A DNA stretch of 64,000 nt from Gammaproteobacteria bacterium (GTDB taxonomy: Bacteria > Pseudomonadota > Gammaproteobacteria > Steroidobacterales > Rariloculaceae), in assembly GCA_039933105.1 (NCBI GenBank), contig JBDTOT010000019.1, positions 14,524 through 78,523 on the forward strand, given 5' to 3'. The notes under the pieces are model-generated. The model was not told the origin of the DNA. It did no database searches and saw only the letters and a program-made list of their open reading frames with translations. How positions within the stretch are numbered: position 1 is the stretch's first letter; every line of letters starts with the position of its first letter. The position numbers were made by a program, and so were the translations under genes. This document shows positions 1 through 64,000 of the stretch, one piece after another.

Positions 1-2
1 TC

Positions 3-380
3 GTGCAGGCGGGCCTGTCGTTGACGGCCGCGGGCCTCGTCCTGCTTGCCCTCGTGCCCCTCGACCTCGTGAGCTTCTACGGTTCGGGCGCCGTCATCGG
101 ATTTGGCCTCTCGGCGTTGCTTGGCGCGCCGCTGCGCTACATCACTTTGCAGGAAGCGGGCGATGAGCGGCGCGGCGCGGGGCAGGGCCTGCTGACGTTG
201 TGCGTGAGCATCGGCCAGCTGATCGGGTCGGCCTTGATCGGTGGCGCCGTCGGCTCGGCAACGGACGCACTTGGTGGTTACCGCCACGCGTTGCTCGCCG
301 TCAGCGTCGTCTGTGTGTTCGCGTTGCTGCTGAGCCTCGCGCTGCGCGGTAGAGTGCGCTACCGGCAAGCCGCCGGGTGA
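3..380 (+). CDS. C-terminal fragment of a multi-pass membrane transporter (MFS-like); 5' end outside window
   Basis: ORF runs from the window edge. The product is almost entirely hydrophobic helices (LVLLALVPLDLVSFYGSGAVIGFGLSALLGAPL, LLAVSVVCVFALLLSLAL). Family assignment rests on composition only. Confidence 0.45.
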   Translation: MQAGLSLTAAGLVLLALVPLDLVSFYGSGAVIGFGLSALLGAPLRYITLQEAGDERRGAGQGLLTLCVSIGQLIGSALIGGAVGSATDALGGYRHALLAVSVVCVFALLLSLALRGRVRYRQAAG

Positions 381-422
381 CCGCGGCGTTTGTTAGGGCT
401 TCAGCCCTCGGAGCCAGATTTC

Positions 423-1094
423 ATGCGTGACTGCTGGATAGCCCCGTCGATTCTGTCGGCTAACTTCGCAAAGCTAGGCGAAGAGGTAGACGCCGTCGTA
501 GCGGCGGGCGCCGATCTGATTCACTTCGACGTCATGGACAACCACTACGTGCCGAACCTCACGATCGGCCCGCTGGTATGCGAGGCGCTTCGCAAGCACG
601 GGGTGAAGGCGCAGATAGACGTGCACCTGATGGTGAAGCCTGTCGACCGCATCATCCCCGATTTCGCCGCCGCCGGGGCGTCGTACATCAGCATCCATCC
701 GGAGGCGACCGAGCATGTCCATCGCTCGCTGCAGCTGATTCGCGAGCACGGGTGCCGCAGCGGGCTCGTTCTGAATCCGGCGACGCCGCTCACCTGGCTC
801 GATCATGTTCTCGACAAGGTCGATCTCGTGCTGTTGATGTCGGTGAACCCGGGCTTCGGGGGGCAGCAGTTCATCGACACCACGTTGCCGAAGATCCGCG
901 CGGTACGCGAGCGTATCGACCGAACGGGCCGTCCCATCCGTCTCGAGGTCGATGGCGGCATCAAGATCGAAAACATCGGCAAGGTCGCGGCGGCGGGCGC
1001 CGACACGTTTGTGGCGGGCTCCGCGATTTTCGGCGCGGGTGACTACCGTGGGACGATCGCCGCGATGCGTCGCGAGATTGCTGCGGCCGGTTGA
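423..1094 (+). CDS. rpe: ribulose-phosphate 3-epimerase
   Basis: Motifs [53 protein letters not shown] at 423 is preferred over the in-frame upstream start at 390 because homologues begin just before the IAPSIL segment. Confidence 0.93.
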
Positions 1095-1212
1095 GCCGCG
1101 CCCGTGTCTGCGAACCCTCTCCACTCGCTTCCGCGAGCCGTTCTGCTATGCTCGCGGCCGCCGAAAACCGCAGTGTTACTCGGCTATTGCGCTGAACCTC
1201 TAGAGGCCCTTC

Positions 1213-3690
1213 ATGACCTGGACTGTGCACAAGTTTGGCGGCACCAGCGTCGCCGACGCGAGTTGTATTCGCCGTGTAGCCGACATCATCGGCGGTCAAG
1301 AAACCGGCAATCTCGGCGTAGTCGTGTCGGCTATGAAAGGGGTGACGGACGATCTGCTCGGCCTCCTCGAGAAGGCCGCTCGCCGCGAGCCCACCGAGCC
1401 GACGTTGAAAGCGCTCCGCGCGCGCCACGAGAAGGCCTGCGTCGAGTTGCTCGGCGCCGCCAGTGCGAAGCGTGTGCTGGCCGAGTTCGATGCGGAGCTG
1501 GCCGACATCGAAAGCATATTGAAGGCCGTGTCGCTAGTCCGATCGGCGTCGGATCGCAGCCGCGATCTCGTCGCCGGTTTCGGCGAGATATGGTCAGCGC
1601 GACAGATCGCGGCGTTCTTCAAGCAGCAGTTCAAGAAGCGTGACGTCATGTTCATGAACGCGCGCGACGTGCTCGTGATCGAGCAGAGCGAGATGGGCCC
1701 CGTCGTGGCCTGGGACCTGTCTCGGCCGAAGCTCGCTGCTGTGATACCCGCCAGCTTCCGCGGCGTCGTCGTCATCACGGGTTTCGTGGCTTCGGATCGC
1801 GAAGGTTTGCCGACTACGCTCGGCCGCAACGGCAGCGACTACTCGGGCTCGATCTTCGGTGCGTTGCTCGACGCGACCGAAGTGCACATCTGGACCGATG
1901 TCGACGGTGTCATGAGCGGCGATCCGCGCCGCGTGCCGGATGCGAAGATCATCGACGAGATGTCGTACAGCGAAGCCATGGAGCTCGCGTACTTCGGCGC
2001 GAAAGTTATTCATCCGCAGACGATGGCTCCGGCCGTCGGCCGCGGCATTCCGATCTGGATCCGCAATACCTTCAACCCGACGCATCCCGGCACGAAGATC
2101 TCCGCGACGTCCGGGCACCGTGGTGCGGCAGTCAAGGGCATCAGCGGCGTCGACGGCGTGGCGCTCGTGAACCTCGAAGGCGCAGGCATGATCGGCGTGC
2201 CGGGCACGGCCGACCGCCTATTCGGTGCCCTGCGCGAGTCGGGCGTGTCCGTCATGCTGATTTCGCAGGGGAGCTCCGAGCACTCGATCTGTTTTGCAGT
2301 GCGCGACGACGTCGCAGAGAACGTGCGCAAGGTGGTCGAGCGTGCGTTCGCAGTGGAATTGAACGAAGGGCAGGTGCAGCGCGTGGGCATCACGCGGGAC
2401 TGCGCCATCGTCGCCGTGGTCGGTGACGACATGGCCGGCATGCCAGGCAGCGCAGGGCGATTCTTTGGCACGTTGGGGCAGGCGGGTATCAACGTGCGCG
2501 CAATCGCGCAGGGCTCGTCCGAGCGCAACATCTCGGCCGTCATCGGCGCGAAGGACATGACGCGCGCGATACGTGCGGTGCACAGCAGTTTCTACCTGTC
2601 CGCCAAGACGGTATCGATCGGGGTGCTCGGGCCCGGCCTCGTGGGCGGCACGCTGTTGGATCAGATTGCGACTGCGTTGCCGCAGCTGCGCGAGAGGTTC
2701 AACCTCGATCTGCGCGTGCGCGCGATTGGCGCGAGCAACAAAATGCTGCTCGACGAGCAGCGCATCGATCTGAAGCAGTGGCGCGAGACGCTGAAGAAGG
2801 GTGTCGCAATGGATACCGACAGGCTCGTCGACCACCTGCAGACAGATTACCTGCCGCACTCGGTGTTGATCGACTGCAGTGCAAGCCAGGCGGTAGCGGA
2901 TCGCTACGCCGAGTGGTTGAAGCGCGGCATTCACGTGATTACGCCGAATAAGCGCGCGCACAGTGGCCCGATCGCGTATTACCAGGAGCTGAAGCGCCTG
3001 AGCAGCGGCTCGCGCACGCATTTCCTGTACGAAGCGACCGTGGGTGCGGGCTTACCCGTTGTTCAGACGCTAAAGGACCTGGTCGAGACCGGCGATGAGA
3101 TCCGAAGCATCAGCGGCATCTTCTCGGGAACCCTCGCCTACCTGTTCAACGTATTCGACGGCACGAAGTCGTTCTCGAACATCGTGCGCGAAGCCAAGTC
3201 GCGCGGTTACACCGAGCCGGACCCGCGCGACGACCTTTCGGGCACGGACGTGGCGCGAAAAGCCGTGATCCTGGCGCGCGAAGCCGGGCTCGTGCTCGAG
3301 CTCGCAGACATCGCCGTCGAGAGCCTCGTTCCAGCCGCGCTCGCCAAAGCGTCGGTCGACGAGTTCATGAAACGCCTGCCGGATTTCGACGCGCCGATGG
3401 CCGCGCGCGTCGCGACCGCGAAAAAGCAGGGCAAGGTCCTGCGCTACGTCGCGACCATCGACGTGGGCGCCAAGACTGCGAAGGTGGGGCTCGAGGCGTT
3501 CGCGCCCGTGCATCCATTCGCGAACATCAGCCTCACGGACAACATCGTCCAGTTCGTCACCGGGCGTTACTGCGACAATCCGCTTATCGTCCGAGGGCCC
3601 GGCGCCGGGCCGGCGGTCACGGCGGGCGGTATCTTCGCCGACTTGCTGCGTCTCTGTAGCATGCTGAGCGGCAACCAGGACGGAGGATAA
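1213..3690 (+). CDS. thrA: bifunctional aspartokinase / homoserine dehydrogenase
   Basis: 825-aa product. N-terminal aspartokinase ([18 protein letters not shown]), central ACT-like regions, C-terminal homoserine dehydrogenase ([40 protein letters not shown]). thrC follows directly. Confidence 0.95.
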
Positions 3691-3700
3691 GGGCGGCACT

Positions 3701-5008
3701 GTGCGGTACTTAAGCACCCGCGGCGGCGAAGAGACCCATCTTGTCGAGGCCGTCATGCGTGGCCTCGCAACTGACGGCGGCCTGTTCGTGCCCGACGAGC
3801 TGCCTCGCTTCACGCCCAACGACTTTCGCGGCACTACGCTGGCCGAGATTTCGGCGGAGCTTCTGGCGCCGTTCTTCGAAGGCTCCGGTCTAGAGGGGCA
3901 GCTCGGCGCGATTTGTCGCGACGCGTTCGATTTTCCCGTGCCGCTCGAACGGCTGATCGAAGCCAACGGCGAGCTCTCGGTGCTCGAGCTGTTTCACGGC
4001 CCGACGGCGGCGTTCAAAGATATCGGCGCGCGCTTTCTCGCGGCCTTCATGGAACGTGCGTTACCGCGATTCTCGGATCAACGCCCGTTGACGATTCTCG
4101 TGGCGACTTCGGGCGACACGGGCGGCGCCGTCGCGGCAGCGTTTTATAAACGACGCGGGATTCGTGTCGGGGTGCTGTTTCCAAAGGGACAAGTCTCGCC
4201 GCGTCAGCAGCACCAGCTGACCTGCTGGGGCGACAACATTCGCGCGTTCGAAGTCGAAGGGTCGTTCGACGATTGTCAGGCGCTGGTGAAGGCCGCGTTC
4301 ACCGACGCGACGCTTCAGCAACGACTGAGGTTTTCGGCCGCGAACAGCATCAACATCGGCAGGTTGCTCCCGCAGGCGGCCTATCACGCCGCCGCAAGCC
4401 TCTGGCATTGGCGCAAGCACGGCACGGTCGCGAACTCGATCGTGCCGACGGGCAACCTCGGCAACGGCATGGCGTGCGTGTGGGCGCGTGCGATGGGCCT
4501 GCCGATCGGCGATGTGGTGTTCGCCGTGAACGCGAACCGCACGATCCCAGACTTTCTCTCGACGGGCCAATGGCAGCCGCGGCCGAGCACGCCCACGTTG
4601 GCGTCGGCCATGGACGTTGGCAACCCGAGCAACATGGAGCGGCTGCGCAACCTCGTACCGGACTTCGCCGAGCTGCGTGGTACTGTCGAGGCATACCCCG
4701 TCGATGACGAAGCCATTCGCGTTCAGATCGCAAAAGACTACGCGCGCTTCGGCCAGATCTGGTGCCCGCATACTGCGACCGGCTTTTGGGTCTATGACCA
4801 CTTGCCGGCGTCGCGCCGCGTGGGCCGACCCTGGATCGTTTGCGCGACCGCGCACCCCGCGAAGTTCGAGACGATCGTCGAGCCTGTGATCGGGCGCACC
4901 GTACCTGTGCCCTCGGCGCTGGCGGAGATCCTGCAACGTCCGACGGCCAGCACGCCGTTAGCTCCGCAGCTGCAACGCTTTGCAGCTGTGCTGGAAGGCT
5001 GGACGTGA
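3701..5008 (+). CDS. thrC: threonine synthase
   Basis: Starts MRYLSTRGG. PLP-lysine motif FHGPTAAFKDIGARF and ATSGDTGGA are present. GTG start 10 nt after the thrA stop. Confidence 0.94.
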   Translation: MRYLSTRGGEETHLVEAVMRGLATDGGLFVPDELPRFTPNDFRGTTLAEISAELLAPFFEGSGLEGQLGAICRDAFDFPVPLERLIEANGELSVLELFHGPTAAFKDIGARFLAAFMERALPRFSDQRPLTILVATSGDTGGAVAAAFYKRRGIRVGVLFPKGQVSPRQQHQLTCWGDNIRAFEVEGSFDDCQALVKAAFTDATLQQRLRFSAANSINIGRLLPQAAYHAAASLWHWRKHGTVANSIVPTGNLGNGMACVWARAMGLPIGDVVFAVNANRTIPDFLSTGQWQPRPSTPTLASAMDVGNPSNMERLRNLVPDFAELRGTVEAYPVDDEAIRVQIAKDYARFGQIWCPHTATGFWVYDHLPASRRVGRPWIVCATAHPAKFETIVEPVIGRTVPVPSALAEILQRPTASTPLAPQLQRFAAVLEGWT

Positions 5009-5589
5009 TGCCTGAATACACGGTTCTGATTGGTGGCGTGCTCGTGCTGGTGGTCGTAGGCGCCGTCGCCTGGCGATTTTGGCTGCGGCGCGGCCCCCTC
5101 ACGATGGCGCAAGTGCTCGCATCCGTGGCCATCGATCGCGTGCAGGATGTTCTGCTCCCGGATGGCATGGGTGGACAGATCCAGATCGAGCATCTGCTGC
5201 TGACCGGCAACGGATTGCTCGTGATCGACAGCAAAGCCTTCGAAGGTACGATCTTCGCGAGCGAGCGTATGGCCGAGTGGACGGTGATTGGCAAGCAAGG
5301 CCGATTCACGTTCCCGAATCCGCTTGGCACGTTGTACGATCGCGTTGCCGCACTGAAGCAGCTCGTGCGCGACGTGCCAGTGACCGGCCTCGTGCTGTTC
5401 GGCGAGCGCGCAGACTTCAGCAAAGGCCGGCCGCGCGACGTGCTGGCGCCTGCCGAGCTCATGGAGCGCTATGCGCGCCCCGACAAGGCCGATCTCGAGC
5501 AACTGCTCGTAGCCTTCGCGCCGCACTGGGAGCGTGTGAAAGGCGCCACCGAGCCAGCCCCGGGCGGCGCCGCGCGAATAGCGCTTTAG
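5008..5589 (+). CDS. NERD domain-containing membrane-anchored protein
   Basis: The ATG overlaps the thrC stop (GTGATG). One N-terminal TM helix (VLIGGVLVLVVVGAVAW) precedes a NERD-like core (IDRVQDVLLPDGMGGQIQIEHLLLTGNGLLVIDSKAFEGTIF). Confidence 0.7.
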   Translation: MPEYTVLIGGVLVLVVVGAVAWRFWLRRGPLTMAQVLASVAIDRVQDVLLPDGMGGQIQIEHLLLTGNGLLVIDSKAFEGTIFASERMAEWTVIGKQGRFTFPNPLGTLYDRVAALKQLVRDVPVTGLVLFGERADFSKGRPRDVLAPAELMERYARPDKADLEQLLVAFAPHWERVKGATEPAPGGAARIAL

Positions 5590-6377
5590 CCCAGCTGGAA
5601 GAGACGCTCGGCGTTTGCCGTCGTCGCAGCCGCCACCTCGTCCACGGGTCGATTCATTCCCGCGGCCACACGCTCGAGAATATGTGCAAGGAACATGGGC
5701 TCGTTGCGCCGGCCGCGTGGCTGAGGCACGAGGTCGCGCGGCACGAGATAGGGCGCGTCGGTTTCGATCAACAATCGCTCGAGGGGTATGTGCGGCAGCG
5801 CTTCGCGTAGTTTCGCGCCGCGGCGTTCGTCGCACACCCAGCCCGTCACGCCGATGTGCAAATCGAGATCGAGATACGCGGCTAGCTCCTCAGGCCCCTC
5901 CGTGAAGCAGTGCGCTACGCCGCCCGCGAGCTGCGCGCGCCGTGGGGCGAGTATCTCTAGGAATTCTGCATGTGCGTCGCGCTGGTGCAGGAACACGGGC
6001 TTGCCGGTCTCCGCGGCCAGATCGAGCTGCGCCGCGAAAGCGTGCCGCTGAGCGGAGCGGGACGAAAAGTCGCGAAAGAAATCGAGGCCGCATTCGCCGA
6101 CGGCGACGACGGCTGCGCTCGACAGCAGTGAGCGCAACGCGCCGCTCGTGTGCGCATCGAACTCGGCTGCATGATGCGGATGCACGCCTGCCGTGGCGAA
6201 CAGCACGCCGGGATGCGCGGCGCAGAGCTCGGTGGCCTGCACGCTGCTGGTGATCGACGTGCCGGTCACGATCAATCGCCCGACCCCCGCGGTTGTCGCG
6301 CGCTCGAGCACCGCCGCGCGATCCGCGTCGAAACTGTCGTGCGTCAAATTGGCGCCAATGTCTATTAGGGCATGCAT
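5586..6377 (-). CDS. TatD-family metal-dependent hydrolase/DNase
   Basis: Motifs LIDIGANLTHDSF, ATAGVHPHHA, AVGECGLDF, PVFLHQRDA, LLIETDAPYL. The internal ATG at 6377 (MHALIDIG) matches the usual family N-terminus better than the ORF start at 6416. Confidence 0.88.
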   Translation of the reverse strand: MHALIDIGANLTHDSFDADRAAVLERATTAGVGRLIVTGTSITSSVQATELCAAHPGVLFATAGVHPHHAAEFDAHTSGALRSLLSSAAVVAVGECGLDFFRDFSSRSAQRHAFAAQLDLAAETGKPVFLHQRDAHAEFLEILAPRRAQLAGGVAHCFTEGPEELAAYLDLDLHIGVTGWVCDERRGAKLREALPHIPLERLLIETDAPYLVPRDLVPQPRGRRNEPMFLAHILERVAAGMNRPVDEVAAATTANAERLFQLG

Positions 6378-6440
6378 TTCCGCGCGGATTGTGACGAGCC
6401 GCGAGGAGCACGGCAACGCCCCGCGCTAAGCTATGGGGCC

Positions 6441-7145
6441 ATGCGTTTGACAGAACTCATTGCAGCGTGCGTGTGTTGCTTCGCCGTTACTACCGCGGCG
6501 CGAGCGGCATCGCCTGCGGAGATCGCCGATCTCGCGGCTCGCATCGACTACGGGTTCTACAACGACGACGCGCCCGCGATCGACGCTGCGCGCACTGCGC
6601 TCGCCCGACTCGGGGATGCGCCGGCCGTGCGCTACTACCGCGACTATGCGGGCCTGCGACGCGCGCAGTTGAACCCTGCAGATCGGGCGTCGGCGCGCGA
6701 GTGCGCTGAGCGTACCGTCCCGGCCGATCTGTCACCGCCCGTGGCCGCCGAAGCCTGGATTCTTGTCGCGGCATGCGCGGTCGTCGGCCAGCAGTCCGTC
6801 CGTCGCGTCGAACTGGCTCTGTCGAGGGCCCGCGATCTCGACAAACGCAACCCGCGGCTCGGGCTCGTCGAAGCTTGGATAATGCGTCACGGCACCAGCG
6901 GCGACGCACTCGCGAACGCAGACCTCGCGATGAAGCTGCAGCAGACAATCGACGCGTTCGACGCCTGGCATGCGCCGGCGAATTCGCCCGAGTGGGGTCA
7001 GGCTGAGGCGCTCGCGGCACTTGCCGAGGCAACGCTGGCGCGCGGTGAGCCACGGGCTGCACGCGATCTGATCGAGCGCGCGCTGCTGCTGGTGCCCGAT
7101 TACCGCGTGGCTGTCGAGTTACGTGCGCGGCTGCGCCGCAACTAG
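6441..7145 (+). CDS. exported hypothetical protein (helical, TPR-like composition)
   Basis: Signal-peptide-like N-terminus MRLTELIAACVCCFAVTTAARAASP starting at ATG 6441. Ala/Leu/Arg-rich helical sequence. No family recognised. Confidence 0.55.
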   Translation: MRLTELIAACVCCFAVTTAARAASPAEIADLAARIDYGFYNDDAPAIDAARTALARLGDAPAVRYYRDYAGLRRAQLNPADRASARECAERTVPADLSPPVAAEAWILVAACAVVGQQSVRRVELALSRARDLDKRNPRLGLVEAWIMRHGTSGDALANADLAMKLQQTIDAFDAWHAPANSPEWGQAEALAALAEATLARGEPRAARDLIERALLLVPDYRVAVELRARLRRN

Positions 7146-7209
7146 CCCCAGTTGCGTTCCTGCCGTCGCTGAGGTTCGATAAGCACCGAGTCGACTCGTC
7201 GAACGGTGC

Positions 7210-7974
7210 ATGGCGGAACAGCTCGGTCTTTTCGATACGCGATGGTTACAGCCGGCGGACGCCGCGGCGCCGCCCCTATGCGTTCGCGAGAGTCGTCGCG
7301 CCCGGCGGCTGACCTTGCGGGTGCTACCGCCGCACACCCTTGAACTCGTGGTGCCGCGAGGCGCGCGCGCCGCCGATGTCGCCGCGTTCGTGCACCGTCA
7401 TCGAAGCTGGATCGAGCGCGCACGGAGGGAGATCGCCGCGCACTACTCGCCGGCCCAAGAGCGGCTACCTGCACGTATTGCGCTGCGGGCGATCGATCAG
7501 AGCTGGCTGGTGCGCTATGAGTGCCGACCGCAGGAGCCGCCGCGCGTGCGTGTGCTCGGCGACGTGCTCGAAGTGCAGACGCGCGAAGCGAGCAATCGTG
7601 GAGCCGACGCCGCGTTGCGCTCGTGGCTCTGCGACCAGGCGAGCTATCACCTGACGCCTTGGGCGTTACACGAGGCCGCGCTCGTGGGGCGCCTGCCGAG
7701 TCGCGTGCAGGTTCGTCTGCAGCGGACGCGCTGGGGCAGCTGCTCGAGCTCCGGCACGCTGAGCCTGAACGCTGCGTTGATGTTTTTGGCGCCGCCCGTC
7801 GTGCGATATCTCCTCATCCACGAGCTGTGTCACTTGATTTCGCTGAACCATTCCCGCCGGTTCTGGGCGGCGGTGGAGCGCTACGAGCCGAACTACGAAG
7901 CGCTTGACCGTCAGCTCACGGAGGCGTGGGCCGACATCCCGCTCTGGGCGCATCCGGACGCGAGGCGAGGGTAG
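7210..7974 (+). CDS. YgjP-like (DUF45, M48/SprT-like) metal-dependent hydrolase
   Basis: C-terminal WGSCSSSGTLSLNAALMFLAPPVVRYLLIHELCHL (HExxH) followed by HSRRFW, which is typical of the DUF45/YgjP family. Confidence 0.8.
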   Translation: MAEQLGLFDTRWLQPADAAAPPLCVRESRRARRLTLRVLPPHTLELVVPRGARAADVAAFVHRHRSWIERARREIAAHYSPAQERLPARIALRAIDQSWLVRYECRPQEPPRVRVLGDVLEVQTREASNRGADAALRSWLCDQASYHLTPWALHEAALVGRLPSRVQVRLQRTRWGSCSSSGTLSLNAALMFLAPPVVRYLLIHELCHLISLNHSRRFWAAVERYEPNYEALDRQLTEAWADIPLWAHPDARRG

Positions 7975-7975
7975 C

Positions 7976-9007
7976 GTGGCGGCCGTTCGATTCAGTGCGC
8001 TCGCGAACTCGACCGTGATCGTTGCGGCTGTGGTCTATGCGATCTTCCTGCGGCTTGCGAGCGGCGCGAGCCTGGCCGGTCTTCTGCTGGGCATCATGGT
8101 GATGCTATCGCTGCTGCGGTATGGCTATGCCGTTCTGCGGCACGTCGCGAGTGGCTGGGAGAACTTCCCGCCGCCCGATATCGAGTCGTTCATGCTCGTC
8201 GGTGGCCTCGGCGCAATCCTCCATCCGGCTTTGTTTGGGACCTCCCTGTATTTCCTCACGACGACGCCGCTCGTCGAAGGACCGCTGCGATGGGCGCTGC
8301 TCGTCGTCGTGCTCGCGACGTTCCCCGCGTCGGCGGCGATCATGGCCATGACACGGAACATCGCGGCGGCAATGAACCCGGCGGCGCTAGCCGGCTTCGT
8401 GCGCGACATGGGTAGCGACTATGTCAAGCTGCTTTGCGTCAGTGCTCTGCTAGGTGCGTTCCTCACCCTCATGGGCGCGCTGGCCGAGAGGTCTTGGTTG
8501 CTCGGCCTGTTCGTCTCGATACTGGCCGTGTGGACCGTGCTCGCGCTATTTCTGGCCACAGGCGCCACGCTGCGTGCGCATCGCGACGACTTCGCGTTGC
8601 TCGAGGCACTCGATGACAAAGACGTTCGCGAGACCAGGCGCAAGCACGCGGACTGGCAGAAGGTTCTCGATATCGCGTATGCCTCGGTGCGCAGTGGGCT
8701 CGCGGCGCAGGCCTACCGCACGATCAAGGATTTGATTGCGCAGGAAGGCAATAGCCTCGACGTCTATCAGTGGACCTTCAATGGAATGCTCGAGTGGGAC
8801 CCGCCGGAGTACGCCGCGATGCTCGGCGAGCGCTTCGCCCAGCGGTTGTGGGAAGAAGGGCGTCAAGTCGATGCGCTCGAGCTCGTGCAGCGCTGCCGCA
8901 AGCTATCGCCGAAATTCGAGTTGCCCGCGGCGTTCAGGACGCAGCTCGCGGAGTACGCACGCGAGATCGGCCGTCATCGCTTTGCGGACGACCTCAGCGG
9001 GAGTTGA
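7976..9007 (+). CDS. hypothetical polytopic membrane protein with soluble helical C-terminal domain
   Basis: In-frame GTG at 7976, 2 nt after the upstream stop. Five or six hydrophobic segments are followed by a charged helical tail. The start is uncertain (ORF is open from 7904). Confidence 0.55.
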   Translation: MAAVRFSALANSTVIVAAVVYAIFLRLASGASLAGLLLGIMVMLSLLRYGYAVLRHVASGWENFPPPDIESFMLVGGLGAILHPALFGTSLYFLTTTPLVEGPLRWALLVVVLATFPASAAIMAMTRNIAAAMNPAALAGFVRDMGSDYVKLLCVSALLGAFLTLMGALAERSWLLGLFVSILAVWTVLALFLATGATLRAHRDDFALLEALDDKDVRETRRKHADWQKVLDIAYASVRSGLAAQAYRTIKDLIAQEGNSLDVYQWTFNGMLEWDPPEYAAMLGERFAQRLWEEGRQVDALELVQRCRKLSPKFELPAAFRTQLAEYAREIGRHRFADDLSGS

Positions 9008-9021
9008 GGGCGGCTCGTGGC

Positions 9022-9438
9022 CTACAAAACGCGTGCGAACTCGCGTGCGGCCGACGGCCACTCCGGCGCGTTCGCGAACGCGTCCGGCACCTCCTCGAGG
9101 GTGCCCGGCCCGCCTGGCAGTGTCACGAGGCCGTGGCTCTCGGAGAGCATCATGCGGTTGCGGGTTCGCATGTCCTCGACTACGCGCAGCTCAGTGAGAT
9201 TTTTGTGCGCCCACTCGAGCTCCATCATGAACCGCGGCATCACGCCGGTGATGGTGCCGTCGGCCGCGACCACGCCGTCGGCAAGCGCGCCCATCGAACC
9301 GGTGGCGCCCCCGCCGTAGATCACGGCGTAACCGCGCGCAGTCAAAATTCCGCCAAGCCGCTGGGCTGCGTCGCGGTACACGGCATCGCTGGCGTCGCTC
9401 GACGCGCAATAGACGCAGATGTTTCTTGGGCCAGTCAT
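9022..9438 (-). CDS. LOG-family (TIGR00730-like) Rossmann-fold nucleotide-binding protein, unusually short
   Basis: MTGPRNICVYCASS, YGGGATGSMGALADG and LPGGPGTLEE motifs. Only the last 138 codons of the 397-codon ORF 9022..10215 look like protein; the rest is antisense to real genes. Confidence 0.75.
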   Translation of the reverse strand: MTGPRNICVYCASSDASDAVYRDAAQRLGGILTARGYAVIYGGGATGSMGALADGVVAADGTITGVMPRFMMELEWAHKNLTELRVVEDMRTRNRMMLSESHGLVTLPGGPGTLEEVPDAFANAPEWPSAAREFARVL

Positions 9439-9473
9439 GCTGGGAAGAATGAGTAGATCGCGCGCCTCGATAC

Positions 9474-9764
9474 TCAGCCAGGCGTCGAGGCTGCGTGGTA
9501 TAGCGTCCACGCGCCAACGATGACGAACCCGACTCCTGCTACATAGGACAGATACTTCGGGTTCACGTGATGCGCCACGAGAGACCCGGCGGCAACGCCA
9601 ATCGCCGAGGCCAACACGAGTGCGACCGCAGCGCCGGCGAAGACCGTCCACAGGCTCACGTTGTCCTTCGAGGCGAACAGCATCGTCGCCAGCTGCGTCT
9701 TGTCGCCGAGCTCGGCCAAAAACACGGTACCGAAGACCGTTGCGAATACTTTCCAATCCATCAA
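9474..9764 (-). CDS. UPF0016 (GDT1/TMEM165) family single-repeat membrane protein
   Basis: 96 aa with three hydrophobic segments and the family signature ELGDKTQ near the N-terminus. Confidence 0.85.
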   Translation of the reverse strand: MMDWKVFATVFGTVFLAELGDKTQLATMLFASKDNVSLWTVFAGAAVALVLASAIGVAAGSLVAHHVNPKYLSYVAGVGFVIVGAWTLYHAASTPG

Positions 9765-9767
9765 CGC

Positions 9768-10835
9768 TTAGCCTTGTTCCAACAGGTTGCGCAGATCCGC
9801 GATGGCCGAGTGCGCGCGCGAGAGATACGACGCGAGCACGAGCGAGTGATTCGGAAATATGCCGTAGCCTTGGCCATTCAGAATCATCGGGCTGTGAACC
9901 GGTGCGAGGCCCTCCTCGAGCTCGCGAATCACCTGCCTCAGGCTCACGACCGCGTTTTTGTCCTCGAGCGTCTTCTCGAAGTCGAACTGGGCAGCGCGCA
10001 GGAAGATCAGCAGCGCCCAGGCCGTGCCGCGCGCTTCGTAGAACTCGTTGTCGATCTGGAGCCACGGTGTTTTGACGATCACGTCGGCGGGACCTTTGCT
10101 CGAACTCTCTCCCGCAGGCGCGCCGCTCAAATCCGTGTTCACCCGAATCTGGCCAACGCTGGCCGAGAGGCGCTGCGAGAGATTGCCGAGGCGCAGCTCG
10201 ACTACCGCAAGCCATTCGCGCAGGTTGTCAGCGCGTGCGAAGAACTGCGCGTTGCCGGGCGTGTCGTCGGTCAGTCGGTCGCGGTAGCGGCGCAGAGCGG
10301 TCGAGGCCTCGCGATATTTGCTCTCGGCCGGCGGCAGTAACCAGCTGCGATTGTCGGTGTTCAGCGCCGGTTCGGCGACGGCAAGATCGTCGTCCTCGAG
10401 CGACTGCGATTGCGAGCGGCTGTAGTAGTTGCGTAGCACGCGCGCGAGATCGCGACACTGCATCAGCACGCCGAACTCGAAGCTCGGCATGTTGTCGAGC
10501 CATAGGCCGGGCGGCAGCATATCGTTGCTGAGATAGCCGCCGGGTTTGTCGAGCATCCAGTCGATGGCGTCGATCAGCGTGTTGACCGTCGAGTAGCCGA
10601 CCACCGCGCGATGGCCTTCTGGCGTCTCGCGCACGACCCACAGCACGCTCGGCTCCCGCGACCAGTAGAAGCCGAGCGCCCAGAAACCCGCGGTAACGAC
10701 GAGCAACAACGTCAACGCCCAACGCCAACGGCGCCTGCGTCGCGGGGCAACAGGCGCTGCAGTGCTCGAAGTAGCTGCCGGCCCCGACGCAGGCGCGTTC
10801 GCGTTGCGACGGAGCCAGGAGGGCAGCAGCTGCAT
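9768..10835 (-). CDS. membrane-anchored conserved protein, DUF2333-like
   Basis: N-terminal TM helix (WRWALTLLLVVTAGFWALGFYW) and a large soluble domain. Size and layout resemble DUF2333 proteins. The assignment is from memory of the family and is not verified. Confidence 0.6.
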   Translation of the reverse strand: MQLLPSWLRRNANAPASGPAATSSTAAPVAPRRRRRWRWALTLLLVVTAGFWALGFYWSREPSVLWVVRETPEGHRAVVGYSTVNTLIDAIDWMLDKPGGYLSNDMLPPGLWLDNMPSFEFGVLMQCRDLARVLRNYYSRSQSQSLEDDDLAVAEPALNTDNRSWLLPPAESKYREASTALRRYRDRLTDDTPGNAQFFARADNLREWLAVVELRLGNLSQRLSASVGQIRVNTDLSGAPAGESSSKGPADVIVKTPWLQIDNEFYEARGTAWALLIFLRAAQFDFEKTLEDKNAVVSLRQVIRELEEGLAPVHSPMILNGQGYGIFPNHSLVLASYLSRAHSAIADLRNLLEQG

Positions 10836-10844
10836 CGAATCGGG

Positions 10845-13502
10845 CTACGCTGCGTGCTTGCTGGTGGCGAGCTGTCGCAACACGTACTGCAGGATGCCGC
10901 CGTGGATGAAGTAGTCCTGTTCCTTCGGCGTATCGATACGCACGATGGCCGTGAACTCCTTCTTCTTGCCGTCGGTGCCCACAGCCGTGACCTTCACTTC
11001 CTTCGCACGCTCGAGCCCCAATCCGACGATGTCGAACGTCTCGGTGCCCGTGAGACCCAAGCTCGCCGCGGTGTCACCTTCGCGATACTGCAGCGGCACC
11101 ACGCCCATGCCGATCAGGTTCGAGCGGTGGATGCGCTCGTAGCTCTCGGCGATAACGGCCTTCACGCCGAGCAGCGCCGTGCCCTTCGCGGCCCAATCAC
11201 GCGACGAGCCCGCGCCGTACTCTTTGCCGGCGAGGATGATCAGCGGCGTCTTGTCGGCCTGGTACTTCATCGACGCGTCATAGATCGATAGCTGCGCACC
11301 ACTCGGGATGTGCACGGTGATGCCACCTTCAGTGCCGGGCAGCAGGAGGTTTTTCAGGCGGATGTTCGCGAACGTTCCACGCACCATGACCTCGTGATTA
11401 CCGCGGCGTGCGCCGTAGGAGTTGAAGTCTTTCTTCGTGACGCCAAGGCTCTCGAGGTACTTCGCGGCGGGGCTGGTCGACGCGATGTTACCCGCAGGGG
11501 AGATGTGGTCCGTGGTGACGGAGTCGCCGAGCATTGCGAGCACGCGCGCACCTTTGACGTTCTGCGGCGTGCTGGTCTTCAGCGTCATGCCCTCGAAGTA
11601 AGGCGGGTGCTTGACGTAGGTCGAGCTGTCGCTCCACGTGAAGTTCTCCCCCTTGGGGGTGGCCACGGATTTCCAGTTCGCGTCGCCTTCGAAGACGCTC
11701 CCGTAGCTCTTCTTGAACTGTGCCGAAGTCACGTGCTTCGCGATCAGGTCGTGGATTTCCTTCGAGCTCGGCCAGACGTCTTTCAGGTACACCGGTTTGC
11801 CGTCGCTGCCGATCCCGAGGGGTTCCTTCGTGAGATCGAGCTTCATGTTACCGGCGATCGCATAGGCAACCACGAGGGGCGGCGATGCCAGGAAGTTCAT
11901 CTTCACTTGCGGATGAATGCGGCCCTCGAAGTTGCGGTTGCCCGACAGTACCGAGCACGCCACGACGTCGCTTTTCGCGAGCGCGGTTGCGATCTCGTCC
12001 GGCAGGGGGCCCGAGTTGCCGATGCACGTCGTACAGCCGTAGCCGACGAGGTTGAAACCCACCTTGTCGAGATCGCCCATCAGGTTGCAGGCCGTGAGGT
12101 AATCGGTGACGACTTTCGACCCCGGCGCGAGGCTCGTCTTGACCCAGGGCTTGCGCGTGAGGCCTCTCGCCGCAGCGTTGCGCGCAAGCAGACCCGCGCC
12201 GACCATGACGGCCGGGTTCGACGTGTTCGTGCAGCTCGTGATGGCGGCGATCACGACCGCGCCGTCCTCGAGGTCGAACTTCTGCGCGCCGGCCGTGACG
12301 GGCGCCTTCGTACCCTTGCCGGCGGCCTTCAGCAGGTCGCGGATTTTGCCGCCCGCGCCGTTTAGCGCGATGCGATCCTGGGGACGCTTCGGACCTGCGA
12401 TGCTCGGTTCGACCGCGCCGAGATCGAGTTGCAGCACGCTGCTATAGCGCGCGACCGTCGCGGTGCGCCAGAGGCCCTGGGCCTTCGCGTACTGCTCCAC
12501 GAGATCGATCTGCTCGCGCGAGCGACCGGAGAGTTCGAGGTAGCGCAGCGTCTCGGCGTCGATCGGAAACACGGCGCACGTGCTGCCGAATTCCGGTGAC
12601 ATGTTGCCGATCGTGGCGCGGTCCGCGAGCGGCAGGCCGTCGAGCCCGTCGCCGAAGAACTCGACGAACTTACCGACGACGCCGTGCTTGCGCAGCATTT
12701 CCGTGACCATCAGCACGAGGTCGGTGGCGGTTGCGCCTTCGGCAAGCTTGCCCTTGAGCTCGAAGCCCACGACCTGCGGAATCAGCATCGTGATGGGCTG
12801 GCCCAGCATCGCGGCCTCCGCCTCGATGCCGCCCACACCCCAACCGAGAATGCCGAGGCCGTTGATCATCGTCGTGTGCGAGTCGGTGCCGACCAGCGAG
12901 TCGGGATACGCGTAGCTGTCGTCGCCGACTTGCTTCTCGAACACCACGCGGCTCAGGTACTCGAGGTTCACCTGGTGCACGATGCCGGTGTTAGGCGGCA
13001 CCACGCGGAAGTTCTGAAACGCCGTCTGCCCCCAGCGCAGGAAGCCATAGCGCTCCTGGTTGCGCTCGAACTCCACGGCGTTGTTCTTGGACAGCGCGTC
13101 CTGCGTGCCGAAGTAGTCCACCTGCACCGAGTGATCGATCACGAGTTCGGCCGGGGAAAGCGGGTTGATCATGGAGGCCTTGCCGCCGAGTTTGACGACG
13201 GCGTCGCGCATCGCGGCCAGGTCCACCACCGCCGGCACGCCTGTGAAGTCCTGCAAGACCACGCGCGCGGGCGTAAACGAAATTTCCCGGTCCGGCTCGA
13301 CCTTGGGGTCCCAATTCGCAAGCGCCGTGATGTCGGCCGCCGTGATGTTGGCGCCGTCCTCGAACCGCAGCAGGTTCTCGAGCAGGATCTTCAGCGTATA
13401 CGGCAGTGTGGCGACGGCGCCTTTGACGGCGTCGAGACGATAGATCTGATAGGTCTTGGCGCCGACCTTTAGGGGTTTGCGCGCGCCGAAAGAGTCGGTC
13501 AT
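10845..13502 (-). CDS. acnA: aconitate hydratase A
   Basis: 885 aa. Fe-S ligand motifs [10 protein letters not shown] and [13 protein letters not shown], a C-terminal swivel domain, and the typical start [14 protein letters not shown]. Confidence 0.96.
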
Positions 13503-13578
13503 TGGAGCCTCGGGGTGTCGCGATGAAAACCAGCGCGATTATAAACGCGAAGCGCTCGAATGCGCGCGGGTTCGAGGC

Positions 13579-14700
13579 TCAACACGCGGCGCGCAGCTCG
13601 ATCATCTGGCGACCGCCGTGTTCGATTTGGGCGCCTCCGAGGCACACGTCGCCGTCGTAGAACGCCACGAACTGGCCCGGCGTAGGGGTGCGCTGCGGCT
13701 GCTCGAAGCTGACCTCGAGCATGCCGCTGGCCAATCGGCGCACGCTGCAGGTCTGATCGGCCTGCCGGTAGCGAATCTTCGCGTGGCCTCGCCACGGCTC
13801 GCCGCGCTGCCACTCACGCGGTGGCGCGCCAATCCAGTGCGGTGCGGCGGCCGTGAGCGCTCGGCTGTGCAGCAGCGGATGCTCGTGGCCCTGCACGACT
13901 ATCAGTTCGTTGCGCTCGGCGTCCTTGCCGGAGACATACCACGGTGCGGCATCGCCGTCCGCTGTGCCGCCGATGTGGAGGCCGTGGCGCTGGCCAAGTG
14001 TGTAGTACGCGAGCCCCTGATGCCGGCCGCGTTCGCGACCTTCATCGTCGCGAATGACGCCTGGCGATTCCGGGAGGTAGGCGTGCAGGAATTCGGCGAA
14101 CGGCCGCTCGCCGATGAAGCAGATGCCGGTGCTGTCCTTCTTTTCCGCGACCGGTAACCGAGCGCGGCGCGCGACATCGCGCACTTCGCTCTTCAGCAGA
14201 TCGCCGAGCGGGAACACGATGTCGGCGAGGTCTTTCGCGGCCACGGCGTGTAGGAAGTAGCTTTGATCCTTGCCTGGGTCGCGCGCTTTGCGAAGCTGTG
14301 GCACGCCGTCGACGACCTCGAGCCGCGCATAGTGACCGGTTGCGATTTGCGTGGCGCCGAGGCGCTGCGCATAGCGGCGCATGACGCCGAACTTGATCTG
14401 GCGGTTGCACAGCACGTCCGGATTCGGCGTGCGGCCCTTGCGGTGCTCGTCCAAAAAGTCAGCAAACACTTGTTCCCGGTACTCGCGCGCAAAGTTCACG
14501 CGGTGCAGCGACAGGCCGAGCTCCAGGCAAACCTGGCGGGCGTCGTGGAAGTCGCGCGCGTTGTCGCAGTAACCGTCGTCTTCCCAGTTGCTCATGTGCA
14601 GGCACTGCACGGCGTGCCCCGCGTCCCGCAGCAGCAATGCGGCAACGGCGGAATCTACGCCGCCCGACAGCGCAACGATGGTCAATGGTGTGCCCGGCAT
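13579..14700 (-). CDS. mnmA: tRNA 2-thiouridine(34) synthase
   Basis: PP-loop ALSGGVDSAVAA, NPDVLCN, DQSYFL and the usual ~370-aa length. Confidence 0.94.
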   Translation of the reverse strand: MPGTPLTIVALSGGVDSAVAALLLRDAGHAVQCLHMSNWEDDGYCDNARDFHDARQVCLELGLSLHRVNFAREYREQVFADFLDEHRKGRTPNPDVLCNRQIKFGVMRRYAQRLGATQIATGHYARLEVVDGVPQLRKARDPGKDQSYFLHAVAAKDLADIVFPLGDLLKSEVRDVARRARLPVAEKKDSTGICFIGERPFAEFLHAYLPESPGVIRDDEGRERGRHQGLAYYTLGQRHGLHIGGTADGDAAPWYVSGKDAERNELIVVQGHEHPLLHSRALTAAAPHWIGAPPREWQRGEPWRGHAKIRYRQADQTCSVRRLASGMLEVSFEQPQRTPTPGQFVAFYDGDVCLGGAQIEHGGRQMIELRAAC

Positions 14701-14735
14701 GCTGCGATTCTAGCAGCGGGGCGCGAAACGGCAGG

Positions 14736-15215
14736 TCAGCCGTGCGCCGTTTGGCTCGGCGCGAGGGCGTCGGGCCGGAGATAGACCAGGCAGTCAAGAG
14801 GGTGCCGATGGCAGGCGAGATAGTCATCGAAGCAACGGAGCACGGTCGGGCTGCGTAGTTGAGCGCTGCGCTTCAAGAGCTGCTCGCGCGACAACCAATG
14901 CACGCCGACGATCCCCTCGTCGAGGGTTGCGGGCCCCAGCGGAGGCTCGGCGGTGCCGCAGAACGCAACTCGGAGGAACGTGGTGCCCGAGTCCGCGCGC
15001 CACAGGTAGAACCCAACGATCGCGGCTGGAGTGAATTGGTGCCCGGTTTCCTCGAAAGCCTCGCGGGCGACAGCGGCGAGTAGCGACTCGCCGTGTTCGA
15101 GATGGCCCGCCGGCTGGTTCAGCACCAGGCGCCCGGCGCACTTCTCCTCCACGAGCAAGAAACGGCCATCGCGTTCGATGATGGCGGCGACAGTGACGTC
15201 GATGTCGTGTGCCAT
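14736..15215 (-). CDS. NUDIX hydrolase
   Basis: Nudix box GHLEHGESLLAAVAREAFEETGH. Lies next to mnmA, as nudJ does in E. coli. Confidence 0.85.
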   Translation of the reverse strand: MAHDIDVTVAAIIERDGRFLLVEEKCAGRLVLNQPAGHLEHGESLLAAVAREAFEETGHQFTPAAIVGFYLWRADSGTTFLRVAFCGTAEPPLGPATLDEGIVGVHWLSREQLLKRSAQLRSPTVLRCFDDYLACHRHPLDCLVYLRPDALAPSQTAHG

Positions 15216-15251
15216 GGGAACCTTCGTGAACGTTCGGTCGAGCAGGGGCGA

Positions 15252-15761
15252 TTATATTTGAAGTTGGCGCAGCTCGGGCTCGATCTCGCAGGCGTTCCAG
15301 AGGGTTTCGAACTTGTTCAAGTACAGCCGCGCGATGGCTGGCGCATTCGTGTCCGACATTCCTTCCCAGCGGTCTGCCTGGGGCCGATACATGAGCGCGA
15401 GCTCATCGGCGATGCAGAACGCCTCGGGGTGCGCGGCGTGCTGGCCCTTGCCATTGCGGAACTCGATATAGCTATTGAGCCGTCGCCCCATGTTGACGAA
15501 CCGGCTCGCGGTCGTGATGACCCGCGTCGGGTCCACCACGAGCACGCGCACGCGTGCGAAGCCGCGCGACAGAATGAAACGCTTCAGCGTGTCGAGGAAG
15601 ACGTCGTGATCGTAGATTGCGGGCTCGAGATCGTGCGTAAAGATCGAGAGGGTACGGTTCGCGAGCCCTGTGACCTCTACGACCGCCGCACGTACTTCGT
15701 CCAGGCTCGACAGGACCTGTCGGACGCCTTTGGTCTTGGTGTGCTCGCTCGGCGCTGCCAT
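15252..15761 (-). CDS. conserved hypothetical protein
   Basis: 169-aa ORF between purB and the Nudix gene with protein-like composition. It does not resemble HflD, which occupies this position in E. coli. Confidence 0.6.
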   Translation of the reverse strand: MAAPSEHTKTKGVRQVLSSLDEVRAAVVEVTGLANRTLSIFTHDLEPAIYDHDVFLDTLKRFILSRGFARVRVLVVDPTRVITTASRFVNMGRRLNSYIEFRNGKGQHAAHPEAFCIADELALMYRPQADRWEGMSDTNAPAIARLYLNKFETLWNACEIEPELRQLQI

Positions 15762-15859
15762 GAAAAATTAGCTCGCTGACTTGCCAGTCAGTTTACTTAA
15801 CGGCACGGGGGCGGCTGTGCCGCGGGTCACGGTTTTTTCGCGGTCAGCCCTAAACGAGA

Positions 15860-17269
<1,410 letters not shown>

Positions 17270-17318
17270 TCATAAACGATCCTTACCGCGCTGATTCTTT
17301 TATTTCTTAGGAGTGTGC

Positions 17319-18725
17319 ATGACGGCCGAGTTTCGAGTCGAACGCGACAGCATGGGCGAGCTGAAGGTACCGGCGAACGCTTTGTGGGGTGCGCAGACGC
17401 AGCGCGCCGTGAACAATTTTCCGATCAGTGGCTTGCCGATGCCGCCGGCGTTCGTGCGTGCCCTTGGCCTGGTGAAGTGGGCTGCTGCCGACGCGAACAA
17501 AAGCCTGCGTCTTCTGTCGGCGCCGATCGCGAAGGCGATCCAGGGCGTGGCTCTAGAGATCGCGAACGGCAAGCATCTCGACCAATTCCCGATCGACGTG
17601 TTTCAGACCGGCTCGGGCACGAGCTCGAACATGAATGCGAACGAAGTCATCGCAAAACTGGCGTCGAAAGCGCTGGGCAAACCCGTGCACGCGAATGACC
17701 ACGTGAACATGTGTCAGAGCAGCAACGACGTCATCCCGTCCACGATCCATGTCAGCGCGGCGCTCGAGATCACCGGCAAGCTGCTGCCTGCGCTCGAGCA
17801 CTTGCAGAAGACGATCAACAAGAAAGCGAAGAGCGTCGCGGGCATCGTGAAGACGGGCCGCACGCACCTGATGGACGCGATGCCGGTGCGCCTCGATCAG
17901 GAACTCGGTGGCTGGTCCGCTCAGATCCTGAGCAACATTTTCAGGCTCAAGAGTTCACTGCCGCGTCTCACCGGGCTCACACAGGGCGGCACGGCCGTCG
18001 GCACGGGTATCAACGCGCACCCCGAGTTCTCTGCAAAGTTCTGCGCTGCGCTCGCGAAACGCACGGACGTGGGCTTCCATCCGCTCGACAACTTCTTCGA
18101 AGCCATGAGCTCGCAGGATACGGCCGTCGAGGTGTCGGGGCAGCTGAAGACCACGGCCGTGAGTCTCATGAAAATTGCCAACGACCTGCGCTGGATGAAT
18201 AGCGGCCCGCTCGCTGGGCTCGGGGAGATTGCATTGCCCGCGCTGCAGCCCGGCAGCAGCATCATGCCCGGCAAGGTGAATCCGGTGATCCCCGAAGCGG
18301 TGGCGATGGTCGCTGCGCAGGTCATCGGCAACGACGCGACGATTACGATCGCGGGCCAGTCCGGCAACTTTCAGCTGAACGTCATGCTGCCGGTGGTGGC
18401 GCTGAACCTGCTCCAAAGCATCGAGATTCTCGCCAACGCTGCGCGTGTGTTGGCGGATTCCGCGATCGCGGGTTTCACCGTGAACAAGGCGCGGCTCGAT
18501 GAGGCGCTGGAGCGCAATCCGATCCTCGTCACCGCCCTGAATTCTGTGATCGGCTACGACAAAGGCGCCGCGATCGCGAAGCAGGCTTACAAAGAAGGCC
18601 GTGCGATCCGCGAAGTCGCGAGCGAGGCAACCGATTTGGGCGACGCGAAGCTGAAGAAGCTTCTCGACCCGCTCGAGCTGACGAAGGGCGGCATCAAGGG
18701 CGAGGCTGGCGGCGGAGGCGGCTGA
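17319..18725 (+). CDS. fumC: class II fumarate hydratase
   Basis: Signature GSSIMPGKVNPVIPE and the start MTAEFRVERDSMGEL. AGGAG lies 5 nt upstream of ATG 17319. Confidence 0.95.
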   Translation: MTAEFRVERDSMGELKVPANALWGAQTQRAVNNFPISGLPMPPAFVRALGLVKWAAADANKSLRLLSAPIAKAIQGVALEIANGKHLDQFPIDVFQTGSGTSSNMNANEVIAKLASKALGKPVHANDHVNMCQSSNDVIPSTIHVSAALEITGKLLPALEHLQKTINKKAKSVAGIVKTGRTHLMDAMPVRLDQELGGWSAQILSNIFRLKSSLPRLTGLTQGGTAVGTGINAHPEFSAKFCAALAKRTDVGFHPLDNFFEAMSSQDTAVEVSGQLKTTAVSLMKIANDLRWMNSGPLAGLGEIALPALQPGSSIMPGKVNPVIPEAVAMVAAQVIGNDATITIAGQSGNFQLNVMLPVVALNLLQSIEILANAARVLADSAIAGFTVNKARLDEALERNPILVTALNSVIGYDKGAAIAKQAYKEGRAIREVASEATDLGDAKLKKLLDPLELTKGGIKGEAGGGGG

Positions 18726-18746
18726 CAGCCGCCGCATCACGGAGCG

Positions 18747-19379
18747 ATGAGCGGCGCACTTACCCTGGAGATGATTCGCCGGCGCGTCGCGGCGCCGCGT
18801 GCGCCGGTCGATCCGCGTGCGCGCATGTTGGTCAATGTCGATGGGCCGATCTCACCCGCGTTGCGCGCCGCGATCGACAGCCCGGGCCGCGCGGCATCGG
18901 TGCTGCTGATGCTCGTCGAACGTGCGGCGGGACTCACGGTGGTGTTTACGGAGCGTGCGGCGCACCTGAAAGACCATGCTGGTCAGGTCAGCCTTCCCGG
19001 TGGCCGGATCCGCACGGGCGAGAGCGCCGTCGACGCTGCGCTGCGCGAGGCGCACGAGGAGATCGACCTTCAGCCGAGCGACGTGGAGGTGCTCGGTGCG
19101 CTCGACGAGCTTCTGACGGGAACCGGGTTTCTGATCAAGCCGGTCGTGGGCTACGTTGCGGCGGGACCGTTCGTCGCCACCCCGGACCCGACGGAAGTTG
19201 CGAGTGTGTTCGAGGTGCCGCTCACTTTCATCGCGAACCCGAAGAACATCACGGCGACGTATCGTGAACGTCTCGGGGCGCGCTTTCGGACCCACGAGCT
19301 GCATCATTCCGGCCATCGAATCTGGGGCGCGACCGCCGCGATCTTGGTGAATTTCACGGACATCATTTCCAATGAATAA
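18747..19379 (+). CDS. CoA pyrophosphatase (NUDIX, NudL-like)
   Basis: NuCoA-like segment VFTERAAHLKDHAGQVSLPGG followed by Nudix box GRIRTGESAVDAALREAHEEIDL. Confidence 0.85.
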   Translation: MSGALTLEMIRRRVAAPRAPVDPRARMLVNVDGPISPALRAAIDSPGRAASVLLMLVERAAGLTVVFTERAAHLKDHAGQVSLPGGRIRTGESAVDAALREAHEEIDLQPSDVEVLGALDELLTGTGFLIKPVVGYVAAGPFVATPDPTEVASVFEVPLTFIANPKNITATYRERLGARFRTHELHHSGHRIWGATAAILVNFTDIISNE

Positions 19380-20169
19380 ACAAATGGATGTCCAGAGTAT
19401 CGAGAAACTTCTGAAGATCATGGGACGGCTGCGCGATCCGCAGGGCGGCTGTCCGTGGGACCGCGAGCAAACATTCGCAACCCTCGCGCCGTACACGATC
19501 GAAGAAGCCTATGAGGCGGCCGATGCGATCGAGCGCGCAGCGCTGGGTGAGCTCAAGAGCGAGCTCGGCGATCTACTGTTTCAGGTGGTGTTCCACGCGC
19601 GCCTGGCGGAAGAGGCCGGGCTGTTCGACTTCGAAGCGGTGGCGGCCGATATCTGCGCCAAGCTCGAGCGGCGGCATCCGCATGTGTTCGGGGATGCAGA
19701 GGTCAGGGACAGCGCCGAGCAGACGCGGGTCTGGGAGGACATCAAACGCCAGGAGCGAGCGACTGCCGGCGCGCTAGGCCTGCTAGATGACGTGCCCACT
19801 ACGCTGCCGGGCTTGAGCCGCGCCGTGAAGCTCGGCAAACGCGCCGCCACGGTCGGCTTCGATTGGCCGGATACCGCAGGAGTGCGCGCGAAAGTTGCGG
19901 AAGAGATCGGCGAGCTCGATGCCGCGGTCGCCACCGGCACCGAGGCGGAGGTCGCCGCCGAAATGGGCGATCTGCTATTCACGATCGCGAACTGGTGCCG
20001 CCATCTGAATCTCGACCCCGACGCCTGCGTGCGCTCTGCGAACGGCCGATTCGCTCGCCGATTCCGCGCGGTGGAGGCTGGCGTCGCCACCAGCGGCCGG
20101 GGCTGGGACACGCACGATGCTGCCGCACTCGACGAGCTCTGGCGTCTGGCAAAGGCCGGGGAAGCCTGA
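19372..20169 (+). CDS. mazG: nucleoside triphosphate pyrophosphohydrolase
   Basis: GCPWDREQTF plus two MazG repeats (ELGDLLFQVVFHA, EMGDLLFTIANW). Overlaps the upstream gene by 8 nt. Confidence 0.92.
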   Translation: MNKQMDVQSIEKLLKIMGRLRDPQGGCPWDREQTFATLAPYTIEEAYEAADAIERAALGELKSELGDLLFQVVFHARLAEEAGLFDFEAVAADICAKLERRHPHVFGDAEVRDSAEQTRVWEDIKRQERATAGALGLLDDVPTTLPGLSRAVKLGKRAATVGFDWPDTAGVRAKVAEEIGELDAAVATGTEAEVAAEMGDLLFTIANWCRHLNLDPDACVRSANGRFARRFRAVEAGVATSGRGWDTHDAAALDELWRLAKAGEA

Positions 20170-20268
20170 CAGGACGAGGCTTTCCGGCATTCAGGTTTGA
20201 TTCAGCGCCTCGCCGCTAATCTGCCCTCCAAGGTCCCAAGTGGGACGCAGATGGGAAGGAGAAGAGGC

Positions 20269-20814
20269 ATGGTCAAGACGATAACAACCGTTGCAGTGAT
20301 CGGTCTCTTGGGCGCGAATGCTGCGTTTGCCGGCCATGACGACGACCGGGGATACGGTCATCGCGGACCGGAAGTCGCCTACGGCCGTGTCATCGACGTC
20401 GACCCCATCACCCACTACGCGACCGTCAATCAGCCGCGGCAGGAATGCCGTGACGAATACGTCCGGCAGCAACCGGGTGTCGCGGGTCCCACGGCCGCGG
20501 GTGCGGTCATCGGCGCCGCAATCGGCCGGCAGTTTGGCGGCGGCAGTGGCCGAGATCTGGCGACCGCAGCGGGTGCGGTCGCGGGCGGCCTCATCGCCAA
20601 CCAACGTGCGCAGCGCAACCAAGGGTACCGAGAGGTTCCGGTGGAGCGTTGCCGGGTCGTGAACGAGCGCGTCACCGAGCGCGTCGTCGACGGCTACAAC
20701 GTGACTTACGTGTACCAGGGCCGTCGGTACGTGACGCGAACGGCTACGCCCCCGGGCGACCGCATCGAGCTCGCCGTCGACGTGCGCCCGGTCGGTTACA
20801 CGACGTGGCGTTGA
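20269..20814 (+). CDS. glycine-zipper 2TM domain exported protein
   Basis: RBS GGAAGGAGAAGAGG precedes ATG 20269. Signal peptide MVKTITTVAVIGLLGANAAFA. Glycine zipper GAVIGAAIGRQFGGGSGRDLATAAGAVAGGLIA. Confidence 0.75.
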   Translation: MVKTITTVAVIGLLGANAAFAGHDDDRGYGHRGPEVAYGRVIDVDPITHYATVNQPRQECRDEYVRQQPGVAGPTAAGAVIGAAIGRQFGGGSGRDLATAAGAVAGGLIANQRAQRNQGYREVPVERCRVVNERVTERVVDGYNVTYVYQGRRYVTRTATPPGDRIELAVDVRPVGYTTWR

Positions 20815-20842
20815 GCTCGGCGCATGATGAGCCGGTGCTCTG

Positions 20843-20872
20843 GGGCGGGCGAAAGGCCCGCCCACTTTTTTT
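20843..20872 (+). terminator. rho-independent terminator
   Basis: GGGCGGGC-GAAA-GGCCCGCCC stem-loop followed by ACTTTTTTT, 29 nt after the stop of the glycine-zipper gene. Confidence 0.85.
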
Positions 20873-20956
20873 CGAACGGTCCGCGCTAGTGGGTTCCTTG
20901 ACGCGGACCGAGGGCCGAACCCAAGCTTGGCGACGGGTAATGACCACCCGGAACGG

Positions 20957-21307
20957 ATGGCAGTGGTGAACGGAATCAACAATTGGAACGTACGGTGGTT
21001 GAGGCGCGGCTTCGGGTGCTGTGCCGTGGTCGCCGTTCTACTCGCCGCTGGCGGCGCGCTCGCTCAACCGCGCCAGGCACTCACGCAATTCGACAGCGAG
21101 TCGCCAATCAAGGCGTTCGCTGCCCAGCGCGGCGGCGTCTCGCTCGGCCAGGCGACGTCAATGGCGCGGGGCCGTTATCCCGGTCGTGTCGTGCGCGCCG
21201 AGACCGTCATGATGGGCGATCGCGTCGTGCACGAAATCCGGATTCTCGGCGACGACGGCCGTGTGCGTACTGTCCGCGTCGATGCGCAGACCGGCGCCTT
21301 CATGTGA
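20957..21307 (+). CDS. PepSY domain-containing periplasmic protein
   Basis: Signal/TM segment CCAVVAVLLAAGGALA followed by a PepSY-like core (VSLGQATSMARGRYPGRVVRAETVMMGDRVVHEIRILGDDGRVRTVRVDAQTG). Lies directly upstream of a response regulator/histidine kinase pair. Confidence 0.75.
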   Translation: MAVVNGINNWNVRWLRRGFGCCAVVAVLLAAGGALAQPRQALTQFDSESPIKAFAAQRGGVSLGQATSMARGRYPGRVVRAETVMMGDRVVHEIRILGDDGRVRTVRVDAQTGAFM

Positions 21308-21317
21308 CGACAGCCTC

Positions 21318-22010
21318 ATGCGCCTGCTGCTCGTAGAAGACGATCCGAACCTGAACCGCGCGCTCGCTGCGCAGCTGGAGCAGGCGGGTTACGTCGTCGA
21401 TCGCGCCGCGGATGGTGAGGAAGGTCTCTACCTCGCCCGCGAATACCCCGTGAACCTCGCGATCGTGGATCTTGGTCTGCCGAAGCTGTCCGGCGTCGAG
21501 CTGATAAAGCAACTACGCGCCGACGGCAAGTCGTACCCGGTGCTCGTTCTGACGGCGCGTGATCGCTGGCAGGACAAAGTGGAAGTGCTGAAGCTCGGCG
21601 CGGACGACTACGTCGTCAAACCGTTCAACGTCGAGGAACTGCTCGCGCGCGTCGATGCGCTGCTGCGCCGCGCCTCCGGTTGGGCGCAGTCGGAACTCGT
21701 GTGCGGACCGATCGTGCTCGACACCCGCACGCAGGAAGTCAAAGTCAAAGGCCAGAAGCTCGAGCTCACGAGCTTCGAATACAAGCTGCTCGAATACCTG
21801 ATGCTGCACGCGGGAGAGGTGCTGTCGAAAACGCAGATCACCGAGGCGTTGTATAGCGAGGACTTCGAGCGCGACAGCAACGTCATCGAGGTGTTCATCG
21901 GGCGGCTGCGGCGCAAGCTCGACCCGGACGACGAGTACAAGCCGATCGAGACTCTGCGCGGTCGTGGCTATCGCCTAGCGGTAGCCCGCGGCGCGCCGCC
22001 GTCCGACTGA
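21318..22010 (+). CDS. OmpR/PhoB-family response regulator
   Basis: Receiver domain begins MRLLLVEDDPNL (ATG 21318). Winged-helix C-terminus ETLRGRGYRL. Confidence 0.92.
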   Translation: MRLLLVEDDPNLNRALAAQLEQAGYVVDRAADGEEGLYLAREYPVNLAIVDLGLPKLSGVELIKQLRADGKSYPVLVLTARDRWQDKVEVLKLGADDYVVKPFNVEELLARVDALLRRASGWAQSELVCGPIVLDTRTQEVKVKGQKLELTSFEYKLLEYLMLHAGEVLSKTQITEALYSEDFERDSNVIEVFIGRLRRKLDPDDEYKPIETLRGRGYRLAVARGAPPSD

Positions 22011-22021
22011 GCGCGCCACTC

Positions 22022-23392
22022 ATGCCTTTGGTCCGGTCCCTTCGTGCGCGCGTCGTGCTGTGGGTGTGCGTAGCGCTGATTGCGTTGTTCGCTGCGACGA
22101 TCGTGGGTCTCGACGTGGCGTTTCGGAACACTGCGAATCTCGACCGGCGCGAGCTACTGGACGCGCGGGTGCTCGGCCTCATCGCTCTCGCCGAGCCGGG
22201 GCCGCCCGGAGAGCTGAGGCTGCCGACCGAGGCCATCGACCCGCGTTTCGAAGTGGCGAACAGCGGCCTGTATGGCGCCCTGTACGACCGCAACGGCCGC
22301 GCATTGTGGCAGTCGCTGTCGCTGCTCGGTCGCGATTTTCCAACCGACGAGCTCGCGGCCCCCGGTGAACGCCGGCACCTCATGCTCGACGTGCCCGGCT
22401 TCCCACCAATCGAAGCCCAGCTCATGGGTATCACGTGGGAATTCGCCGACGGCAAGACCGCCGCTTACACGTTCGCTATCGGTGTGTCGCTCGAACCTTA
22501 CAATGATCGGCAAGCAAGGTTTCGCAACTATTTGATCGGCTGGTTCCTCGGCGCGACTTTGACGATGCTGCTCGTGGTCAGCGGTCTCCTAACGTTCGTG
22601 CTGCGGCCGGTGCACCGGCTCGAACGGCAGGTGCGCGAGGTCGAAGCGGGCGATCGCGTAAAGCTCACCGGCAACTATCCCTCCGAACTCGTGGGGCTCG
22701 CCGACAATCTCAACATGCTCATCGATACCGAACGGCGCCGCCTCGTGCGTTACCGCAATACGCTCGACGACCTGGCGCATAGCCTGAAGACACCGCTCGC
22801 GGCGATGCACGCGCTGCTCGCGGAGCAGCGTTCGCAACCTGGCGAGGACCGCACAGAGGCGCTCAACCGTGAACTCGAGCGCATGGACCAGCGCGTGTCG
22901 TATCAGCTGCGCAGAGCGCGTGTGAGCGGCGCCAGCGGGCTCGGCACAGAGCCAGTGGCCGTAGCACCCATCGTCGAGGATCTGAAGCAGACGCTCGACA
23001 AGGTGTACCGCGACAAACGTGTTGTGTGTAGCGTGACCGTGGTGCCTGGCGCGTCGTTTCGCGGTGACCCCGGTGACCTGACGGAGATTCTCGGGAACCT
23101 CATGGACAACGCCTACAAGTACTGTGCAGGTCGTGTGCGCGTGAAGGCCGTGTCGACACGAGAGCGGCTCGTGATCACAGTGGCCGATGACGGCAAAGGC
23201 ATTGGCGACGAATTTGCGGCACAGCTGTTCCAGCGCGGCAAGCGCGCCGACGAGTCCGTACCGGGGCAGGGCATTGGCCTCGCCGTGGTGCGCGAGACCG
23301 TGGAGCTGTATCGCGGCGCGCTCAGCGTCGGCAAGTCCGATCTCGGCGGTGCGGAGCTGCGAGTCGAGCTGTCCCGCGCCGGCGTGCTATGA
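22022..23392 (+). CDS. sensor histidine kinase (PhoQ-like architecture)
   Basis: Two TM helices flank a periplasmic domain. H-box LDDLAHSLKTPLAA, N-box LGNLMDNAYKY, G-boxes DDGKGI and GQGIGLAVV. Confidence 0.9.
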   Translation: MPLVRSLRARVVLWVCVALIALFAATIVGLDVAFRNTANLDRRELLDARVLGLIALAEPGPPGELRLPTEAIDPRFEVANSGLYGALYDRNGRALWQSLSLLGRDFPTDELAAPGERRHLMLDVPGFPPIEAQLMGITWEFADGKTAAYTFAIGVSLEPYNDRQARFRNYLIGWFLGATLTMLLVVSGLLTFVLRPVHRLERQVREVEAGDRVKLTGNYPSELVGLADNLNMLIDTERRRLVRYRNTLDDLAHSLKTPLAAMHALLAEQRSQPGEDRTEALNRELERMDQRVSYQLRRARVSGASGLGTEPVAVAPIVEDLKQTLDKVYRDKRVVCSVTVVPGASFRGDPGDLTEILGNLMDNAYKYCAGRVRVKAVSTRERLVITVADDGKGIGDEFAAQLFQRGKRADESVPGQGIGLAVVRETVELYRGALSVGKSDLGGAELRVELSRAGVL

Positions 23393-26300
23393 GCGCAGCG
23401 GCAGCTGCGGCGCTTGCAGCGCGCCGAGCCGCGAAATACGTATTGAGCTACCCCGAAGCGCTGCCGATCTCGGCCATGCGCGACGAGTTGCTGGCGGCGA
23501 TTCGTGCACATCGCGTGGTCGTGGTGTGCGGGGATACCGGCAGCGGCAAGACCACGCAGCTGCCAAAGCTGCTGCTCGAGGCCGGGTGCGGCGTCGTACG
23601 TATGATCGGTCACACGCAACCGCGCCGCATCGCGGCGCAAGCCGCAGCCACGCGCCTTGCGGCCGAGCTCGAAGTGCCATTGGGCGAGAGCGTGGGGCTC
23701 ACGGTGCGCTTCACGGACCGCACCGGGCCGCGGACGCTCGTAAAGGTCATGACGGACGGCATCCTGCTGAACGAGATTCGTACGGATCGCAGACTCGATG
23801 CCTACGATGCGTTGATCATCGACGAAGCTCACGAACGCAGCCTGAACATAGATTTCATTCTCGGCTACGTACACAGCATCGCGCGGCAAAGGCCGGACCT
23901 CAAAATCATCATCACGTCGGCGACGATCGATCCGGAGCGATTCTCGAAACATTTCGATGACGCGCCGATCGTGCGCGTGGCGGGCCGCAGTTTCCCCGTC
24001 AGCGTGCGCTACCAGCCGCGCGCGGAGGACCAGGATCTCGCGGCTGCAGTGACGACCGCGGCACGCGAGCTCGCCGCAGAGCGCGTCGACGGGCCGGTGC
24101 GCGACATGCTCGTGTTCTTGCCGGGCGAGCGGTGGATCCACGATGCGGAGTACGCCCTTAGCCGTTACGGCCCGAAGGGCTACGAAGTGCTGCCGCTGTA
24201 CGCGCGGCTCACGAGCGCGCGTCAACGGCGGATTCTCGAGCCCGGCAAGGCGCCGCGCGTGGTGCTTGCAACCAACATCGCGGAAACGTCGTTGACGGTG
24301 CCGCGCATTCGCTACGTAATCGACTCGGGGCTCGCGCGCGTGAGTCGTTACGGCACGCGCCACCGGGTGCAGAGCCTTGGCGTGGAGCCGATCGCGCAGG
24401 CGAACGCAGTGCAACGCGCCGGCCGTTGCGGCCGCATAGCGCCGGGCGTGTGCGTGCGGCTGTACTCGGAGGAGGAATTCGCGGAACGCCCCGCGTACAC
24501 GGAACCCGAGATACTGCGCACGAGTCTCGCAGGCGTGCTGTTACGGCTCGAAGCGCTGCGCCTGGGGCCCGTGGACGAGTTCCCGTTCATCGATGCGCCG
24601 CCCGCCAAGGCAGTCAGTGACGCATACCAGCTGCTGCTTTTGCTCGGTGCGCTGGATGCGGAGCACAAGCTTACGGCGGACGGCGAGGTCATGGCGCGGC
24701 TCCCGGCCGACCCCCGCGTTGCCCGTCTGCTGGTGATTGCGAACCGCAACGGTGCGCTGCACGAGGGGCTCGTGATTGCTGCGGCGCTTTCGGTGATCGA
24801 TCCGCGTGAGTACGGTATCGATCCGGACGCCGCTCGCCGCAAGCACGAGGCGTTCGCCGACCGTCGCTCGGAGTTCACGAGTTACTTGAATCTCTGGAAT
24901 GCGTATCGACGCGAGCGACGCAACGGCGAGCGCTCGCTGCGCGCGTGGTGCCGCGACAATTACCTTTCCGCCGCACGGCTTCGCGAGTGGCACGATGTGC
25001 ACGGCCAGCTGCACGAGCTCGTGCAGGGCTTGGGCTGGCGAACGCGCCATCAGGCCGCCGACTACCGTGCCATCCATCAGGCCGTGCTGGCTGCGTTCAT
25101 CGACTTCATCGCCGAGCACGAGGAGGGCGTCGTGTATCGCGGGATGCGCGGCTCGCGGGCGCAGCTCACGGCGAACACGCCGCTCGCGAAGAAACGGCCT
25201 CGCTGGCTAGTGGCGGCAGAACGCGTGGCGACGGAGCGGCAATACCTGCGCACCGTCGCGCAGGTGAATCCGCGCTGGGCACTGCACGTGGCGCCGCACT
25301 TGGTTCGCTACGAGTATCACGATCCGATGTGGGACACCGAGCGCGGCCAAGTCACGGCGCGCGAGGTCGTGACGTTGTTCGGCTTGACGCTCGCGAGCGA
25401 GCGGCGCGTTGACTACGGCCGCGTCGAGCCGGCGGAGGCGCGCCGCCTGTTCATTACCGATGCGCTTGCGGCCGATCAGGTCGGATTTGGCGCCGATGAG
25501 CCGCCGTTTCTCGCTGCGAACCGGGCGCTCAAGCGCAGTGTGCTCGACTGGGAAGCACGGTTGCGCAAGCGCGATCTCTATGTCGGCGAGACAGGCATTG
25601 CGGCGTTCTACGACGAGCGCCTGCCACCCGAAGTGCACGACCGGGCAAGCCTCGTGGCGTGGTCTGCCGCGGGGAGCGAGGCGACATTGCGAATGACGGC
25701 CAGCGATATCGCGAGCCGCGAACTCGCCGAGCTGCCGGCCGAGCGCTACCCTCAGGAGCTCGAGCTCGCGGGGCAGCGCCTGCCCGTGACGTACGTCTTC
25801 GAGCCTGGTGCGGATCACGACGGCGTCACCGTGGGCGTGCCGAGGGCATTGCTCGGGGCAATTCGCTCCGAGCAGCTCGACTGGCTCGTGCCCGCGTGGT
25901 TGCCCGAGAAGATTCTGGCGCTATTGCGCGCATTGCCCAAGGAACAGCGCAGGCCACTAGTGCCGATGCCGGACACCGTGAACGCGGTCCTCGTAGCGCT
26001 CGCAGGCAGCGTCGGCCGACAGCCGTTGACCGTCGCTCTTTGCGAAGCGCTGCGCGAAACACGCGGCGTCCGGCTGACGCCCGCGGCGCTCGACGAGCGA
26101 GCTCTTGCGCCGCATCTCACGATGCGTGTCGACGTGCTCGACCCGGACGGAAGCGTGCGCACGGCGGGCCGTAATTTGCGCGCGCTGCAGCTCAAAGTGC
26201 GTGCCGCGGACGCGCCGGAGGCAGCGCCCGTGCGCGCGGCCGCGCCGGCGCAGTGGCAGCGTAGTGGCCTCACGCACTGGGATTTCGGCGACCTGCCGAC

Positions 26301-27150
26301 AACGGCGCTGGTGGCGCAACGGCCGCGTGATCTCGTGCTGTATCCCGCGCTCGTCGACGTCGACGGGCGAGTGGACATGAAGGTGCTGCCGCCCGGCCCC
26401 ACGGCCGTTGCGCACCACCGCGCAGGTGTGCGGCGGTTGCTCATGAAAGCGTTGCCGCAACAGGTGGCGCTAGTGCGCAATCGTATCCTCGCCGAACGCG
26501 AGCTTGTGCTGGGCTTCCACGGGATCGGCGCCACGGACGCTCTCGTCGACGACGTGTTGTGCGCTGCAGCCGAGCAGGCATTCACGCTCGATCCGCCGAT
26601 TCGCACGCAGGACGCCTTCGATATCGCGCTGCTCAGCGGACGCAGCGAGATCGTGACGGCGGCGGATGAGTTGCGCGCGTTGCTGACGCAGATCCTGCCG
26701 CTGCATCGCAGCCTCAAGCGTGATCTCGACGCCGCGGATGCGCGTTCCGACGCCGTGCGCACCGACATCGCGGCGCAGCTCGACGCGCTCATCCGCCCCG
26801 GGTTCCTCGCGGCGACTCCGGCGGAGTGGCGTCGTCATCTACCCCGCTATTTGGCCGCCGCGCAGCAGCGTTGGGATAAACGCGGCCAGCGCCAGGAGCG
26901 CGAGCTTGCGGCGCAGGTCCACGTGGCCGCTACCCGGCTCGAGCATTGGCGTTCGAGTGTGCCCGAAGCTTGGCCGTGGCCAAACGCGATGATCGAGTAT
27001 CGATGGCTCATCGAGGAACTGCGCGTGTCCTTGTTCGCACAAACGCTCGGCACCGAGCGGCCGGTATCGACGAAACGTCTCGAGCAGGTTTGGCGGCGCG
27101 CCGTTGCGGGCGACGACGCCCGCGGCGACGAAGCGGTCGGGCGGCGGTGA
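23389..27150 (+). CDS. hrpA: ATP-dependent RNA helicase HrpA (DEAH box)
   Basis: 1253 aa. Motifs GDTGSGKTTQLP, IIDEAHERS, TNIAETSLT, QRAGRCGR. The ATG overlaps the kinase stop (ATGA). Confidence 0.94.
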   Translation: MSAAAAAALAARRAAKYVLSYPEALPISAMRDELLAAIRAHRVVVVCGDTGSGKTTQLPKLLLEAGCGVVRMIGHTQPRRIAAQAAATRLAAELEVPLGESVGLTVRFTDRTGPRTLVKVMTDGILLNEIRTDRRLDAYDALIIDEAHERSLNIDFILGYVHSIARQRPDLKIIITSATIDPERFSKHFDDAPIVRVAGRSFPVSVRYQPRAEDQDLAAAVTTAARELAAERVDGPVRDMLVFLPGERWIHDAEYALSRYGPKGYEVLPLYARLTSARQRRILEPGKAPRVVLATNIAETSLTVPRIRYVIDSGLARVSRYGTRHRVQSLGVEPIAQANAVQRAGRCGRIAPGVCVRLYSEEEFAERPAYTEPEILRTSLAGVLLRLEALRLGPVDEFPFIDAPPAKAVSDAYQLLLLLGALDAEHKLTADGEVMARLPADPRVARLLVIANRNGALHEGLVIAAALSVIDPREYGIDPDAARRKHEAFADRRSEFTSYLNLWNAYRRERRNGERSLRAWCRDNYLSAARLREWHDVHGQLHELVQGLGWRTRHQAADYRAIHQAVLAAFIDFIAEHEEGVVYRGMRGSRAQLTANTPLAKKRPRWLVAAERVATERQYLRTVAQVNPRWALHVAPHLVRYEYHDPMWDTERGQVTAREVVTLFGLTLASERRVDYGRVEPAEARRLFITDALAADQVGFGADEPPFLAANRALKRSVLDWEARLRKRDLYVGETGIAAFYDERLPPEVHDRASLVAWSAAGSEATLRMTASDIASRELAELPAERYPQELELAGQRLPVTYVFEPGADHDGVTVGVPRALLGAIRSEQLDWLVPAWLPEKILALLRALPKEQRRPLVPMPDTVNAVLVALAGSVGRQPLTVALCEALRETRGVRLTPAALDERALAPHLTMRVDVLDPDGSVRTAGRNLRALQLKVRAADAPEAAPVRAAAPAQWQRSGLTHWDFGDLPTTALVAQRPRDLVLYPALVDVDGRVDMKVLPPGPTAVAHHRAGVRRLLMKALPQQVALVRNRILAERELVLGFHGIGATDALVDDVLCAAAEQAFTLDPPIRTQDAFDIALLSGRSEIVTAADELRALLTQILPLHRSLKRDLDAADARSDAVRTDIAAQLDALIRPGFLAATPAEWRRHLPRYLAAAQQRWDKRGQRQERELAAQVHVAATRLEHWRSSVPEAWPWPNAMIEYRWLIEELRVSLFAQTLGTERPVSTKRLEQVWRRAVAGDDARGDEAVGRR

Positions 27151-27156
27151 GCGCGG

Positions 27157-27576
27157 TCACGGCGGTAGCGCATAACGGCGCACGGCGCGCTCCGTGATCA
27201 CGAGCAACACGAGTGCGCCCACTCCGGCACACGCGATACGCAACGGCGTCGGGAGCGGGGCAACGGGTGGTGCGGCGTCGAGCAGCCGCCACGAGCCCAC
27301 GGTTGTGATTGCGAGCCCGGCCAGCGCGGCGGCGCCAAACGTCGGCCGCAGGAACTCGAGGTTCAACAGAAGCACGCCAAGCACGAACAGCGCGAGCCCT
27401 GGCGCGTCGGGCGGCACGTGCAAGTAGCCGAGCCCTGCGAGCACGGCGGCGGTGGCGCCGGCGAATGCGATGACGAAGCGCGGCGCGTACGCGGCGTATA
27501 CCAAGCCGCCGATCGCAATCACGAGCCACGCGTACGCCGCGGCCGGTGGGCTCACGATTGCGATCGCGAACGGCAT
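27157..27576 (-). CDS. hypothetical integral membrane protein
   Basis: 139 aa with four hydrophobic segments. No motif recognised. Confidence 0.5.
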   Translation of the reverse strand: MPFAIAIVSPPAAAYAWLVIAIGGLVYAAYAPRFVIAFAGATAAVLAGLGYLHVPPDAPGLALFVLGVLLLNLEFLRPTFGAAALAGLAITTVGSWRLLDAAPPVAPLPTPLRIACAGVGALVLLVITERAVRRYALPP

Positions 27577-27669
27577 GCTGGGCTCCGACTCTTCACAACG
27601 ACATCTGCACGCTAGCCGTTGCAGATGTAGCGGCGCGAGCGCAATTTCGGCCTGATTCGCGGGGTTTCT

Positions 27670-27699
27670 TTGGCTGGGCCCCGAGCCGGCGGGTATAGT
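27670..27699 (+). promoter_or_regulatory. candidate sigma70 promoter for the DAHP synthase gene
   Basis: TTGGCT (27670), an 18-nt spacer, then TATAGT (27694), about 27 nt upstream of ATG 27726. Pattern match only. Confidence 0.3.
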
Positions 27700-27725
27700 G
27701 ACGCTCGAAGCAAATCGAGCCAGCT

Positions 27726-29084
27726 ATGACTCAAGCACGCATTCCAACCGACTGGCACCCGGCGAGCTGGCAGAGCCGGCTCGCAGCGCAGCAGCCGACG
27801 TATCGCGACCGCGTCCACCTCGAGACCGTGCTCGCGCAGCTGTCGCAGCTACCGCCGCTCGTGACGACCTGGGAAGTCGAGAATCTGAAGTCGAAGCTCG
27901 CGGCAGCGCAGCGTGGCGAGTCATTTCTTCTGCAGGGCGGAGACTGCGCCGAGAACTTCGAGGAGACCACTTCCGACAACGTGGTGCAGAAGCTCAAGAT
28001 CCTGCTCCAGATGTCGCTCGTGATGCTGGTCGGTTTGAAGAAGCCGATCATCCGCGTCGGCCGCATGGCCGGGCAGTACGCGAAGCCGCGCAGCGCGGAT
28101 TACGAGACCAAAGATGGCGTGTCGCTGCCGAGCTATCGTGGCGACATCATCAATCGGCCTGCGTTCACCGTGGCCGATCGCGAGCCCGATCCCACGTTGA
28201 TGCTGCGCGGGTACGAACGGGCGGCGCTCACGCTGAACTTCGTGCGTTCGCTGATCGACGGCGGATTCGCCGATCTGCATCACCCGGAGAACTGGGACCT
28301 CGCGTTCGTCGGCGAGTCCACGGCTGCCGCTGAATATCACGCGCTCGTGCAGTCGGTGTCGGATTCGCTCGGATTTTTCGAAGCGATCACCGGCGAGCCC
28401 CTGCACAGCACGCATCGCGTCGAGTTCTACACCTCGCACGAGGGGCTGCATCTTCCGTACGAGCAGGCGCAGACGCGATTCCTGAAACATCGCGGTCACT
28501 GGTACAACCTGACGACACACTTTCCCTGGATAGGCATGCGTACCGCTGACCTTGCGGGCGCGCACATCGAATACTTCCGCGGCATTGCGAACCCGATGGG
28601 CGTGAAGATCGGCACGAGCGTCAGCGACGAGCAGCTGCAGCAGCTCGTGCACGTGCTGAACCCGAACAACGAGCCGGGGCGGCTGACGTTCATCACGCGT
28701 TTCGGTGCGAAGCAGATCGAGGCGCATTTGCCGCGCGTGATCAAGGCCGTGCGCGCGACGGGCGGGAGCGTGTTGTGGGTGTGCGATCCGATGCACGGCA
28801 ACACCGAGACCACGGCGGACGGCTACAAGACGCGGCGCTTCGACAACATTCGCGCCGAGCTGCGGTCGGCGTTTCGGATTCATCAGGAGCAGGGCAGCGT
28901 TCTCGGCGGCGTGCACCTCGAGCTCACCGGCGAGAACGTGACCGAATGCATCGGTGGTGCGCGCGGTCTCAAAGAGTCCGACCTTGCGCGGGCTTACAAG
29001 TCGCAAGTGGATCCGCGCCTGAACTACGAACAGGCCATGGAGATCGCGATGCTGATCGCGGGCCGGCTCCACACACACGACTGA
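27726..29084 (+). CDS. class II 3-deoxy-7-phosphoheptulonate (DAHP) synthase
   Basis: 452 aa. The N-terminus W-x-S-x-x-A-x-QQPTY, RMAGQYAKPRS and CDPMHGNT are characteristic of the plant-like class II enzyme. Confidence 0.92.
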   Translation: MTQARIPTDWHPASWQSRLAAQQPTYRDRVHLETVLAQLSQLPPLVTTWEVENLKSKLAAAQRGESFLLQGGDCAENFEETTSDNVVQKLKILLQMSLVMLVGLKKPIIRVGRMAGQYAKPRSADYETKDGVSLPSYRGDIINRPAFTVADREPDPTLMLRGYERAALTLNFVRSLIDGGFADLHHPENWDLAFVGESTAAAEYHALVQSVSDSLGFFEAITGEPLHSTHRVEFYTSHEGLHLPYEQAQTRFLKHRGHWYNLTTHFPWIGMRTADLAGAHIEYFRGIANPMGVKIGTSVSDEQLQQLVHVLNPNNEPGRLTFITRFGAKQIEAHLPRVIKAVRATGGSVLWVCDPMHGNTETTADGYKTRRFDNIRAELRSAFRIHQEQGSVLGGVHLELTGENVTECIGGARGLKESDLARAYKSQVDPRLNYEQAMEIAMLIAGRLHTHD

Positions 29085-29091
29085 CACCGCC

Positions 29092-30957
29092 GTGAGCGCT
29101 ACCGCGACAGAACCGGCGGAGCCTGACGCCGGCGCCACGCCCACCTCATTCGATCCGTCGACCGTGCTCGCGCATTTGACGCACAAGCCGGGCGTCTACC
29201 GCATGCTCGATGCGCGCGGCGAGGTCATCTATGTCGGGAAGGCGCGGGACCTTAAGCGGCGCGTGACGAGCTATTTCCAGGGCAGCCGCGCGCACGACGC
29301 AAAGACCATTGCGATGGTGCGCACCATCGCCGGTATCGAGGTCACCGTCACGCGCACGGAAGTCGAAGCGCTGATGCTCGAGTACAACCTCATCAAGCAG
29401 CATCGCCCCCGCTTCAACGTGGTGCTGCGGGACGACAAGAGCTATCCGTACATCCGGCTCGACACGGACCACAAGTACCCGCGGTTGGCTTTCTATCGCG
29501 GGCCGCGCACCTCGAAGGCACAGTTGTTCGGCCCGTATCCGAACGCAGGCGCCGTGCGCGAGACGCTGAATCAGCTCCAGAAGCTCTTCCAGTTACGCCA
29601 GTGCGAAGACAGCTTCTTCGAAAATCGTAGCCGGCCATGCCTCCAGTACCAGATCGAACGGTGTAGCGGGCCGTGCGTCGGCCTGATTAGCCCCGAGGAC
29701 TATGCACGGGATCTCGAGCATGCCGTGCTGTTTTTGCAGGGCCGCAGCGACGTCGTCACCACACGGCTTGCCGAGCGCATGGAGCAGGCCGCGACGCAAC
29801 TGAAATTCGAGCGTGCCGCGCAATACCGCGATCAGCTCGCCAAGCTGAAGAACGTGCAGTCGCAGCAGATCGTGGCGCGGGCAGCCGGCGATTTCGATGC
29901 CGTGGGGCTTGCCGAAGACCACGGCATCCATTGCGTGGCCGTGATGTTTTTTCGTGGCGGCCGGTCTCTAGGCAGCCGCAATTTCTTTCCGAAAATCGGC
30001 CGCGGTGCCGATGAGGACGAGATCATCCGCGCGTTTCTGTTGCAGTACTACGCCGGTCGCGAAGCACCGAAGGAGATCCTTGCGAGCCGTGCGGTGCCGG
30101 AGGCCGCCACGCTCGGCGAGCTGCTCACGGAACAGTCGGGCCACAAGGTCGCGATCAAGTCGAATGTGCGCGGCGATCGCGCGCGTTGGGTCGAGATGGC
30201 GGTGACGAACGCGCGCCACGGCGCGGAGCTGCGCTACCAATCGAGCGCGTCGTACGACCGGCAGTTCGAGGCGCTCGCGGATGCGCTCGATCTCGGCGAG
30301 CCGCCGGCGCGCCTCGAGTGCTTCGACGTGAGCCACACGGGCGGCGAAGCGACGGTCGCGTCGTGCGTGGTGTTCGGGCCTGACGGGCCCCTGAAGTCCG
30401 ACTACAGACGCTTCAACGTCACCGGCGTGACACCGGGCGACGACTACGGCGCAATGGAGCAGGTGCTGCGGCGCCGTTACGCACGCGTGAAGCAGGGCGA
30501 GGTGCCGTTACCCGATGTGCTGTTCGTCGACGGTGGCCCGGGTCAGCTCGCCCAGGCCGTCAAAGTCTTGGACGATCTGCAGATCCAGGGGTTGAAGATC
30601 GTGGGGGTGGCGAAGGGTCTGGACCGCAAGCCGGGGCGGGAAAGCCTGTATCTGGCCGGTCTTGCGGAGCCGTTGCGTTTGCCTCCGAGCTCGCCGGCAT
30701 TACACTTGATCCAGCAGCTGCGTGACGAAGCTCATCGATTCGCGATTACGGGGCATCGCGCGCGGCGGGCCAAGGCACGCACGCAGTCACCGCTCGAGAA
30801 CATTCCGGGGTTGGGGCCGAAGAAACGGCGCGAGCTCCTGAAGCAGTTCGGCGGGCTGCAGGCCGTCACGCGAGCGGGCGTCGACGACCTCACGCGGGTG
30901 AAAGGGATTTCGGCGCAACTCGCCGCGGCAATTTATGAGCACTTCCATGCGGACTGA
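29092..30957 (+). CDS. uvrC: excinuclease ABC subunit C
   Basis: GIY-YIG module (GVYRMLDARGEVIYVGKA...YNLIKQHRPRFN), a UVR domain (FERAAQYRDQL) and a C-terminal HhH region (IPGLGPKKRRELLKQFG). Confidence 0.95.
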   Translation: MSATATEPAEPDAGATPTSFDPSTVLAHLTHKPGVYRMLDARGEVIYVGKARDLKRRVTSYFQGSRAHDAKTIAMVRTIAGIEVTVTRTEVEALMLEYNLIKQHRPRFNVVLRDDKSYPYIRLDTDHKYPRLAFYRGPRTSKAQLFGPYPNAGAVRETLNQLQKLFQLRQCEDSFFENRSRPCLQYQIERCSGPCVGLISPEDYARDLEHAVLFLQGRSDVVTTRLAERMEQAATQLKFERAAQYRDQLAKLKNVQSQQIVARAAGDFDAVGLAEDHGIHCVAVMFFRGGRSLGSRNFFPKIGRGADEDEIIRAFLLQYYAGREAPKEILASRAVPEAATLGELLTEQSGHKVAIKSNVRGDRARWVEMAVTNARHGAELRYQSSASYDRQFEALADALDLGEPPARLECFDVSHTGGEATVASCVVFGPDGPLKSDYRRFNVTGVTPGDDYGAMEQVLRRRYARVKQGEVPLPDVLFVDGGPGQLAQAVKVLDDLQIQGLKIVGVAKGLDRKPGRESLYLAGLAEPLRLPPSSPALHLIQQLRDEAHRFAITGHRARRAKARTQSPLENIPGLGPKKRRELLKQFGGLQAVTRAGVDDLTRVKGISAQLAAAIYEHFHAD

Positions 30958-30969
30958 GGGCTGACGCCG

Positions 30970-31530
30970 ATGCGATTCAATGTGCCCATCGCGCTCACCT
31001 GGTTCCGGATCGTCGCGATTCCAATGGTCTTGGTCGTGTTCTATTGGCCGGCGCCGTGGGCGCGGCCGGCCGCCGGGCTCCTGTTCGGGCTCGCCGGCAT
31101 TACGGACTATTTGGATGGTTACCTGGCGCGCCGGCTCAAGCAGACCTCGAATTTCGGCGCGTTCTTGGACCCCGTCGCGGACAAGCTGATCGTGGCTACG
31201 GCGCTCGTGCTGCTCGTCGAGGCCGATCCGCGCCCGGTAGTCGCGATTGCAGCGGCCATCATCATCGGGCGCGAGATCACCGTGTCGGCGCTGCGCGAGT
31301 GGATGTCCCAGATCGGCGCACGGTCGCACGTGGCGGTAAGCTGGTTCGGCAAATGGAAGACCGCGTTCCAGATCGTCGGTATTGGCCTCATGCTCTACCG
31401 GGACCCATTCCTCGGCCAGTCCACGTATGACGTCGGCGAGTGGCTCTTGTACGCGGCCGTGGCGCTCACGCTGTGGTCGATGATGGATTACCTGCGGGCC
31501 GCGGGGCCCGCCATGCGAGCCGACGATTAG
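30970..31530 (+). CDS. pgsA: CDP-diacylglycerol--glycerol-3-phosphate 3-phosphatidyltransferase
   Basis: CDP-alcohol phosphatidyltransferase motif DYLDGYLARRLKQTSNFGAFLDPVADK. uvrC-pgsA-tRNA-Gly order matches enterobacteria. Confidence 0.93.
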   Translation: MRFNVPIALTWFRIVAIPMVLVVFYWPAPWARPAAGLLFGLAGITDYLDGYLARRLKQTSNFGAFLDPVADKLIVATALVLLVEADPRPVVAIAAAIIIGREITVSALREWMSQIGARSHVAVSWFGKWKTAFQIVGIGLMLYRDPFLGQSTYDVGEWLLYAAVALTLWSMMDYLRAAGPAMRADD

Positions 31531-31586
31531 TGTGATCGTTGCCGTTGCTGCTTGGTAGGCCGCTTCGGTAGAATGCCGGCTCTTAC

Positions 31587-31662
<76 letters not shown>

Positions 31663-31679
31663 ATTTCAACGCATACCCT

Positions 31680-31711
31680 AGCGGTCCCGGCCGATAACGG
31701 CCTGGACCGCT
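31680..31711. other. GC-rich stem-loop between convergent tRNA-Gly and the 31728..32372 gene
   Basis: AGCGGTCC c GGCC gataac GGCC t GGACCGCT (8 bp plus 4 bp). No U-tract on either strand, so a terminator function is only a guess. Confidence 0.35.
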
Positions 31712-31727
31712 GGTGTCCTGCGTTTGG

Positions 31728-32372
31728 CTAGTGGCTGGCCCAATAGGGCTTTGGCAGCAGCTTGACGCTCGTCAGTAGCGTTGGCGTGCCGCTGGCGGTC
31801 TTCAAACTCACGGTGTGGGCGGTCGTGTCGATTGCGACCTCGCCCGCCAGCGACAACGTGCCGGTGCCAGCGCCTTTGGCGTCGAGCTTGAGCTCGATCA
31901 CGCCGTAAGCCAGCGGTGGCGCGCTGGTTCCGCTCGTGAGCGTCCACGGCTTGAAACTGAAGGCGTCCAGGGGTTTGCTCGTAACCAACACGATGTGCTG
32001 CGTGCCGTCCGCGTCCATCACGCGGTGCGCGTACTTGATCGAGTGACCCACCGCGCTGCCGCTCTGCCACACGGCGCCGACGCTTGGGAGCTTGTCGAGC
32101 GCCTTGCCGATCTCGTTCTCTTCGCCAAGAGTGGCGACGACGGCCTCGCGCCCCTCGGCGTCGGACCAATTCACGATCTCGATTTTTAGCGTGATGCCCG
32201 TCGCCGAGACGCCGCTCAAAGTGGCCTCGTAAGTATCGGGGGCGGGCCTTTCGGCGAAAGCGGCGGAGGCAAGCAACAACGCAGCGGAGAGCGTTCCAGT
32301 CAGCCGTCGCAGTCGGCGGGGCAGGCGCGCTGCACGCGCCCGAGAATCTGGTAGTGAATGCAGATCGGTCAC
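31728..32372 (-). CDS. exported hypothetical protein
   Basis: Arg-rich n-region and hydrophobic core (RRLRRLTGTLSAALLLASAAFA), followed by beta-rich composition. Preferred over the overlapping Arg-rich ORF 31678..32445. Confidence 0.55.
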   Translation of the reverse strand: MTDLHSLPDSRARAARLPRRLRRLTGTLSAALLLASAAFAERPAPDTYEATLSGVSATGITLKIEIVNWSDAEGREAVVATLGEENEIGKALDKLPSVGAVWQSGSAVGHSIKYAHRVMDADGTQHIVLVTSKPLDAFSFKPWTLTSGTSAPPLAYGVIELKLDAKGAGTGTLSLAGEVAIDTTAHTVSLKTASGTPTLLTSVKLLPKPYWASH

Positions 32373-32591
32373 GTCGATACTCCCTAGTTCGGGCCCCAGG
32401 ACGGGCTCGTGCGCAAAAACTAGGATGGTCCCGCGCGACTTTCAAGAGTGCGTGTCCAACATGAACGGATTGTCATCTTCAGCGGGCCTCTGTCTTGGCT
32501 GCTGCCGTTCTTTCGTCGGCGCGCCGCAAAGCCGGAGCAAAGCGCCGACACCGCGCAAGTAATGTGTCGGCACTCCATCTGTGCAGCTCCC

Positions 32592-33836
32592 TCAGCGCGG
32601 CTCGATTCGCAGCACCGCGCCCTGGGTTTCATCAGTCAGCACGTAGAGCAGGCCGTCGGGGCCTTGCTTGACGTCGCGTATGCGCTGGTGCAAGTCGACG
32701 AGCAGCTCTTCGCGGCGCAGCTCCTCCATCTTCTCGTTGAACAGAATTCGGCTGAGCTGGCCGGTACCCGGAATCTCGCCGAAACGTAGGCCGCCGACGA
32801 ACACATCGCCTTTCCACTTAGCGAGCTTGTCGCCGGTGTAGAACGTGAAGCCGGAAACCGCGATCGCTGGTGTCCAATAGACAAGGGGCGGCTCGTAGCC
32901 GTCGTGCGTCGGCAGCTCGTTCTGCCACGGGCCGGGATAGGTGCGGCCGTAGCTCACGATGGGCCAGCCGTAGTTCTTGCCGGCGTGGATGATGTTCAGC
33001 TCGTCGCCACCGTTCGGGCCGTTCTCGCTCTGCCACACTTCGCCGGTGACGGGATGCACCGCGAGGCCGAGCGAGCTGCGATGGCCGAATGAGTAGATCT
33101 CCGGCTTCCAGCCCGCCTGGCCGACGAAGGGGTTGTCCTTCGGGACGGTGCCGTCGTCATGGATGCGCAGCACTTTGCCCGCGTACGTGTCCTTTTCCTG
33201 GGCGTCGCCACCGCTGGTCGCGATGTACAGCATGCCATCCTGGCCGAACGCGATCGCCACCGCACCCTGTGTCGGATCGTCGCCGACCCAGATGTCCTTC
33301 ACGTCGGTGAGCCCGTTCGCCGTCCACTTCATGCGCGCCACAGCCGCATGATTGCGCTTGTCGCCGACCGGCTTCGTGTAGCTCAAATAAATCAGCTGGT
33401 TTTGCGCGTACTGCGGGTGCAGCACGACGTCCATGTAGCCGTGCACCGCGCCCGGCATGCCGCTCTCGCCGGCGAAATAGGCTTTCGGCCCGCCGCTGAC
33501 CGCCTTCGGATCGAGCTTGCCGTTCTTGATCGTGCGCAGCTCGCCGTTGCGCTGCGCGACAAGCATGGTGCCGTCGGGTAGCCACGTCATGCTGAACGGG
33601 GACGACAACGCTTTCGTGACGACGACGACGCGGATGTCCTGGCCTTCGCCGGTCGCGTACTCGAAGGGGCCGTCGCCGAGCGCTCTGTGCGCCAGCCCTT
33701 GCGGCGCGACCGGAATGCCCATTTGAAACGGCACATTGCGCTGGGCGAACGCCGCGGGTGCGGCAAGCGCGGCGGCGGCTAAGGCGAGCAAGGAGCCGCT
33801 CGAAGCGGCGCGGTGCGTAGAGCGAGCGATTGGCAT
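32592..33836 (-). CDS. PQQ-dependent sugar (glucose/sorbosone) dehydrogenase, soluble type
   Basis: Signal peptide from ATG 33836 (MPIARSTHRAASSGSLLALAAAALAAPAAFA). Beta-propeller motifs FGHRSSLGLAVHP, ENGPNGGDELNII and GKNYGWP. Confidence 0.85.
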   Translation of the reverse strand: MPIARSTHRAASSGSLLALAAAALAAPAAFAQRNVPFQMGIPVAPQGLAHRALGDGPFEYATGEGQDIRVVVVTKALSSPFSMTWLPDGTMLVAQRNGELRTIKNGKLDPKAVSGGPKAYFAGESGMPGAVHGYMDVVLHPQYAQNQLIYLSYTKPVGDKRNHAAVARMKWTANGLTDVKDIWVGDDPTQGAVAIAFGQDGMLYIATSGGDAQEKDTYAGKVLRIHDDGTVPKDNPFVGQAGWKPEIYSFGHRSSLGLAVHPVTGEVWQSENGPNGGDELNIIHAGKNYGWPIVSYGRTYPGPWQNELPTHDGYEPPLVYWTPAIAVSGFTFYTGDKLAKWKGDVFVGGLRFGEIPGTGQLSRILFNEKMEELRREELLVDLHQRIRDVKQGPDGLLYVLTDETQGAVLRIEPR

Positions 33837-34008
33837 GGTATTGAGACCCCCAGAGTTGAACCCGGAGTATAGGGCGACACGCGCGCGTGCCCAAGCGGCG
33901 GGGCGAGGGGCGAACGCGACACGAGTTTGGACTGCGGCGCTGCGTGACCGTACCGAGTTCGCTATGATTCGGTCAGGCTCGACGGAGCCGACCAAAGGGG
34001 GGGAACTG

Positions 34009-34812
34009 ATGCACCGTGGGCTCATTGTTTGCGTGGCGACCATTCTCATTGGCGCCGCGCCGCTCGTCGGCAATGCGCAGGCCGCTCCGAAACGAATTGG
34101 CGGTCATCCAAACCTGAACGGCCTCTGGCAGTCGATGAGCACGGCCTACTGGAATCTCGAGGGCCATGCAGCTTCGCCGCTGAACGATTTCTGGCGGCTG
34201 GGTGCTATCGCTGCGATCCCCGCCGGTCAAGGTGTCGTGAAGGAAGGCAAGATCCCGTACAAACCCGAGGCCCTCGCGAAACGCGAGCAAAACCGCGCGG
34301 GTTGGCCGAAGACGGACCCAGAGGCTGCCTGCTACTTGCCGGGCATTCCGCGCGCAACTTACCTGCCGTATCCGTTTCAAATCGTGCAAGGCGACGGCGA
34401 CATACTGTTCGCATATGAGTTCGCGGCCGCCAATCGCGCCGTTCACATGAAGGACCGTCGCACAATCGACCAAGTGCCCGTGGACATGTGGATGGGCTGG
34501 TCCAACGGCCATTGGGAAGGCGACACGCTCGTGGTCGAGGTGCTCGCCAACGATGACCGCACATGGCTCGATCGCGCGGGCAACTACCACAGCAGCGCGA
34601 TGAAGGTGACCGAGCGCTACACGCCGCTCGATGCCAACCGGCTGCAGTACGAGGCCACGATCGACGATTCCGAGACGTTCACGAAACCGTGGACGATATC
34701 CCTGCACCTCTATCGGCACACGGAACCGAACGCGGAGCTGCTCGAGTACAAGTGCGTCGAGTTTTCCGAGCACCTGCTCTACAACGAGTTCCTGAAGCAG
34801 CCGCTGCCGTAG
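34009..34812 (+). CDS. exported protein of unknown function, paralogue A
   Basis: Signal peptide MHRGLIVCVATILIGAAPLVGNAQA. Shares GHWEGDTLVVE, MKVTERY, T-x-PW and EYKCVE blocks with the product of 35287..36450. Confidence 0.7.
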   Translation: MHRGLIVCVATILIGAAPLVGNAQAAPKRIGGHPNLNGLWQSMSTAYWNLEGHAASPLNDFWRLGAIAAIPAGQGVVKEGKIPYKPEALAKREQNRAGWPKTDPEAACYLPGIPRATYLPYPFQIVQGDGDILFAYEFAAANRAVHMKDRRTIDQVPVDMWMGWSNGHWEGDTLVVEVLANDDRTWLDRAGNYHSSAMKVTERYTPLDANRLQYEATIDDSETFTKPWTISLHLYRHTEPNAELLEYKCVEFSEHLLYNEFLKQPLP

Positions 34813-34856
34813 GCTCGGCTGCGGCGCGATCAATCAGGCAATCAGGAGACGAAGAC

Positions 34857-35267
34857 ATGCGAGTCGTGAACTGGTTCGGAGTGCTGGGCGGAGCCGCGCT
34901 GATCGCGATGGCCGCGCCGGTCGTAGCGCATCACTCGTTCGCCGCAGAGTTCGACATCAACCGGCCGATCAAACTCGACGGCGTCGTCACGAAGATGGAG
35001 TTAAGCAACCCGCATTCCTGGTTGCATCTCGAAATCGTGACTGCCACCGGCGAGAAGCAGCAGTGGATGGTGGAGGGCGGGGCGCCGAACGCTCTGATCC
35101 GCAACGGCTGGAACCGCAACTCAGTGGCGCCCGGCACGAAGGTGCATGTCGAAGGTTTTCAGGCCAAGGATCGCTCGTTCCGCGCCAGCGGGCGCGACAT
35201 CACGTTGCCCGACGGCAAGTCGCTCTTCATGGGCCAAGGCGGCTCGGCAGCGCCGAGCGCGGAGTAA
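34857..35267 (+). CDS. DUF6152-like small exported protein
   Basis: RBS AGGAGA precedes ATG 34857. Signal peptide MRVVNWFGVLGGAALIAMAAPVVA. The predicted mature N-terminus is HHSFAAEFD, as I recall for DUF6152 proteins (family call from memory). Confidence 0.7.
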   Translation: MRVVNWFGVLGGAALIAMAAPVVAHHSFAAEFDINRPIKLDGVVTKMELSNPHSWLHLEIVTATGEKQQWMVEGGAPNALIRNGWNRNSVAPGTKVHVEGFQAKDRSFRASGRDITLPDGKSLFMGQGGSAAPSAE

Positions 35268-35286
35268 ACCTCGCGAGCTCGATGGT

Positions 35287-36450
35287 CTATTCGCCGGCGT
35301 TGATGTCGAAAATCTCGGCGCCTTCGCGTGGCCGGCCGTAGATACCGAGGCCCTCCGCGCGCTTCGGCGGCGGTTGGCCTTTGGCCAGCGCCTCGGCCGC
35401 TTCGCGATCTAGCGCGCGCTCGCCTGACAGCGCATGCCCTACCGCGCCGTTGCCCTCGTGGCACGAGTACTCGTACGTCTCGTAGTTCGGCTGCGTCGTG
35501 ATCATGAGCCGGAACGAGAACGGCGCAGTGTAGGTGGCCAGATCGTTCACGGTGGCCATGTACTCGATCATGTCCAAATCCACCCGACGGAACCGTTCGG
35601 TCAACTTCATTCCCGCGCTATGTCGTGTGCCGTTGCCGTTCGGGCCGATGCTAGTGTCGTCCGTGAAATTCGTCGTCTCCACTACCAAGGTGTTGCCCTC
35701 GAAGTGGCCCCGGGCGTCGCCCATGTACTGGCGGATGCTGCCGTCGAGGTGTTTGCGGCTGTCGAGCGGAATGATCCGCGTGTCGTGGATCATTTCGTAG
35801 CTGATAGAGATGGCCGTCGGTGTCTGCACGATCCGCATGCCGTTGCCGTAGATGACCGGTAGCGTCGAGCCGAGTACGCCGCGTGTGATGCAGCGGTCGT
35901 ACAGCGTGAAGTCCTCGAACGCGTTGAAGGGTCCCGGACCGAAGGTACCGCGATCGCGGTTGCCCGCACGTGCTTTGGCCGCGGCGGTCATTTCGGGAAT
36001 TCGACCGTTCGCCGGGCTGACCACGAGCGACGAGTAGCCAAACGTACGGATGCCCCATTCGTTACGAAGGAACGTCTCGCGATTCGCCGCGAGATCCTTG
36101 CCGCCTTCGTCACGGCCAGCGCGTTGCTGAAATTCCTCGGGCGTCAGCGTGTCCCGCTCGCCGAAGTTTTCTGGGCGCTGCAGCGGCACGCTGCGCATGT
36201 CGTCGGTGCTCCAGACGCCGTCGAAGCTCGGGTCGCCCCACGACGTGCGCGGAGCCTTCCAGTTGCGTTCCTTGACCGCCGCGGCCGTGGTTTCCGCGGG
36301 CACCGAGCGCACGGTCGAAGGTTTGGCCGTCGGGCCGCCGCCGAAGCCCTGGGCGCAGGCAGCACTCGCGAACAGCACGGCGACCGTCGTCGCGAGACCA
36401 CAAGGAATGCGGGTGTCGAGGCGCAGCATGGCCAACTCCCCATTTGCCAA
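35287..36450 (-). CDS. exported protein of unknown function, paralogue B
   Basis: Signal peptide (M)LRLDTRIPCGLATTVAVLFASAACA, with an alternative ATG at 36429. Blocks GHFEGNTLVVE, MKLTERF, T-x-PF and EYSCHE parallel those of 34009..34812. Confidence 0.7.
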   Translation of the reverse strand: MANGELAMLRLDTRIPCGLATTVAVLFASAACAQGFGGGPTAKPSTVRSVPAETTAAAVKERNWKAPRTSWGDPSFDGVWSTDDMRSVPLQRPENFGERDTLTPEEFQQRAGRDEGGKDLAANRETFLRNEWGIRTFGYSSLVVSPANGRIPEMTAAAKARAGNRDRGTFGPGPFNAFEDFTLYDRCITRGVLGSTLPVIYGNGMRIVQTPTAISISYEMIHDTRIIPLDSRKHLDGSIRQYMGDARGHFEGNTLVVETTNFTDDTSIGPNGNGTRHSAGMKLTERFRRVDLDMIEYMATVNDLATYTAPFSFRLMITTQPNYETYEYSCHEGNGAVGHALSGERALDREAAEALAKGQPPPKRAEGLGIYGRPREGAEIFDINAGE

Positions 36451-36526
36451 CGTGCGAGTGCGATGGTCGAAGGATAGGCGATTGGCATCGCGTTCTCCAT
36501 CGGCGCTGGCGCGCGCGCGGCACGGC

Positions 36527-37060
36527 TCAGGCGGCCGGCGTCCTCACGGCGCGTAGCGCCTTGTCGAGGTCGGCGACGTCTACGGCACCGAGCTCCGGGC
36601 TGAAATGCCGAATTCGCTCGACGATCTCGACCGTTTCGAAATAGGGCTGCGCGCAACCTGCGTGCACGAAGCCGCCTGGCTCGAAACGAAACTCCTCGAA
36701 GAACACGAGAGCGATCCGCCATTCGTCCTTCGCGATCAGCTCTTTGCAGGAGCGACAGCGCGCGCGGCCCGTCGGTGCGCGCTCCGCGCCGTGAATGCGC
36801 GGCACGCGGCGGTGCTCGATGCCGACTTTCGCGGCGGGGATTAGCGCGGCGGCGGTGTCGCCCGATGTGGCCGCGATTTCGAGAAACGGCTCGGGGCGCG
36901 CGTAGGCGGCGCACACGACGTGGAACCACAAAGTCATCTCGCCTTCGCCGAAAGCGTTCGGCTGACGCTCGCCAAAGCGCAGCTCACCCTTGGCGATGGG
37001 CCGGCCACAGCCGCGGCATTTGGCGCGGCCACTCGAGGCAGATTCGATCACGTGCGGCAC
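36527..37060 (-). CDS. protein with two PARP-type zinc fingers
   Basis: Two copies of the C-x2-C...H-x2-C pattern in zf-PARP context: SGRAKCRGCGRPIAKGELRFG...LWFHVVCA and TGRARCRSCKELIAKDEWRIA...GFVHAGCA. Compare human PARP1 [21 protein letters not shown]...WYHFSCF. Confidence 0.75.
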   Translation of the reverse strand: MPHVIESASSGRAKCRGCGRPIAKGELRFGERQPNAFGEGEMTLWFHVVCAAYARPEPFLEIAATSGDTAAALIPAAKVGIEHRRVPRIHGAERAPTGRARCRSCKELIAKDEWRIALVFFEEFRFEPGGFVHAGCAQPYFETVEIVERIRHFSPELGAVDVADLDKALRAVRTPAA

Positions 37061-37102
37061 GCGGCGATTATAAGCACGCCGCTCTGCCAGTGGCCTTTCG
37101 CG

Positions 37103-38398
37103 ATGGGAAGGTCGCGCCTGTTATTCTTCTCGCCCATCGGCACGAGACTCGTTCACTCTGTGAGCACTTCACCTCCTGCAGCGTCAGAGCAAGCGACCGA
37201 TACGGCATTCACGATCCTTGCCGCCATCAGCTTTTGCCACCTGCTGAACGACATGATGCAGTCGCTGCTGCCGGCGATTTACCCGATTCTGAAGGACAGC
37301 TACGGCCTCACGTTTGGCCAGATCGGCCTCATCACGTTTACGTTCCAGGTAACGGCGTCGCTGCTGCAGCCTGTGATCGGCAACTTCACGGACCGCCGCC
37401 CGCAGCCGTATTCGCTCGCCGTGGGGATGGGATTCTCCTTCTTCGGCTTGCTGCTCCTGTCGCGTGCCAACAGCTTCACGCTGCTGCTCGTTGCGGCGGG
37501 GCTCGTCGGCACGGGGTCCGCGGTGCTGCACCCGGAATCGTCGCGCGTCGCACGAATGGCGGCCGGCAGGCAGCCCGGTCTGGCACAGTCGTTGTTCCAG
37601 ATGGGCGGCAATCTCGGTTCATCGATCGGGCCATTGTTTGCGGCGTCGGTCGTCCTGCGTTTCGGCCAGACTAGCGTGGCATGGTTCGCGCTCGCGGCCG
37701 TGCTCGGCATGGTGTTGCTCGTGCGCGTGGGCCGTTGGTACGTCCAACACGGTATGTTGCGGATGCATGCCGCGGGGCGGCGCGACTCGGCGCGCGAAGT
37801 GCCGGCGCACGGCCGCGTGGTCGTTGCGATGTCCGTTCTCGTCGCGCTCGTGTTCTCGAAGTTCGTCTACACGGCTAGCATCACGAGCTACTACACGTTC
37901 TATCTGATCGAGCGCTTCGGTGTGTCGGTGCGCGCGGCGCAAGTGCATCTCTTCGTGTACTTGGCGTCAGTTGCGCTCGGCACCTTGCTTGGCGGGACCA
38001 TCGGCGACCGGTTCGGCCGCAAGGTCGTGATTTGGGTGTCGATCCTGGGTGTGCTGCCGTTCACTCTCGTGCTGCCGTACGCGAACCTGTTTTGGGCCGG
38101 CGTGTTAACGGTGCCGATCGGGTTGATCCTCGCATCGGCGTTTCCCGCGATAGTCGTCTACGGCCAAGAGCTCGTGCCGTTCAAGGTGGGTACCGTCGCA
38201 GGGCTGTTCTTCGGCCTCGCGTTCGGTCTCGGCGGCATCGGCGCAGCTCTCGTGGGGCAGCTCGCGGACGTTCACGGTGTGGAGTTCGTGTTCAAGCTGT
38301 GCTCGTGGCTGCCGGCGATCGGCTTGCTGGCGGCTTTCTTGCCGCGCGTCGAGCCACGAGGCCGGTCGATGCGCCCGCTCGTAGCCCAAAAGACCTAG
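37103..38398 (+). CDS. MFS transporter, Fsr (fosmidomycin-resistance) subfamily-like
   Basis: About 12 TM segments. The N-terminal block ILAAISFCHLLNDMMQSLLPAIYPILKDSYGLTFGQIGLITFTFQ is typical of Fsr-type MFS proteins. The start at ATG 37103 is uncertain. Confidence 0.8.
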   Translation: MGRSRLLFFSPIGTRLVHSVSTSPPAASEQATDTAFTILAAISFCHLLNDMMQSLLPAIYPILKDSYGLTFGQIGLITFTFQVTASLLQPVIGNFTDRRPQPYSLAVGMGFSFFGLLLLSRANSFTLLLVAAGLVGTGSAVLHPESSRVARMAAGRQPGLAQSLFQMGGNLGSSIGPLFAASVVLRFGQTSVAWFALAAVLGMVLLVRVGRWYVQHGMLRMHAAGRRDSAREVPAHGRVVVAMSVLVALVFSKFVYTASITSYYTFYLIERFGVSVRAAQVHLFVYLASVALGTLLGGTIGDRFGRKVVIWVSILGVLPFTLVLPYANLFWAGVLTVPIGLILASAFPAIVVYGQELVPFKVGTVAGLFFGLAFGLGGIGAALVGQLADVHGVEFVFKLCSWLPAIGLLAAFLPRVEPRGRSMRPLVAQKT

Positions 38399-39081
38399 CA
38401 TGGCTCGGCGCGAGTACGCGGTGGCGCCACAGGCTCGCCCTATATATATATGCGTCCGGAGGCCGCGCGGATGAACCCGTGGGGCGCGGTTGCGAACTTA
38501 CGAGAGGGCGCCGTCTTCGCGCGTGACATAAGCACTTGGCGATTCGGGCAATTGCGCACCATGCGCGGGCGAGGTGCGTCGTCATAGTGCCGCGCGTCGG
38601 CTCGGCGCACCGGCGCGGCCCGAGGTGTTCGGCTGCGCATCAGTGTCGTCGCGGGCGCAAATGCTTCGTCGTAATGCCACGCGGGAGTATTTTTGGCGGC
38701 AAGCGGGGTCCTGTAGAAACCCCTATGCATGCGCGCGAACATTTGACTACACTAGCCACTCGTTGTCCGCGGCAGTTTTTGGTGTTGGTCAAACAAATGG
38801 GGTCGCGAGGCGCACAGCGTCCTTGCGAGAACGCCTTAGCCGTGCGACGCGATAACTCGAATGAGGTTGGTGCTACGTCCTAGACCCGAATAATCGGGCG
38901 AAGGGGGAAAACCCCCCAGGGCATGGTAGGGGGAAGTTGTGGACGGTGTTTCAGACTGCCGTTGCGACTGTGTAGGCGGCCTTTCCGGCGAAGCCCGTTC
39001 TGGGCTCGCGGTTGTCGGCTGCGGATTCTTCGTGGAAACTACGTTTTCGATTTGTGGCGCTCGCCCCGGCGAGGGCCCGAG

Positions 39082-39120
39082 AATCGTTGTCGGCCGCGCC
39101 GGCAACGATTAGTTTGTTTT
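39082..39120 (+). terminator. intrinsic-terminator-like hairpin inside the leader of the TonB cluster
   Basis: AATCGTTGTCGGC-cgc-GCCGGCAACGATT (13 bp including one G-U pair) followed by AGTTTGTTTTGGG. It ends 53 nt before the first start codon of the cluster. Confidence 0.55.
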
Positions 39121-39172
39121 GGGTTGGCTGGCGTGAGCCTTATGCAGGATCAATTTTCAGGAGGCGCTTGTT

Positions 39173-39970
39173 GTGATGATGTTCAAAACTAAAGTAGCTG
39201 CAGCTACTGGCCCGCGGTTGGTCCACCTGCTGGTGGCAATCGTGCCGGTCATGTTGGCCGCACCCGCTGGTGCGCAGCTCCAAGAGGCGATCACCGCACA
39301 AGTGGCGGCGGACAACCAGGCCTCCGCTGATCAGAAGCAGGTCAACGATATCCGCGACAAAACGCGCGACGCGGCTGGCCGCTACGCGCAGGCGATGGCC
39401 GACGCCGACAGCCTCGACCGCTACAACAACCAGCTCAATGAGCAGGTGAAGTCGCAGCAGACGGAAATCGGATCGATCGAGCGACAGCTCAACGAGATCG
39501 AAACGACCAACCGCGAAGTGCAGCCGTTGATGCAGCAGATGGTCGACACGCTCGCGCAGTTCGTGAAGCTCGACGTGCCGTTCCTGATCGAGGATCGGCA
39601 AGCTCGTGTGCAGGGCCTCAAAGACATGATGGCGCGCGCCGACGTAACCATCTCCGAGAAGTACCGCCGGATTCTCGAGGCCTACCAGATCGAGCTCGAA
39701 TACGGCCGCACGCTGTCGTCCTACCAGGGCCGTTTGGGCACTGGCGCCGATGCGCGAACCGTCGAGTTCGTGCAGCTCGGTCGCGTGTCGCTGATGTACC
39801 GCACGATCGACGGTAGCGAGACCGGCTACTGGGATGCCACCAAGAAGTCCTGGGTACCCGACGCAAGTTATAAGCAAGCGGTCGAGACTGCGATCAAAGT
39901 CGCTAAGCGCGACGGCGCTGCCGAGCTGCTGACCGTGCCTGTTCCGGCCCCGCAGGAGGTGCGGTCGTGA
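39173..39970 (+). CDS. DUF3450 periplasmic coiled-coil protein (TtpB position of TonB2-type systems), copy 1
   Basis: RBS CAGGAGG, then GTG/ATG/ATG at 39173-39181. Signal peptide, coiled-coil region, and conserved tail EAYQIELEYGRT...FVQLGRVSLMYRT...GYWD. Confidence 0.85.
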   Translation: MMMFKTKVAAATGPRLVHLLVAIVPVMLAAPAGAQLQEAITAQVAADNQASADQKQVNDIRDKTRDAAGRYAQAMADADSLDRYNNQLNEQVKSQQTEIGSIERQLNEIETTNREVQPLMQQMVDTLAQFVKLDVPFLIEDRQARVQGLKDMMARADVTISEKYRRILEAYQIELEYGRTLSSYQGRLGTGADARTVEFVQLGRVSLMYRTIDGSETGYWDATKKSWVPDASYKQAVETAIKVAKRDGAAELLTVPVPAPQEVRS

Positions 39971-41367
39971 TGAAAATTAGAACGTTGCTGCCCGTAGTGG
40001 CAGTTTTGGGCGCCGTTGCCGCCCCGGCTTTTGCGCAACAACCGGCAGCCACTGATCTGACCGCTCTGCTGAAGCAGACGCAGCAGGTTCGTTCCGAGGC
40101 CGAAGCGAAGTTCGACGCGCGGCGGCAGGAATTCGAAGGCACGCCTGAAGCGCAGAAAGCGGCGCTGACGACGAAAGCCGATCAGCAGCGTAAGGAGTTC
40201 GACACTGCTTCGCAGAAGCTGGCTGACGCGTACGCGGCCAACGAAGTCCGCATCAACAATCTGAACAACCAACTGCGCGACAAAGCCATGAAGCTTGGCC
40301 TCGCCGAGGTGTTCGGGTTGGCGCGGCAGGCGGCCAATGACGCCTCGACCGTCCTGCAGCAGTCATTGATCACCACGCAGTTCCCGCCCGCGGCAGGTCA
40401 ACCGTCGCGTGACGAGTGGATGCGGCAGTTTGCGGCTGCGCGCGGGACGCCGACGGCGGCGGAGCTTGAGCGGGTGTGGATCGAGATCCAACGCGAAATG
40501 ACGGCCAGCGGCCAGGTCGCGAAGTACAAGACACGCATCGTTCAACCCGGCGGTCAGAACGTCGACGCGGACGTGATCCGCATCGGACCGTTCAATGCGA
40601 CGGCGAATGGACAGTTCTTGTCGTATCTGCCGAATTTGCACGTCTTCACCGTGCTGCCGCGGCAGCTGCCGGCGGAATTCATGAGTGTGGCGGCCGCCTT
40701 CCAGAATGCGACGTCCGGCTACGCGCAGGCCGTCGTGGATCCTAACCGCGGCGTCCTTGTCGGTATGTACACTGAGCGTCCGACCTTCATGGGTCGTATC
40801 CAGCTCGGCCAAGAAATTGGCTACGTGATCATGACCGTCGGCGCACTCGGCGCGCTGGCGTTCCTGTTCCAGCTGGTGAGCCTGGTGCTCGTGCGGTTGT
40901 CGGTCTCGACCCAGCTGAAGCACCTGGATCGCCCGACGCCCAACAATCCGCTCGGCCGCGTTCTGCTCGCCTTCAAGGGTGACAAGAATCGCATTGAGGA
41001 GGATTCCGAGGTTGCGGAGCTACGGATCACCGAGGCGGTATTACACGAAGTACCGAGACTAGAACGCTTCCAGGCATTCCTGCGGCTGGCAGTTGCGTCC
41101 GGCCCGTTGCTCGGCCTGATCGGTACGGTCTGGGGCATGATCATCACGTTCCAGAGCATCACGGAGTCGGGTTCGAGCGACCCGAAGTTGATGGCCACCG
41201 GTATCGGCCAGGCCATGATCGCCACCGTGTTGGGTCTCGGTGTGGCAATCCCCCTGCTCTTCGCGAACGCGTTGTTGAACTCGTTGTCGCGCGGCGTCGT
41301 CCAGGTTCTCGACGAACAGAGCGCGGGCATGTTGGCGGAAAGCATCGAAAAGAAACGCCATGCTTGA
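39967..41367 (+). CDS. large MotA/TolQ/ExbB-family proton-channel protein (TtpC-like), copy 1
   Basis: 466 aa. Signal peptide, long periplasmic domain and a C-terminal MotA_ExbB module (GPLLGLIGTVWGMIITFQSI...GIGQAMIATVLGLGVAIPLL). 4-nt overlap with the upstream gene. Confidence 0.88.
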   Translation: MMKIRTLLPVVAVLGAVAAPAFAQQPAATDLTALLKQTQQVRSEAEAKFDARRQEFEGTPEAQKAALTTKADQQRKEFDTASQKLADAYAANEVRINNLNNQLRDKAMKLGLAEVFGLARQAANDASTVLQQSLITTQFPPAAGQPSRDEWMRQFAAARGTPTAAELERVWIEIQREMTASGQVAKYKTRIVQPGGQNVDADVIRIGPFNATANGQFLSYLPNLHVFTVLPRQLPAEFMSVAAAFQNATSGYAQAVVDPNRGVLVGMYTERPTFMGRIQLGQEIGYVIMTVGALGALAFLFQLVSLVLVRLSVSTQLKHLDRPTPNNPLGRVLLAFKGDKNRIEEDSEVAELRITEAVLHEVPRLERFQAFLRLAVASGPLLGLIGTVWGMIITFQSITESGSSDPKLMATGIGQAMIATVLGLGVAIPLLFANALLNSLSRGVVQVLDEQSAGMLAESIEKKRHA

Positions 41368-41881
41368 TCAAATTCCACTAGTCCGGGGCATCGTGTCGCT
41401 GTCGACCGACGGCGGCCCGTTTGTGCTGCTGATTTACGCCTCCGGCGTATTGATGTGGGCGCTGGTCATCGAGCGCTACTGGTACTTCAGCTTCGTGTTG
41501 CCGAAGCAGGCAGCGAATCTGCAAGCCGAGTGGATGGCCAGGAAGGACCGCACTTCCTGGTGCGCCCGGCAGATTCGCACGGCGATGATTTCGCGCCTGA
41601 ACGGCTCCATGACCACGGGGTTCCCCGTGCTGCAGGTGCTGGTTCCGATGGCGCCGCTGCTCGGCCTGATCGGGACCGTCTGGGGCATGCTCCAGGTGTT
41701 CGACTCGATGGCGCTGCGTGGTAGCGCCGACGCGCGCAGCATGGCAAGCGGTGTCTCCGCCGCCATGATCTGCACGATGTCGGGGCTGGCCGTCAGTATC
41801 ACGGGGCTGTACCCGGTTCACTACTTCCGTACTAGGGCGACGCGTGAGACGGAGCTCCTGGCGGACAAGTTGAGTTTCTAG
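41360..41881 (+). CDS. exbB: ExbB (small MotA/TolQ/ExbB-family protein)
   Basis: 173 aa with three TM segments. APLLGLIGTVWGMLQVF and GVSAAMICTMSGLAVSI. Confidence 0.88.
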   Translation: MLDQIPLVRGIVSLSTDGGPFVLLIYASGVLMWALVIERYWYFSFVLPKQAANLQAEWMARKDRTSWCARQIRTAMISRLNGSMTTGFPVLQVLVPMAPLLGLIGTVWGMLQVFDSMALRGSADARSMASGVSAAMICTMSGLAVSITGLYPVHYFRTRATRETELLADKLSF

Positions 41882-41883
41882 CC

Positions 41884-42291
41884 ATGCGAAAAAGACGTCA
41901 GGCAGACAGTCACGACTCATCCACGGGCATCGACCTCGCGCCGATGCTCGATTTCGTGACCAATCTGTTGATTTTTTTCATCATCACTGCGGTGTTCGTC
42001 AAAGAGTCCGGCCTGACGGTCAATCGCCCGACGTCGTTCGAGCAGGAAACCAAAGAAGACTCCAAGAGCATCCAGGTCCAGATTCTCGACAATGGGGAGA
42101 TCTGGATCGACAACCGCGCGGTCGACTCGCAGGCGGTGCGCGCGAACGTGGAGCGCCTGAGTGCGGTGAACCCGGACAGCGGCGTGCTGATCCTGGCCCA
42201 GGACAAGGCTCCGACGGGCGTGCTCGTCGAGGTGGTTGACCAGGTGCATCTCGGCGGCGTCTACAACATCACGTTCAGCACGACGCAGTAG
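41884..42291 (+). CDS. exbD: ExbD/TolR-family protein, paralogue 1
   Basis: 135 aa. GIDLAPMLDFVTNLLIFFIIT TM segment with the conserved Asp, followed by a periplasmic domain. Confidence 0.9.
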   Translation: MRKRRQADSHDSSTGIDLAPMLDFVTNLLIFFIITAVFVKESGLTVNRPTSFEQETKEDSKSIQVQILDNGEIWIDNRAVDSQAVRANVERLSAVNPDSGVLILAQDKAPTGVLVEVVDQVHLGGVYNITFSTTQ

Positions 42292-42315
42292 GCGCAGGCG
42301 GAAGAGGGAATACTT

Positions 42316-42729
42316 ATGCAGTCACGACGACATGCGCCTGAAAGCGAAGACACCGGCATAGATCTCGCGCCGATGCTCGACTTCACGGTCAATTTGCTGA
42401 TCTTCTTCATCATCACGACGTCGTTCATTAAAGAAGCGGGCGTGACGGTGTTCAAGCCGCCGGCGATCACTGCGGTCAACAAGCCCTCGGGCAATCTGTT
42501 GATCGCAGTCCGCGAGAACGGCGATATCTGGATGGACCGCCGCCACATCGAGTTGCGCGATGTCCGCACGATGATCGAGCGCCTGCACATCGAGCGACCC
42601 AAAGACACGGTCGTGATCATTGCGGACAAGGCGTCGAACGCGGGCGCAGTCGCCAAGGTCATGGACGAAGTGCGCTTGGCCGGAATCACGGACGTGTCGA
42701 TCGCCGCCAACCCAAGTGGCGGCGGCTAA
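42316..42729 (+). CDS. exbD: ExbD/TolR-family protein, paralogue 2
   Basis: 137 aa. GIDLAPMLDFTVNLLIFFIIT, tandem to paralogue 1. Confidence 0.9.
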   Translation: MQSRRHAPESEDTGIDLAPMLDFTVNLLIFFIITTSFIKEAGVTVFKPPAITAVNKPSGNLLIAVRENGDIWMDRRHIELRDVRTMIERLHIERPKDTVVIIADKASNAGAVAKVMDEVRLAGITDVSIAANPSGGG

Positions 42730-42749
42730 CCGGAACGGAGGACCGAACC

Positions 42750-43352
42750 ATGAATGCCTTGAGAATACCGATTGCTGTGATCGTCGCCGGCGTGCTCACG
42801 ACGAGCATGTTCTGGATACTGTGGCGTCTGGTCGGCGCGCAGTTTGATACGGGCCAATTCCAGGAAGCGCAGCGCATCGAGTTCTCGCGCATGCGCAAAG
42901 ACACCGAAGTGCAGACGAAGCGCGACCAGAAGATCGAGCGCGAGCGGCCGCCGCCCACTCCGGAAGCGCCGCGCATGGCGTTCAGCGCCGGCGGTCTCGA
43001 TAACAACGTGGCGCAGCTTGCGCCTGTGGTCGACGCGCGCGGCGCGATGTCGCGAATGAGCATGACCGCGGGTTCCGACCGCGACGTCATCCCGCTCGTT
43101 CGCGTCCCGCCGGATTACCCGGCGCGCGCTCAGAGTCGTGGTCTCGAGGGCTGGGTGCAGGTTCGGTTCACGATTACGCCGACCGGCACCGTCAAAGACC
43201 CCGTCGTCGTCAATGCCGAGCCGAAGGGAATGTTCGACGACGCTGCCCTAAAGGCCATCGCACGTTGGCGCTATAACCCTCGCGTCGAGGGTGGTGTGGC
43301 CACTGAGCGCGTCGGCATCGAAACGATCATTCGCTTCCAGCTCGAGAAATAG
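42750..43352 (+). CDS. tonB: TonB-family energy transducer
   Basis: N-terminal TM anchor, short Pro-containing linker (RERPPPTPEAP), C-terminal TonB domain (PDYPARAQSRGLEGWVQVRFTITPTGTVKDPVVV...AALKAIARWRYNP). Confidence 0.9.
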   Translation: MNALRIPIAVIVAGVLTTSMFWILWRLVGAQFDTGQFQEAQRIEFSRMRKDTEVQTKRDQKIERERPPPTPEAPRMAFSAGGLDNNVAQLAPVVDARGAMSRMSMTAGSDRDVIPLVRVPPDYPARAQSRGLEGWVQVRFTITPTGTVKDPVVVNAEPKGMFDDAALKAIARWRYNPRVEGGVATERVGIETIIRFQLEK

Positions 43353-43377
43353 CACGTAACAAGGGAGTGGAATAGAC

Positions 43378-44643
43378 ATGTTCAACCAGCGTTACTGCAA
43401 GCTTTTGGGCGCCGCGATACTGCTTGCGGCATTTCAAGTCTCTTGGGCCCAGCAAGCCGCCAAGAAGGAGGACGACGGCAAGACGCCCGCACCGACGATT
43501 GACGCGGCGACGGGAAAGGTGCTGAACGAGGCCATCGAGCTCCTGAATAAGGAGGACTTCAAAGGCGCTTCCGCGAAGATCGACACGCTGAAGCTCGACA
43601 AGCTGAGCCCCTACGAGCGCAGCAAGGTCGAGCAGATCATGTTCAACATCTCCTACTCGCAGGACAAGTACGATGACGCCCGCGGGCACCTGCAGAAGGC
43701 TATCGATGCTGGCGGCTTGAACGCGCAGGAGATCGAGCAGGCCCGCTACCAGGCGGCGCAGTTGTACATGCAGCAGGAGAAGTGGAAAGAAGGTGCGGCT
43801 GCACTCGAAGACTGGTTCAAGACCGCCACGAAGCCGAACTCCGCTGCCTACTATCTGTTGGCCGTGGCGTACTACCAGCAAGGCGTCAGCGCGACAGGCA
43901 AGGCGGCCACCGATCTATTCGCGAAGGCCTTGGTGCCCGCGAAGAAAGCCGTCGAGATCATGGAAAAGCCGCAGGAGAGCTGGCTTGCGATGTTGTCGGC
44001 GTTGTATCTACAGCGTGAGGAGTACAAAGACGCGATCCCCGTTCTCCAGCAATTGATAGCGCTTTCGCCATCGAAGAAAACCTACTGGATGCAGCTGTCG
44101 TCGATCTACGGCCAGGTCGAGGACTATGCGAAGGCGCTCGCCACCATGCAGCTCGCTTACAACGCGGGGCTCGTGACGGAGGACTCCGATTTGCGGCGTC
44201 TCGCCGACTTGCTGCTCTTCAACGCCGTGCCCTATCGTGGCGCGCAGGTGCTCGAGACGGCCATCGAGAAGAAGGCCGTGAAGCTCGACGAGAAGCTCTA
44301 CGAGAAGCTCGCGAACTGCTGGATCGCAGCCGGTGAGTTCGACAAGGCGACTGGCCCGCTGCAAAAGTCGGCGGAGCTCTCGGCGACTGGCGACGCGTTC
44401 GTGCGGCTGGGCGAGCTGCAAGCGCAGCGCGAGGACTGGGGTGCGTCTGCCTCCGCGCTGCAAAAAGGCATGGAGAAAGGGCAGCTCAAGGATGTGGCCA
44501 ACGCGCAGCTGATGTTGGGCGTGGCGTACTACAGTCAGAAAAACTACAAAGACGCCCGGACTTTCTTTGAGCGAGCTTCGCAATCGGCTAAACACAAGCA
44601 GATCGCTACGAGCTATCTGCAGGCCATCAAGGCTCTGACCTAA
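43378..44643 (+). CDS. TPR-repeat periplasmic protein (TtpD position of TonB2-type systems)
   Basis: Signal peptide followed by repeated TPR-like helices (AYYLLAVAYYQQG, LGVAYYSQKNYKDARTFFERA). Position after tonB matches Vibrio TonB2 clusters. Confidence 0.8.
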   Translation: MFNQRYCKLLGAAILLAAFQVSWAQQAAKKEDDGKTPAPTIDAATGKVLNEAIELLNKEDFKGASAKIDTLKLDKLSPYERSKVEQIMFNISYSQDKYDDARGHLQKAIDAGGLNAQEIEQARYQAAQLYMQQEKWKEGAAALEDWFKTATKPNSAAYYLLAVAYYQQGVSATGKAATDLFAKALVPAKKAVEIMEKPQESWLAMLSALYLQREEYKDAIPVLQQLIALSPSKKTYWMQLSSIYGQVEDYAKALATMQLAYNAGLVTEDSDLRRLADLLLFNAVPYRGAQVLETAIEKKAVKLDEKLYEKLANCWIAAGEFDKATGPLQKSAELSATGDAFVRLGELQAQREDWGASASALQKGMEKGQLKDVANAQLMLGVAYYSQKNYKDARTFFERASQSAKHKQIATSYLQAIKALT

Positions 44644-44662
44644 GCGACATTTAGGAATTTGC

Positions 44663-45340
44663 ATGACGCGTATTTCGAAGTACAGGTTCGTTGCCGCCGG
44701 TCTATCGGTGGTGGCCATCACGAGCGGCGCTTTCGCTCAACAGCCGAGCGCTGGCGAGCGCTATGCGCGTACGTTGACCGAGGCGGACATCACGGCGCGG
44801 TACAACACGGAGATCGAACAGCAGTTGCGCTCGCAGCAGACCGATATCACGGCGGTCGAGCAGGAAATCGCCGGCCTCGACGCCACTGCGGCGGCGGTCG
44901 AGCCCTTGCTGCAAAAGATGTTCATGCAGTTCGAAGAGTTTGTTAGGGGCGACGTTCCGTTCTTCGCCACCGAGCGCGCAGCGCGTGTCGAAAAGTTGCG
45001 CGACCTCATGGCGCGTGTCGATGCGAGCCCGGGCGAGCGATTTCGGCGGCTTGTCGAGGCCTATCAGATCGAGATGGAATACGGCCGTACGATGAGCGCC
45101 TACAAAGGCAAGCTCGACGACGGTCGCGACGCGGACTTCGTGAGACTCGGACGCGTGTCGTTGTTCTATCGTACCGCCGACAACGCCGAGTCCGGTTATT
45201 GGGACCAGCAGAAGAAGATGTGGGTTGCCGATCGGGATTCGGCACGAGCCATCGAGCAGGCGCTCGCCATCGCCAAGGAACAGAAGGCGGCTGATCTCAT
45301 TGTTGTTCCCGTGCCCGTGCCGCAAGGAGGCAGGTCGTGA
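44663..45340 (+). CDS. DUF3450 periplasmic coiled-coil protein, copy 2
   Basis: Signal peptide. The conserved tail EAYQIEMEYGRT...FVRLGRVSLFYRT...GYWD is collinear with the product of 39173..39970 but clearly diverged. Confidence 0.85.
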   Translation: MTRISKYRFVAAGLSVVAITSGAFAQQPSAGERYARTLTEADITARYNTEIEQQLRSQQTDITAVEQEIAGLDATAAAVEPLLQKMFMQFEEFVRGDVPFFATERAARVEKLRDLMARVDASPGERFRRLVEAYQIEMEYGRTMSAYKGKLDDGRDADFVRLGRVSLFYRTADNAESGYWDQQKKMWVADRDSARAIEQALAIAKEQKAADLIVVPVPVPQGGRS

Positions 45341-46737
45341 TCAAAGCTCGCACCACATACGCGCACGGGATCACGGTCGCGGTGGCGGCCGCGTCGCTCA
45401 TCGTGGGCTTCACCGCCCGCGCTCAGGACGTGAAGCTCACCGACCTGCGAGCGACGACCCAGAAGCTGCGTGACGACGAACGGCGTGCATCGCAAGAACG
45501 AATTACGAGATTCCGTGCGGAGCAGCAGAAAATCGAGCGTCAGGCTCAGGAAGCCGTGCAGCGTAAGACGACCGCTGAGGCGCGCAGCAACTCGCTGGAC
45601 AAAGCATGGAACGAGAACGAGAAGCGCATCGCCGAGATTAACAACCTGCTGAAGCAGCGCCAAGGTAACCTCGGCGAGCTGTTCGGCGTCACGCGACAGG
45701 TGGCCGGCGACTCGGCGAACGTGCTCCAAGCATCGATCCTCAGCACGCAGTACGGCACGCCCAAGGAAGGTGAGGAGCGCTCCGAGTTCTTGCGTCGATT
45801 GGCCGGCGCCAAGGCCCTGCCGTCGCTCCCGGAGCTCGATCGTCTGTGGTTCGAACTGATGCGCGAGATGACGGATGCGGGCAAGGTCGTGAAGTACCGC
45901 GCTTCCGTGCTCCAACCAGACAACACGAGAGTCGACGAAGACGTAATCCGCGTGGGCCCCTTCACCGCCAGCAGCGACGGCAAGTATCTCGGCTATCTGC
46001 CGAGCACGAAGTCTTTGGCGGCGCTGAACGGTGAGCTAGAGGGTGACTTCCCGCAGATCGGCCGCTCGCTGCAAGCCGCGGTCGGTGGCACCGGCTACAC
46101 CAAGGTCGTCGTCGATCCGGCGCGCGGCGCGTTGCTCGGGATGTACGTCGAGCGACCGGGCCTCATCCGCCGCATTCAGCAGGGCGAGGCGGTCGCCTAT
46201 GTGATCGTCGCCGTCGGTATTCTCGGTGTCGCGGTCGCGTTCTTCCAGGCCATCTATCTCATTGTGACTCGTTTCGCAGTGGTTGCTCAGCTGAAGAATC
46301 TCAACAACCCGAGCAAGGGCAATCCGCTAGGTCGCGTGCTGCTCTCGTTCCGCGGTGACAGCAATCGTACCGAGAGCGCGGAGCTCGCGGAGCTTCGAAT
46401 TTCTGAGGCCGTGTTGCGCGAAGTGCCGAAGCTCGAACGGTTCCAGGCGTTCCTGCGGCTCGCCGTGGCGGCGGGCCCGCTGCTCGGCCTCATCGGCACG
46501 GTCATCGGCATGATCATCACGTTCCGCGCGATCGTCGCCTCTGGTACGAGCGATCCGAAGCTCATGGCAACCGGCATCGGCCAGGCCATGATCAACACGG
46601 TCTTGGGTCTCAGCATCGCAATCCCGTTGCTGTTCATCAATGCCGGTCTGGCTACACTGTCGCGCTTCGTAACACAAACGCTCGACGAGCAGAGCCAGTC
46701 GCTGCTGGCCGAAACGGTTAAGCAGAAACAAGCCTAG
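45337..46737 (+). CDS. large MotA/TolQ/ExbB-family proton-channel protein (TtpC-like), copy 2
   Basis: Also exactly 466 aa. The C-terminal module GPLLGLIGTVIGMIITFRAI...GIGQAMINTVLGLSIAIPLL is nearly identical in pattern to copy 1. 4-nt overlap with the upstream gene. Confidence 0.88.
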   Translation: MIKARTTYAHGITVAVAAASLIVGFTARAQDVKLTDLRATTQKLRDDERRASQERITRFRAEQQKIERQAQEAVQRKTTAEARSNSLDKAWNENEKRIAEINNLLKQRQGNLGELFGVTRQVAGDSANVLQASILSTQYGTPKEGEERSEFLRRLAGAKALPSLPELDRLWFELMREMTDAGKVVKYRASVLQPDNTRVDEDVIRVGPFTASSDGKYLGYLPSTKSLAALNGELEGDFPQIGRSLQAAVGGTGYTKVVVDPARGALLGMYVERPGLIRRIQQGEAVAYVIVAVGILGVAVAFFQAIYLIVTRFAVVAQLKNLNNPSKGNPLGRVLLSFRGDSNRTESAELAELRISEAVLREVPKLERFQAFLRLAVAAGPLLGLIGTVIGMIITFRAIVASGTSDPKLMATGIGQAMINTVLGLSIAIPLLFINAGLATLSRFVTQTLDEQSQSLLAETVKQKQA

Positions 46738-46742
46738 TTACG

Positions 46743-46782
46743 AGGGGGTCAGGTTTTTCACAGAACCTGACTCCCTCTTTCG
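46743..46782 (+). terminator. rho-independent terminator closing the TonB cluster
   Basis: GAGGGGGTCAGGTT-tttcacag-AACCTGACTCCCTC (14 bp, one G-U pair) followed by TTTCG, 6 nt after the stop. Confidence 0.75.
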
Positions 46783-46856
46783 AACCGTCTTCCCTTTCAA
46801 GCGCTGCTAGGGCGGCGTGCTAGAGTCGCCGTCACCAGCGGCTCCGACTCCTTCCG

Positions 46857-47825
46857 ATGATCGTAGGCTACGCTCCCGATAACGGTCGACTGCGCGCGGT
46901 GCCGGATGCGCTCGCCAGTTTCGCGACCGTTGTGTGGCTCGACCTTGTAAGCCCAACCGCAGAGGAAGAGGCCGAGGTCGAACAGAGACTCGGCGTCGAC
47001 ATTCCAACGCGCGAGGAAATGCAGGAGATCGAGATCTCGAGTCGCCTATACGTCGAGGACGACGGGATCTTCATGACCGCGACGCTGCCGGCCCGTACGG
47101 ACAGCGATGATCTGCAAATGGGCCCTGTCACGTTCGTACTCGCGCATGGCAAGCTGATCACCGTGCGGTATCACGAGCCCCGGGCGTTCAAGACCTTTCC
47201 ACAACGCGCCGAGAAGGCCGCGCTCGGGTGCACGGGCGGCGACGTCGTGCTCGTGAACCTGCTCGAAGCCACGAGCGACCGCATAGCAGACATCCTCGAA
47301 CGCGCCGAGCACGAGGTCGACGACCTGTCTCGCAACATTTTCACGGCGGAGCCCGAGAGCTCCGTGCGGCCCGACCTTCGCAACGTGCTGCAGCGAGTCG
47401 GGCGCAAGGGCGATTTGTGCTCACACGTTCGCGATAGCCTGCTTTCGCTGCAGCGGCTCGCGGGGTTTCTGGGGCACGTGCTTACGCAACGCAATGTCGA
47501 CAAGGAGTTGCGCGGCCGCGTGAAGACGCTGGGGCGCGATGCCGAGTCTCTCGGTGACCATGCCTCGTTCCTGTCACAGAAGATCACGTTCCTGCTCGAC
47601 GCGACGCTCGGCATGATTGCGATCGAGCAGAACAACATCATCAAGATTTTTTCGATCGCGGCAGGCGTCTTTTTGCCGCCGACGTTGATTGCATCGATCT
47701 ACGGCATGAACTTTCGCGTGATGCCCGAGCTGTCCTGGGCTTACGGCTATCCGCTCGCCTGGGTGCTGATGCTCGTGTCCGCTTTGCTGCCGCTGTGGTA
47801 TTTCAGGCGGCGTGGCTGGCTGTAG
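46857..47825 (+). CDS. corA: magnesium/cobalt transporter CorA
   Basis: Cytoplasmic domain plus two C-terminal TM helices with the YGMNF signature. Confidence 0.92.
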   Translation: MIVGYAPDNGRLRAVPDALASFATVVWLDLVSPTAEEEAEVEQRLGVDIPTREEMQEIEISSRLYVEDDGIFMTATLPARTDSDDLQMGPVTFVLAHGKLITVRYHEPRAFKTFPQRAEKAALGCTGGDVVLVNLLEATSDRIADILERAEHEVDDLSRNIFTAEPESSVRPDLRNVLQRVGRKGDLCSHVRDSLLSLQRLAGFLGHVLTQRNVDKELRGRVKTLGRDAESLGDHASFLSQKITFLLDATLGMIAIEQNNIIKIFSIAAGVFLPPTLIASIYGMNFRVMPELSWAYGYPLAWVLMLVSALLPLWYFRRRGWL

Positions 47826-47829
47826 CGCG

Positions 47830-48849
47830 TTAGTCCATCAGCCCTGGCCAATCGGCACCGATGGCAGGGCTACGGCGCTGCTCCACCGAGTCGGTACCCG
47901 TGCGAACGGCGAATAGCGCGGCAACGTGTTCGTGCTCCGCCGCGTCGGCCGCAGCTTCCGGGCCGAGACACAGCAGCGCGGTTCCCCATGCGCCCGCTCT
48001 CGCGCCGTCGTGCGCTATCACGGTGACCTCGACCAGTGCGTGGTCCACGGGGGCGCCGGTCCGTGGGTCGATGATATGGCCGTAGCGCTTGCCCTCAACG
48101 TCGAAATAGTGGCGATACGTCCCACTCGTCATGACTGCGGTCCCAGGCTCGGCCGGTAATCGCAGCGCGCGTCCGGCGCCGCCTGCGGGATCCTCCACAC
48201 CCACTCGCCACGCCTGCCCGCGGGGTTTCGTGCCCCGCGCGAAGATTTCCCCGCCGATCTCGGCGAGGTAGTGGTCGATTCCGTAGCCCTCGAGCACACG
48301 CCCCAAGCGTTCCGCGCTGTACCCCTGGCCGATGCTCGACATGTCGATCGCGAGGTCGGGCACCGTCTTGCGCACGTGCTCGGCATCCAGGATCTCGAGA
48401 TTGTCGAGGCCTACGCTCGCGAGTACCTGCGCAACGGCAGCGGCGTCAGGAACGCTCGGTGTGTCGCCGTCGAAGCCCCAGAGGTGCACGAGCGGACGCA
48501 CCGTGGGATCGAAGCAGCCGTGACTCGCGCCGTGGATTTCCTTCGCCAGCTTCAGCAGCGTTACGAGCTCCGCGGGCACCGCTAAAGGCTCCACCGTATG
48601 CGCCGCATTGAACTGCTCGAGCGTGGAGTCTGCGCGGTAGTTCGATAGCAACGCATCGAGACGGTCGAGCTCGGCGGCGGCCGCGCGCTGGACGTCGTCG
48701 ACATCGGTGGGCCCGCCGCTCCATTGCAGCGAGTACGTGGTGCCTTGGGCAAGGCCGGCGGCGGTGTGCAACGGCGCGTGGCCTGGCGTACACGCAACCA
48801 GCAAGGTGAGGCCTGCGCACGCGATGCGCGGAAACGATGGCAGAGTCAT
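47830..48849 (-). CDS. apbE: FAD:protein FMN transferase (ApbE family lipoprotein)
   Basis: Lipobox LTLLVAC. ApbE-like blocks (FDPTVRPLVHLWGF, DMSSIGQGYS, TSGTYRHYF..G..YGHIIDPRTG). Confidence 0.88.
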   Translation of the reverse strand: MTLPSFPRIACAGLTLLVACTPGHAPLHTAAGLAQGTTYSLQWSGGPTDVDDVQRAAAAELDRLDALLSNYRADSTLEQFNAAHTVEPLAVPAELVTLLKLAKEIHGASHGCFDPTVRPLVHLWGFDGDTPSVPDAAAVAQVLASVGLDNLEILDAEHVRKTVPDLAIDMSSIGQGYSAERLGRVLEGYGIDHYLAEIGGEIFARGTKPRGQAWRVGVEDPAGGAGRALRLPAEPGTAVMTSGTYRHYFDVEGKRYGHIIDPRTGAPVDHALVEVTVIAHDGARAGAWGTALLCLGPEAAADAAEHEHVAALFAVRTGTDSVEQRRSPAIGADWPGLMD

Positions 48850-48955
48850 GACGCATCATGGGTGACCCACGCCCCCGCGGCAATCGTGGCTCGTCTGCCC
48901 ACGGGCGGATATAGTCGCGGGCGGGGAGCGGGCCGGACGAGGGCAGGGGAACAGC

Positions 48956-49840
48956 TTGTCGCACACAGGGGCATCGGCGGCGCCGCGGCGCGTGCGACGA
49001 CTGTTGGCGCGCGTGCACATGTGGGTTGCGCTCGCGCTTGGCTTGTACATCGTCATGCTCAGCGTCAGCGGCAGCATCGCTGTGTTCCGACGCGAAGCAA
49101 ACCTCTGGTTCGTGCCGCGCGAGGTGCCTTCGACGGTCGGCGTGCGCCTCACGGGCGACGACCTTCAGGCCGCGGCGCGCAAGTTTTACGGTGACGGCGC
49201 GGTCGTCGCTGTGCGCGAGTCGCGGCGGCCCGAGCGCCCCGCGTCGGTTTTGCTCGAGCGCAACGGCAAACGTTTGGATCGGTTGTTCGATCCGTACACG
49301 CTGACGGATCTTGGCGACAGTTATCCACCCGTGTTGCAAGCGATGGAGTGGCTCGTCGATCTGCACGACAACTTGCTCGCGGGCCCTGACGGCCGCACCG
49401 TGAACGGCGTCGGCGGCATGCTCGTGATATTCCTGATCGTGACCGGGCTCATCATCTGGTGGCCGGGTAAACGAAGAGCGTGGCGAAGTCTCAAGGTCGG
49501 TAAACCGCAAGCTTCGCGGCGGTTTGCCTTTCAGCTGCACAACGCGATCGGCGTGTGGTCGTTCATCATGCTGCTGATGTGGGCGCTGACTGCGGTGTAT
49601 TTTGGTTTCCCGGAGTGGTACGAGAGCGCAGTCGACCACTTCGACGCGAACAAGACAGACGCCGTGCGTCCCGGAGAAGGCGTTCTCCTATTCCTGATCA
49701 AGATGCACTTCGGCCGCTTCGGCCCGCTGTGGGTGAGATTCCTGTGGGCTGCACTTGGGCTTTTGCCAGTCGTGCTGTTCGTGACCGGCTTCGTGCTGTG
49801 GTGGACGCGCGTGGTGCGCAAGCGCATCGCCGGCGACTGA
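48956..49840 (+). CDS. PepSY-associated TM-helix protein (PiuB-like)
   Basis: N-terminal LLARVHMWVALALGLYIVMLSVSGSIAVFRRE, later HNAIGVWSFIMLLMWALTAVYFGFP and a C-terminal TM segment. The start (TTG 48956) is uncertain. Confidence 0.65.
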   Translation: MSHTGASAAPRRVRRLLARVHMWVALALGLYIVMLSVSGSIAVFRREANLWFVPREVPSTVGVRLTGDDLQAAARKFYGDGAVVAVRESRRPERPASVLLERNGKRLDRLFDPYTLTDLGDSYPPVLQAMEWLVDLHDNLLAGPDGRTVNGVGGMLVIFLIVTGLIIWWPGKRRAWRSLKVGKPQASRRFAFQLHNAIGVWSFIMLLMWALTAVYFGFPEWYESAVDHFDANKTDAVRPGEGVLLFLIKMHFGRFGPLWVRFLWAALGLLPVVLFVTGFVLWWTRVVRKRIAGD

Positions 49841-49901
49841 TCCCGCCGCGGTAACTTTGGTCGGGGCGGCGTGTGGTCGGAAGAACATCAGCCGGACAAC
49901 G

Positions 49902-51569
49902 TCACGGCGCTCGGCTCGGCCGGGTTCGCATGTGGATCAAGTTCCAGGGCGAAGTTTCGGTGCCAGGCTCGATCGTAACCTCGATCAATGCAGGCTGACC
50001 CTCGGCAAGCTCTTCCTCCAGCGCCCGCTTGAGCGCGGCCGGGTCGGCGACACGCCGGGCGCGGACGCCGAACGATTCGGCCAGTCGCACGAAGTCCGGG
50101 TTGTCGAGGCGAGCGCCGATGATGCGGCCGCCAAACTGTGTTTCCTGATCGCGCAGCACGTTGCCGTACGAGCGATTGTTGAACACGATCGTTACGAGCG
50201 CGATTCGATACTGCGCTGCCGTCGCCAGCTCCTGCAGGCCGAACATGAAGCCGCCGTCCCCGGTGATGGAGACCACCGCCTTGCCGGGGTTGGCTACCTT
50301 CACGCCGAGCGCGGTGGGAAAGCCGAAGCCGAGCGTGCCCTGGTAGCCCTCCGAGATATACGTGCGCGGTGCGAGTACGGGGAAAGCGCCGGTGTAGGTC
50401 GTAAACCCAGCCTGAGACAATTCGGGCACCAGAATCCCGTCGCGCGGAAGCACAGCTCGGATGGCTTGCAGATACGCCGTTTGCGGCTGGATCCGTTCGA
50501 TCAGCGCTGCGGCAGTGCGTTTGGCCGAGGCGATCTCGGTTTGCCGGTTCGTATCTGGCGTCACGAGGCGCTGTAGGTGTTGCACTAATGCTCGGCAGGC
50601 GGCGGCCGAGTCGGCTGCGATGCCGACGTCGGCGGGGAAGCGCTCGAGCTCATTCGGATCGATGTCGATGCGGATCAGCTTCGGCCGCGCGGGCCGCGGT
50701 TCGTGGTGCAGCATGTCGCGCCAGCGCATGTAGGGCATCTCGAGCCGGCTGCCGATGCCGACCAACACGTCGACGTCGTCCCAAAGCTCGCGCGCTGCGA
50801 CAGCGGCGACTCCGAGCGCGTGATCCTCGGGCACGACGCCGCGGCCGCTGCGAAATGCGGTGACCGGGGCCTGCAACGTCTCCGCCAGCGCGAGCACTTC
50901 GGCAGCGGCATGCTGCGCGCCTGCGCCGCACATCAGCATCGGTTTGCGGGCCGTGGCGAGCAGCTTCGCAGCTGCGGCAATGGCGTCGGAGTCGAGTTCG
51001 GGGGCGCCGCATGCGGCTCCACCCTGAACGCGAGCGCGGGGCGCGGTGGCCGCCAACGTATCCCAACACGTCTCGACAGCAACGGGCCCGGGTCGGCCGC
51101 TCTGCGCCGCGTGAAACGCGCGGCCCACCGTCGGCACGACATCGGCGGGACCATCGATACGCCACGCGTTCTTGATGAAGGTCTTGAGCGTGGCCCTTTG
51201 GTCGGTGAGCTCGTGCAAGTGGCCACGCCCGCGTCCGAGGTAGGAAGAGGGCACCTGGCCTGTAAGGCACACGATGGGGGCGCAGTTGCCCATGGCCGTG
51301 CAGAGTGCCGCGCCGGCGTTCAACACGCCTGGGCCGGGCACCACGGTGAACACGCCCGTACGGCCCGTGGATTTCGCGTAGCCCATGGCCATGTAACCCG
51401 CAGCCTGTTCATGTCGCGGCACGATGACCTCGACGCCGCTGCCGTACAGCCCATCGAACAGCGGGTAAATCTGTGCGCCTGGCACGCCGAAGATGGTGGT
51501 CATGCCATTGGCGCGCGCTGCGTCGATGATGGCCTTGCCGACGGTGGTTTCTGAGGTTTCAGGAGACAT
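49902..51569 (-). CDS. thiamine-pyrophosphate-dependent enzyme (acetolactate synthase large-subunit-like)
   Basis: N-terminal TPP-pyrimidine domain (TTIFGVPGAQIYPLFDGLY, RHEQAAGYMAMGYA) and C-terminal TPP motif (ITGDGGFMFGLQELATA...NN). ATG 51569 is preceded by a purine-rich stretch (TTACAGCTTCCTTTTAATG on the coding strand). Confidence 0.88.
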   Translation of the reverse strand: MSPETSETTVGKAIIDAARANGMTTIFGVPGAQIYPLFDGLYGSGVEVIVPRHEQAAGYMAMGYAKSTGRTGVFTVVPGPGVLNAGAALCTAMGNCAPIVCLTGQVPSSYLGRGRGHLHELTDQRATLKTFIKNAWRIDGPADVVPTVGRAFHAAQSGRPGPVAVETCWDTLAATAPRARVQGGAACGAPELDSDAIAAAAKLLATARKPMLMCGAGAQHAAAEVLALAETLQAPVTAFRSGRGVVPEDHALGVAAVAARELWDDVDVLVGIGSRLEMPYMRWRDMLHHEPRPARPKLIRIDIDPNELERFPADVGIAADSAAACRALVQHLQRLVTPDTNRQTEIASAKRTAAALIERIQPQTAYLQAIRAVLPRDGILVPELSQAGFTTYTGAFPVLAPRTYISEGYQGTLGFGFPTALGVKVANPGKAVVSITGDGGFMFGLQELATAAQYRIALVTIVFNNRSYGNVLRDQETQFGGRIIGARLDNPDFVRLAESFGVRARRVADPAALKRALEEELAEGQPALIEVTIEPGTETSPWNLIHMRTRPSRAP

Positions 51570-51788
51570 TAAAAGGAAGCTGTAAGTATCGGGACCTGTT
51601 GAACAACACGCGGCGTCTCTGGCGCCACCACCGAGCCATGCTGCGGGTTTTGCTCTGGCCGTGCAAGCACGCCTCGGCACGTGTTTTCAGCGGCTGCTCG
51701 GACCGAATTTTCATGGGCGCTTGCACTCGTGGCAGGTACGTCGATGCGGGTGTTAGCATCGTTCAGCTTTGTCACTCCGGGGAATTCG

Positions 51789-52268
51789 ATGACTCTGTTA
51801 TTGCGTCGTGCACCTGCGGCGATCGCCGCCGCGTGCGTGTTGTTCAGCTTTCACGCCTTCGCCGCGAATCCGTGGGACAGCGATTCCGCGGTTCAGGAGG
51901 TCCTGAAGCTGCGCGCGAAAGGCATCGCCGCGATCATCACGACGGGTCCGACCGCCGACAGCGAACACTACTCGTCGACGTTTGTCGCCAACACGCCCGC
52001 GAACTCCATCGTCACCGGGTCGCAGATGATCAAGAACTTCAGCGCCGGTTTCAGCTACAAGGCGGTCGAGCAACATCTCGACTACGCGGGGTCGCACGGG
52101 CCCGACATGGTCGTGCTGATGGGTGAAGAGGTCGTCGTTCCGGGTGACGGTTCGCCGAACGCCGGCAAACGCATTCACCGGCGATTCACCGACGTGTTTC
52201 GCAAGGAAAACGGTGAGTGGCGCTATGACCTTCGCCACGCGCACGTGATCTCGATCGAGGGCAATTGA
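51789..52268 (+). CDS. exported SnoaL/DUF4440-like (NTF2-fold) protein
   Basis: Signal peptide MTLLLRRAPAAIAAACVLFSFHAFA. The C-terminal RRFTDVFRKENGEWRYDLRHAHV resembles NTF2-like DUF4440 tails. Weak assignment. Confidence 0.45.
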   Translation: MTLLLRRAPAAIAAACVLFSFHAFAANPWDSDSAVQEVLKLRAKGIAAIITTGPTADSEHYSSTFVANTPANSIVTGSQMIKNFSAGFSYKAVEQHLDYAGSHGPDMVVLMGEEVVVPGDGSPNAGKRIHRRFTDVFRKENGEWRYDLRHAHVISIEGN

Positions 52269-52954
52269 TGCGCCGAGCGGCGGCGGCGGTATTGGCGTTC
52301 GTCAGCGCGCTGCTGGTGAGCGCGTTCGCGCAATCGCACGGCATCGCCGGTGACGATCAAGCATTCTTACTGCGCGTGACGGGCGCGCACATCGGCCCGT
52401 ACGTGTATCTCGGCGCGAAACACATGGTCACGGGCTACGACCACCTGTTGTTCCTCGCCGGCGTGATTTTCTTTCTGTACCGGCTCAAGGACGTGGCCGT
52501 GTACGTCACGCTGTTTGCGATCGGCCACAGCACCACGCTGTTGCTCGGCGTGCTCGCGAGCTGGCACGTGAATGCGTATCTCGTCGATACCGTGATCGGC
52601 CTGTCGGTGGTCTACAAGGCGTTCGAGAACCTCGGCGGCTTTCGCCAACTAGGCTTCGTGCCGAACACGAAGGGCGCCGTGCTGTTCTTTGGCTTTTTCC
52701 ACGGGCTCGGGCTCGCCACGAAACTGCAGGACCTCGCGCTTTCGCCCGACGGGCTCGTCACTAACATGGTCTCGTTCAACGTGGGCGTGGAGATCGGGCA
52801 GTTGCTCGTGCTGAGCGTGATATTGATCGCGTTCAACGTGTGGCGGCGCAGCGGCGGATTTTTTCGCCACGCATTTACCAGCAATGTGCTCCTGATGGCG
52901 GCCGGTTTTGTTTTGGCGGGCTATCAGCTCACAGGGTATCTCTCGACGACCTGA
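52268..52954 (+). CDS. HupE/UreJ-family membrane protein
   Basis: Signal peptide followed by His-rich TM blocks (HMVTGYDHLLFLAGVIFF, LFAIGHSTTLL, FFGFFHGLGLA). The ATG overlaps the upstream stop (TGATG). Confidence 0.8.
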   Translation: MRRAAAAVLAFVSALLVSAFAQSHGIAGDDQAFLLRVTGAHIGPYVYLGAKHMVTGYDHLLFLAGVIFFLYRLKDVAVYVTLFAIGHSTTLLLGVLASWHVNAYLVDTVIGLSVVYKAFENLGGFRQLGFVPNTKGAVLFFGFFHGLGLATKLQDLALSPDGLVTNMVSFNVGVEIGQLLVLSVILIAFNVWRRSGGFFRHAFTSNVLLMAAGFVLAGYQLTGYLSTT

Positions 52955-53053
52955 ACTTGGCCTGAACCGGCGCGTGTCTCTGAACAGCGACGGCCTAGGC
53001 AGCGCGCAGATGTTCGCGCACCATAACGCCTCCCGTGTTCTCCGATAGAGGAA

Positions 53054-53617
53054 ATGCAAATGAATACTCAACGATCGCTTTGGCTCGTCGCGACCATGGT
53101 TTTAGGCTTCGGCACTGCCGCACTGGCGGATGACAGCGCAAAGGCCACCGCGCGCCGACAGGAGATCGACAGCGCGGCGCAGGCTACGCTCGACAAGCTC
53201 GCCAAGGACGAACCCTCGGCCAAGGAATTGATGAATACGGCGGTCGGTTATGCCGTGTTCACGGTTACGAAGGGCGGATTCATCGTCTCGGCTGGCGCCG
53301 GCAATGGCGTCGCCGTCGACAAGACCACTGGCAAGCGCACCTATATGCGCATGGGCCTAGGCGGGGTAGGTCTCGGCATCGGTGGCCAGCGCTATGGCCT
53401 CGTGGTTCTGTTCGAAAACAAGGACCGGATGGACAAGTTCATCGCGGGCGGCTGGGATTCGAGCGCGACGGCTGAAGCTGCGGCCGGCAAGGAAGGTAAA
53501 GCGGCGCGCACGACCTTCTACGATGGCGTCGCGTACTACCAGATCACGGACAAGGGCCTGATGGCGCACGCCGACATCACGGGCACGAAGTTCTGGGTCA
53601 ACGACGACCTGCGTTGA
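53054..53617 (+). CDS. SYLF (DUF500/Ysc84-like) lipid-binding domain exported protein
   Basis: Signal peptide. Blocks AVGYAVFTVTKGGFIVSAGAGNGVAV, GGVGLGIGGQRYGLVVLF and TDKGLMAHADITGTKF. The second ATG at 53060 has better spacing to GAGGAA. Confidence 0.75.
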   Translation: MQMNTQRSLWLVATMVLGFGTAALADDSAKATARRQEIDSAAQATLDKLAKDEPSAKELMNTAVGYAVFTVTKGGFIVSAGAGNGVAVDKTTGKRTYMRMGLGGVGLGIGGQRYGLVVLFENKDRMDKFIAGGWDSSATAEAAAGKEGKAARTTFYDGVAYYQITDKGLMAHADITGTKFWVNDDLR

Positions 53618-53637
53618 TCGCACGCTTTTAAGCAAAG

Positions 53638-53664
53638 CTCGGGCGGCCTTGGCGGCCGCCCGAG
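53638..53664. other. perfect 11-bp GC-rich stem-loop abutting the gcdH start codon
   Basis: CTCGGGCGGCC-ttggc-GGCCGCCCGAG, immediately followed by ATG 53665. Confidence 0.6.
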
Positions 53665-54834
53665 ATGGTTGTGAGCGACCTCGAGCCACTCGATCTATAC
53701 GATGTTCGCGGCCTGCTCAGCGACAGTGAGCAGCTCGTGCAGGAGACCGTCGCTCGATTCGTCCAGCGCGAGGCACTCCCGATCATCGACGCGTGCTTCG
53801 CTACCGAGCGCTTTCCGCTCGAACTCGTGCCGCGGCTCGGGGAGCTCGGGCTCTTCGGTGCCACGTTGACCCAACACGGCGGAGCCGGGCTCAGCTACAC
53901 CTCTTACGGACTCATCTGCCAGGAGCTCGAAGCGGGCGATAGCGCGCTGCGTAGCTGCGTGTCCGTGCAGAGCAGCCTCGTCATGGGCTGTATCGCCGCG
54001 TGCGGCACGCCGGAACAACGCGAGCAGTGGCTGCCATCCATGGTAGCCGGCAAGAAGCTCGGTTGCTTCGCGCTCACGGAAGCGCACGGCGGCTCCGATC
54101 CTGCGCGCATGCGTACCCGCGCAGAACGCAGCGGAAGAGATTGGGTGCTCAACGGCGCGAAGATGTGGATCACGAACGGTACGCTCGCGGATGTCGCCGT
54201 CGTCTGGGCGGTGACTGACGGGCACGTAGGTGCGTTCCTCGTCGAGCGCGGCACGCCCGGGTTCGAGAGCCGGCTCGTGAAGAACAAACTGTCGCTGCGT
54301 GCGTCGAGCACCGCGGAACTCAGCTTCGCAGACGTGCGCGTGCCGGCTGCTGCTCGCTTGCCGGGAGCCCAAGGACTCAAAGCGGCACTGCGCTGCCTCG
54401 ACGATGCCCGCTTCGGCATCGTATGGGGCGCCGTCGGCGCCGCACGCGCGAGCCTCGCGAGTGTGCTCGTGTACGCACAGTCCCGCGAGCTGTTCGGCGG
54501 GCCACTCGCGGGCAAACAGTTGATCCAGGCGCGGCTCGCGGACGCCGCGCGCCGTATCACCTCTGCCCAGCTGCTGGCCTGGCGCCTTGGGCAGCTCAAG
54601 GATCGTGGCGAAGCGGAGACCGCGCAGATCTCGCTCGCGAAGTGGAACAATGTGCGCATGGCCCTCGACGTCGCTCGGGACTGCCGCGACATGCTGGGCG
54701 CTGCCGGCATCACGCTCGATCATTGCCCGATGCGCCACGCGCTGAACCTCGAATCCGTGATCACGTACGAGGGAACTGAGAGCGTCCATCAGCTGATCGT
54801 AGGACGGGAGCTGACAGGGGAAAATGCCTTCTAG
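53665..54834 (+). CDS. gcdH: glutaryl-CoA dehydrogenase
   Basis: Collinear with GCDH-type acyl-CoA dehydrogenases: SVQSSLVM, GCFALTEAHGGSDP, LSLRASSTAEL, KQLIQARLAD, LGQLKDRG, RHALNLESVITYEGTESVHQLIVGRELTGENAF. Confidence 0.92.
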   Translation: MVVSDLEPLDLYDVRGLLSDSEQLVQETVARFVQREALPIIDACFATERFPLELVPRLGELGLFGATLTQHGGAGLSYTSYGLICQELEAGDSALRSCVSVQSSLVMGCIAACGTPEQREQWLPSMVAGKKLGCFALTEAHGGSDPARMRTRAERSGRDWVLNGAKMWITNGTLADVAVVWAVTDGHVGAFLVERGTPGFESRLVKNKLSLRASSTAELSFADVRVPAAARLPGAQGLKAALRCLDDARFGIVWGAVGAARASLASVLVYAQSRELFGGPLAGKQLIQARLADAARRITSAQLLAWRLGQLKDRGEAETAQISLAKWNNVRMALDVARDCRDMLGAAGITLDHCPMRHALNLESVITYEGTESVHQLIVGRELTGENAF

Positions 54835-54877
54835 GTACGGCGGAGTGGCCGTCTCCCGTGCTAAATTGCGCGGCTCC

Positions 54878-54948
54878 GGCTAGGTGGCAGAGTGGTCATG
54901 CAGCGGCCTGCAAAGCCGTGTACAGCGGTTCGATTCCGCTCCTAGCCT
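54878..54948 (+). tRNA. tRNA-Cys (anticodon GCA), CCA not encoded
   Basis: Hand-folded cloverleaf. Acceptor GGCTAGG/CCTAGCC, anticodon arm GCGGC-CTGCAAA-GCCGT, T arm AGCGG-TTCGATT-CCGCT, discriminator T as expected for Cys. Confidence 0.9.
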
Positions 54949-55065
54949 CACCGAAGCCCCCCAAAGACACCCCGCCCGGACTTCAGAACGCGCCTAACCC
55001 GCATAGATGCTAGGCTGCGCCACCCCGTAACACCCCGCGTCACCCGTTGACAGCGCGAATAGCCC

Positions 55066-55113
55066 GGGGGTACCTTTCGGGGGTACCTAGTACCCCCGCG
55101 AGGAAATACCCCC
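55066..55113 (+). promoter_or_regulatory. repeat/palindrome cluster immediately upstream of int (candidate operator or arm-type sites)
   Basis: GGGGGTACCT at 55066 and 55079 (13-bp period). GGGGGTAC-cta-GTACCCCC palindrome at 55079-55097. ATACCCCC at 55106-55113 abuts the int ATG. Confidence 0.5.
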
Positions 55114-56397
55114 ATGCTGACGGATCAAGCCTTGAAGGCGTTGAAGGGTGCCGAACGCCCCTACAAGAAGCCCGACGAGCGGGGGCTTTTTGCATTCGTG
55201 CAACCGAACGGCGCGGTGTATTTCCGGTTCAAATACCGCTACGGCGGGCGCGAGAAGTTACTCGCGTTCGGCGTGTATCGCAGCGCGATGCCGGAAGGCA
55301 AAGACCCGACGGGGGCGCCGGTCTACCGACTGCGGCCCGGAGACGTGACACTAAAGCGCGCTCGGGAGAAGCGCGACGAAGCCAGGGGATTGCTTGAGCG
55401 GGGCATTGATCCCGGCGCGAAGCGCAAGGCCGAAAAGACCGCGCAGGCCGATACGTTCGACGCGATCGCGCTCGAATGGCTCGCCAAGGGGTGCCCGCCG
55501 CGCAAGAAAGGCGAAACCATTGGGGCCGATACCGTCGCGCAGCTCGAGCACCGCCTAAAGACCTACGTTTCCCCGTACATAGGCAAATGGCCGCTCGCCG
55601 AGATCAAAGCATCCGATCTGCTGCAGTTGCTCCGCAGGATCGAGAGCAAGGGCACGCACGAGACCGCGCACCGCGTGCGTTCAGTGGTCGGGCGGGTGAT
55701 GAGATACGCGGTCAATTCCGGGCGTGCCGAGCGGGACATTTCCGCCGATCTAAAAGACGCGCTGATCCCGGTTAACGCCAATCATTTCTCGGCCATCACC
55801 GACCCGAAAGCCTTGGGGGCGTTACTGCGGAAGATGGCGGTTTATAGCGGCCAGCCCGCCACTAAGGCGGCGCTGCAATTGCTGGCGTTGACCTTTGTTC
55901 GGCCCGGGGAGCTGCGGCTCGCGACGTGGGGGGAGTTCGATCTTGACGCCGCGCAATGGGTGATTCCGGCCGCGAGAATGAAGATGCGCAAGGTTCACGT
56001 TGTACCGCTCGCGCCGCAAGCCGTGGAGATCCTGACCGAGCTTGCGAAGCTCACGGACAAGGGGCCGAGCTCGTGGGTGTTCCCGAGCTTGAGGCCGCAG
56101 CGACCATTGAGCGATGGCACGCTAAACATGGCGCTGCGATCCATGGACGTGAGCGGCGAGGTTCACGTAGGCCACGGGTTTCGGTCCACGGCATCAACGC
56201 TACTGCATGAGCTTGGATTCTCCCCCGACCTGATCGAGACACAGCTCGCGCATAGCCGGCCCGGGGTGAGCGGAATCTACAACCGAAGCCACCGACTGCC
56301 CGAGCGCGAAAAGCTCATGCACTCGTGGGCGAATCATCTTGACGGACTGCGCAGGGGGGCGAACGTGACGGCGATCCGTTCGGGTAAGTCGGCGTGA
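55114..56397 (+). CDS. int: tyrosine-type site-specific integrase (P4-like, DUF4102 N-terminus)
   Basis: N-terminus LTDQALKALK...YFRFKYRYGGREKLLAFGVY. Catalytic region with HGFRSTASTLL and LAHSRPGVSGIYNRS. Lies next to a tRNA gene. Confidence 0.93.
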   Translation: MLTDQALKALKGAERPYKKPDERGLFAFVQPNGAVYFRFKYRYGGREKLLAFGVYRSAMPEGKDPTGAPVYRLRPGDVTLKRAREKRDEARGLLERGIDPGAKRKAEKTAQADTFDAIALEWLAKGCPPRKKGETIGADTVAQLEHRLKTYVSPYIGKWPLAEIKASDLLQLLRRIESKGTHETAHRVRSVVGRVMRYAVNSGRAERDISADLKDALIPVNANHFSAITDPKALGALLRKMAVYSGQPATKAALQLLALTFVRPGELRLATWGEFDLDAAQWVIPAARMKMRKVHVVPLAPQAVEILTELAKLTDKGPSSWVFPSLRPQRPLSDGTLNMALRSMDVSGEVHVGHGFRSTASTLLHELGFSPDLIETQLAHSRPGVSGIYNRSHRLPEREKLMHSWANHLDGLRRGANVTAIRSGKSA

Positions 56398-56903
56398 GCG
56401 GCGACAAAGAAAAGCCCAAGACATTGCGAGAGGAAATCGTCGCAGCCATAGCGGCACCCGCCGACCCCGAGCCCGAAACTGCCGAGGCGAAGGCCGAGAG
56501 AGAGCGGCTAGAGTCAAAGCTACTCGCCGAGCTTGAGGACAAACACGGCCGGCGATGGATCGCCGAACGTCGGCGGATCGTGGGCAGGGACGGGAAGCTC
56601 GTAGGCCAATTGTCGATAGAGCAAACGTTTCGCGAGCTTGAAGGGCGCGATTCCCTGCACTGGCTCAAGCACAAGCGCGCCGAGGGGCAGCGCAACGCGA
56701 GAAACGCCAAACTCGATAGGCAAAGGAAATTGCCGACTGATCCCAAAGTATCTGCGGAAGTGGCCGCTATCGTCACAGAGAAAAAAGTTACGCCGGCAAG
56801 GGCGCGGACGATGTACGCGGCCCGTCTGCGCAAACGATTTCCGAACGTCAGCGCGTCCGCTATCAACAAGAAACTTCGCAAGGCCGCATCTAAGAAAACT
56901 TAG
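56394..56903 (+). CDS. hypothetical phage protein (highly charged)
   Basis: GTG overlaps the int stop. 169 aa rich in Lys/Arg/Glu. No family recognised. Confidence 0.5.
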   Translation: MSGDKEKPKTLREEIVAAIAAPADPEPETAEAKAERERLESKLLAELEDKHGRRWIAERRRIVGRDGKLVGQLSIEQTFRELEGRDSLHWLKHKRAEGQRNARNAKLDRQRKLPTDPKVSAEVAAIVTEKKVTPARARTMYAARLRKRFPNVSASAINKKLRKAASKKT

Positions 56904-56998
56904 CGGCCGCTAAGTCCCCCGAAGTCCCTGCGCGCTCTTTGCCGAGCGTTTTTTGCGCCCTAAAGTCTCTCATGGCAACACATGGAGACCTTGCAGCA

Positions 56999-57265
56999 AT
57001 GCGGCAAACAATTTGGCGCAAGCCGGACCTTGAGTCACAGCTCGGACTTTCCAGAACCGCTATCGAGTGCCTAGAAGCCGGTGGACTGTGGCCGCCGCGA
57101 ATTTCCCTATCTGAACGAGCCGTTGGTTGGCTCTCTGCTGAATGCTCCGCGGTAATCGCCGCGAGAGCGGCGGGGCAATCCCCCGACGAAATCCGAACGC
57201 TTGTTCGCCAGCTTGTGGCGGCGCGTGTGCGTGCGTTCAACGAATGCGTTGGACGAATCGCCTAA
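56999..57265 (+). CDS. AlpA-family phage transcriptional regulator / excisionase-like HTH protein
   Basis: The core LESQLGLSRTAIECLEAGGLWPPRISLSERAVGWLSAECSAVI matches the AlpA pattern (HTH followed by R-A-V-G-W). Upstream in-frame ATGs at 56972 and 56939 are possible alternative starts. Confidence 0.7.
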   Translation: MRQTIWRKPDLESQLGLSRTAIECLEAGGLWPPRISLSERAVGWLSAECSAVIAARAAGQSPDEIRTLVRQLVAARVRAFNECVGRIA

Positions 57266-57334
57266 TCCCGAAAAAGCAACGGGCCGGTTGATGGCCGACC
57301 CGTCGCGCGAGGACAAACAGCAAGTGAGGACAAC

Positions 57335-57583
57335 ATGCGCACACTACGCGACGCCACCAACCGCGGCAAATCAGCGAGCGTTTTAGTTTTCCGAAGTGAC
57401 GCGGCTGGATGGCACATTGACGCGGGCGGTCGCGCTCATTTCGTGCCGACTGGTCACCTGTTCGCATTTCGTGGAAATGACCCGCTCTGCGGCGTTCGTC
57501 TCGAATCGCCGCGGCGAGTGAACCGCGACCGAGTAGCGCGCTGCGGCCGGTGCGTCGCGCTGCGGGACGGCGGCGACGAATGA
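57335..57583 (+). CDS. hypothetical small protein
   Basis: 82-aa ORF preceded by GTGAGGA at suitable spacing. No family recognised. Confidence 0.4.
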   Translation: MRTLRDATNRGKSASVLVFRSDAAGWHIDAGGRAHFVPTGHLFAFRGNDPLCGVRLESPRRVNRDRVARCGRCVALRDGGDE

Positions 57584-57767
57584 TCGCGCGACGCGCCACG
57601 GGTTCGCAGGTCACGCAACCACGAGCTGCGCAGATACACCAGCGCGCGCAATGCCGCGGTTGCGGTGCGCCGTCATGGTCGGGGGTTTGTCCGACGTGCC
57701 GCGCGTGGTCAACCGCGTTGCTAAGTCTCGAACGCACCGTCGCCGCGATTCGAACTGCGAGGCGGAC

Positions 57768-59330
57768 ATGACTTCTGACGCGCAACGCAGTGAAGAATAC
57801 GAGCGCGCGCTACTCGGCGCGCTATTGCTCGACCCGACCGCATGGGAACGGGTGCTACCGCTCAACGGTGGGGATTTCTCGCCGCAGAATCGTTTGATCT
57901 TCGCAGCGTTCGCCGACGCGATCCGCCGCGGCGAGTCAGCGGATTCCGTGACCATCACTGAACGGTTAGAACGCGCGGGCCATCTTGAGCCGATCGGCGG
58001 GCGCGAATATCTCGCGCGACTGATTCAAGACACGCCCGGCACGGCCAACTTGACCGGCTACGCGGCAAAGATCCGCGAGTATTCGGCGCGGCGGCAACTG
58101 CGCGAAACCCTATCCCATACGCTAGAGCGCATCGACCAAGGGCACGAGCTCGCCGAGATCACGACCGCAACACGCGAGGCTCTGCAGCGTGCGAGCGTGA
58201 CGACTCCCCATGCCGAACCGCTATACAACGCAACCGAGCTTTCGGTTGCCGATCTGCTCGACAGTGAACCGGAGCCGCGGCGCTGGATTCTGCGCGACCT
58301 ATTGCCGTTAGGGATCGTCGGCCTACTCGCGGCCGGTGGCGGCACGGGTAAGAGCTTTTTCATATTGCAGATGGCGATTGCGATTGCGACCGGCCGCGCG
58401 TTTCTTGGGCTCGAGATCGCCGAGCCCGGAGCGGTGCTACTGCTCTGCGGTGAGGATGAGCGGGCCGAACTACACCGCCGCTTGTGGAGAATCGTTGACG
58501 CGCTGAAAGGCCGCGGGCAGTTCAGCGATAGCGATGACGAGCTGGTGCGTGAGCGGTTGCACATAGCCTCGCGTGTCGGTGAGGACAATCTACTAACGCA
58601 GGTTTTCAACGGCGCGGTTATCCGAACCGGGCTCGCCGAGCGGATCGCAGCGACGGCGGCGCAGATACCGGCGCTAAAAATGATCGGGCTTGATCCGGTG
58701 TCGCGATTTCGCGGCGGGGATGAAAACAGCAACGATGACGCGACGCGATACGTTGAAGCCGTCGAGACTCTGCGAGCAGCCACGGGCGCGACCGTGCTGA
58801 TGGCGCATCACGTTAACAAGATGGGGCTTGCCGCGGGAGCCGAGCGCTTGAGCGCGGAAGGCTTGCGCGGCGCATCGGCCATGATTGATGGCGTGCGGTG
58901 GGGTGTCGCCATGGGCACCCTGCGCAAGGATCAAGCGGAACAATTCGGCCTTGATCCAGAAGAAGCGCACCGATTCGTTCGCCTGGACGCGATCAAGAAC
59001 AACTACGGCGCGCCATGGTCGGGGCTGTGGCTCGAGCGCACGCAAGGCGGGGTGCTCGTGCCGGCCGAGATGCCCGGGCGCCGATCCGAAAAGGTCGAGC
59101 AGCGCGGCGAGTTTCGGTATCGGGAAACCCTGCCAAAGATTCAAGGCTTGATCCGCCAGGAACGCGAGCAAGGCCGCACGATGACAAAAGGCCGCCTGCG
59201 CCAGTTCGCGGGGACTGCCGGTCTATTCGCGATGAGCGACCAGACGTTGCGCGGGGTGATTGAGCGGGCGTTAGCGGAAGGGGCGATTAAACGCCGAGTG
59301 AATGGCTCTGGCGAGGAATTGCACCTGTGA
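57768..59330 (+). CDS. replication ATPase: DnaB N-terminal domain fused to RepA-like (AAA_25) P-loop domain
   Basis: N-terminus EEYERALLGALLLDP...GREYLARLIQDTPGTANLTGYAAKIREYSARRQL is DnaB-N-like. Walker A LLAAGGGTGKSFF, Walker B-like LLLCGEDE and VLMAHHVNK follow. ATG 57768 chosen within ORF 57651..59330. Confidence 0.8.
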   Translation: MTSDAQRSEEYERALLGALLLDPTAWERVLPLNGGDFSPQNRLIFAAFADAIRRGESADSVTITERLERAGHLEPIGGREYLARLIQDTPGTANLTGYAAKIREYSARRQLRETLSHTLERIDQGHELAEITTATREALQRASVTTPHAEPLYNATELSVADLLDSEPEPRRWILRDLLPLGIVGLLAAGGGTGKSFFILQMAIAIATGRAFLGLEIAEPGAVLLLCGEDERAELHRRLWRIVDALKGRGQFSDSDDELVRERLHIASRVGEDNLLTQVFNGAVIRTGLAERIAATAAQIPALKMIGLDPVSRFRGGDENSNDDATRYVEAVETLRAATGATVLMAHHVNKMGLAAGAERLSAEGLRGASAMIDGVRWGVAMGTLRKDQAEQFGLDPEEAHRFVRLDAIKNNYGAPWSGLWLERTQGGVLVPAEMPGRRSEKVEQRGEFRYRETLPKIQGLIRQEREQGRTMTKGRLRQFAGTAGLFAMSDQTLRGVIERALAEGAIKRRVNGSGEELHL

Positions 59331-59512
59331 TGCGCAACCCCGCGCACGCACAGTTTCGGAAACTGCCCGTAGCCGAGCGGACGCTCGCGGTAAGGCGAAT
59401 TGCCGAAGCCTTCGGGATTCATAGGGCGAGCTATGCGACGGGCTTGAGCGTTGAGGAAATTCGCCGATTGATGGCAACGAGCGAATACCATGACGCTACG
59501 CGGGTTAACTGA
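59327..59512 (+). CDS. hypothetical small protein
   Basis: 61-aa ORF. Its ATG at 59330 overlaps the upstream stop (TGATG). No family recognised. Confidence 0.4.
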   Translation: MMRNPAHAQFRKLPVAERTLAVRRIAEAFGIHRASYATGLSVEEIRRLMATSEYHDATRVN

Positions 59513-59840
59513 CGCTGAGCTAGACCGCGCAACGTGCGCCTGCGGCGCGCAGTTCGCCGATTCTCTCGCTTGGTGCGCGCATCGTCCCTGGCTCACACGC
59601 TGGCACCGTGACCGCTGTCGATGGCCCGAAGCGCTTTACCTTGGCGCAGACGATCTTTGGCAGTTACGCCCCGACGCTCGGGCGGCTGTGCAACGGGCAG
59701 AAATCGGCACCCCCGAAAACTACCGCATACAGGCGCCGACACGCCGACCCCTTAGCGGGGTAGCGGGTAGGGCGCGAAAACGGCCAATGGGCGCGAGCCC
59801 CACAAACACCCCTAGCAACGGCGCGGGCTCCAGGGGCTAG
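59490..59840 (+). CDS. hypothetical protein
   Basis: 116-aa ORF co-oriented and overlapping its neighbour by 23 nt. Cys/His/Trp-rich N-terminal half. No family recognised. Confidence 0.4.
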   Translation: MTLRGLTDAELDRATCACGAQFADSLAWCAHRPWLTRWHRDRCRWPEALYLGADDLWQLRPDARAAVQRAEIGTPENYRIQAPTRRPLSGVAGRARKRPMGASPTNTPSNGAGSRG

Positions 59841-59878
59841 GGTATGGGGCTAACGACCGATTCTCGGAAGGCTCAAGG

Positions 59879-60256
59879 ATGACCGCCGCGCAAGCTTCCG
59901 AGCTATTGCGCCGAGCGCTACGTGATGCGCAGTTCGGGCACAAGGTTTCTCCCGATGACCTAGCCCCGGCCCTAACGCTGCTGCGCGAGATCGAGCAGGG
60001 GAGCGTTAGCTCGACACGGGAACAAATCGTCGGGCGTGCAGTGCTCGCGAAATTCAACGCGTATAACGAGCGCCGAGCGGCACAAGGCGCACGACTGCGC
60101 GCGGCGGTCGGCGAGATTCTAAGCATGAAACCGGACGTGAGCGCGGAGCAGATTCTCGCGACGCTGCAAAAACTCGGCGCACGCGCACTCGAACGCGAAA
60201 CGCTGCCGAGTCTGCGCACGATCCATTGGCATATGAGCGCAATTCGCAAAGCGTAG
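59879..60256 (+). CDS. hypothetical protein
   Basis: 125-aa helical ORF preceded by AAGGCTCAAGG. No family recognised. Confidence 0.45.
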   Translation: MTAAQASELLRRALRDAQFGHKVSPDDLAPALTLLREIEQGSVSSTREQIVGRAVLAKFNAYNERRAAQGARLRAAVGEILSMKPDVSAEQILATLQKLGARALERETLPSLRTIHWHMSAIRKA

Positions 60257-60281
60257 GCGTTGCAAAAATCGGTGAGCCAGT

Positions 60282-60536
60282 ATGCGACGCATGGAATTGC
60301 ACACTGTATCAACGCCGAAAATTTCCTACACGATGACCGAGGCCGAGCTTGCGACCGGCTTGAGTCGGGCGAGCCTTTATCGTGCGATCGCGCGCGGCGA
60401 ACTGCGCCGGCAAAAGATCGGCAAGCGCACACTCATTCTGTCAGAGGATCTGCGCGCCTTTTGCGGCGGCGGATTAGATCGTCTCGCCGAAGCGCTGGCG
60501 CGAGCCACGCAACTGAACCGGAGGACCGCCGAATGA
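60282..60536 (+). CDS. excisionase-family (MerR-like HTH_17) DNA-binding protein
   Basis: TMTEAELATGLSRASLYRAIARGELRRQKIGKRTLI matches the short phage Xis/HTH_17 pattern. Exact start uncertain. Confidence 0.7.
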   Translation: MRRMELHTVSTPKISYTMTEAELATGLSRASLYRAIARGELRRQKIGKRTLILSEDLRAFCGGGLDRLAEALARATQLNRRTAE

Positions 60537-61624
60537 TCTTCACCGAAAAAGACGTGAACCCCCCGCCGTCCGACGAGGCTGGCGAATTGGCTGACGCCAA
60601 GCGGAACGAAGACGAAACCCGGCGCAGCGACATTGAGAGCGCTTTTCGCGAAGCCAGTTCGAAATCGTCGGCAGATTCGGATTTCGAGAGCGCTGGCCCG
60701 TTGCTCGACGATCTCGAGGCGAGATTCCCCGGCCGCACTGCGCCGGAGATTGTTCGCCATTTCGCCAGTCGACACAGAGCCGTGATGGCCGACCCGGTGA
60801 ATGGCGGCGCATTGATTGCGAGAGAGTACTCGCGCGATTCCCGGCTGTTTTCCGGCGACCGTGCTACCGCAAAAGATCCCCGCGCCGCGGACAATGAGGT
60901 CACGCTCACTCTGCCAGGCGGTCAAAAGGTCTATGCCGCGGAAGGCTCCCGCGCCCACGACGTGGCGAAGGCGGTAGCGGCCTCGATGCGCAACGACCGC
61001 GACGGCGAACAGTTACGCGAGTTGCAGCACGAGCTAACCGCCGCGTTCCCCGGATCGTCGAGTCTCACGGACGGACTGCGTTCGATGATCGCGTTTGACA
61101 CTGCCGCGCAGCTAGATCCCGTAGGTGCCGCAGTCCGACTGGCTAGCGCGAACGGCGCACCCTTGAGCCCGGCCGACGTTCCCGTCTACCAGCAAACGCG
61201 CGCCCTAGCACAACTGATCGGGCCGCATTTCGAATTGCCTGAGTTTCAATCGCTGAAAGGTCGCGAGGACGAAGTAACCGCGCTGGTTGCATCGGGCGAG
61301 GTGTCGATTGACCAAGGCATTCGCGGCGTGCTCCGCCAAGCCGGCGAAGTGCTGGCATTCACCGACACCGCCAACGCAGAAATTAAAGCGATGGCGAAAA
61401 GCGCGGACTTCCCCCGCTTCAAGGAATTACGCCAGGACATGGCGCAAGCGCTCGAGGAAGGCAAAGCCAACTCTCTCCCGCAAGCCTACAAAATCGCCGA
61501 CAAGGCCAAGCGCCGCCACCCGTCAGAATCCGAACGCCACGAGCAGCGCCGTGCCGATATTCAAAACGCAGGTAACGAGGCGTGGAAAAACCACAAGCGA
61601 AAGCGCGACAAGGCACTGCGCTAA
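60533..61624 (+). CDS. hypothetical phage protein
   Basis: GGAGGA lies 8 nt before ATG 60533, which overlaps the upstream stop (ATGA). 363 aa, acidic N-terminus, basic C-terminus. The upstream part of ORF 60260..61624 overlaps the Xis-like gene and is discounted. Confidence 0.55.
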   Translation: MIFTEKDVNPPPSDEAGELADAKRNEDETRRSDIESAFREASSKSSADSDFESAGPLLDDLEARFPGRTAPEIVRHFASRHRAVMADPVNGGALIAREYSRDSRLFSGDRATAKDPRAADNEVTLTLPGGQKVYAAEGSRAHDVAKAVAASMRNDRDGEQLRELQHELTAAFPGSSSLTDGLRSMIAFDTAAQLDPVGAAVRLASANGAPLSPADVPVYQQTRALAQLIGPHFELPEFQSLKGREDEVTALVASGEVSIDQGIRGVLRQAGEVLAFTDTANAEIKAMAKSADFPRFKELRQDMAQALEEGKANSLPQAYKIADKAKRRHPSESERHEQRRADIQNAGNEAWKNHKRKRDKALR

Positions 61625-61645
61625 ACACGGGAAACGCATACCCCC

Positions 61646-61903
61646 ATGAGCGATCACGCGCACGAAACAACTAAGGGCACCGCAGGAAATTCCACCGCAG
61701 GGGCAGCCATGCACGACAAGCCCATGCGACGGACACCGGAGGAAATCGCAGCATCGCGCTCGCATGTGCGATCAACCCAAGGCTTCCGGCCCGAGCAGAA
61801 AGGTGCGGACGAGCTGGCACGTATTGCGGATTGTTTGGAGTCGCTGCGGCTTGATCTGCGAGTGCTCGTTGACGTGCTGAGCGGCGAGCGGGGGCGCGCA
61901 TGA
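61646..61903 (+). CDS. hypothetical small protein
   Basis: 85-aa ORF. Its ATG is preceded by the same ATACCCCC word that precedes the int ATG. Confidence 0.45.
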   Translation: MSDHAHETTKGTAGNSTAGAAMHDKPMRRTPEEIAASRSHVRSTQGFRPEQKGADELARIADCLESLRLDLRVLVDVLSGERGRA

Positions 61904-61925
61904 GCGCGAAACCGCGAGTTGCGAG

Positions 61926-62289
61926 CTGGGTACGTTGGGTACTTTCTCGGCCGCACAAAGTTACCCGGCGCAATGCTAGTAACGGCGCGGGTTTGGGGCA
62001 TGTGTTGGGTAGTGTTGGGTACTTTCTCGGCCGAAATTCCTACCCAGCCCCGTTTTTGGGTGAAAGGAGGGTGTTGGGTAGGGTGGGTACTTTTGCCGAA
62101 AAAAAAGTTACCCAGCCCAAAGCCAATGGTGGCGCGGGTTTGAGCTGGGTAAAGGGTAACTTCGATTTCTACCCAACCTACCCAGCGCAAAGCCATACGT
62201 GGCGCGGGTTTGAGCTGGGTAACTTTTTCCCCCCTAAAGGGGGGACTGGAAAGTACCCAGCCCCCCTTAGGGGTGCTGGTTACCCAACC
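61926..62289. repeat. array of about five degenerate 68-80-bp tandem units built on GGGTA(C/A)/TACCC cores (candidate iteron or packaging-site region)
   Basis: Exact 20-mer GTTGGGTACTTTCTCGGCCG at 61934 and 62014. 44-mer at 62109 and 62179 (40/44 identical). At least 16 copies of the core in both orientations. Hairpin CCCCCCTAAAGGGGGG at 62229-62244. A8 run at 62099-62106. Confidence 0.85.
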
Positions 62290-62336
62290 GGATCGCTCTC
62301 CCATGCCAAACCGTCTTTTTCTTCGGACTTAAGAGC

Positions 62337-62822
62337 ATGACCAGCGATCACGATGACGATGACGCTGTGCCGCGTTCGGCCTACACGGGTGGCGCGCTTG
62401 AGATCGGCGCCCCTGTCCGGGTGTCGCGCCTGAACACCCCGCGGCATATCCGCGCCGAGCTCGGCCGGGTGTATCGGGAGAGCCGTCGCCGCCACGGCCG
62501 ACACCCCGATTCACAGGTAGCCGGCCGATTGTCTCGAATGCTCGCCGAGCTGCATTCGGCCGTGGTGTTCGACGAAGAAATGCGGACGCTGCAGGCCGAA
62601 GTGTTGGAGCTGCGGCAATTCCTATTTTTGAGAGGTACAAACGATGGCTCTAGGCTCTTTGAAATCAACGGGGCCGAGCCTCGCAGTCTTGCAGAAGCAG
62701 CTCGCGGAGCTGGAGAAGAAAGTCGGCGGCTCACGCACGGGGCCGGTGTTGGCGCTGACGATGACGCGGGGCGAGAGCCCGGAGTTAGTGCTACGAGCTT
62801 GGCGGAAAGAAAACCCCAATGA
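62337..62822 (+). CDS. hypothetical phage protein (3' end doubtful)
   Basis: The ATG follows AAGAG. The first ~100 codons look protein-like (RHIRAELGRVYRESRRRHG...LQAEVLELRQ). The tail overlaps the next, better-looking ORF out of frame. Confidence 0.45.
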   Translation: MTSDHDDDDAVPRSAYTGGALEIGAPVRVSRLNTPRHIRAELGRVYRESRRRHGRHPDSQVAGRLSRMLAELHSAVVFDEEMRTLQAEVLELRQFLFLRGTNDGSRLFEINGAEPRSLAEAARGAGEESRRLTHGAGVGADDDAGREPGVSATSLAERKPQ

Positions 62823-63042
62823 TCCCGAGCCCGAAGTGACTGTGCTAACCGAGATCTTCGGCGCGCTGCCGCGGCTCGAGCTTGCGACCGAGGCCAGCAT
62901 TGCCGAAGCGCTGCCGGGGGTGAAAGCGTTTCTCGTGCAGCTTGGCGACCACGCGGCGATTGAACGCTGGCGAGGGCTGGCTCTGCTCGCGGGGCTCGAC
63001 TATGACGCGGCCGAGATGATCTGCTCCGGGGTGGTGCATTGA
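62644..63042 (+). CDS. hypothetical phage protein (small-terminase position)
   Basis: GAGAGG lies 8 nt before ATG 62644. 132 aa with a coiled-coil N-terminus. Any role is inferred only from its position upstream of the large terminase gene. Confidence 0.5.
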   Translation: MALGSLKSTGPSLAVLQKQLAELEKKVGGSRTGPVLALTMTRGESPELVLRAWRKENPNDPEPEVTVLTEIFGALPRLELATEASIAEALPGVKAFLVQLGDHAAIERWRGLALLAGLDYDAAEMICSGVVH

Positions 63043-63200
63043 GCGCTTCGAAGTCTCGAGCAGACTCCCAAGGATCGGCTACGGGCCGCGTATCTGCGAC
63101 GATGCCGTGGCGGTGGTTTGGCAGATACCCCCTAGGATACCCCCTACCCACCACCCGAGCGCGTCCCCTACGCGTTCCCTGAGGCTTAAACGGGCACTCC

Positions 63201-64000
63201 ATGCAGACCCGCCTAATCCGCTCCCAAGTCCCCCGAGCCTTCGAGCCGCTACTCGCGCCGGCTCGGTACAAAGGTGCCTGGGGCGGTCGCGGTTCCGGCA
63301 AGTCGCATCATTTCGCCGAGCGGCTAACCCTACGGTGCCACGAGCGCCCGACCCGTGCCGTATGCGTTCGCGAGGTTCAATTAAGCCTGCGAGATTCCGT
63401 GCGCCAATTGCTCGCCGACAAGATCGAAGCGCTTGGGCTCGCGGGCGAGTTCGAAGTGTTAGACGCGGAGATCCGCGGCAAGCGTTCGGGGAGCCTAATC
63501 ACGTTTCGCGGTATGTCGGCGGTGACGGCCGAGAGCATTAAATCACTCGAAGCCTATGACATTGCCTGGGTCGAAGAAGCGCAAACCCTTTCCGAGCGCT
63601 CGTTGATGCTGCTCCGGCCGACGATCCGCAAAGAGGGCTCGGAGATTTGGGCGAGCTGGAATCCGCGATACCGAACCGATCCGATAGACGAGTTTTTTCG
63701 CTACAAACCGCCGCGAGGTGCGGTGTCGGTCTCTGTGAACTGGCGGGACAATCCATGGTTCCCCGACGTGCTAAGCCGCGAGCTCGAGCACGACTACGCG
63801 ACCGACCCCGAGCAGGCCGCGCACGTTTGGGGCGGGGAGTACGGCGTAGAACACGGCGCGATTCTCGGCCGGCTCGTTGAGTCCGCAGAGCGTGAGGGGC
63901 GAATCAACGACAACGTTGAGTATTTCCCTGACGGCCCCGCCGTGGAGATTTCGAGCGATCTAGGCTTTCGCGACACTGCGTCATGGTGGTTTTGGCAGCG
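63201..64000 (+). CDS. terL: phage terminase large subunit (PBSX/Terminase_3-like), 5' part; 3' end outside window
   Basis: Not in the supplied ORF track because it is open at the window edge. My translation from ATG 63201 is MQTRLIRSQVPRAFEPLLAPARYKGAWGGRGSGKSHHFAE...YDIAWVEEAQTLSERSL...WASWNP...NPWFP...HVWGGEY. Walker A is GGRGSGKS and the Walker B-like motif is AWVEEA. Confidence 0.85.
   Translation, partial: MQTRLIRSQVPRAFEPLLAPARYKGAWGGRGSGKSHHFAERLTLRCHERPTRAVCVREVQLSLRDSVRQLLADKIEALGLAGEFEVLDAEIRGKRSGSLITFRGMSAVTAESIKSLEAYDIAWVEEAQTLSERSLMLLRPTIRKEGSEIWASWNPRYRTDPIDEFFRYKPPRGAVSVSVNWRDNPWFPDVLSRELEHDYATDPEQAAHVWGGEYGVEHGAILGRLVESAEREGRINDNVEYFPDGPAVEISSDLGFRDTASWWFWQ

Follow-up and report, generated by a model that had tools for sequence, protein, structure and literature searches.

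A dense array of short DNA words and palindromes between the helicase and terminase genes of an integrated phage-like element

Introduction

The pac site of phage P1 contains seven TGATC(A/G) hexamers, four on one side of the region that is cut and three on the other; these words are Dam sites and the site as a whole lies inside a terminase gene. In P4 the primase-helicase binds words in ori and in crr, the latter being made up of long direct repeats that each carry several of the words. The pac region of SPP1 has direct repeats in three sets, which extend over promoters and over the start of the small-terminase gene, and in pac sites of the SPP1/SF6 type the repeats vary between related phages and the cleavage box is conserved (PMC4737164). 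The initiator-helicases of the SaPIs read penta- and hexanucleotide iterons by means of a C-terminal winged helix, and the origins that they serve contain 6-12 iterons in two sets of opposite orientation (PMC9371898). In Gram-negative PICIs the gene order is int-alpA-rep with unidirectional transcription (PMC6092414). Here we describe an array of a single short word that is found towards one end of a 64-kb stretch of DNA, referred to throughout as the window, and weigh the functions that it may serve.

The element and its gene order

The end of the window is occupied by an integrated phage-like element that starts at a tRNA-Cys gene (54878-54949) and has all of its genes on the + strand. Following the tRNA these include a tyrosine integrase gene, int (55114-56397), an AlpA-family gene (56939-57265), a replicative helicase gene (57768-59330), an HTH_17 gene (60282-60536) and a gene for a protein of 363 aa (60533-61624). 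The helicase combines a DnaB N-terminal domain with an RSF1010 RepA-type ATPase and ends in a C-terminal tail of ~70 aa for which no match was found. Directly upstream of the array is o85, a small conserved gene of 85 aa (61646-61903; source locus ABI640_10805), and the array itself lies in the non-coding interval between o85 and ORF8 (61904-62336). The coding part of ORF8 (62337-62643, ~102 aa), the first gene downstream of the array, is our candidate for an array-binding protein. It is followed by ORF9 (62644-63042; source locus ABI640_10810), a member of a small uncharacterised family tied to this gene block, and by the N-terminal 266 aa of a large terminase (63201-64000; Terminase_3, 1.4e-30; phrog_3717, 3.6e-54) whose gene, terL, runs past the end of the window. 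The automatic annotation of the source MAG passes directly from ABI640_10805 to ABI640_10810, leaving 61904-62643, and with it both ORF8 and the array region, blank.

The position originally ascribed to the array, downstream of the DnaB-N/AAA_25 helicase gene and upstream of the terminase region, is correct; 47 nt separate the end of the array from the start of ORF8 and 0.86 kb separate it from the Terminase_3 large terminase gene. No attR copy of the tRNA-Cys end was found within the window and the array is for this reason not regarded as a boundary of the element.

Words, units and palindromes

The array extends over ~360 bp (61925-62290) and can be laid out as five units of ~70 bp. Its word, as described by a weight matrix, is about 12 bp long, G(C/T)TGGGTA(A/C)(C/T)TT, and is present in 16 copies of which nine are forward and seven reverse. 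The initial annotation had listed nine GGGTA and seven TACCC matches here and all of these are in place, as are the exact 20-mer GTTGGGTACTTTCTCGGCCG that it reported at 61934 and 62014 and its 44-mers at 62109 and 62179 (91% identical, with a 66% identical copy at 61962). This clustering is far above chance expectation. A single 400-bp frame contains 14 matches to TGGGTA/TACCCA, against a window median of 4 and a 99th percentile of 7, and 16 of the 72 GGGTA/TACCC matches of the window fall within these 360 bp, shuffles of the whole window giving 35 +/- 5.5 matches. The weight matrix built from the 16 sites recovered all of them at 9.8-20 bits and found five matches, at 9.2-14.5 bits, in the other 63.6 kb. 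No second cluster of the word was seen elsewhere in the 64-kb window.

A typical unit consists of a direct doublet of words 7-10 bp apart with an inverted copy 24-25 bp further on. Among the forward words there is phasing at 9.9-10 bp (R = 0.78, p ~ 0.02), and among the reverse words none was found. Inverted words that lie 35-38 bp apart close five imperfect palindromes, which fold 3-4.4 standard deviations better than shuffled sequence. All five units are given here as read on the + strand. Unit A (61925-62003) has a doublet at 61928/61937, an inverted word at 61962 and a degenerate copy of the 44-mer. In unit B (62004-62072) the doublet is at 62007/62017 and the inverted word at 62041, and a palindrome opens with its left arm at 62039, the first word of unit C completing it at 62082 (z = -3.3). 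Unit C (62073-62143) contains a doublet at 62076/62085, an A8 tract (62099-62106) and the beginning of a 45-bp palindrome, whose left arm and loop run from 62108 and which is closed at 62152 by the first word of unit D (z = -3.6). Unit D (62144-62213) carries words at 62147/62154, an inverted doublet at 62170/62179 and, from 62179, the left arm and loop of a palindrome that is completed at 62221 by the first word of unit E (z = -3.7). The last unit, E (62214-62290), has a word at 62217 followed by inverted words at 62254 and 62281, and is dominated by the core palindrome, 48 nt long (62214-62261, z = -4.4) and centred on CCCCCCTAAAGGGGGG (62229-62244), which forms a perfect hairpin with a G/C stem and an A-rich loop. 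A second hairpin, CCCCCCTTAGGGG, is found at 62261-62273. Both hairpins and the A8 run had been picked out in the initial annotation.

The earlier description of the array as degenerate tandem units is accurate. Five units can be aligned with 64% mean column identity at periods of 79, 69, 71 and 70 bp, but Tandem Repeats Finder reports only the 10-bp doublet and no period of ~70 bp, and phased word sites plus palindromes describe the array better than tandem units do. The orientation of the words shows a trend with no clean split, the left half having six forward and two reverse copies and the right half three forward and five reverse. The lowered GC content reported at the outset was seen again (0.52-0.57 against about 0.63-0.66 in the flanks), the array interval as a whole ranging over 0.52-0.59. 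Its lowest 40-mer (62088) has 40% GC, a value matched at three other sites in the element.

Searches for the array at the DNA level gave no match to a phage collection (array plus flanks) or to a plasmid collection (array alone), and the exact 20-mer was not found in viral contigs. A degenerate pattern of the word doublet, run against viral and metagenome contigs, returned only single matches expected by chance and unrelated low-GC tandem satellites of 10 bp. Two further identities were considered and rejected by eye, a sigma-54 promoter for TGGCGCGGGTTTGAGC and a DnaA box for the array word, each having about three mismatches at key positions.

Coding potential of the array region

An ORF of 146 aa (61900-62340, + strand) spans the array mechanically. 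It was noted in the initial annotation together with an ATGA overlap at each end, and both the frame and the overlaps, which it shares with the o85 stop on one side and the ORF8 start on the other, are real. There are no internal stops, compared with 4 and 10 in the other two + frames, and any + frame stays open across the array in only 0.3% of dinucleotide shuffles, a figure that overstates the significance as stops ride on the repeated words and are not independent events. Open frame, shuffle result and paired overlaps would together favour a true translationally coupled gene, which might encode a repeat or disordered protein or might be a spacer ORF kept open over DNA sites; lambda ori, which sits inside gene O, is a model for translation through sites of this kind. 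The remaining evidence makes such a gene highly improbable. Between 61940 and 62240 the three codon phases are equal in GC, the usual phase pattern being seen in all of the flanking genes. On a codon-usage score trained on 18 long host ORFs the spanning ORF has a log-likelihood of -0.34, against +0.1 to +0.26 for its neighbours (-0.02 for o85 and +0.15 for the coding part of ORF8, whose signal reaches ~62640), and the array interval scores below zero in all six frames. No homologue of the 146-aa product was found among 5.8 billion proteins, the source annotation makes no call for it and the unit periods (79/69/71/70) are mostly not multiples of three. Furthermore, in a distant relative, L259, the stretch equivalent to the array has stops in all three frames.

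The original argument that it is the DNA word and not a peptide that is conserved is therefore borne out by the missing codon periodicity, by the codon score, by the failure to find a homologue or an annotation call and by the stops in L259. The ORF was judged to be no gene, its open frame being probably fortuitous since stops ride on the repeated words and the L259 counterpart is closed in three frames. The array region is non-coding and its DNA is the functional object.

The genes downstream of the array

The predicted structure of ORF8 is a three-helix fold in a model of low confidence, and no homologues of this protein were found among 5.8 billion proteins. Genes of equal length (~100 aa) occupy the same position in relatives; similarity between these and ORF8 was not significant by BLASTP or by profile comparison, and they are counterparts by position only. 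Neither ORF8 nor ORF9 has a match in Pfam, PHROGs or NCBIfam. The model of ORF9 is confident (pLDDT 86) and has no structural match in the PDB. A word-index search with ORF9 returned only the protein itself, and an exhaustive HMMER search of 1.84 billion representatives found 11-12 relatives with 31-52% identity over the matched stretch. Scans of viral contigs with the helicase, ORF8, ORF9, an ORF9 alignment and an o85 alignment gave no matches. Neither ORF8 nor ORF9 is recognisable as a small terminase.

The relatives that were found share a conserved uncharacterised block consisting of an ORF8-like gene (~100 aa), an ORF9-like gene, with one or two additional small genes between these in some cases, and an o85-like gene. 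In these loci the o85 homologue (E = 1e-9) is downstream of the ORF9 homologue, and in the window o85 is upstream of the array; judged by gene order, o85 has been shifted to the upstream side of the array in the window. The surroundings of the block differ. In L253 a Terminase_3 gene, whose product is 67% identical to the terminase of the window, is found two genes beyond the block. In L266 a homologue of the 363-aa gene of the window lies upstream of it (E = 1e-11 in one pairwise comparison). Non-terminase genes come after the ORF8/ORF9/o85 block in both L259 and L266.

A second array with a different word

L259 is a distant relative of the element, its ORF9 protein being 38-41% identical to that of the window. 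The contig begins 174 nt upstream of the ORF8-like gene and these 174 nt are non-coding. Nucleotides 15-99 contain five copies of CGGACA/TGTCCG, of which 1.3 would be expected in the whole 1.7-kb contig, and the copies occur in both orientations and as doublets 9-10 bp apart. A 44-nt palindrome with CCCCCTTAAAGGGG at its centre (-19 kcal/mol, z = -6.3) lies among the features of this stretch, and the distance from the palindrome centre to the start codon of the next gene is 108 nt in L259 and 100 nt in the window. The core common to both loci is a palindrome centred on CCCCC(C/T)TAAAGGGG. Apart from the window and L259, a single unrelated site was the only place with this motif in 1.5 Mb of fetched DNA. 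The word, on the other hand, is swapped, CGGACA in L259 taking the place of the TGGGTA type of the window. On this comparison, made with the sole comparable array found, itself cut off by a contig end, architecture and core are conserved and the word has been replaced. A conserved core with replaced words is the pattern expected if the words are read by a DNA-binding protein that varies from element to element, the core being used by a partner or DNA structure that is conserved.

The L259 array also bears on whether the window array is a set of host-type repetitive extragenic palindromes, a miniature transposon cluster or some other selfish repeat that has landed in the prophage. Its chained imperfect palindromes with a GTAG/GTAC-type head, and its location at the very point where the gene order departs from that of the relatives, are features that such a repeat could have. 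A random insertion would not be expected to keep the core and its distance from a gene with a different word, as is seen in L259, and neither the lack of any further cluster of the word across 55 kb of adjoining host DNA nor the lack of a match in phage or plasmid collections fits a mobile repeat; an origin of this kind is very hard to credit.

In other relatives the region is different. In L254/L253, L256 and L266 a coding gene reaches the start of the ORF8-like gene and there is no array at that place; the ORF8-like protein of L256 is 77% identical to that of L259. The initial annotation had stated that absence of the array from syntenic relatives would count against its reading of the array, and such an absence was found in part, three relatives keeping the genes without the array. 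It should be added that related contigs end in or just short of the array region, so that palindromes of this type probably break short-read assemblies.

A possible replication origin or control region

The possibility that the array is a replication origin was raised at the outset, and we rate it only slightly below the packaging reading that is preferred here. The words would then be iterons, to which the helicase would bind through its C-terminal tail, or some other early protein would bind in its stead, in a self-loading arrangement like those of SaPI/PICI origins and of P4 ori/crr, and the helicase (57768-59330) would be the candidate initiator. Consistent with this, the early module runs int - AlpA - helicase in one direction of transcription, which is the layout of Gram-negative PICIs (PMC6092414), and the helicase has a tail to which nothing else has been assigned. 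The array is also the sole iteron-like cluster in the visible 9 kb of the element, it has a lowered GC content and an A8 tract, and forward words predominate in its left half and reverse words in its right half. Its position is less easily accommodated. Iterons placed according to the PICI rule, directly downstream of the helicase gene (59331-59878), were searched for and none were found; between the end of the helicase gene (59330) and the start of the array (61925) lie 2.6 kb and five ORFs. A distinct AT-rich unwinding element is missing, the 40% GC of the lowest array 40-mer being equalled at three other places, and no DNA-binding domain was detected in the ~70-aa tail. The helicase has distant relatives only (<36% identity), such as IncQ RepA, and these are without informative origin context. 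In L259, moreover, the array is tied to the start of the ORF8-like gene with no replication gene visible. Taken over the two loci, the array appears to be coupled in position to the start of the ORF8-ORF9 block and not to the helicase, which leans towards packaging or regulation.

Regulation would imply that the array is a transcriptional control region for an ORF8 operon at the early-to-late junction, with the core acting as an operator or as an RNA hairpin of the boxB/put kind and the words acting as cooperative sites for a repressor or activator of the AlpA-like/HTH_17 type. The spacing of ~100 nt between the core and the first start codon is conserved between the window and L259, the genes of two excisionase-family HTH proteins lie upstream of the array, and the G/C stem and A-rich loop of the core recall lambdoid boxB hairpins. 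Other GGGTA-containing clusters are present 7-120 nt upstream of int, ORF 59879 and terL, but these carry a word that differs from that of the array. A search of 59000-63400 found neither a sigma-70-like promoter nor an intrinsic terminator, and the covariance models of Rfam 15 (54000-64000, E <= 1) matched the tRNA-Cys alone and nothing in the array. Sixteen sites over 360 bp exceed the needs of an operator and the same gene block is found in relatives without an array. On balance we regard a control region as unlikely.

A proposed packaging-recognition region

The best reading of the array, in our opinion, is that it is a packaging-recognition (pac-like) region, and we put this forward tentatively, at rather less than an even chance. 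That the array is a non-coding, cis-acting docking site for a phage DNA-binding protein we regard as almost certain; the binding itself, the identity of the protein and the function in packaging are inferences. Many copies of an element-encoded, sequence-specific DNA-binding protein would occupy the 16 words, which are set out in doublets with a spacing of one helical turn and in inverted pairs separated by 35-38 bp around the conserved palindromic core ~100 nt upstream of ORF8. The product of the first downstream gene or genes, ORF8 possibly together with ORF9, would coat or wrap the array of words and bring the conserved core to the Terminase_3 large terminase for the cut that opens a headful series.

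Several of the findings described above are in agreement with this proposal. The region is non-coding, its words reach double the density of the window's 99th percentile and are confined to one site, the doublets are 9-10 bp apart with the forward sites helically phased, and the five palindromes fold far better than shuffled controls. L259 shares the architecture and has its core at a like distance from the gene in the ORF8 position, the core motif being present at just one other place in the 1.5 Mb, and a Terminase_3 terminase follows the ORF8-ORF9 block in the window as well as in L253. The nearest named relatives of the terminase are those of Xanthomonas PBR31 (53% identity) and of the Pseudomonas phages H66, PA8 and their relatives (44%). 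We take H66 and PA8 to be F116-like, F116 presumably being a generalised transducer that packages by headful. Finally, the pac region of SPP1 offers comparable sets of repeats (PMC4737164).

Against a role in packaging must be set that no small terminase can be recognised, neither ORF8 nor ORF9 having a family match, ORF9 having no structure match and the ORF8 model being of low confidence. The block leads to non-terminase genes in L259 and L266, and L254/L253, L256 and L266 have no array at the ORF8-like gene. The one comparable array is that of L259, cut by the contig end. Among 160 loci with related large terminases the array word, the ORF8, ORF9 and o85 genes and any comparable array near the terminase were all lacking, the two strongest word clusters in this set being pentapeptide-repeat genes. 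To our knowledge the characterised pac sites of P22, SPP1 and P1 also have far fewer repeats than 16.

If the array is a true recognition site for packaging or replication then a cis-element has been identified, ORF8 and the orphan ORF9 family become candidates for its readers and a function could be given to a gene block that is without any annotation. A broader and distinctly speculative suggestion, which we think improbable as it stands, is that the CCCCC(C/T)TAAAGGGG palindrome, the variable words and ORF8-ORF9-o85 may make up an undescribed DNA-recognition module. This could be a new small-terminase-like system that takes the place of the HTH small subunit, or an initiator-origin pair, and its specificity would be reprogrammed by swapping the word and keeping the core. 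The window and L259, with one core and two words, are a natural specificity swap and a clean system in which to study how phages and satellites change their DNA-recognition specificity.

Comparison with known systems

With P4 ori and crr the array shares a single short word clustered in both orientations at a distance of kilobases from a helicase gene, that of the primase-helicase in P4. It differs in that P4 has two clusters of one octamer and only one cluster is present in the visible part of this element, and in that the helicase is of the DnaB-N/RepA type and not a homologue of P4 alpha. A lambda-type cos (cosN plus cosB) also has a partly symmetric conserved core beside variable binding sites of the small terminase, and it lies shortly before the first packaging gene. 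The terminase here, however, is of the PBSX/Terminase_3 type with nearest named relatives that are presumably headful packagers, and the core is a perfect G/C hairpin. P1 pac is alike in having hexamer words that flank a central core within a few hundred bp as elements of specificity, but its words are fewer, are Dam sites and lie inside a terminase gene.

The origins of SaPIs and PICIs resemble the array in their penta- or hexanucleotide iterons, set there in two opposed groups and here in both orientations with a trend between the halves, and resemble the element in their int-alpA-rep layout and unidirectional transcription (PMC9371898, PMC6092414). They are found directly downstream of rep and have a central AT-rich melting region, whereas the array is 2.6 kb away and is without such an element. 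The SPP1/SF6 pac (pacL-pacC-pacR) is comparable in being non-coding DNA upstream of, and running into, the first packaging gene, in which several sets of repeats, spaced by about one helical turn, surround a cleavage site (PMC4737164). By contrast the array consists of 16 copies of one word in both orientations with a chain of palindromes and is followed by a gene that cannot be recognised as an HTH-type small terminase. Short-word arrays to which terminase or initiator proteins are recruited form a known kind of element, and the array described here is one more case and not a categorically new one. It is set apart by being unusually dense and rich in palindromes, by lying beside unannotated genes and by having a natural counterpart in which the specificity has been swapped.

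Gene order around the array

In the window the small gene o85 (61646-61903) precedes the array, whereas in three relatives its family members are found downstream of the ORF9 homologue (926-1093 in L253, 1004-1276 in L259 and 2931-3104 in L266). Because the position of o85 differs in this way, the array sits at a local rearrangement of gene order. Several neighbouring small genes of the block (L256 411-1121; L266 2272-2802) have in common an N-terminal helix, MR(D/A/R)(I/V)E(K/R/N)R(L/I)xxLE, which suggests that they are tandem paralogues of the ORF9 N-terminus.

Of the two genes between the array and terL, the large terminase gene, the source annotation contains only ORF9 (62644-63042). The coding signal of ORF8 (62337-62822) stops at about 62640 and the ORF9 frame is coding thereafter; the ORF8 frame stays open for 180 nt beyond the end of its own signal. 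ORF8 is either an unannotated gene of about 100 amino acids with a non-coding tail or the product of a frameshift in the MAG assembly.

L259 is the only relative in which a comparable array was found, and its lineage is represented by independent assemblies (L259-L262, from SRR26786843-48), every one of which stops at the array or slightly short of it. Such contig ends are a typical effect of palindromes on short-k assemblies; alternatively, they could be physical genome ends.

A second word upstream of three genes

A second word distinct from that of the array, GGGGGTA(C/T), clusters closely upstream of three genes in the window. Four copies, two forward and two reverse, occupy 55067-55111 and end 3 nt before the start codon of the integrase gene int, three copies (59757-59844) precede ORF 59879, and GATACCCCCTAG/GATACCCCCTAC with CCAC is found at 63126-63149, 52-75 nt upstream of terL. 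Copies at these three places receive no score from the array-derived weight matrix. The clusters could act as operators or as arm sites for integrase/excisionase.

The 550 bp immediately 3' of the helicase gene (59331-59878) are unannotated and mostly devoid of coding signal, and no iterons were found in this stretch. Origins of the PICI (phage-inducible satellite) type usually occupy this position.

Repeats in other contigs and loci

In metagenome contigs matched by the word pattern, (A)AGT(T)ACCCAC recurs in long tandem arrays with a 10-bp period, in ORF-free DNA of low GC content (L175 600-1000, where a perfect DnaA box, TTATCCACA, is also present in the contig; L199 2580-2735; L167 1000-1083; L228 10325-10727; and L236). 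These arrays are probably unrelated satellites. Other repeats precede the terminase gene by 300-640 nt in two terminase-related loci, namely three units of about 137 bp in L004 (9360-9700) and three AATCAAGAT words spaced 9-10 bp apart in L003 (387-423). In a further terminase-related prophage, L076, TGACGTTTC repeats and an AT-rich tract with CCCCTAAAGGGG lie within a replication-gene ORF (6480-6640), an arrangement that looks like a gene-embedded origin by analogy with those of lambdoid phages.
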